Positions 1 to 64,000 of a stretch of DNA of 64,000 nucleotides are shown here, piece by piece. Both the position numbers and the translations under genes were made by a program. The DNA is from Octopus vulgaris (taxonomy: Eukaryota): assembly GCA_951406725.2 (NCBI GenBank), contig OX597832.1:55924001-55988000 (forward strand), read 5' to 3'. The notes beneath the pieces were generated by a model, which saw only the letters and a list, made by a program, of their open reading frames with translations, was not told where the DNA came from and did not search any database. The first letter of the stretch is position 1. Every line of letters begins with the position of its first letter.

Positions 1-13182: not shown

Positions 13183-13849
13183 GGAGAAAGAGAGAGAGAA
13201 ATAGAGAGAGAGAGAAATAAAGCACACACATACACACACACATACACTCACATGTCTTCCACTCTTCAATTTAAGTCGACGAACCAATTTCAACTCCCGT
13301 CGCTCTTAACCATTTTAATTCGCTTACTGTTCCAAATAGCTTCCAAGCTTAAACGAATATATAAATAAACGGACTAATCGCGCCATAATCAAACGCTGTT
13401 TCTACCATAAATCTAAAACCATTGTGCCGATGAAAAAAAAAAAAAATTGATTTTCGATAGAATTTACTTAGACTAACAAGATGTCTGGCTCCATGTAAGT
13501 ATTAGTAACAATCAACTGACATAATAAGAGATTGATAGTTACTATGCAAACGTTACAGATATGAACGGCCGCAACACGAAATAGCCGAATCATTTATTTT
13601 CGTTGTAAACAGCTTACGTCACATCTATGATGCTGTCAGTCTCTTCTTGTTTTTTTTTTCTGTTTTGTTTTCTTTCTCCCATTTCTTTTCTTCCATAAAG
13701 GAATTCTAGTTATGCGGATTTCAGATGTATATACGTATATGTGTGCGTGGGTGTGTATGTGTGCGTGGGTGTGTATGTGTGCGTGGGTGTGTATCTGTGC
13801 CTGTGTACGTGAGCGTGTGTGTGTTTGTATATGAATACATATATTAACA

Positions 13850-13901
<52 letters not shown>

Positions 13902-13978
13902 TAAACATATATGTGTGTAACTATGTATATATATATATACTACAAAATTAGAAAATGGAGAAACATACTTAAATCAAT

Positions 13979-14023
<45 letters not shown>

Positions 14024-14090
14024 ACATATATGTGATTAAGTATATAACAATGTACATATACATCTACATACAGATAAATATATATATATG

Positions 14091-14162
<72 letters not shown>

Positions 14163-14174
14163 ATATATATCTTC

Positions 14175-14397
14175 GGCAAACCGTTCCAATCAACGGAACA
14201 GCCTGCTCGTGAAATTAACGTGCAAGTGGCCGAGCATTCCTCAGAAACAGGAAGAAAGAGTGAAAGAGTGAAGCTGGTGGTGAAAGAGTACTGCAGGGTT
14301 CGCCCACACCACCCCTGCCGGAGCTTCGTGGAGCTTTTAAGTGTTTTCGCTCAATAAACACAACGCCCAGTCTGGGAATCGAAACCGCGATCCTACG
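14175..14397 (-). mobile_element. Composite of older tRNA-derived SINE fragments
   Basis: The minus-strand B-box-like GGTTTCGATTCCCAGAC and body are related to family C. 14185-14245 is the reverse complement of about 45870-45940. Confidence 0.6.
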
Positions 14398-15052
14398 TGC
14401 ATGTGTGTGTATGTGAGGGGTAGTTTGTGTGTGTGTGTGTGTATGCGAGCGTGTGTGCGTGCATGTGTGTGTATGTGAGTGGTAGTTTGTGCGTGTGTTT
14501 GTGTGTGTGCAGGCGTGTTCGTGCATGTGTGTGTATGTGTAGTTTGTGTGTGTGTATCTATGTGGGCGTGTGTGCGTGCATGTGTGTGAGTGTATGCGGG
14601 GGTGTGTGCGTGCATGTGTGTGTGCGGCGTGTGTGTGTGTGTGTGTGTGTGTGAGGGGTAGTTTGTGTGTGTGTGTGTATGCGAGCGTGTGTGCGTGCAT
14701 GTGTGTGTATGTGAGTGGTAGTTTGTGCGTGTGTTTGTATGTGTGCAGGTGTGTTCGTGCATGTGTGTGTATGTGTAGTTTGTGTGTGTGTATCTATGTG
14801 GGCGTGTGTGCGTGCATCTGTGTGTGTGTGTGTGTTTGTGCGGCGTGTGTGCGTGCATGTGTGTGTATGTGAGTGGTAGTTTGTGTGTGTGTTTGTGTGT
14901 GTGCAGGCGTGTTCGTGCATGTGTGTGTTTGTGTAGTTTGTGTGTGTGTATCTATGTGGGCGTGTGGGCGTGCATGTGTGTGTATCCGGGCGTGTGTGCG
15001 TGCATGTATGTGTGTGCGGGCGTGTGTGCGTGCATGTGTGTGTATGTGAGGG

Positions 15053-15114
<62 letters not shown>

Positions 15115-15138
15115 CGTGCATGTGTGTGAGTGTGCGTG
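14397..15138. repeat. Higher-order (GT)-derived minisatellite
   Basis: The block GTGAGTGGTAGTTTG...GCAGGCGTGTTCGTGCAT...TATCTATGTGGGCG recurs three times (near 14475, 14710 and 14870). Confidence 0.85.
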
Positions 15139-15346
15139 AATGGGGGATAAAAAATGATTTAGCTAGTTCACAGAAGCTACTACAAAGCCTATATTTAAAC
15201 TGAAATTTTACAAGCTTTTACTTCGTTCTTCATCCGCCCAGGATGGACTAAATAACTCCCAGTTAACGCATTGTGTTAGTATGCACCGACTGTACTCTCT
15301 CCGTACATATGGCTACAAAAAGAAGTCATTATTACATTGTTAGTTA

Positions 15347-16075
15347 AGGCGGCGAGATGGTAGAATCGGCAGCACGCTAGACAAAATGCCAGCGGCGAGC
15401 TGGCAGAAACGTTAGCACGCCGAGCGAAATGCGTAGCCGTTTTTCGTCTGCCGTTACGTTCTGAGTTCAAATTCCACCGAGGTCAACTTTGCCTTTCATC
15501 CTTTCTGGGTCGATTAAATAAGTACCAGTTACGCACTGGGGTCGATTTAATCGACTTAATCCGTTTTGTCTGTCCTTGTTTGTCCTCTCTGTGTTTAGCC
15601 TCTTGTGGGTAGTAAAGAAATAGGTATTTCGTCTGCCGCTACGTTCTGAGTTCAAATTCCGCCGAGGTCGACTTTGCCTTTCATCCTTTCGGGGTCGATT
15701 AAGTAAGTACCAGTTACGCACTGGGGTCGATGTAATCGAATTAATCCGTTTTGTCTGTCCTTGTTTGTCCTCTCTGTGTTTAGCCCCTTGTGGGTAGTAA
15801 AGAAATAGGTATTTCGTCTGCCGCTACGTTCTGAGTTCAAATTCCGCCGAGGTCGACTTTGCCTTTCATCCTTTCGGGGTCGATTAAGTAAGTACCAGTT
15901 ACGCACTGGGGTCGATGTAATCGAATTAATCCGTTTGTCTGTCCTTGTTTGTCCTCTCTGTGTTTAGCCCCTTGTGGGTAGTAAAGAAATAGGTATTTCG
16001 CCCGTCGCTACGTTATGAGCTCAAATTCCGCCGAAGTCGACTTTGCCTTTCATCCTTTCGGGGTCGATAAAATAA
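15347..16075 (+). mobile_element. SINE family A multimer (two heads, four bodies; ~185-bp period)
   Basis: Units restart at GGTATTTCG after the AAAGAAATA tail. A 14-bp direct repeat ATTATTACATTGTT lies at 15328-15341 and 16088-16101. Confidence 0.9.
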
Positions 16076-16860
16076 AAATTTGAAATAATTATTACATTGT
16101 TGCTTGACCTCTTTTCCACAAAGGAAGGTAGATATCACTCACACGTGTATCTTTATATGTGTAATGTATAGGGCCGTTGTATATATATATATGCATATAC
16201 ATATAAATACATTTCTAATCTCACAATTTATGTGCGTTTGTATGTCATAACCACATCGATCCAGATTTGACCGCCGCCACTGTGTAATTCTTTAATAATT
16301 ATATGCTTTCTACCAAATCCTCGAGGCCAAACCTGTGTGTGACATTTTGACAGTCAAGCACGTTAATTGGCTTTGTCGTTAAAGCGTTGGATAAAATGGG
16401 CTGCGAAGTTTGTAGCGGTTTCGGCGCTCAAGTTTCAAATCCAGCATTGGCCAACCATCCTTTTCAATCTTACGGGAAGTCGATAAATAGAGTACCAATT
16501 TAGTGCACGTGGTACTCTCTTCTTTCAGCTGTCATATCTTGAATGCTCTGCTAAATCAAGTGTTGTGAGAGGGACGAAACATGTGTGGGAGGGACGAAAC
16601 ACCTACAATATTTATGATTAAAATTTAAGAGATAGTTAGTTTCTATTTCAAGCATAAAGGCTGCTACATTGGTTCGGTAAAGAATAATAAGATAAGCTGA
16701 CATGATTCCTCACTGTCCCTCATCACGTGATCCATTTTTCATGATCAGCAAGATCTTTGCAAATGAAGAACCTGAGTGGGGGCGCTTTAGTGTATAACAG
16801 CTTCATTTAATAGCTTCTGAAAGTTTCAAAAATTATATAGATATTATGTATACGTGTATC

Positions 16861-17154
16861 GTGGAGGCACATGGCCTAGTGTTTAGAGCAGTGGACTCGC
16901 GGTCGAGGGATCGCGGGTTCGAATCTCAGACCGGGTGATGTGTGTATTTATGAGCGAAAAACCTAAGCTCCACGCGACTCCGGCAGAAGGTAATGGCGAA
17001 ATTCTGCGGACTCTTTCGCCAGAACTTTCTCTCACTCTTTCCCCCTGCATCTGCACCTCACCTGCGGCGTCCCGTCCAGGTGGGGAACCTATACGCCAAG
17101 GAAACCGGGAAACCGATCCTTATGAGCCAGGCATGGCTCGAGAAGGAACAAACA
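16861..17154 (+). mobile_element. tRNA(Arg)-like SINE, family C (~290 bp)
   Basis: A box TGGCCTAGTG, TCG at the anticodon position, B box GGTTCGAATCTC and (AAC)-type tail. Probable TSD TACGTGTATC (16851) / TACGTATATC (17156). Confidence 0.88.
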
Positions 17155-17444
17155 GTACGTATATCTCTTTCCGAAATAAATATACAATTCATTTTAAATG
17201 GCTCCGAGGAAGCTATAAGATGTTACATAAAAATTCAGTTTTGAATGCACTGCATCCTATAGCAGAAACAACTGAAAGCTTATGAAAGTAATAACATAAT
17301 TCTTCTTCTTTTGTCCTTCTTTAATTGATATCAGTTTCAAATTTTGGCACAAGGCCAGCAAGATCTACATCGACCCCAAGTTTCAACATATAAATGTATA
17401 TCCATATTTATATATGTGTGAGTGTATACATACATTCATAAGTA

Positions 17445-17688
17445 TGTGTGTGTTGTGTGTGTCGTTGTATCTGCGTTTGTCACCCACCACCGCTTGACAA
17501 CCGGTGTTGACGTATTTACGTCTCCATGACTTGGTGGTTCGGCAAAGGAGGCGGAGAGAATAAGTCCGAGGCGGCTTTCAAAAATAATAATGTACTGAGG
17601 TCGATTCATTCGAGAAAAAACAAATTCTTCCAGGCGTGCTCCAGCATGGTCGCAGTCTAACGATTGAAACAAGTAAAAGATAAAAGAT
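17445..17688 (+). mobile_element. 5'-truncated SINE family B
   Basis: Matches the 3' half of 5889-6288. Confidence 0.8.
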
Positions 17689-17854
17689 ATACAAAGTATA
17701 ACTATACGCTGTATGCACACACACGCACACACATGCACAAACACACACAAACGCACACACGCAAACACACACACAACACACGCACACAAACACACACAAC
17801 ACACGCATACAAACACACAAAACACACACACACAAACACATACACAAACACACA

Positions 17855-17910
<56 letters not shown>

Positions 17911-18045
17911 CAAACACACACACATACACAAACACACACACATACACAAACACACACACACGCACAAACACACACACACACAACACACACCCAAACACAC
18001 ACACATACAAGCATATATATATATATCTATATCAATCTATCTATG

Positions 18046-18108
<63 letters not shown>

Positions 18109-18442
18109 AAGGTTATAGATGATTACACGAACATAATCAAAGTAATAAATACATACATTAGTGCAAAGTATGTAAGGAAAGTATTATTCTCAGCGTTTAT
18201 GTACATCGCGACTTGGTCTCTTGTATTGGGAAATGTCTGAATAATCGTTAGACAAGGAGGCCATAACATCGCAACATAAATATCTTAATTACGCAAATAG
18301 CATAAATACGCTACCAAGATATTTGTGTTAAGCGGTTGTGCTTTGTTCGTCTGGCGATTCTCCGGAAATTTCTGAACATGAAACTTTATACAGACCCATT
18401 AAAAGTACTAGTTTCATTATATATACATATACATGTATGCAT

Positions 18443-18536
<94 letters not shown>

Positions 18537-18565
18537 ACAATTGCATAAACATACATATATACATA

Positions 18566-18775
18566 CGTGGCTGTGCTGAAAAGTTCCTGGCTTTGGATAA
18601 AAGGAAATACAGAAGGATCAATTGTGATTTTATTCCACCTAGGCCCCTCTCAGATTCACGCACTTATTGCAGCGGTCCTTCAGTATTTCTAAGCCCTGTA
18701 AAAGAACTCGGATGGTTGGGCCCTCAACCAGGCTTTTCACGAGACCCTTCAAACCAAGATTTCTGCACCCACTCG
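18566..18775 (-). mobile_element. Mariner-derived MITE (~210 bp)
   Basis: TA on both sides and imperfect TIRs (CGTGGCTGTGCTGAAAAGTTCCTGG / CCAAGATTTCTGCACCCACTCG). Internal minus-strand [20 protein letters not shown] resembles a mariner transposase C-terminus. Confidence 0.72.
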
Positions 18776-18874
18776 TATATACAGAGAGAGAGAGAGAGTC
18801 AACCAGACAAACAGACAGACAGACAGATAGATAGAGAGAGAGAGAGAGAAAGATAGATAGATGGATAGATAGAT

Positions 18875-18937
<63 letters not shown>

Positions 18938-18944
18938 AAAAAAT

Positions 18945-19272
<328 letters not shown>

Positions 19273-19337
19273 AATATTACATATATGTGTGTGTGTGTGT
19301 GTGAATGTATGTGTGTGTGTGTGTTTGTGTGTGTGTT

Positions 19338-19418
<81 letters not shown>

Positions 19419-19561
19419 GCGGTAAATTCAGAAACAAAGGGTTGGTCAATCAACCAATACCTAGACGCAAAATTTTAAACACATTTTAAAAAATACACAT
19501 ACATTAATACAATTTAATGCAGATCAATAAATCTATATATATATAAATCCTTAAATCCTTA

Positions 19562-20172
19562 AAAATGTTTCAGCCCGAAAGCTGTGGTCATGCTGGGGCA
19601 CCACCGTTGATTGTCCTACGCTAGCATGTGAAACACTCTCTGATACGTAGCACTTGGTCAACAAGGGAGTTCGACGCCGCTGCCCTCATCTGTGTTTCCT
19701 GCCGAGAGGTAGGTTCATCTGGAACCCCTGACAAGAAGAGATCGAGTGTAGTTTTTTAAAAACCCACATCCACACCATGCAGGTCTCTGAGGCATTTAGG
19801 AAGGATATTGAAGAGCTGTGGTCCGCTGAAACCCAAGCTGTTGCAGTATCTGGTCCTGTATTTTGATGGTGAAGTTGGGACCTTTGGGACCATGCAGTGG
19901 CGCCCCGTTCTGCTGTTGGGGTAACTTTCCTGCCGAGAGGTAGGTTCATCTGGAACCCCTGACAAGAAGAGATCGAGTTTAGTTTTAAAGAAACCCACAT
20001 GCATACCATGAAGGTCTCTCAGGTATTTAGGAAGGATATTGAAGAGCTGTGATCCCCTGAAACCCGAGCTGTTGCAGTATCTGATCCTGTATTTTAATGG
20101 TGATGTTGGGATCTTCGGCACCATGCAGTGGCGCCCCGTTCTGCTGTTGGGGTAACTTTCAATGCCACACAT
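19562..20172 (-). mobile_element. CR1/L2-group LINE 3' end with an in-frame 231-bp tandem duplication
   Basis: The minus strand gives GPQLFNILPK.LRD...FKTKLDLFLSGVPDEP...RAAASNSL, an ORF2 C-terminal pattern, present twice (19695-19925 and 19926-20156). One copy has a stop codon. The element ends in a 3' stem-loop tail. Confidence 0.8.
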
Positions 20173-20671
20173 AAGGATAAAGATAAAAATTTAGATTAAA
20201 AGAATGTAAAAATATCCGAGGTGTAAAATAAGGTAAAACATAGATGGATTATGTAAGACAACAGCAGGAAAGCGTCTAGGTCATCAAGTAGCAAAAAAAA
20301 AAAAAAAATACGAGAAATTTTTTTAACAGTTCAAAGATTAAAGATAAAGGAAATGTCCTGTCATTCTGAATTTACCTCTTAAATTATCGTTCGTCTCGGA
20401 TATTCCGAGCACTTCTCAGTTGCAGCCCATATATATCGAAAGAAAGATTTGATAGTAATGGTTGTCTACTTCTTATGCAGAGTTTGACCACCTCCTGTAC
20501 CTACATTTTAGAACCATCATGGCGTCTGATGTGGATTTTTAAACCAGACAATGTTTCGAAAAGACAATCCACATAGGCTGCATATCCGATTTGGGCCACC
20601 AAGAACTACAGTTAAGTTCTGATATTTCTGGATCTTTAAATGTCTTTTGAGGCCTCTGTTAGATTTGCAGA

Positions 20672-20702
<31 letters not shown>

Positions 20703-20705
<3 letters not shown>

Positions 20706-20931
20706 TTACTACCCACAAGGGGCTAACCACAGAGGGGACAAACAAGGACAGACAGAGGGATTAAGTCGATTACATCGACCCCAGTGCATAACTGGTACTT
20801 AATTTATCGACCCCGAAAGGATGACAGGCAAAGTCGACCTCGGTGGAACTTGAACTCGGAACGTAATGACAGACGAAATACGGCTACGCATTTCGCCCGG
20901 CGTGCTAACGTTTCTGCCAGCTCGCCGCCTT
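20703..20931 (-). mobile_element. SINE family A monomer
   Basis: Full-length reverse-complement copy, from GGCGGCGAGCTGG to GTAAAGA. Confidence 0.9.
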
Positions 20932-20932
20932 A

Positions 20933-20963
<31 letters not shown>

Positions 20964-21030
20964 TGTATGTATGTATGTATGTATGTATGTATGTATGTAT
21001 GTATGTATGTATATCAGTGTGTGTGTGTGT

Positions 21031-21222
21031 GCTATGCCTTCAGAGAACTATATATTCAGAGAGCATTGCCTTCAGAGACACATATCTTCAAAAGGCTATG
21101 CCTTCCGAGAGCTTTATCAACAGAGAGCAATAGCTCCATAAAGATATGTGTACAGAGAACTATGCCTTCACAGTGCGATATCTACAGAGAGCTATGCGTA
21201 CAGAGAGCTATGTTTTCAGAGA
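21031..21222. repeat. Degenerate 16-bp minisatellite, 12 units (consensus GCTATGCCTTCAGAGA)
   Basis: An exact 16-bp phase can be read through all 12 units. Confidence 0.85.
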
Positions 21223-21444
21223 GCCAGAGGAGAAGTGAGGGGCCAAGATATATAGAAAGGGGATAAATTCGAAGACAAAAGCCTTGTTGTTGCTGTCATG
21301 GACCATGTTTGGGGGTTAATAAGATATCTGTGAATTAATTGCTATCGGAGGTTATCACGTGTTTCACATCGTAATAATTGTAATATTGAGATTTGTATAT
21401 TTGCTGAGAAGTTTACCCAAATATACGTGGGAGATTGTGTCCAC

Positions 21445-27441
<5,997 letters not shown>

Positions 27442-27443
<2 letters not shown>

Positions 27444-27712
27444 CTTTATTGCCCACAGGGGGCTAAGCATAGAGGGGACAAACAAGGACAGACATAGAGA
27501 TTAAGTCGATTAGATCAACCCCAGTGCGTAACTGGTACGTACTTATTCCGAAAGGAATGAAAGGCAAAGAGTCGACCTCGGCGGAATTTGAACTTAGAAC
27601 ATAAAGACAGACAAAATACCACTAAACATTTTGCGCGGCATGCTAACGTTTTTTATTTCTTTATTACCCACAAGGCACTAAACATACAGGGGACAAACAA
27701 GGACAGACAAAG
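27442..27712 (-). mobile_element. SINE family A, partial dimer
   Basis: Family A similarity, with a unit junction near 27650. Confidence 0.8.
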
Positions 27713-28040
27713 AGATATATCGGCTGCATGTGGTTTACCTGGAATTTGTCGGAGATATCCCTCCAGGATATAATGTTCGAATGTTATAAGATCTTCTCCT
27801 TCTCTTGTGTGTCTCGGCGTAATGTTACAAAGAGCGGAGTCAGTTGCTGTGAAATTGTTCTGTTTTCAAGTGTTGTGGTGTGACACGATGAAATTGTAAG
27901 TCGATGCCAACATCATTTGGGAATGCTGTTGGGATAGCAAATGATATTGCGCTCAGATATATAGATTGACAGACAGACAGACATACATACAGACAGACAG
28001 ACAGATAGATAGGTGATAGATAGAGACAGACACACAGATT

Positions 28041-28106
<66 letters not shown>

Positions 28107-28123
28107 GACAGACACACAGATAA

Positions 28124-28155
<32 letters not shown>

Positions 28156-28200
28156 TAGATAGAGACAGATAGATAGATATGTAGATAGATAGACACACAC

Positions 28201-28269
<69 letters not shown>

Positions 28270-28577
28270 CATACATACATACATACATACATACATACAT
28301 ACATACATACATACATACATACATACATAGGTAGATAGATAGATAGATAGATAGATAAATATGTTTCGATGACTAGATAGATAGATGACCATAGAATTCG
28401 CGTGAGCGCGCATGCCCATACCTACACGCGATTACTATGAACATTTTTACTCGCTACCTCTACTCCGTCCCTTCACTTAGCGGTCATTCTAATCGCTCTT
28501 TTGTTTTAATAACGGTCAATCACACAGTAATTTCCCTTTGTTTAACGGTCATTTTCATTGCATTTTTTCGATGGCCC

Positions 28578-28638
28578 GATAACTGAAGAGATGCCGGCGT
28601 GGGTTTCCGTCCCGACATCCGAAACTCGGAGTTTTATC
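28578..28638 (+). ncRNA. Type I hammerhead ribozyme motif (family P3)
   Basis: GAUAA CUGAAGA GAUG-CCGG..CCGA-CAUC C GAA ACUC G GAGU U UUAUC. Stem I is a perfect 5 bp, stem III is near-palindromic, and the triplet is GUU. There is one extra C before GAAA. Confidence 0.72.
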
Positions 28639-28774
28639 ATGGCTACTGAATAATTGTCACATATTGCATTTACAGATAAATTCCTCTATTTACATAATAT
28701 CGAGGTCTCTTTCATTCTTTTGTTGTCTTACCATTTCTATCAATACATACATATATACATATACATATATATAT

Positions 28775-28915
28775 ATAGGGAGAGTTTACGAAAAAAACAA
28801 AAGACGAAGACAGGTGGAGTACAAAACAAACAGATGTATTAGTATAACGCTCAGGAATAGGAAAAATCTTTTACGTTTCGAGCCCACGCTCTCCTACAGA
28901 AAGAGACACAGAAAA
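28775..28915 (-). mobile_element. PLE-like repeat P2 with a variant minimal hammerhead (28867-28904)
   Basis: Minus strand: UCUUU CUGUAGG A GAGC GUGG GCUC GAA ACGU A AAAGA. Confidence 0.62.
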
Positions 28916-29013
28916 AAACAAGGAAAGAAACAAGGAGAGAAAAAAAGGAGAGAGAAAAAGGACAGAAAAAAACGGAGAGAAAAAAGGAGAGAAAAAAAGG
29001 ATATATATATACG

Positions 29014-29244
29014 TTTCTTTACTACCCACAAGGGGCTAAACATAGAGGGGACAAACAAGGACAGACACACGGATTAAGTCGATTACATCGACCCCAGTGC
29101 GTAACTGGTACTTAATTTATCGACCCCGAAAGGATGAAAGGCAAAGTCGACCTCGGCGGAATTTGAACTCAGAACGTAGCGACGGGTGAAATACCGCGAA
29201 GCACTTCGCCCGGTGTGCTAACGTCTCTGCCAGCTCACCGCCTT
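29014..29244 (-). mobile_element. SINE family A monomer
   Basis: Full-length reverse-complement copy. Confidence 0.9.
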
Positions 29245-29573
29245 ATTTATATATACGCGCACTCACACACACATTCACACACCAACCACACCACACACAC
29301 AAGGTGTTGTGCAACTTAAGCGTAAGACGTAGACTGTTAAATTTGCTAAGAATCCTGAGTCTTTGAATCCTACTCCAAATTGACATTGGAAGTCATTGAC
29401 CCGCCTCACGTTTCCTTTTTCATTTTTTCATATGGCTAATGCCTTGAAACATCGCAACTGCCGTTTCCACATCCATCATACATACAGGAAGTAATTTTGT
29501 TTAAGCAGAAAGAATCCGGTATTCGTAATAATACTCGCATGAATGCATAGAGAAATATACAGATGGAACGCCC

Positions 29574-29619
<46 letters not shown>

Positions 29620-29724
29620 ACACACACACACACACACATACACACACACATACATACATACATACATACATACATACATACATACATACATACATACATA
29701 CATGATTATATGTACATACATATA

Positions 29725-30012
29725 GCGGTTAAAGCAGCGGGCTCGCGGTCGAGGGATCGCGGGTTCGAATCTCAGACCGGGCGATGTGTGTGTTTATGAG
29801 CGAAACACCTAAGCTCCACGCGGCTCCGGTAGAAGGTAATGGCGAACTTCTGCTGACTCATTCGCCACACCTTTCTCTCATTCTTTTCTCCTGCATCTTG
29901 CAGTTCACCTGCAGCGGACCGGCGTCCCATCCAGGTGGGGAACCTATACGCTAAGGAAACCGGGAAACCGGCCCTAATGAGCCGGGCGTGGCTCGAGAAG
30001 GAACAAACAAAC
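29725..30012 (+). mobile_element. SINE family C
   Basis: Matches 16861-17154. Confidence 0.88.
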
Positions 30013-30043
30013 ATATACATTGATATATACATATATGACTAAT

Positions 30044-30249
30044 GTGGCGAGCTGGCCGTGTCGTTAGCATGCCGGGCGAAATACTGTGGGGTATTTCGTC
30101 TGTCTTCACCTTCTGAGTTCAAATGCTGCCAGGATCGACTTTTCCTTTCATCCTTTTGGGGTCGATAAATTAAGTACAAGTTACGCACTAGGGTCGATGT
30201 GATCGACTAGCCCCCTCCCACCAAACTTCAGGCTTCGTACCTATAGTAA

Positions 30250-30250
<1 letters not shown>
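30044..30250 (+). mobile_element. SINE family A (alternative 3' end)
   Basis: The head and core match family A. The tail is of the CCTATAGTA type. Confidence 0.8.
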
Positions 30251-30280
<30 letters not shown>

Positions 30281-30283
30281 GCA

Positions 30284-30342
<59 letters not shown>

Positions 30343-30345
<3 letters not shown>

Positions 30346-30560
30346 CTGTAAATGTAATATATAACAATTATTCGGTAGCCATGATAAAACTCCGTGTTTC
30401 GGATGTCGGGCGGATATCCACGCTGCCATCTCTTTCGTTATCATGGCTACCGAATAATTGTCACATATTGCATTTACAGATAAATTCCTCTATTTACATA
30501 ATAGCGAGATCTCTTCCATTCTTTTGTTGTCTTACCATTTCTATCAGTATATTTATATTG
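30343..30560. mobile_element. Family P3 fold-back copy: 45-bp inverted arms (30343-30387 / 30438-30482) enclosing a mutated hammerhead
   Basis: The minus strand of 30383-30442 is homologous to 28578-28638, with the core changed to CGAAAGA. 30438-30545 matches 28634-28741. Confidence 0.75.
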
Positions 30561-30591
30561 TTGTGTCTGATGTATATACTCTCTTTTCTCT

Positions 30592-30951
30592 CTCTTTTAC
30601 TTGTTTCAGTCATTTGACTGCGGCCATGCTGGAGCACCGCCTTTAATCGAGCCCAGTACTTATTCTATCGGTCTCTTTTGCCGAACCGCTAAGTAACGGG
30701 GACGTAAACACACCAGCATCGGTTGTCAAGCAATGTTAGGGGACAAACACAGACACACAAACACACACACGCATATATACATATATACATATATACGACG
30801 GGCTTCTTTCAGTTTCCGTCTACCAAATCCACTCACAAGGCTTTGGTCGGCCCGAGGCTATAGTAGAAGACACTTGGCCAAGATGCCACGCAGTGGGACT
30901 GAACCCGTAACCGTGTGGTTGGTTAGCAAGCTACTTACCACACAGCCACAC
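30592..30951 (-). mobile_element. SINE family B (internal deletion)
   Basis: Reverse complement of family B. Confidence 0.88.
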
Positions 30952-32146
30952 TTACAAAGATATTATTACTCATTCTTGTATTTACGTACGTACTCTCACT
31001 ATCAACGCAACCACAGTATGTTGCCGCTGCTACTGCTGTTGTCACTGCTGCTACTGCTCCTGCTGCTGCTGCTAATCTGTGTTAAATACTCAATACCTAT
31101 TTGGAAACAGTCGCATTTTTAACCCAGAATTTGCTCATAAGCGGAAGTTGTCTATTTTTTAACCTTTAAGGCAATTTATATTAACGTACGTCTGCCAAAT
31201 ACATCATACCACGCTATAGTGCACAGAGTCTTTAATAACCTTCTTTCATTCTAGACACTCCTTCAGATCTTTGATTTGTTTTTTTCGCTTGTTTTTTTTT
31301 TGGGGGGGGGGGGTATTTTCCTAGCTCTCTCTTTTTTTGCTTTTTATTTATTCACTCATTTCTTTTCTTTTTTCTTTCTTTTTTCATTACAATGTTTTCT
31401 TTGTATGATATTCCTTCCACGTTGGTTTTATGTTTCTCTTCTATGAAAACAAGAGAAAACGAAACTCTAATGTGTACAGGGTAAAATTGCAAAACTTGCA
31501 ACAGTCTCGTGGACAAGGCGTGACCTCTCGTCAGATTAAACGATTTCCCACGAGATTATGACTAAAAACGTGTGAAGTGTCCAACACGAGAATAGATGAT
31601 GCGTCATGAAAGATAAGACGATGGCTCTGCAAATAGTGGAACTAAATAATTGGAATCTGTCTATGTACTTCCCACAGGAATGGATTTTTATTGAGAAAAA
31701 TCAACGACACAATTGCATCTGACCTCGTGTGACAGTGTCGTGTGGTGGTTTTATAAGATGGCGTTTTGTGGTGGTGACAGGGAAGAATTGTAGAAGCAAT
31801 ACGATGCCAGTCTAAAGAAATAATGGTAATTTTTTTTTTAGAAAAGCTTATCAAAATTTCGTTCCAGTTAATGATCCTGTTATTGGAATATCAGCGTTTA
31901 TCTTTTATCTTTTATCATTTATCTTTACTAGTTTCGATCATTGGACTGCGGCCATGCTGGTGCACCACTTTCAAAAATCTAGTCAAACAAATCGACCCCA
32001 ATACTTGGAGTAATTTTTTTTCTAAGTTTGATGCTTATTCTATCGTTCACTTTTGCCTAACTGATAAATTACGTGTGTGTAAATAAACGAACAGCGGTTA
32101 TCAAGTAACGGTGCAGGTGCAGGACATGCACAAAGACAGACACACA

Positions 32147-32336
32147 TGCGTAGGAGTGGCTGTGTGGTAAGTAGCTTGCTTACCAACCACATGGTTCCGG
32201 GTTCAGTCCCACTGCGTGTCACCTTCGGCAAGTGTCTTCTACTATAGCTTCGGGCCGACCAAAACCTTGTGAGTGGATTTGGTAGACGGAAACTGAATGA
32301 AGCCCGTCGTATATATGTATATGTATATATATATAC

Positions 32337-32368
<32 letters not shown>

Positions 32369-32572
32369 GTGTGTATGTGCGTATATGTTTATGTGTCTGT
32401 GTTTGTCCTCCTCACCAAACATCGCTTGACAACCGATGCTGGTGTGCTCACGTCCCCGTAACTTCGCGGTTCGGCAAGAGAGACCGATAGAATAAGAACT
32501 AGGCTTACAAAGAATAAGGCGGTGCTCCGGCATGGCCACAGTCACATGACTGAAACAAGTAAAAGAGTAAAG
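32147..32572 (+). mobile_element. SINE family B
   Basis: Near full-length copy. Confidence 0.9.
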
Positions 32573-32639
32573 TAAACAACATGTTGTACGGAGCGCCTCA
32601 TGGATAGATATACATACATATGCGTGTGTATGTTTGGAA

Positions 32640-32720
<81 letters not shown>

Positions 32721-32785
32721 TATAGTTACACAGTCACACAGACTCACACACACACACATTTATATACATATATATACATACATAC

Positions 32786-32825
<40 letters not shown>

Positions 32826-33357
32826 ACATACATACATACATACATAAATACATACATACATACATACATACATACATACATACATACATACATACATACA
32901 TACATACATACATACATGAATGTATAGACACAGATACATATGTATATGTTAAATGGCATCAATGTGAAGGACAACCAAGCAAATAACAACATCTAGTATT
33001 ACGTGGAATAACACTTAATCAAACGAATTAATTCGTCGTAGAAAGCTAAAGAACAAACGAACAAACTAAAAGAAAATTAAACAAAATAAAAAAATATATA
33101 TAAGAGCAAAAACTGTATTCTGCAAAAGTGGAAGCACTTAAATTATTGCGACATTATTTATTCACATCGCAATTGATAAACGGTTGAATACAGATTTCCA
33201 ATAGATCAATTATTGGGTTGTTAATGATAAAAGTCACAAACGAGCATGTGTGACCCAATGGAAAAAAACTTTGTCCGAAGTTTGTCTTTTGTTCTTGTGG
33301 GTCTCCTCGGTCGATACATATCGCTGGCCGATCTGTGTGTATGTGTGTGCGTGTGTA

Positions 33358-33399
<42 letters not shown>

Positions 33400-33729
33400 C
33401 ATACACACACAAACGGGTTTGTATGATTGTGTATAAAAGAATATATTACTCAGAGGAATTGCAACTCTGTTTTTTAGGTTTTATTTATATTCTTATAATA
33501 TTAATATAGGATATAGAATATAGAATATATAGAAAGAAGAAATGAAATGAAGTATTTATTGTCTTATTGAAATGAAATGAAGTATTGATTGTCTTATTGA
33601 ACAAATGAAATATTGAAAATTAAATATTAAATGTCTATTCTCATTGACCTAGTATACATTCTTGCATTTAAGCATTCATCAAGTTCAGATTGTGACAGGA
33701 ACGCTTCGACAGCTATATATATATATAGC

Positions 33730-33890
33730 TGAAATTTACAGGAAAACAGAAGACGAAGATGGGTGTATAAACAACAAACAGGTGTATTAGTTTAACACTC
33801 AGGAAGGTGGGAAGGTCTTTTACGTTTCGAGCCTACGCTCTTCAACAGAAAGGAACACGATGAAATAAACAGAGAGAGAGAGAATGAAAA
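33730..33890 (-). mobile_element. PLE-like repeat P2 with a minimal hammerhead variant (33817-33852)
   Basis: Minus strand: CUUU CUGUUGA A GAGC GUAG GCUC GAA ACGU A AAAG. All helices are intact, and position 6 is U instead of A. Confidence 0.68.
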
Positions 33891-34171
33891 AAAAAACTTT
33901 TGGAGTTACGTACGGATATATACAAATGAGTAACACTGCACTTCGGAAGTATTTGGAAAGTATCTTTATATGAAGTATATGTCTGCGCAAACAGCGGATT
34001 TATTCACTAAGCTGGATTGTGACATCTGCAGACACTGCAAGAATATCAGGTGGGAAAAAGTGGTGTAGGGTTTGATACTCAACTAATACTGTTTGAGTGA
34101 GTAAATATGTTTGGCCTAACTAGACGCCTCCATTTAAGTACCAAATTCAACTGAATCTAAATTACCGGTAT

Positions 34172-34365
34172 TCGCCATGATAGATCGCTAGCCATTACAC
34201 ATTCTTTAATTTTCCTCATTGTTTCTTTCTGTGTTCCTTTCTGTGGAAGAGCGCAGGCTCGAAACGTTAAAGACTTTTTCACTTCCCGAGCCTTATACTA
34301 ATACATCTGTTTGTTATCTACACCACCTGTCTTCGTCTTTTGTTTTTTTTGTGAATTCTCCCTAC
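34172..34365 (+). mobile_element. PLE-like repeat P2 with a minimal hammerhead variant (34237-34272)
   Basis: CUUU CUGUGGA A GAGC GCAG GCUC GAA ACGU U AAAG. Confidence 0.68.
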
Positions 34366-34373
34366 ATATATAT

Positions 34374-34678
34374 ATATTATATAGAGGGCACTATTATTCA
34401 TAGGTACCGCACGCTAGGATGGACTTTTGCAGTCAAAACTACTAAAATAAACAACTTGTACCGAATGCAAAACTTCAAAGCAAGTCGGTAAAATTTGTTT
34501 ATTTTAGTAGTTTTGACTGCAAAAGTCCCTCCTAGCGTGCGGTACCTATGAATAATAGTACCCTCTATATAATATAAATAAATATTTTCAAAGTGGAAAA
34601 ATTTACAGATTTTTTCCTCTTACGAGGTTTTTCACGCTAACTACTGATAATTTCTTATAAAGATTTTATCCTTAATTT

Positions 34679-34682
<4 letters not shown>
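34374..34682. mobile_element. Family P4 fold-back element: ~90-bp inverted arms (34374-34464 / 34485-34575)
   Basis: Near-perfect inverted repeat with a 20-bp spacer, flanked by (TA)n. The left arm plus spacer equals 52769-52878, which continues into a hammerhead. Confidence 0.8.
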
Positions 34683-34755
<73 letters not shown>

Positions 34756-35088
34756 GGGCAATAGAATTTTTGACCACAAAGCAGCTGAAATATTTCCCGC
34801 CAGTCAACAAGTAAGGATTATGTCCCTTTGTATTAAATACGTTCTAAGAAAACACCACGTGATTCTTTATAGACGTTTACCAAAATGTTAATATCTGAAA
34901 TAAGAAGATTATTAAGAACTTGAAATTCCGTCACGCCGGATTACCAAATAATGTTCGCCATAAATAACGTAAAAAAACAAAAAAAATCTCCACCGTTGGC
35001 ACTCTGGCTGCGGTGATGACAAGATGGCGACGATGATGGCAACGGCAAGAGCGAACATTTTGTACGTTGTTGTCATTGTTGTTGTTGT

Positions 35089-35122
<34 letters not shown>

Positions 35123-35634
35123 ATAAATAAGTGAAGCGTAAGAAGCTCGCCTCGCCCGAACATCCACCCCCGTCGCTCGACATCATTGATAACAAAGAGG
35201 ACGCTGTGTACGGTCCAAAATGAAGTATCATATTGTTGTTGTTGATGTTGCTGTTTGTTGCTGTTTGTTGTTGTTTGTTTGTTTGTTTGTTGTTGTTGTT
35301 GTTGTTGTTTGCAATGATAATGATTGCTGATTGAAGCAACAATCCGCCCATCCGGTTTGAGTGTTGGTTTCGAGGGTAACACGACACAACAATCGTTTAA
35401 ATCATTTCAAAAATCGTCACAGATTGTCACATTTCAACTCCTATGTATCTCACATCTAAATGTGGTTCCAAAGGACAAACAATATCCTTATCACCATCAC
35501 CATCATCACCACCCCCACGATCCTCATCATCATCATCATCATCATCGTCGTCGCCGTCTTACAGGCGAACATAATCTTATAGCGCAACAAAATGGCTACG
35601 AGGGCGATAACATTGAACCATGATAATAATAATA

Positions 35635-35850
35635 ATCCTTTCTACTATAGACAAAAGGCCTGAAATTTGCGGGGAATGACTAGTCGATCATGTCGATCCC
35701 AGTGTTCAACTGGTACTTGTTTTATCGACTATGAAAGGAAGAAAGGCAAAGTCGACCTCGGCAGCTGAATTTGAACTCAGAACGTGAAGAGCTGAAGAAA
35801 TGCCGCCAAGCATTTTGTCCTCTGTGCTAACGATTCTGCCAGCTCGCCGC
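35635..35850 (-). mobile_element. Diverged SINE family A
   Basis: Family A core on the minus strand. Confidence 0.78.
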
Positions 35851-35865
35851 CAAATAAACATAATC

Positions 35866-35926
<61 letters not shown>

Positions 35927-35940
35927 TAATAATAATAAAT

Positions 35941-36498
35941 AAATGCCCTGATGCAGTACCAGGCAGTGGCTCTCATGGCCTCTGATCTTAACTGATTGGA
36001 AGGGTTATCATGTACATTGTTTTGTCTTGGTATAAAAAGATGGGCTACAGCAAATATTCTGCTCAATACCACAGATTTGCTTGTCAGTTGTTTGACCTTA
36101 ACCAGTTGAGCATGCCCCTTAGTGGCTGACGATATGTGCATCTCTGATCACGAGCAGAAGTAGTGGGGGAGCATCATAACCATGTGTTGAGAGGGATTCT
36201 TTGGGGTTTGAATAATTCACCTCTGGAAACATGGGTGGTTCTTTCAACATCCTTAAATAACCCTTATTCAGGGACTGTTTGAGCAGGATGGGCTACTCAA
36301 CCTGAAGAAAATTCTAACTGGGCCCCACCTGCAAGGTCATGTGCTGTTTATCTTTATATGAGATCACCATGTCGCGCACATATGGTTGTGATGCATGTGC
36401 CTGGTGTACCCTTATCAGACGGGTAGTCATGATGGGTATATGGGCTTCGTATATTTTACCCCAGTGTCACTTTGATGGCATGCACTGCTCTCTCACTC
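35941..36498. mobile_element. ~560-bp non-coding element embedded in an (AAT)n microsatellite
   Basis: Sharp boundaries with (AAT)n on both sides. It is more GC-rich than its flanks, CpG-poor, and has no credible ORF. The class is inferred. Confidence 0.55.
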
Positions 36499-36563
<65 letters not shown>

Positions 36564-37211
36564 TGATGAGGATGATGATAATTTCCTTTCCCCCACTTTA
36601 TTTTATTCGTTGATTTTTCTATCTTTTATTTTTTCCTTTTTCTCTATCATATGACCTTGTAAATGAACCATTTCGTGTGTTTGTTTTAATCGCCTACTAA
36701 TGTATACATGACATTTCTCTGGCCTAGGTGTCACGAAGACACTCGACAAGAAATGGTAACAATTGAAAGATGTTAATGAAAATGATGATGATGATGATAT
36801 GTAATCCTGGCACAAGGTCAGCAACTTCAGGAGATTATATCGATCTCAGTGTCCAATCAGTACTTATTATATTGATCCCTAAAGAATAAAAGGTAAAAGT
36901 CGTCCTTGGTGGAATTTGAACACAGAACGTAGAGTCAGACGAAATTTCGCTAAGTATTTTGTCCGGAGTGCCAACGATTCTGCCGGTACAAGGCTAGTAA
37001 ATTTGAGGAGAGGATGAAATCAGTTACATCGACCCCAGTGCAGAACTGCTACTTATTTTATCGACTCCTGAAGGATGAAAGGCAAAGTCAACTTTAGCGT
37101 GAATCGAACTCAGAACGTACAGAGTCGGAACAAACACAGCAAAGCAATTTATAAAAATATGTTATAAACGGAGGGGCTGAGACAAAAACGTAACATAACA
37201 TATTCAGATTA

Positions 37212-37603
37212 GAGTAAAGATTATTTGCCAACATAACATGGCAGTCCTGGTTTAGGATGAATGTTACTGTAATTTAGCCCCAGGAGACATCGTCTCCAGT
37301 AGGCTATACGACACGATCTGTGTCCTTATATTTTCGAACAAGGGAATCTAGCACCCCGTCTCAGCTCAAAACAATATCTGTGTATCACTATTTCCGGGTT
37401 ATTTCCTTTCATCAGCACAGAACAATTGCTCGGCTAGAGGTGGCGCTGCCAAATTCCCATTCGAAATATATAGTTTTCAAAGTGACAACTAGTCACTGAT
37501 CTATAAATTAGCCAGCTGGAGACAATGTCTCCTGGGGCTAAATTACCGCAACATTCATCCTAAACCAGGACTGCCATGTTATGTTGGCAAATAACCTTTA
37601 CTC
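37212..37603. mobile_element. Family P5 element: 95-bp inverted arms (37212-37306 / 37509-37603) around a hammerhead-bearing spacer
   Basis: GAGTAAAGATTATTTGCCAACATAACATGGCAGTCCTGG... versus ...CCAGGACTGCCATGTTATGTTGGCAAATAACCTTTACTC. Confidence 0.8.
37377..37421 (-). ncRNA. Type I minimal hammerhead motif with a weak stem II
   Basis: Minus strand: UCUGUG CUGAUGA AAGG AAAUAA CCCG GAA AU AGUG AU A CACAGA. Stem I is a perfect 6 bp and the triplet is AUA. Confidence 0.65.
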
Positions 37604-37777
37604 CAAAGTACTGTAGCTGAATATCTCTCGTTGTGAGTTTTACAAATAGTAATTTTCTTTAATCAGATTAGTTAAACATTGATTAAAAGTAATGAACAAG
37701 TGCAACTCATCTACGTAAGGGGTGAGTATGCACTACTTAGGAAAGAACAGGGGACCCTATCCCCGTCCTGCATATCC

Positions 37778-38010
37778 TTATTTCTTTACTACCCACAAGG
37801 GGCTAAACACAGAGAGGACAAACAAGGACAGGCAAACGGATTAAGCCGATTATATCGACCCCAGAGCGTAACTGGTACTTAATTTATCGACCCCGAAAGG
37901 ATGAAAGGCAAAGTCGACCGCGGCGGAATTTGAACTCAGAACGTAGCGGCAGACGAAATACCGCTAAGCATTTCGTCCACTGCGCTAACGCTTCTGCCAA
38001 TTCGTCGCCT
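37778..38010 (-). mobile_element. SINE family A monomer
   Basis: Full-length reverse-complement copy. Confidence 0.88.
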
Positions 38011-39524
38011 ATATACTGCGGAACCATCTTCGCCGTCCTGCATATACTGCGGAACCATCTCCATATACTACGAAACCACCCGGCAACCACGTGTATTACC
38101 TACGAATTCTGCCCACCTTCTCGTTTAATCTTCACTTAAATAATAAGTACGCGCATCTATATGCCCTGTCTCCGTTCAGGGAGCAGCTTATAGTCTATCA
38201 CATATCGGCTGAGATTTCCTTTAGCTCCTCTTTTGAGGTTATATGAAAGTCATCTCTGCTATTGCAATTCAGAATTGTGATGCTTTCTGACTTGATCTTT
38301 CTTGGGTAAATTCTTTGAGAAAGGAATCGTTGTCTTTTTTTTTTCGGAGACCTCTTCTCTACTTTGAAGTTCGCTCATATTGATTTCCTCTTTCTGTTTC
38401 GCAACGCGAACGAAATGTTCACTAGCTGTTGTTCATGCTGTTTTCCTTATTGTCACTAAAGCTTGCATTTCCGCCATTTTTCTGTGTACTTCTTAAATTA
38501 TAATTGCCTGTGTTTATAACCGTGTCTTTTGTTGAATTGTTATGCTATTTTCTGTTTTACTTTTTAAAATCTGTCTTTGAGTTCGCCAACATTTTGATGG
38601 AATCGATTCAATGCTCCCGCCATTATGGCTAACACCTCCACCGACTTCAACATTTACAACGATTTCGAATCAGGAACAAATAATTCTTTCCACGATAGCC
38701 ACAAGGCCTAAATTTGCAAGGAGTGGTCTAGTCGATTAAGTCGACCTAAGTACTCAACTGGTACTTGTTTTATCATTTCCGAAAGGATGAAGAGCCAAGG
38801 TCGATCTTGGTGGGATTTGAACTCAGAACGCAAAACCAGAAGAGACACTGCTCAACCTTCTATCTAGTATGCTAATAATTCGGCTAAGTGGTAACCTTTA
38901 TCACGAATAAACGATACAAACGTCTTTCGCAAAAAAACTACATACCCGATTAAAACAATGTTTAGGCGAACCATCTTTTCCCACCCAGGTAACATGGTGG
39001 TCCCTTGAGTATTCCGATGCCCCAGGAAGAAAACATCTTCAAAACAAAAACAGAAAAATGCTTAGGATGAGTTCATATGTGTCCTCGAGATTGCAAAGCC
39101 TTCCCAACGCTCAGATCCATTATGAGCGCGAAAGCTGTATCAATGAGAATATCAATTTCAAATTTTGACACAAACCCAGCAATTTCAGGGAAGTGGGTAA
39201 GTCGATTACAGTGTTCAACTGGTACTTATTTAATGGACCCCGTCCACAGATTAATCTAGAAATATTGGCCATTTTTACCAAAAGAAGAACTTATTATTTT
39301 ATGCTGAAAGAGTAAAGGGCTAATTAATTGTATTTGGGTACAATAAGATTATGAATAAATGTTTTTTTTTTTCCAGAACATTCTAATTTCAGGGTAGATT
39401 TGGCTTTCCTAATACCTCAAATGTTATTTTCAAAGAGCTGCAACAGACTGATTGAGGATCCCTGCGTTCGAATCTTTCAAAAGGAAAAACAGATTGGATA
39501 ATGGTGTCCGACATACAGTATTCT

Positions 39525-39766
39525 CTTATTTTTTTGACTTATTTCAGTCATTTGACTGCGGCCATGCTGGAGCACTACCGTTTAGTCGAACAAATCGACC
39601 ACAGGACATATTCTTTGTAAGCCTAGTACTTATTCTATCGGTCTGTTTTGCCGAACTGCTAGGTTACAGGGACGTAAAAACACACCAACATCGGTTGTCA
39701 AGCGTTGGTAGGGGGCCAAACACAGAGACACAAATACATACATACATACATACATACATACATACA

Positions 39767-39824
<58 letters not shown>

Positions 39825-40005
39825 CATACATACAAACATATACAATGGGTCTCTTTCGGCTTCTGTCTACCAAATCCACTCACAAGGCTTTGGTCGACTC
39901 TAGGCTATAGTAGAAGATACTTGACCAAGGTAACACGCAGTGGGACTGAACCCGGAACCATGTGGTTGGGAAGAAAGCTTTTTACCCCACAGCCACACCT
40001 GCGCC
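39525..40005 (-). mobile_element. SINE family B with an expanded internal microsatellite
   Basis: Head and tail both match family B. Confidence 0.88.
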
Positions 40006-40539
40006 TATATTTGCTTTTATTTTTTGCTTGCTTGTTTTGTTGGTTTTTTTGTGGGGAGGATGGATTTTTGACGGAAGAAATCACAGATTATAGATCGACT
40101 TGATTAGAGCTGAACCGAGGTCAAACAACACCAACATAAACAACATCAATAACGAAACGCAACAAAAACCAACAACAAACAACAAGCGATGGGGACTTGG
40201 TACGAAGCCATTATTCATTATTTTGTACATAAGGGACGGTGGGTTGATAGAATGGCTTGTGGGTCGGAATAAACATCTTGCTGCTTTTCTACCGCCTCTG
40301 TACGTTCTGCGTTCGATTCCCAACGTGGAAGCTTTTTGCCTTTCTTCTCTTTTGAGCCTATGAATCAAAGTACCAGTAATGTACTGGGGTTGTTGATATC
40401 GATTTTACCTTCTTCACCTTCAAATTGCCAGCCTTATTCTTAAATTAGAAAACATCATTTCGTCTCGAAGATATCGTGCAATACCTGGGTTTCCTGAATT
40501 ACTATTTATACCGCTAGTATTAAGATGGTATATGTATAT

Positions 40540-40705
40540 ATATGCGATGGGCTTCTTTCAGTTTCCATCTACCAAGTCCATTCAGGAGGTTTTGATCGGC
40601 TCGAGGCAATAGTAGAATACACTTGCCCAAGGTGCCACACTGTGGGTGTGAACCCGAAACCATGTGGTTGGGAAGCAAGTTTCTTACCACGCAGTCACGC
40701 CTGCC
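40540..40705 (-). mobile_element. SINE family B, 5' half
   Basis: Diverged reverse-complement match. Confidence 0.75.
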
Positions 40706-41554
40706 CCTTTAAATGAGTTCTTTCTATTATTTCTCAAACCATCAAAACAACAGAGAACATCCAAAAAAGGGGACACATTGAATAAGAGCCTAACCATCAC
40801 GTGATTCATGATTTGGACTATGCCTCTCTCACAGAAAAGCGGTACAACATTATGTCCCCATTTCATTTTTGTATCTCCAGTAAAATCAAAACCGATATGA
40901 AGTTCGATTACGGCATTTCCATTTACTCTCTATTGATTTTAGTCTAGCCGATGAAATCGATACTACACTATGGAATTTCCTGTTTATGGAAGCTGTTCTT
41001 GAAGCGAACATCTCTAGTCTGGAATAGTTAAATACAATCGTCATTTTTATTCTTTTACTGTTTTTGTCCTTTGTTTTTATCTTTTGTTTGTAATTTTTTT
41101 TTTATTATTTAATTTTTTTTTTCTTTTGCAATGATACAAATGTTACATATCACAACAGAATCTTATCAGAGGGCGGCTGTTGTTAGTTGTTTTATTGTTA
41201 CATTTTATGTGATACGGCAATCAATCCACATTAAAACATTTCAAAATGGCTGCTTGAACAATTTAACGCTAAAGTCTGAACGCATAAACACACATTCATT
41301 CTCAAATTCCTGCATTTCGAGATCTTCTAAACACTCTCTGCTTGTATGTATGTACGTACGTACGAATGTATGTATATATATTATACGCGTGTGTGCTTAT
41401 AATATATATATATATATTTTATATGTGTGTGTATATGTGTGTTTGTTTTTATGTCGAGTTATAATAAAACAATTTCACATTAAACTGAACAATTACTCAA
41501 TTCTTTTGGTGGAGAACATACCGTTTTATTCTCTAACCAGAATACTGTGTGTTG

Positions 41555-41599
41555 ACAGTAACTTCGAAGTTTCGGCCTGCTCAGTCTTCATCAGACTGT
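41555..41599 (-). ncRNA. Type I minimal hammerhead motif
   Basis: Minus strand: ACAGU CUGAUGA A GACU GAGCA GGCC GAA ACUUCGAAGU U ACUGU. Stem I is perfect, stem III is a 10-nt perfect palindrome, and the triplet is GUU. Stem II has one A.C mismatch. Confidence 0.78.
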
Positions 41600-41616
41600 T
41601 TTATATATATATATAT

Positions 41617-41665
41617 GAATTCAATTCGTCTCTAGTCGAAAGACGCCTGTTGTGATGTCCTGTTG

Positions 41666-41727
<62 letters not shown>

Positions 41728-42014
41728 GTTGTTGTTGTTTTTGTTTTTTCGTATTATTTTTGTATTTATATTCGTGTAACATCGTCCGTTTTTCCGTCCT
41801 TGTTTCGTATATATTCGATGTTTTTTTTTTTATCAAGGAATCTAATGCTCTTAGCTTAGTTTTTTCCTTGGGGCTGGCCAGATTGGATCAATCTCAAGAT
41901 TAATCAGCCGAAATTGCGAGGATGATCCGGTTCTTGACTGAAGATTAAAGGCTTCGAATGACCCGTCCGTGTTTTTTTGTATCGTCTATCTGGATGTTTT
42001 GCGTTCTTGTCCCT
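41617..42014 (+). mobile_element. PLE-like repeat P1 with an internal (ATT)n expansion
   Basis: Homologous to 260-545, (TA)n-flanked, with CTGAAGA..TTCGAAT at 41938. Confidence 0.65.
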
Positions 42015-42578
42015 TATATATATATGTATGTATATGTGTATGTATGTATATGCATGCTTGTGTATGTATGTGTGCATGTGTATTTATGTGGAGTATGAGG
42101 TGTGTTGTAGGGGATGTTTGCGTACATAATGTTTGTTTATGATTTCTGCTTGTATTGGAAGTGTTGAAGTGAAACACGTGGTGCATAGGCATCAATCATC
42201 CTTCGGGATAAAACGCTGGTGTATTTGAGTAGGATTTGTTTGAAATAAAACAAAGACAAAAAAAAACAAAACAGAAAAGCAATCATAATTAATTAGTTAA
42301 TTATATTATGAAAGAAAAGAAAGGAAATTAAAATAATTAAGGGAGATAATAAATGGTGATAGAGCCCGATAAAGCAAAGAAGGGGAAAAGAAGAAGATAG
42401 GCGTGGATACGGTGCCTCTTGATCATTGCAATGAGTTCAACGAAGTAAAGAACCCATTTTGTTAACTGGTCCCGTTCGTGGTGTAGACATGACATCGAGA
42501 GTCGGGAGATTTATGGTAAACTTTACGGTAATGTGGGCGGGATGGCGGGTAGACAGAAATAGCTGGACGTGAGTGAAT

Positions 42579-42658
<80 letters not shown>

Positions 42659-42822
42659 TAATTACGAGAACCAGTTCAGTTAAGATATCAATTTGAAATG
42701 CTTTCTTTTTATATTTAGGAAACTGGCGAGGAAGAATTAAATTCCAAGATAAAAATCGGTTATTTAAACTGTTTACGATACTAAAGTTTTATCCACAAAT
42801 TACTTTCTTTCTGTTTGTGTTT

Positions 42823-42948
42823 TTCTTCTTCTTCTACTTTTTCTTCTTCTTCTTCTTCTTCTTCTTCTTCTTCTTCTTCTTCTTCTTCTTCTTCTTCTCT
42901 CCTTCTTCTTCTTCTTCTTCTTCTTCTTCTTCTTCTTCTTCTTCTTCT

Positions 42949-42983
<35 letters not shown>

Positions 42984-43039
42984 TTCTTCTTCTTCTTCTT
43001 CTTCTTCTTCTTCTTCTTCTTCTTCTTCTTCTTCTTCTT
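42823..43039. repeat. (TTC)n-(GTC)n-(TTC)n trinucleotide array
   Basis: Directly visible. Confidence 0.97.
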
Positions 43040-43776
43040 TATCTTAAATGTTTTCTCGGGCTATCAAATGAGCTTATGAAGTGTGTTTAGAATGTAAAAA
43101 TTCATTTATTTTAATGTTCTACTCGTTATCTTCTTCCTTTATTTTCGTTTTGTTTCTTTCTCTTTTTTTTTTATCATTTAATGTTCATTTTTCTTTCTTT
43201 TTTATTTTTATTTTCCTTTACCAAACAAAGAATTCCAATATCAAAGACATTTCCTTCAGTCCCTCACCACTTCACATCGTGACTCGTCAGTCTTTCGTTC
43301 ATAGTTGGAATGTTTTACTTTAAACTATTTAATTACTGTTAAATGTCTCCAATATTGAACTTCTATCACAGAGTTACTTTAAATATAAGAGAGAGAGAGA
43401 GAGAGGGAGAGAGAGAGAGAGGGGGAGAGAGAGAGAGAGAGAGAAGCTAGAACTGTCATCATCTTTATCATCGAATTTCTTCGTCTCTATAATTATTTCG
43501 CTCTATTTTTAGCACCCATTCATCTTCATTTCATTTATTTCGTCTGTACTTAACCTATTTGGAATAGCACATATATTTTTACAAAATATAATTTTAACTT
43601 ATATGTTCTGTGCAGCTGTCCTATTTATAATGGCAGTGAGCTTATCTGCTAACGCTGAAAAAGCCCAAAAATCTAAATAAATCTCCATGCATTCATTTTT
43701 TATTCGTTCAACGGCGTTACTTTAGCGTCGCCACAGTATTTGTTTAATGTTGCCTTACATTTCTTTTTTTAGTTGA

Positions 43777-44068
43777 AACACATGGCCTGGTGGTTAGAGC
43801 AGCGGACTCGTGGTTGAGGGATCGCGGGTTCGAATCTCAGACCGGGCGATGTGTGTGTTTATGAGCGAAACACCTAAGCTCCACGCGGCTCCGGCAGAAG
43901 GTAATGGCGAACTTCTGCTGACTCTTTCGCCACAACTTTCTCTCACTCTTTCCTCCTGCATCTTGCGACTGACCGGCGTCCTGTCCAGGTGGGGAACCTA
44001 TACGCCAAGGAAACCGGGAGACCGGCCCTTATGAGCCAGGCGTGGCTCGATAAGGAACAAACAACAAC
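43777..44068 (+). mobile_element. SINE family C
   Basis: A and B boxes and body match 16861-17154. Confidence 0.88.
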
Positions 44069-44174
44069 GCTTGTTTTTTAATGATTTTTTTTCCAAACAA
44101 CGCTTGGGGTCACTGCAGCGCAAATGACTACACAGAAGAAAAAGAACGAGGCCTGCAATTCAAAAAACGTCAGT

Positions 44175-44565
44175 AAACACAGAGAGGACAAACAAGGACA
44201 GACAAACGGATTAAGTCGATTATATCGACCTCAGTACGCAACTGGTACTTAATTTGTCAACCCCGAAAGGATGAAAGGCAAAGTCAACCTCGACGGAATT
44301 TGAACTTAGAGCGTAAAGACGGACGAAATACCTTTTTCTTTACTACTCACAAGGGGCTAAACACAGAGAGGACAAGCAAGGACAGACAAACGGATTAAGT
44401 CGATTAGATCGACCCCAGTGCGTAACTGGTGCTTATTTAATCGAAACCAAAAGGGTGAAAAGCAAAGTCGACCTCGGCGGGATTTGAACTCAGAACGGAA
44501 CGGCAGACGAAATATCGCTAAGCGTTTCGCCCGGCGTTCTAACGATTCTGCCAGCTCACCGCCTT
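44175..44565 (-). mobile_element. SINE family A dimer
   Basis: Two bodies and one head, with a junction near 44330. Confidence 0.87.
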
Positions 44566-45424
44566 ACTGCCGTGTCCATATAGACTATTTTTTGTAGTCA
44601 CGAAACAGTGAAAATTCATAATAATATTTATAAAATTTGTCACTGTTTCATAACGTATGAACTGGGTTCTTTGTAATTTTATTACTATATTATTTCATTG
44701 TTAAGGCGGCAGAAAAAATAGAAGCTGCCGTGTACCTGCCTAAATATACTACAATGTTAAACGACGTCTTTTTACATTCCATATTACAAATCCTACCAGA
44801 TTCAACTGTATTCTGATCTTGGAGTCAATAGCATAAATACCAGTCATGCAGTGAAATCGATCAGATCGATTACTCCCCTTCTTCAGAAATATGTATTATT
44901 GAACCAATGTATCATAAATAAATAAAAAAAAAAACAATTTTATATAACATTTCTGTATTAAGAATATTTCTTATATTAATCAATATATTTTATTACAAAT
45001 TGCTTTGAAGTTAAACTATTTCTACAACATGGCTTTGATGTGGGGGTTTTTCTCGATATTTCCATATTAAAACTACTTAAAGTTTCAGCCAATATCGTCT
45101 AACTTTATTGAAAATGTCCCGTAACCCATAATAACAGTCGTTGATCTGGGAAGTAAGGTTTACAGTATTTATATTTAGTCTCACGTCTTTGCTTTTCAGT
45201 TCAAGTCACACCGAAGTCAATATTGCCTTCCTTCCACCACGGGGCCCACTAAATTACGTGACTAACATAATGAGATTGATTTAATCAACACTACTCAGTC
45301 GGCCCCTCAAAGTTTCTTTAGCCACACACTTCCAATTCTTAATCCAGTTCTTGCCATGATCAACTTTTTCTTCTTTCCATCAGGCGAGGTGGTCACTAAA
45401 ATACGTACCCTTAATGAAAGAATA

Positions 45425-45831
45425 TTGGTTTCAAATTTTGACACAAAGCCAGCAATTTCGGGGGAAAGAGTTAAGTCGATTACATCAACCCCGGTGTTCA
45501 GCTGGTTCTAATTTTATCGATCCCGAAAGGATGACAGGCAAACGTAAAACCAGACGAAATACCGTTAAGTATTTCGCCCGGCGCGCTAACGCTTCTTATT
45601 TCTTTATTGCCCACAAGGGGCAAAAACATAGAGGGGACAAACAAGGACAGACATAGGGATTAAGTCGATTACATCGACCCCAGTACGCAACTGGTACTTA
45701 ATTTATCGACCCCGAAAGGCTGAAAGGCAAAGTCGACCTCGGTGGAATTTGAACTCAGAACGTAAGGACGGACGAAATGCCGCTAAGCATTTCGCCCGGC
45801 CTGCTAACATTTTCTGCCAGCTCACCGCCTT
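45425..45831 (-). mobile_element. SINE family A dimer
   Basis: Two units, with a junction near 45593. Confidence 0.82.
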
Positions 45832-46471
45832 AATAAACATGCGTTTATTGACTACCTTAAGGGTACAGGTGTCTGTGGAATACTCGGCCACCCACTTGCA
45901 CGTTAATTTCACGTTAATTTCACGAGTAGGCTGTTCCATTGATCGGACCAACTGAAATACTCGTCGTCATAACCGACAAAGAACCATTTTATTTTCCTTT
46001 TATTCACTCCAATACATTCACATCTCAAGCGATCAGTACTAGGTGTGTCTCTAATAAAATATAAGCTACATTGCTGTAAATTCTGCATTACTTGACAAAA
46101 GCAATTTCCTTTTTCCTTCTCTAGATGGAATTTTTCTTTTATTTTCATCGTTCTTTTTTATTTTTCGGATTTCATTTTCTTTTATTTTATTGTTTTGTTT
46201 TGATTCGTTTCTTTCTTTTTTTTAATATTAAACTGTCGTTGTGATGAAATAATATTGAATACAAGGTCAGTAGAAATCATTTAACGATATTCAGAACAAA
46301 ATCAATATTTTATTCCAGCGTACAATAATCAAAATGTAAGAGAAATCAATTAGCCTCATAAAATTATATTCTCAGAAATATCGAATAATACCGAATAATA
46401 TCGAATATACAATTGGTCGGTCTGAGTCTCTATAACAAACACACCAGAAGGAGAGAAGTGGGGGGAGGAGG

Positions 46472-46473
<2 letters not shown>

Positions 46474-46515
<42 letters not shown>

Positions 46516-47380
46516 ACATACACAAACACACATACACGACACACATACACGACACACAGACACACATATATACAAGTATACTCACACACACATTCACACT
46601 CATGGATAAATACACGCACACAGTTACACACGCGCGCAAACGTGCGCAAAAGCACACGCCCATACAAACACAATCATACACACACATACATACATACATA
46701 CATACATACATACATACATACACACACATGTACACTCGTATACACACACAAACAGGCACACATACATGCATATATACACACACTCACATATACACATGCA
46801 CACGCACACAAATACACACACACATACATGCACACGCATATGCACAAGCATGCACAGGCACATACACACACATAGACATATACAAACACGTTTTCACACA
46901 GAAACACAAACACTTACACACACACTTACACACGCATACAAGCACACATACACATGCATATACACAAACACACAGGCGTACACACACGCACATATACAGA
47001 CACGTACACACATACACGCGCATATAAACAGGCACACATACACACGCATATACACAAACACACAGGCGTACACACACGCACATATACAGACACGTACACA
47101 CATACACGCGCATATAAACAGGCACACATACACACACACATTTACACACACATTTACACACACATACACACACATACACACACACTCATACACACACATA
47201 CACGCATACAAGCACACATACACACAGATACACACAAACACACAGGCGGACACACACGCACATATACAGACACGCACACACATACACGCTCATATACACA
47301 GGCGCACATACACACACACACACACACACGCACGCATATACACACACATACACACACATACACGCATACACACACATACA
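46474..47380. repeat. (CA)-rich complex satellite with a ~90-bp higher-order unit
   Basis: CACAGGCGTACACACACGCACATATACAGACACG occurs at 46971 and 47061, with a variant at 47241. Confidence 0.88.
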
Positions 47381-47914
47381 ATATGGCCGCGTAAATGTCA
47401 AAAGATGTCTGGCTTTGTGTAAGTAATGATAAACAGAAAACGAAATCGCCGTCGTTCGCTGGTGTTCGCGAAAAGAAGAAAAAAAATTGCTATGGTTTTT
47501 CTCGATGTCTCATCTCGATTGTAAAACGGATCCGAATATAATTATTGGGTGTCAGTTATATTCAATAAACTAACGACATTAATTACATCCACTAAAGTTC
47601 AGCAGAACCGCAATATACAATCTTAGAGAATTAAAGATGAATGTTACTACTCCTCGCGCCATCCGTAATTACCTCATAAACCGTGTTAATGCCGTTAACG
47701 CTCCGAACGCCACTGGCGTCCTCTGGTGGTGGTGGTGGTGGTGGTGGTGGTGGTGTTGGAGTTTTGATGGTGGCGCAGTCGCAGTCGTTGTCGACCAAGA
47801 GAGAAATTGGTAAAGGAATAAAATGTCATATTCATTATAAGAGTTAATAACCGCTTTAATTATCGATAGTTTGGAAAACAACTGCTGCCTGTTCAGAAGC
47901 AATAGGGCTTAATA

Positions 47915-48044
<130 letters not shown>

Positions 48045-48297
48045 TGTATGTATGTATGTATGTATGTATGTATGTATGTGTGTATGTATGTATGTATGTA
48101 TGTGTGTATGCATTTTCTCATCCCATAAATAATGGGATTTTTTCAATTGTATGGACTAAAAGTCGGAGGGGGTTGGGATTAACTGCCTGCATCAACTTGC
48201 TATAGAAACAGGTAGTAATTTTATCTCGTCCTTATTCTTAGCGCAAGTTTTGAAGAATTGCAGTTCGATTTTATGAGTTATTTTTGTCAAAGCTATA

Positions 48298-49738
48298 ATG
48301 GAAGTGACAAAACAGCATATTTGGCATATTTTGCTTTATGAGTTTTAAGAATGGCAACAACGCAAAGGAAAATGCGATGAATAATAATAATGCAATGTAG
48401 GGGAATCGGTCAATAAGCGTAAGTCAGTGTCAATGGTGGTTCCAGAAATCCCGCGATGGAAATCACAACCTAGGCGGCGAGCTGGCAGAATCGTTAGCAC
48501 GCCGGGCGAAATGCGTAGCCGTATTTCGTCTGCCGTTACGTTCTGAGTTCAAATTCCGCCGAGGTCGACTTTGCCTTTCATCCTTTCGGGGTCGATAAAT
48601 TAAGTACCAGTTACGCACTGGGGTCGATGTAATCGACTTAATCCGTTTGTCTGTCCTTGTTTGTCCTCCCTGTGTTTAGCCCCTTGTGGGTTGTAAAGAA
48701 ATAGGAGTTTCATCTGCTGTTACGTTCTGAGTTCAAATTCCGCCGAGGTCGACTTTGCCTTTCATCCTTTCGGGGTCGATAGATTAAGTACCAGTTACGC
48801 ACTCGGGTTGATGTAATCGACTTAATCCGTTTGTCTGTCCTTGTTTGTCCCTTCTGTGTTTAGCCCCTTGTGGGCAATAAAGAAATAGGAAACTAAAACC
48901 TAGAAGACGAGCCTCGTCCTGGAAGATCAGTAGAGCTCACCGAGGACGTCTTGCAAACCCTGGTGGAACAAAATCCCATCGTAATTCTTGAAAAACTAGC
49001 AGAGAAGCTTGGATTCATTCAACCAATCATCAACACCAGCGTGCCATCGGAAAAGCCAGTAAATTGGGTCAATGGCTTCCTCACAAACTTTCCGAGTCAA
49101 ATCGCGCGCAGAGAGTGTATGTGTGTTTTTCTTTGCTGCCATGTCTCACCAATGAACCTATTCTGGACCGAATAGCGACTGGTAACGAGAAATGAGTTAT
49201 CTATAAAAAGGTCAAGCGCCGAAGACAGTGGGGTAGGGAAAGGAGAAACACGGGCACCCCAGGCTAAAGAAAGTCTTCACCCACGTAAGGTGTTATCTTT
49301 TTTGATGGGATATCAAAGGTTTAGTCCACTTTGAACTTTTAAACCCAAACCAAACCATAACAAAGGAAATCTACTGCGAGCAGCTTGAGTGGCTTAAGTC
49401 AGCACGAGAAGAAAAATGACGAAAGGTGTTCTTCCATCAGGATAATTGCTCGGCTACATACAGCGAGGATGACATTCCAAAGGCTGGAGCAGTTTGAATG
49501 GGAAACGATGCCCCACCCACCATATTCACCGGACATTGCCCCATTTGATTATCATTTATTCAGCAGTCTTCAAAATCATTTGGACGGAAAAAATATGAAT
49601 TCTGTAAACGAGGTCAGAACAGTACTGGAGGAGTATTTTTCGTCGCAGTTAAGTGAATTTTGGAAGAGGGACCTTACAAGTCTACCAGATAGATGGATGA
49701 GCATTGCAGAAAATGAAGGAGAGTATATTTTAGATTAA
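48298..49738 (+). pseudogene. Mariner transposase pseudogene (stops, frameshifts, SINE insertion)
   Basis: Fragments MEVTKQHIWHILLYEF, LEDEPRPGR, GQWLPHKL (WVPHEL motif), TGNEK* (TGDEKW), FHQDN, HPPYSPDIAPFDYHLF (YSPDLAPxD) and EGEYILD*. Confidence 0.93.
48473..48887 (+). mobile_element. SINE family A dimer nested in the mariner transposase
   Basis: 15-bp TSD GGAAATCACAACCTA (48458-48472) / GGAAACTAAAACCTA (48888-48902), 12 of 15 identical. The transposase sequence resumes after it. Confidence 0.92.
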
Positions 49739-49817
49739 AAAAAGAAAGAACTTTGTTTATCTTAATTTTGAAAATAAAAGAAGTATAAAAAACCGCATTA
49801 TTTATGAGATGACCCAA

Positions 49818-49851
<34 letters not shown>

Positions 49852-50079
49852 CAGAGAGAGAGAGAAAGAGGGAGAGAGGCAGGGAGAGACATACAGATAG
49901 ACAGACAGATTATCTTCCTCTTTTTTTGTATCTGCTATTTGATAGCGGTTATGCTGGGGCACTGCTTTGAGGGGTTTAGTCGAACAAATCAGCAGTCTCT
50001 TTTGTCACCGGTCTCTTTTGCCATCGAACCACTAAGTTGCAGGAACGTAAACAAGCTGATATGTGCGCGCGCGCGTATG

Positions 50080-50258
50080 TGTGTGTCTTTGTATCTGTGA
50101 TTACGTCCCCATAATCTAGCGGTTCGGCAAAAGAGACCGATAAAATAAGTACTAGGCTTACAAAGAATAAGTCCTGGGGTCGATTTCTTCGAGGAAAAAA
50201 ACCCTTTAAGGTGGCGCTCCAGCATGGCCGCAGTCCAAATTACTGAAACAAGTAAAAG
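50080..50258 (+). mobile_element. SINE family B 3' half (an opposite-strand fragment lies at about 49925-50060)
   Basis: Family B similarity. Confidence 0.8.
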
Positions 50259-50759
50259 AACAGAATTGATATACACACTCAAACGCTGTACGTTTCTGCA
50301 AATGGCGGCTGTAACTACGCAACTCTTGTCTTATACGTCAGACAATAAAAAGTACGAGAAAAATATTAACGAAAATACATACTACGATTTTTAATAATTT
50401 TTTTTTACAGTTGTAACTTGATCATAAATGTCTAAGTCATCATACACGAAACACTATCACTGAGTAATAAATGCCTAAAGACTAAAAGAAGATATTGAAA
50501 TCACAAATATGTAGATATCTAGATCGGCTGACAGGATGTAATATCATAAATACTTATAACCATACAGACGCAATACCTTCAAACTTGAAGTTATATCATT
50601 CATTGATATCCTAAATATTGTCCATAAAATATTATCACTAACGGATAATCTCAAACTTTAACAAAGCAAAACAGAAAAAAAAATGGTTTGTGATGGTTGA
50701 ATGTTTCATGGAAGATACTGCGATTACAAATGTCGGCGCAACGAAAACTATGTTTTATA

Positions 50760-51123
50760 ATTTCGTTTTTTGATTTGGTTTGCAAGATTTTTTATATGAG
50801 TTCGTGTGTTAGAGCATATTCTGTTGTGTCTGGGGCGAGTAATTTTCTTTTTGTGCATTATAATTTAACACACTCATCGGTAAAATTTCCACTTATTTCT
50901 TATTTTTATTTTCCTAAAATTTTCGTTGCGTCAAGACTGCTGAAAAGGTTGCAAGACGCAACGAAAATTTTAGGAAAATAAAAATAAGAAATAAGTGGAA
51001 ATTTTACCGGTGAGTGTGTTAAATTATAAGCCACAAAAAGAAAATAACTCTCCCCAGACACAACAGAATATGCATCAACACACGAACTCATATAAAGAAT
51101 CTTGCAAACCAAATCCCAAAACG

Positions 51124-51127
<4 letters not shown>
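50760..51127. mobile_element. Family P6 fold-back element: ~173-bp inverted arms (50760-50932 / 50955-51127)
   Basis: Long near-perfect palindrome. The hammerhead-like CTGAAAA G GTTGC AAGAC GCAAC GAAA spans the centre. A third partial arm lies at 51321-51372. Confidence 0.82.
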
Positions 51128-51171
<44 letters not shown>

Positions 51172-51464
51172 CATATAATACACATACACACATATATATA
51201 CACACACGTATATATATATATATATGTATATATATACATACGTATATATATATATATGTGTGTATATATATACATATATATATGTATATACACGTATATA
51301 CATATATACGTGTACATATGTAATTATAAGGCACAAAAACAAAATTACTCGCCCCAGACACAACAGAATATGTTTTATAAGAGGAATCTTTAAGCAATAT
51401 ACTTAAGTCTCCTTTCACGAAACCATCTATTACAAACACACACACACACATATCTATATATATA

Positions 51465-51635
51465 CGTATATGCGACGGGCTTTTTTCAGTTTCCGTCTAC
51501 CAAATCCACTCACAAGGCGTTGGTCAGCCCGAGGCTGTAGTAGAAGATACTTGCTCAAGGTGCCCCGCAGTGGGACTGAACCCGGAACCATGCGGTTCGT
51601 AAGCAAGCTACTTACCACACATCCATTCCTATGCC
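51465..51635 (-). mobile_element. SINE family B, 5' half
   Basis: Reverse complement of the family B head. Confidence 0.82.
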
Positions 51636-52328
51636 TATTCAACTGGTAACTTTCCAAACATTGGTGGAACTCGTTACGGCTGACTGTACCGGAGCCATGT
51701 GAAAAGAAGTGGTTAGCGCTAGAACACAACGCACGGTTCCATCCGGAAATCGAAACCTCGATCATGCTATCTTGTATGCAACACCCTAATCACGACACCA
51801 TGCGCCTTCACAACAGCCACCTCCAAAGTAATTTTCTGCAGCTGTCGTTGTAGAATTCTTTGTGGTACACGAAAGATAGTCGTCGAAATAGCAGTAATGA
51901 ACCGAGATAAAAGTCGGCTGATTACAGCTTCAAATAAAGTAGGTTGATATATTTCAAATCATTGGAACATTTTAAAAATAACTTAAGTAAGATTAAAAAT
52001 ACATTAAAAAGTAAAACAAATATTATTACTTACTGACGTATAATGGAAAAGTAAATCAAGAAGTTTTCACTATCTTTTTGGATCATCAGCGGAAGAATAT
52101 TATTGTAGTACTTGCCGAAGAGTTAGCGAGTGAATCACTAAAGACATAAAAATGAAAATAATTATTGGTTATTGTCTAATAGAATGCAATCGAACATATT
52201 GGAGTTCTTGTCATTGTAGCAAATTTTTCAACGCTGTTTGAAGGAGATTTCCATTTAAATTTTGATTATTAACTCAGTAAGCCAATAAAAATTTTGATAA
52301 AATTTAGCTTTACTTCAAAGAAAATTAT

Positions 52329-52392
<64 letters not shown>

Positions 52393-52585
52393 TAGAGAGT
52401 ATATATGAGCGTACATGACATAAAAAGAAACATTAATATATATATATAATATATATATAGATAGATAGATAGATATAAATACATACATATATATGTACCA
52501 CTATTCTATATTTATACTTTAACCTTATGGTGCTTTGTTTTACTGGGAAGCAATACTACTGTATTGCACTATTTTATAACTTTCT

Positions 52586-52627
<42 letters not shown>

Positions 52628-52714
52628 AATATCAATAATAAGGATTATTAAGAAGTTGTATAGCATTACCTTACTATTTACAAATATATATTTACGTACG
52701 CGTACACACACATA

Positions 52715-52768
<54 letters not shown>

Positions 52769-52769
<1 letters not shown>

Positions 52770-52971
52770 TATATAGAGGGTACTATTATTCATAGGTACC
52801 GCACACTAGGAGGGACTCTTGCAGTCAAAACTACTAAAATAAACAAATTGTACCGAATGCAAAACTTCAAAGCAAGTCATTTAAAAACAGAATTTAGTTA
52901 CATATCACCTGTGATTTCGCAATCAATGCAGAATATGCATTCTATGCTCTTCAGTGCAACGAACTCAAGAC

Positions 52972-52974
<3 letters not shown>
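52769..52974 (-). mobile_element. Family P4 element (~205 bp) between two (TA)n tracts
   Basis: Shares 110 bp with 34377-34486 and contains a complete hammerhead. Confidence 0.75.
52897..52960 (-). ncRNA. Type I hammerhead ribozyme motif with all core nucleotides present
   Basis: Minus strand: GUUGCA CUGAAGA GCA UAG AAUGCA UAUUC UGCAUU GAU UGC GAA AUCAC AG GUGAU A UGUAAC. Predicted cut after AUA, between 52903 and 52902. Confidence 0.85.
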
Positions 52975-53042
<68 letters not shown>

Positions 53043-53043
<1 letters not shown>

Positions 53044-53331
53044 TTGTTGTTTGTTCCTTCTCGAGCCATGCCTCGCTAATAGGGGCCGGTTCCCCGGTTT
53101 CCTTGGCGTATAGGTTCCCCACCTGGATGGGACGCCGGTCCGTCGCAGGTGAGCTTCAAGATGTATGAGGAAAGAGTGAGAGAAAGTTGTGGCGAAAGAG
53201 TCAGCAGAAGTTCGCCATTACCTTCTGCCGGAGCCGCGTGAAGCTTAGGTGTTTCGCTCATAAACACACACATTGCCCGGTCTGAGATACGAACCCGCGA
53301 TCCCTCGACCGCGAGTCTACTGCTCCAACTA
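53043..53331 (-). mobile_element. SINE family C
   Basis: Reverse complement of family C. Confidence 0.88.
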
Positions 53332-54491
53332 TATATATATATATATATAGTTACTTAAAATAGAAAGTTATTTTAATAAGTCTTCGGTAAACACCTGTAT
53401 TAGTACAAAGCAGTGAAATTAAAAGAAATGACGGAGCGAAGGAGTAAATTTCGTGAGTTCAAATTCCGATTTGATCGACTTTGCCGTTAATTCGTCTGGG
53501 TAAAAATAAAAAAAATAAAAAACAAAAACAAAAGAGATGCCGATAATTTATAACATATTAGTATGAAGTCTGGCGACAATCCATCTTCCCCCACTCATCT
53601 GATTTTGTTTCTAAGCTAAACAACCAAATATAGTATGAATATTACAAGTAGGTAACAGATAACTTTTGCTATCAATGTGTAGATATTAGTCTCGTCTATC
53701 ATATTTATTATTCATTTTATTTTTATCAAATCATTTTATAATGTTATAAAATGTCTAGACAATTGAATTCCTATAAATGTCGCATCGTAGTCTGAAATAA
53801 AACATTAATTTGCGTTAAAGATCTTAAAACGTTGAATCCACTTCGTGTTCTGTAGATCTTCTAAAAACAGAAGGAAAGACTATTTATTTTTCATTTATTC
53901 ATTTACTGTTCTACTCATAAAATACCGAACTCTCCAGAAACCTCATTAACAAGGCATCTGTATATTCTGTATATTCTAGAATTGATCAAGTTCATGCTTA
54001 TCTGATTTCATTTGAACCAAACCGTTTGAGAAGCCGTTTGTTCGAAGGTTGGTATCTCTACCAAAGTCAGGTTTTCAGCAAAGACAAGCAGGGATATTAT
54101 ACATTCATATAATGACACTCCATCTATCTTCCCCACTCTCGATTTCTGGGAGGAGGACCGTGAAGGTTGAGCCCACAGGCAGCCCCTCCATTGGGTCCTA
54201 TAAGAAGCAACTGTCATTACGGATGGCTTCCCAACCGTGACCAACTAAGACTATGAGTATTACCTAATAATCTCACTCTTGGTGCACCTGTAGCGAGAGC
54301 AATTTTTATTATTGCATATTGAAAGCATTTGACTTATATAGGCTTATCACGTTAATCTGCAGTGATTGGTTAACATACCCATCATGTGAGTGCTTGGACA
54401 TTTGTTGAGTCCTGTATTGTGATTGGTTGAGTGTTGCGTGGTAATTGGATCGAAGGTCCAATCACGTTGCGCGTAATATATTTCAAAGAAC

Positions 54492-54955
54492 TAGGAGTGG
54501 CTGTGTGGTAAGTAGCTTGCTTACGAACCGCATGGTTCCGAGTTCAGTCTCACTGCGTAACACCTTGGGCAAGTGTCTTCTACTATAGCCTCGGGCCGAC
54601 CAAAGCCTTGTGAGTGGATTTGGAAGACATAAAGAAGCTCGTCGTATATACGTATGTGTGAGTATATGTTTGTGTATCTGTGTTTGTCCCCCTCAACATC
54701 GCTTGACAACCGATGCTGGTGTGTTTACGTCTCCGTAACGTAGCGGTTGGGCAAAAGAAGTCGATAGAATAAGCACAGCGTTTTGTTCTTGAGCAAGACA
54801 CTTCGTTTCCCCGTTGCTCCAGTCCACATAGCTGTAAATATGGGTAACCTTGCAACGGACAAGCGCCCATCCAAGAGGGAATGGTGTGACCTCGGTGACT
54901 TAGAAGCCATGGAAACCGGGTAACAGACCCTCTGAATCCTAGGACTCGAGACAAG
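54492..54955 (+). mobile_element. SINE family B (54492-54773) fused to an older SINE body (54775-54955)
   Basis: A family B head and middle followed by the CTTGAGCAAGACACTT motif, which also occurs at 57961 and 58040. Confidence 0.72.
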
Positions 54956-54957
54956 AG

Positions 54958-54999
<42 letters not shown>

Positions 55000-55328
55000 T
55001 GGTGGTGGTGGTGGTGATGATGATGGTGGTGGTGATGCTGTTGCTGCTGCTGCCGCCGCTGCCGATGCTGATGATAGTGGTGATGGTGGTGGTGGTGGTG
55101 ATGATGATGATGGTGGTGATGATGATGATGATGATGATGATGATGGTGATGATGATGGTGATGATGATGATGGTGATGATGGTGATGATGGTGGTGGTGG
55201 TGGTATGGTGGTGATGGTGGTGGTGGTGATGTCGCTGTTGCTGCTGCCGCCGCTGCCGATGATGATGATGATGATGATGATGATGACGACGACGACGACG
55301 ACGACGACGACAACGACGGCGACGACGA
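54958..55328. repeat. Mixed trinucleotide array (GAT/GGT/GCT/GAC)n
   Basis: Directly visible. It generates the poly-H/S/P ORFs. Confidence 0.95.
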
Positions 55329-55857
55329 ATCTGTGTAGATAAAATGTTGGAAATAAATCAAGACTTTTTAGCAAGACGTTTTTTTACACGTCTATCTCTA
55401 GGTTTTTTTCCCCCTCCGACATTGCTAAATGAATTACGTACTATCTGAAACAAAACAAAAAACAAAAAAACAAAAAACAAAACAAAAAAAGGAAGAAAAA
55501 AAGGTCTATCTTTTGTCATCAATAATTGTAGGCGTGTAATATGTATGATAAAGCAGCTTTTTTTTCGTATAGCGAGCTTTTACGATCGAAAGAAGCGACC
55601 AATAACAGAAAACCGACCTCGTGTAACACCCTTTAACTGTCACGATTTCTTTATAGTGTTGCTGTTGTTGTTGTTGTTGTTGGTGGTGGTGGTTTTTTTT
55701 ATTTACTCGATTTAATTCATTATTGACTGACCTTTCGTCTAAACCATGCGGTCTAGCCATAGAAAAATCAATCTTCTCTCACAACCGGAATATTGTTGGA
55801 ATAAAACAGTAAATAATATCTTCCGCGATCGCGATAAGGGGTGTTAAATGTCAAGAT

Positions 55858-56665
55858 TTGTGCGTGCGCACGTGTGTGTGTGTGTGTGTGCATGTGGGTG
55901 TGTGTGAGTGGGGGGGGGGGTATATATGTGTGTATATGTGTGTGTGTATGTGTGCTGCTGTATGTATGTATGTATGTATGTATGTGTGTGTATGTATGTG
56001 TGTATATGTGTGCTGGTGTATGTATGTATGTATGTATATATGTGTGTATGTATGTGTGTGTATGTGTGCTGGTGTGTGTATGTATATATGTATATATGTG
56101 TGTATGTATGTATGTATATGTGTGTGTATGTGAGCTGGTGTATGTATGTATGTATGTATGTGTATGTATGTATGTGTGCTGGTGTATGTATGTATGTGTG
56201 TATGTATGTGTGTGTATGTGTGCTGGTGTATGTATGTATGTATGTATGTATGTATGTGTATGTATGTATGTATGTATGTATGTATGTATGTGTATGTATG
56301 TGTATGTATGTGTGTATATGTGGGCTGGTGTATGTATGTATGTGTTCCTGCGTGTGTGTGAGTGTATGTATGTGTAATAATGTGTGTACATGTGTGTGTG
56401 TGTGTGCCTGCGTGTGTGTGGGTGTATGTATGTTTGTGCGTGTGTGTGTGTGGGTGTATGTGTATGCGTGTGTATGTATGTGTGTGCGCGCGGGCATTTG
56501 TTTGTGTGTCTGTGTGTATGTGTGTATATGTGTGTATGTGTGTGGGTGCGCGCGTGTGTATTTGTTTGTGTGTGTTTGTATGTGTTTCTGCGTGTGTAAG
56601 TGTGTGTGTATGCGTATGCGTGTATGTGTGTATGCGTGTGTGTATGTCGATGTGTACATGCGTAT
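55858..56665. repeat. (TATG/TG)n satellite punctuated by GCTGGT units
   Basis: GTGCTGGTGT-type marks recur about six times at 45-70 bp spacing. Confidence 0.88.
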
Positions 56666-57346
56666 ACCTTCTTCCTTTCAGTGGAGATGAAGGGTGAGAA
56701 AAGAACTTAAAAACAACTTTTTTTTTTTTGTGTGTATAATTTCGAGTTTGTTTATTGTCGAAGTTTTAAATGAAAAAAACAAAAAAAAAATCAAAAAAGA
56801 ATTTTTGAATGTTTAAAAATGAAAAAAAAAAGTCCTTACAGATACACTTAACATTTCAGAAACACCGTCTGCAAAGAAAATAACGCTCTTCAGCTAATGA
56901 AATACGCCATGATACTTTAGGTCGGAGGAAAAGGCGCGGGGAGGATCAAGGATGCAAGGATGCAAGGCTGGGGGGCGTTGGAACTGATGCTGCCGTAGTT
57001 ATTTCATGCCTTTACTACTGTCATCATCCACTTTCTTCATGCTATCTCCATTATAATTAACAAAGAAGTTATTCACTCCATCTCTAGCTCCGAACTGTAG
57101 CCATCGCCGACGTTCACACTCAATTTCTTCACTGTATGAAGGTCTCTCTATTGCGGTGTGTTTTTTTTTTAAATCTTTCTTCGTTTGTTTTTTCTTCTTT
57201 TCTTACAACACAAATGCGTTAATTGTACTTAAAAGTCGGTCGTTGAGGCCTCCTTTTTATACTATGTCATTCGGATTAGAGAAGGCGCGTAGCTTAGTTG
57301 TTAGGGGCGATCGAATCACGATCGCAAGAAATTGAGTTCGTTGTAA

Positions 57347-64000: not shown

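Follow-up and report, generated by a model that had tools for sequence, protein, structure and literature searches.

The repeat family P2, found in the 64-kb stretch of DNA analysed here (the window), carries a minimal type I hammerhead motif in which the normally invariant A6 of the core is U; judged from its sequence, this is a genuine variant of a familiar type of motif, with the core change shared by the whole family. U6 is fixed, the neighbouring N7 is free, the motif is otherwise unvaried outside CpG sites, and U6 occurs in all lineage-specific subfamilies. The explanation that we favour, at a probability of about 0.45, is that P2 is a strongly slowed hammerhead, which may be retained as a cis signal in a non-autonomous derivative of a Penelope-like element (PLE); cleavage would then have been lost, the fold would be recognised by a protein, and the repeat would be mobilised by a PLE enzyme. 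P2 probably comprises 10^4-10^5 copies and was amplified in at least two host lineages. Motif positions are numbered by the standard hammerhead scheme.

The P2 Repeat and Its Copies

P2 is a dispersed repeat of ~150-190 bp, which terminates in a TA or CA microsatellite. With the copy at 34200-34375 as query, blastn and nhmmer located five related places in the window, numbered here by their C3: 34241(+), 33848(-), 28899(-), 12607(+), and 12792(+). The corresponding elements are:

34190..34375, + strand, P2 element nearest the family majority; TA tract at its end, 5' limit approximate
33715..33872, - strand, P2 element, ~83% identical to the 34241 copy; TA tract at its end
28765..28924, - strand, P2 element; motif 28868-28903, core CUGUAGG, U6 at 28896, G at position 9
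12613..12720, + strand, P2 copy, 5'-truncated at ~A9, sharing 95% identity with the 34241 copy over the aligned part; CA tract at its end
12786..13064, + strand, sister-family copy, microsatellite-interrupted; motif 12788-12823, 3' end 13011-13064

All five end in TA or CA tracts, ~95 bases beyond the motif. In contigs from public sequencing runs, loose ends at 34348-34360 run into TA and the 5' ends are variable; loose ends before 34219-34220 resemble the window sequence back to ~34190. For a tRNA-related head with Pol III boxes, as in tRNA-derived SINEs, Rfam gave no tRNA match at any copy, over sequence that stops short of the full 5' end. P2-type patterns occurred neither in viral contigs nor in the prokaryote genomes searched (0 in each).

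The window is microsatellite-rich animal DNA of ~36% GC and holds four P2 copies in 64 kb. This density, together with a crude estimate of ~44,000-123,000 copies (summed depth divided by single-contig depth, where depth is not the same as copy number), suggests that P2 is present in tens of thousands of copies. The window copies are dispersed, only 12607 and 12792 being in tandem, and head-to-tail joints are few, occurring in two contigs of run X7 (see below) among those listed. The copies at 33715-33872(-) and 34190-34375(+) are divergently oriented and flank a 330-bp spacer, which has no Pfam match and is single-copy within the window; because they are only 83% identical, they are probably separate insertions.

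The truncated copy is joined to another repeat via a 5-nt duplication (12609-12613) of sequence from stem II and its loop. A preliminary description of this DNA had read C at position 6 here (12603). The sequence up to 12608, however, belongs to that other, short repeat (12506-12608(+) and 11260-11359(-), 93% identical), to whose end the truncated copy is joined; as P2 begins there only at ~A9, the supposed C6 is junction sequence and no position-6 allele. The relative at 12788, in turn, had been called canonical. CUGAAGA and a compensated stem II are indeed present, but G12 is replaced by C (12812) and U16.1 by G (12818), so that it is not canonical. This copy is 77-81% identical to the P2 copies over the motif region and is best read as belonging to a decayed sister family. 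The readings as a C6 copy and as a "canonical" relative were mistaken and are given no weight here.

Architecture of the Motif

The reference points are the following:

34237..34272, + strand, minimal type I hammerhead motif; stem I 34237-40/34269-72, stem II 34249-60
34237 motif, + strand, core sites: C3 34241, U6 34244, N7 34245, extra A 34248, G12 34261
34237 motif, + strand, 3' side: palindrome ACGU 34264-67, H17 (U) 34268, predicted cut at the 34268/34269 boundary
33817..33852, - strand, hammerhead motif; core CUGUUGA, U6 at 33845, H17 = A

In three window copies the 5' core is intact, reading CUGUGGA, CUGUUGA, or CUGUAGG, each with U6; these copies have in common stem I CUUU/AAAG, stem II GAGC-N4-GCUC, GAAA, and the ACGU palindrome. 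The folds and the U6 that had been ascribed to 34241(+), 33848(-), and 28899(-) are thereby borne out, although the core of 28899(-) deviates also at G9. The 3' core GAAA, A15.1-U16.1, and H17 are present in all four P2 copies of the window; in each of the four the palindrome stands in place of stem III, and a dimer fold can be written and scored. Stem II opens with G10.1-C11.1, and an extra A lies between A9 and G10.1 in all copies, an extra base at this place being normal for PLE minimal hammerheads (PMC4209133). From the 5' core of the latter, CUGANGA with an invariant A6, P2 departs.

The pattern of stem II followed by GAAACGU occurs four times in the window, compared to a mean of 0.04 in 100 shuffles, none of which reaches four. 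Over the five copies, 39 of 40 stem cells are paired, with one two-sided change; since 98 of 500 shuffles do equally well, the window gives no significant covariation. The fold receives only weak z-scores, from +0.5 to -1.7, and the Rfam hammerhead models had no match at the gathering score in the window and none at E up to 10 in 33700-34400.

Position 6 Across the Family

Contigs of 4 out of 24 public sequencing runs were aligned on window positions 34215-34362 (at least 80% alike; differences shown from 4%): X1 (organism A; 16,141 contigs, with ~80% of the run covered), X4 (organism C; 11,948 contigs), X7 (organism D; 11,452 contigs), and X15 (organism A, guessed to be RNA; 3,099 contigs). 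Labels A and C have alleles in common and may denote the same or close species. At position 6 (34244), no letter other than T reaches 4% in any of the four runs, which cover three organism labels at a summed depth of 0.26-3.2 million in the position-6 bin; such run shares are depth-weighted, contigs drop rare variants, and relatives less than 80% alike (the 12788 type) fall outside the alignment. Rows for T>A appear at 34268 and 34296 only (four runs). Position 7 is G in 55-66%, T in 13-30%, C in 5-16%, and A in 4-12%. U6 is hence the family consensus, as no second letter reaches 4% at position 6 in runs where variants of the neighbouring N7 are readily detected. This supports the earlier proposal that the family amplified with the variant core, and the four public runs do not show the opposite picture of an A6 consensus with sporadic U6 copies. 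The depth ratio of X15 to X4 is 0.07-0.09 on both sides of the predicted cut, which speaks neither for nor against cleavage, X15 being only guessed to be RNA and contigs being unable to show RNA ends.

Probable Constraint on the Motif

Downstream of the motif, alleles differ between lineages: at 34318, G accounts for 40, 37, and 68% in X1, X4, and X15 vs. 0.2% in X7, and at 34339 for 39% in X7 vs. at most 0.3% in the other runs. Because these alleles are lineage-specific and U6 is kept, U6 sources must have continued to be amplified separately in two lineages. Subfamily-level variation affects 0 of 29 constrained motif positions compared to 11 of 73 downstream (one-sided Fisher test, p = 0.02, post hoc), where the constrained set leaves out the CpG rows 34252, 34260, 34261, 34265, and 34266 and a 4.1% row at 34251 (X1 only), and the downstream set leaves out the CpG rows 34288, 34334, and 34335. 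Apart from CpG-type changes, the motif varies at this level only in N7, in H17 (U or A), and in the first base of the loop. Being post hoc and based on linked sites, the test is moderate evidence, and the ~17 covered bases upstream of the motif are also without a listed variant at the 4% level. With the motif otherwise unvaried outside CpG decay and the flanks diverging between lineages, constraint probably outlasted the A6U change.

Comparison With Other Hammerheads

Metagenomes were searched with a pattern of the same motif shape, in which positions 6 and 7 were left free. It matched 114 loci, of which 106 have A at position 6 and the other eight T (4), G (3), or C (1); the hammerhead-shape filter was passed by 45 loci, 43 of which have A6. 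The matches are not independent, because most come from one unrelated animal family, and no P2 look-alike is among the 114. That family, an abundant minimal hammerhead with the core CUGACGA, makes up most of the matches (L001-L114; e.g., L027, L005, and L077), and its contigs are probably host animal DNA. L077 is a sporadic U6 copy of it. Inverted partial copies adjoin the motif in several of its contigs, and the monomer folds as a rod, because the 5' core is complementary to the 3' core over 6 bp.

All 44 representative motifs considered from the supplement of PMC4209133 have A6, which the descriptor used there required, and U3-A8 is the only core variant described in the accessible part of that paper. 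A natural U6 hammerhead family was not found in the accessible literature, which includes parts of PMC6765202, PMC7229834, PMC11014351, PMC11662667, and PMC13725137; Lunse 2017 and Arkhipova 2017 could contain one. The accessible texts yielded A6U in a single passage, which concerns twister, and no printed rate for an A6U hammerhead. The Lunse study is reportedly a large survey of such hammerhead motifs, and Arkhipova is said to have used relaxed cores. In the 2026 Octopus vulgaris repeat annotation (PMC13282606), the words "hammerhead" and "ribozyme" are absent from the main text as far as accessible. With the natural A6C hammerhead of phage Bcep176 (PMC3088659, PMC7151607), P2 shares a pyrimidine in place of the normally invariant A6. 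However, the phage motif is one locus, active in tests and with a preference for Mn2+, whereas P2 has U and is a high-copy animal family.

Possible Relation to PLEs

P2 resembles the minimal hammerheads of metazoan PLEs (PMC4209133) in its short stem I, the extra base between A9 and G10.1, G10.1-C11.1, the GAAA-CG-U-H palindrome that replaces stem III, the common U17, and the U-rich upstream flank, as well as in its mostly solo, dispersed copies and opposite-strand pairs 100-700 bp apart; it differs from them in having U at position 6 (Cervera and De la Pena 2014, PMC4209133). Its layout is PLE-like, too: the hammerhead lies close to a 3' end that is fixed, the 5' ends vary, and insertion is into microsatellites. 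Microsatellite targeting and short non-autonomous partners are known for PLE clades, and Naiad PLEs proliferate without canonical hammerheads (PMC8557442). Similar to Naiad and Chlamys PLEs and their non-autonomous partners, P2 lies in (TA)n or (CA)n at very high copy number; those PLEs are without the canonical motif, some keeping core words, whereas P2 has the full fold with one core change (PMC8557442).

Non-LTR retrozymes, which have been proposed to be non-autonomous PLE derivatives, are likewise short, non-coding, hammerhead-bearing repeats that occur as solo monomers (PMC7229834; bioRxiv 10.64898/2026.07.22.740005). They are defined, however, by tandem arrays with an intact type I hammerhead in every repeat, and P2 differs from this in being dispersed and TA-tailed, with 5' truncation and a changed core. 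Pfam had 0 matches in 12 frames beside two P2 copies, with no remnant of a PLE ORF, i.e., of a reverse transcriptase or GIY-YIG domain, and neither domain was present among 12 ORFs chosen from the metagenome loci. Since no PLE ORF lies beside the copies tested, we infer the PLE origin of P2 from its architecture.

Proposed Mechanism and Alternatives

According to the favoured explanation, P2 would be a short non-autonomous derivative of a PLE 3' end (pseudo-LTR). A PLE reverse transcriptase-endonuclease would copy it in trans, priming at a TA/CA microsatellite and reading through the hammerhead to variable 5' ends. A founder source copy would have acquired A6U, which, to judge from published position-6 mutants, should sharply cut self-cleavage in a motif that is slow and dimer-dependent to begin with. 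Uncut templates would remain copyable, and the hammerhead-like fold would still be retained as a cis signal or as a structure needed for mobilisation.

Position 6 belongs to the CUGA turn, in which pairwise mutagenesis gave low activity for every single and double mutant other than the C3/G8 swap (PMC9901934). Natural A6C cleaves at <0.1 per min (PMC3088659); the natural A6C phage ribozyme reaches 0.3 per min with Mn2+, compared to 0.004-0.05 per min with Mg2+ (PMC7151607). Metazoan minimal hammerheads are slow and cleave weakly, even as dimers (PMC4209133). By analogy, published mutagenesis tilts towards little cleavage for U6. G8 and G12, which are the acid and base of the hammerhead (PMC12192606), are both kept in P2, and the retention of C3-G8, G12, A15.1-U16.1, and H17 counts against the favoured explanation.

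In folding models, U6 lifts the predicted pairing probability of G5-C15.2 from at most 0.10 (A6) to 0.47-0.98 and would occupy the dimer palindrome by letting it pair with U4-G5-U6, which offers minor support only. The N7-weighted energy gap shifts by only ~0.5 kcal/mol between U6 and A6, and the 6-bp rod is also formed by two of the three A6 metagenome motifs that were folded. For these reasons, the rod fold is not special to U6, and the idea of U6 as a "thermodynamic off-switch" was rejected despite the shift in pairing. Two further candidates were discarded: a shifted register (UUGAAGA core, N7 = U), which on inspection leaves a 2-bp stem II and a bulge before G12 and applies to only 13-30% of the family, and A-to-I editing as origin or repair of U6, which is ruled out by established chemistry and by the presence of the change in the DNA.

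U6 could also mark a working hammerhead, slowed and cleaving as a dimer, whose slow cleavage was itself selected. Cleavage would suffice to free or circularise some RNA and be too little to destroy the templates, and a protein or an ion other than Mg2+ might perhaps assist the dimer. All other catalytic positions are kept and, apart from a loop base, only N7 and H17 (U or A) vary; the pattern of free and fixed positions is exactly the catalytic consensus, which a working ribozyme fits equally well. Moreover, the natural A6C phage ribozyme is active (PMC7151607), and X7 contigs contain a few head-to-tail joints. We nonetheless consider such selected slow cleavage somewhat unlikely: mutagenesis found no rescue in the CUGA turn (PMC9901934), the A6C cases are tertiary-stabilised, metazoan minimal hammerheads are slow even with A6 (PMC4209133), and the window copies are dispersed apart from the tandem of 12607 and 12792.

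That A6U killed the ribozyme in a founder, which was then amplified for unrelated reasons as a neutral relic, seems more doubtful still. The apparent conservation of the motif would then reflect a young family with few source genes, and CpG decay of only 4-5% in X4 and X7 does suggest a young family; in addition, the constraint test, with a post hoc p of about 0.02, is of modest strength, and the ~17 covered upstream bases are equally without a listed variant. Evidence against a neutral relic comes from the four bases found at N7 at the subfamily level, where the flanking U6 and G8 are unvaried, and from the 11 downstream sites that vary, several by lineage. Finally, a SINE-like repeat hairpin that resembles a hammerhead by chance would account for the missing Rfam hammerhead match, the weak fold z-scores, and the lack of a PLE ORF nearby, but is very improbable, given that the published consensus (PMC4209133) is matched in 10 of 11 core bases and in the base inserted after A9, as well as by G10.1-C11.1, by the palindrome, and by flanks that are U-rich and AU-rich, that CUGAAGA goes together with a compensated stem II in the sister copy, and that near-identical motifs carry A6 in 106 of 114 metagenome matches.

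Implications

The role of the hammerhead in PLEs is stated to be unclear in PMC8557442 and PMC4209133, and an abundant U6-fixed family bears on whether such elements can spread without cleavage or catalysis tolerates a broader consensus than assumed. If P2 were a natural separation-of-function hammerhead, with a cleavage-dead U6 and the rest of the fold selected, the PLE hammerhead fold would have a non-catalytic job, for instance recognition by the reverse transcriptase-endonuclease; alternatively, CUGUNGA may be a new active core missed by standard descriptors. We put forward either reading only tentatively. Because descriptors that require CUGANGA miss P2, such genomes may contain more ribozymes than have been counted.

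Neighbouring Repeats

A second TA-tailed repeat with a hammerhead-like motif lies at 28578-28755(+), with relatives at 30320-30460(-) and 30438-30558(+). Its motif has a canonical CUGAAGA, a 5-bp stem I, a stem II with a long insert, and a genuine stem III; the core of the 30460 copy is decayed. The 28578-28755(+) repeat adjoins the P2 copy 28899(-) tail to tail within one TA tract. Within the TA tail of the 34241 copy sits a MITE-like element (34372-34576) with inverted arms of ~80 bp, 90% self-complementary, a second copy of which is found at 52764-52878. An Rfam tRNA match of 39 bits with a long variable arm (10903-10997(-)) could be a gene or a SINE head. The common repeats of the window presumably resemble octopus SINEs, and a 125-aa frame at 49361-49738(+) resembles what we take to be the C-terminal end of a mariner-type transposase.
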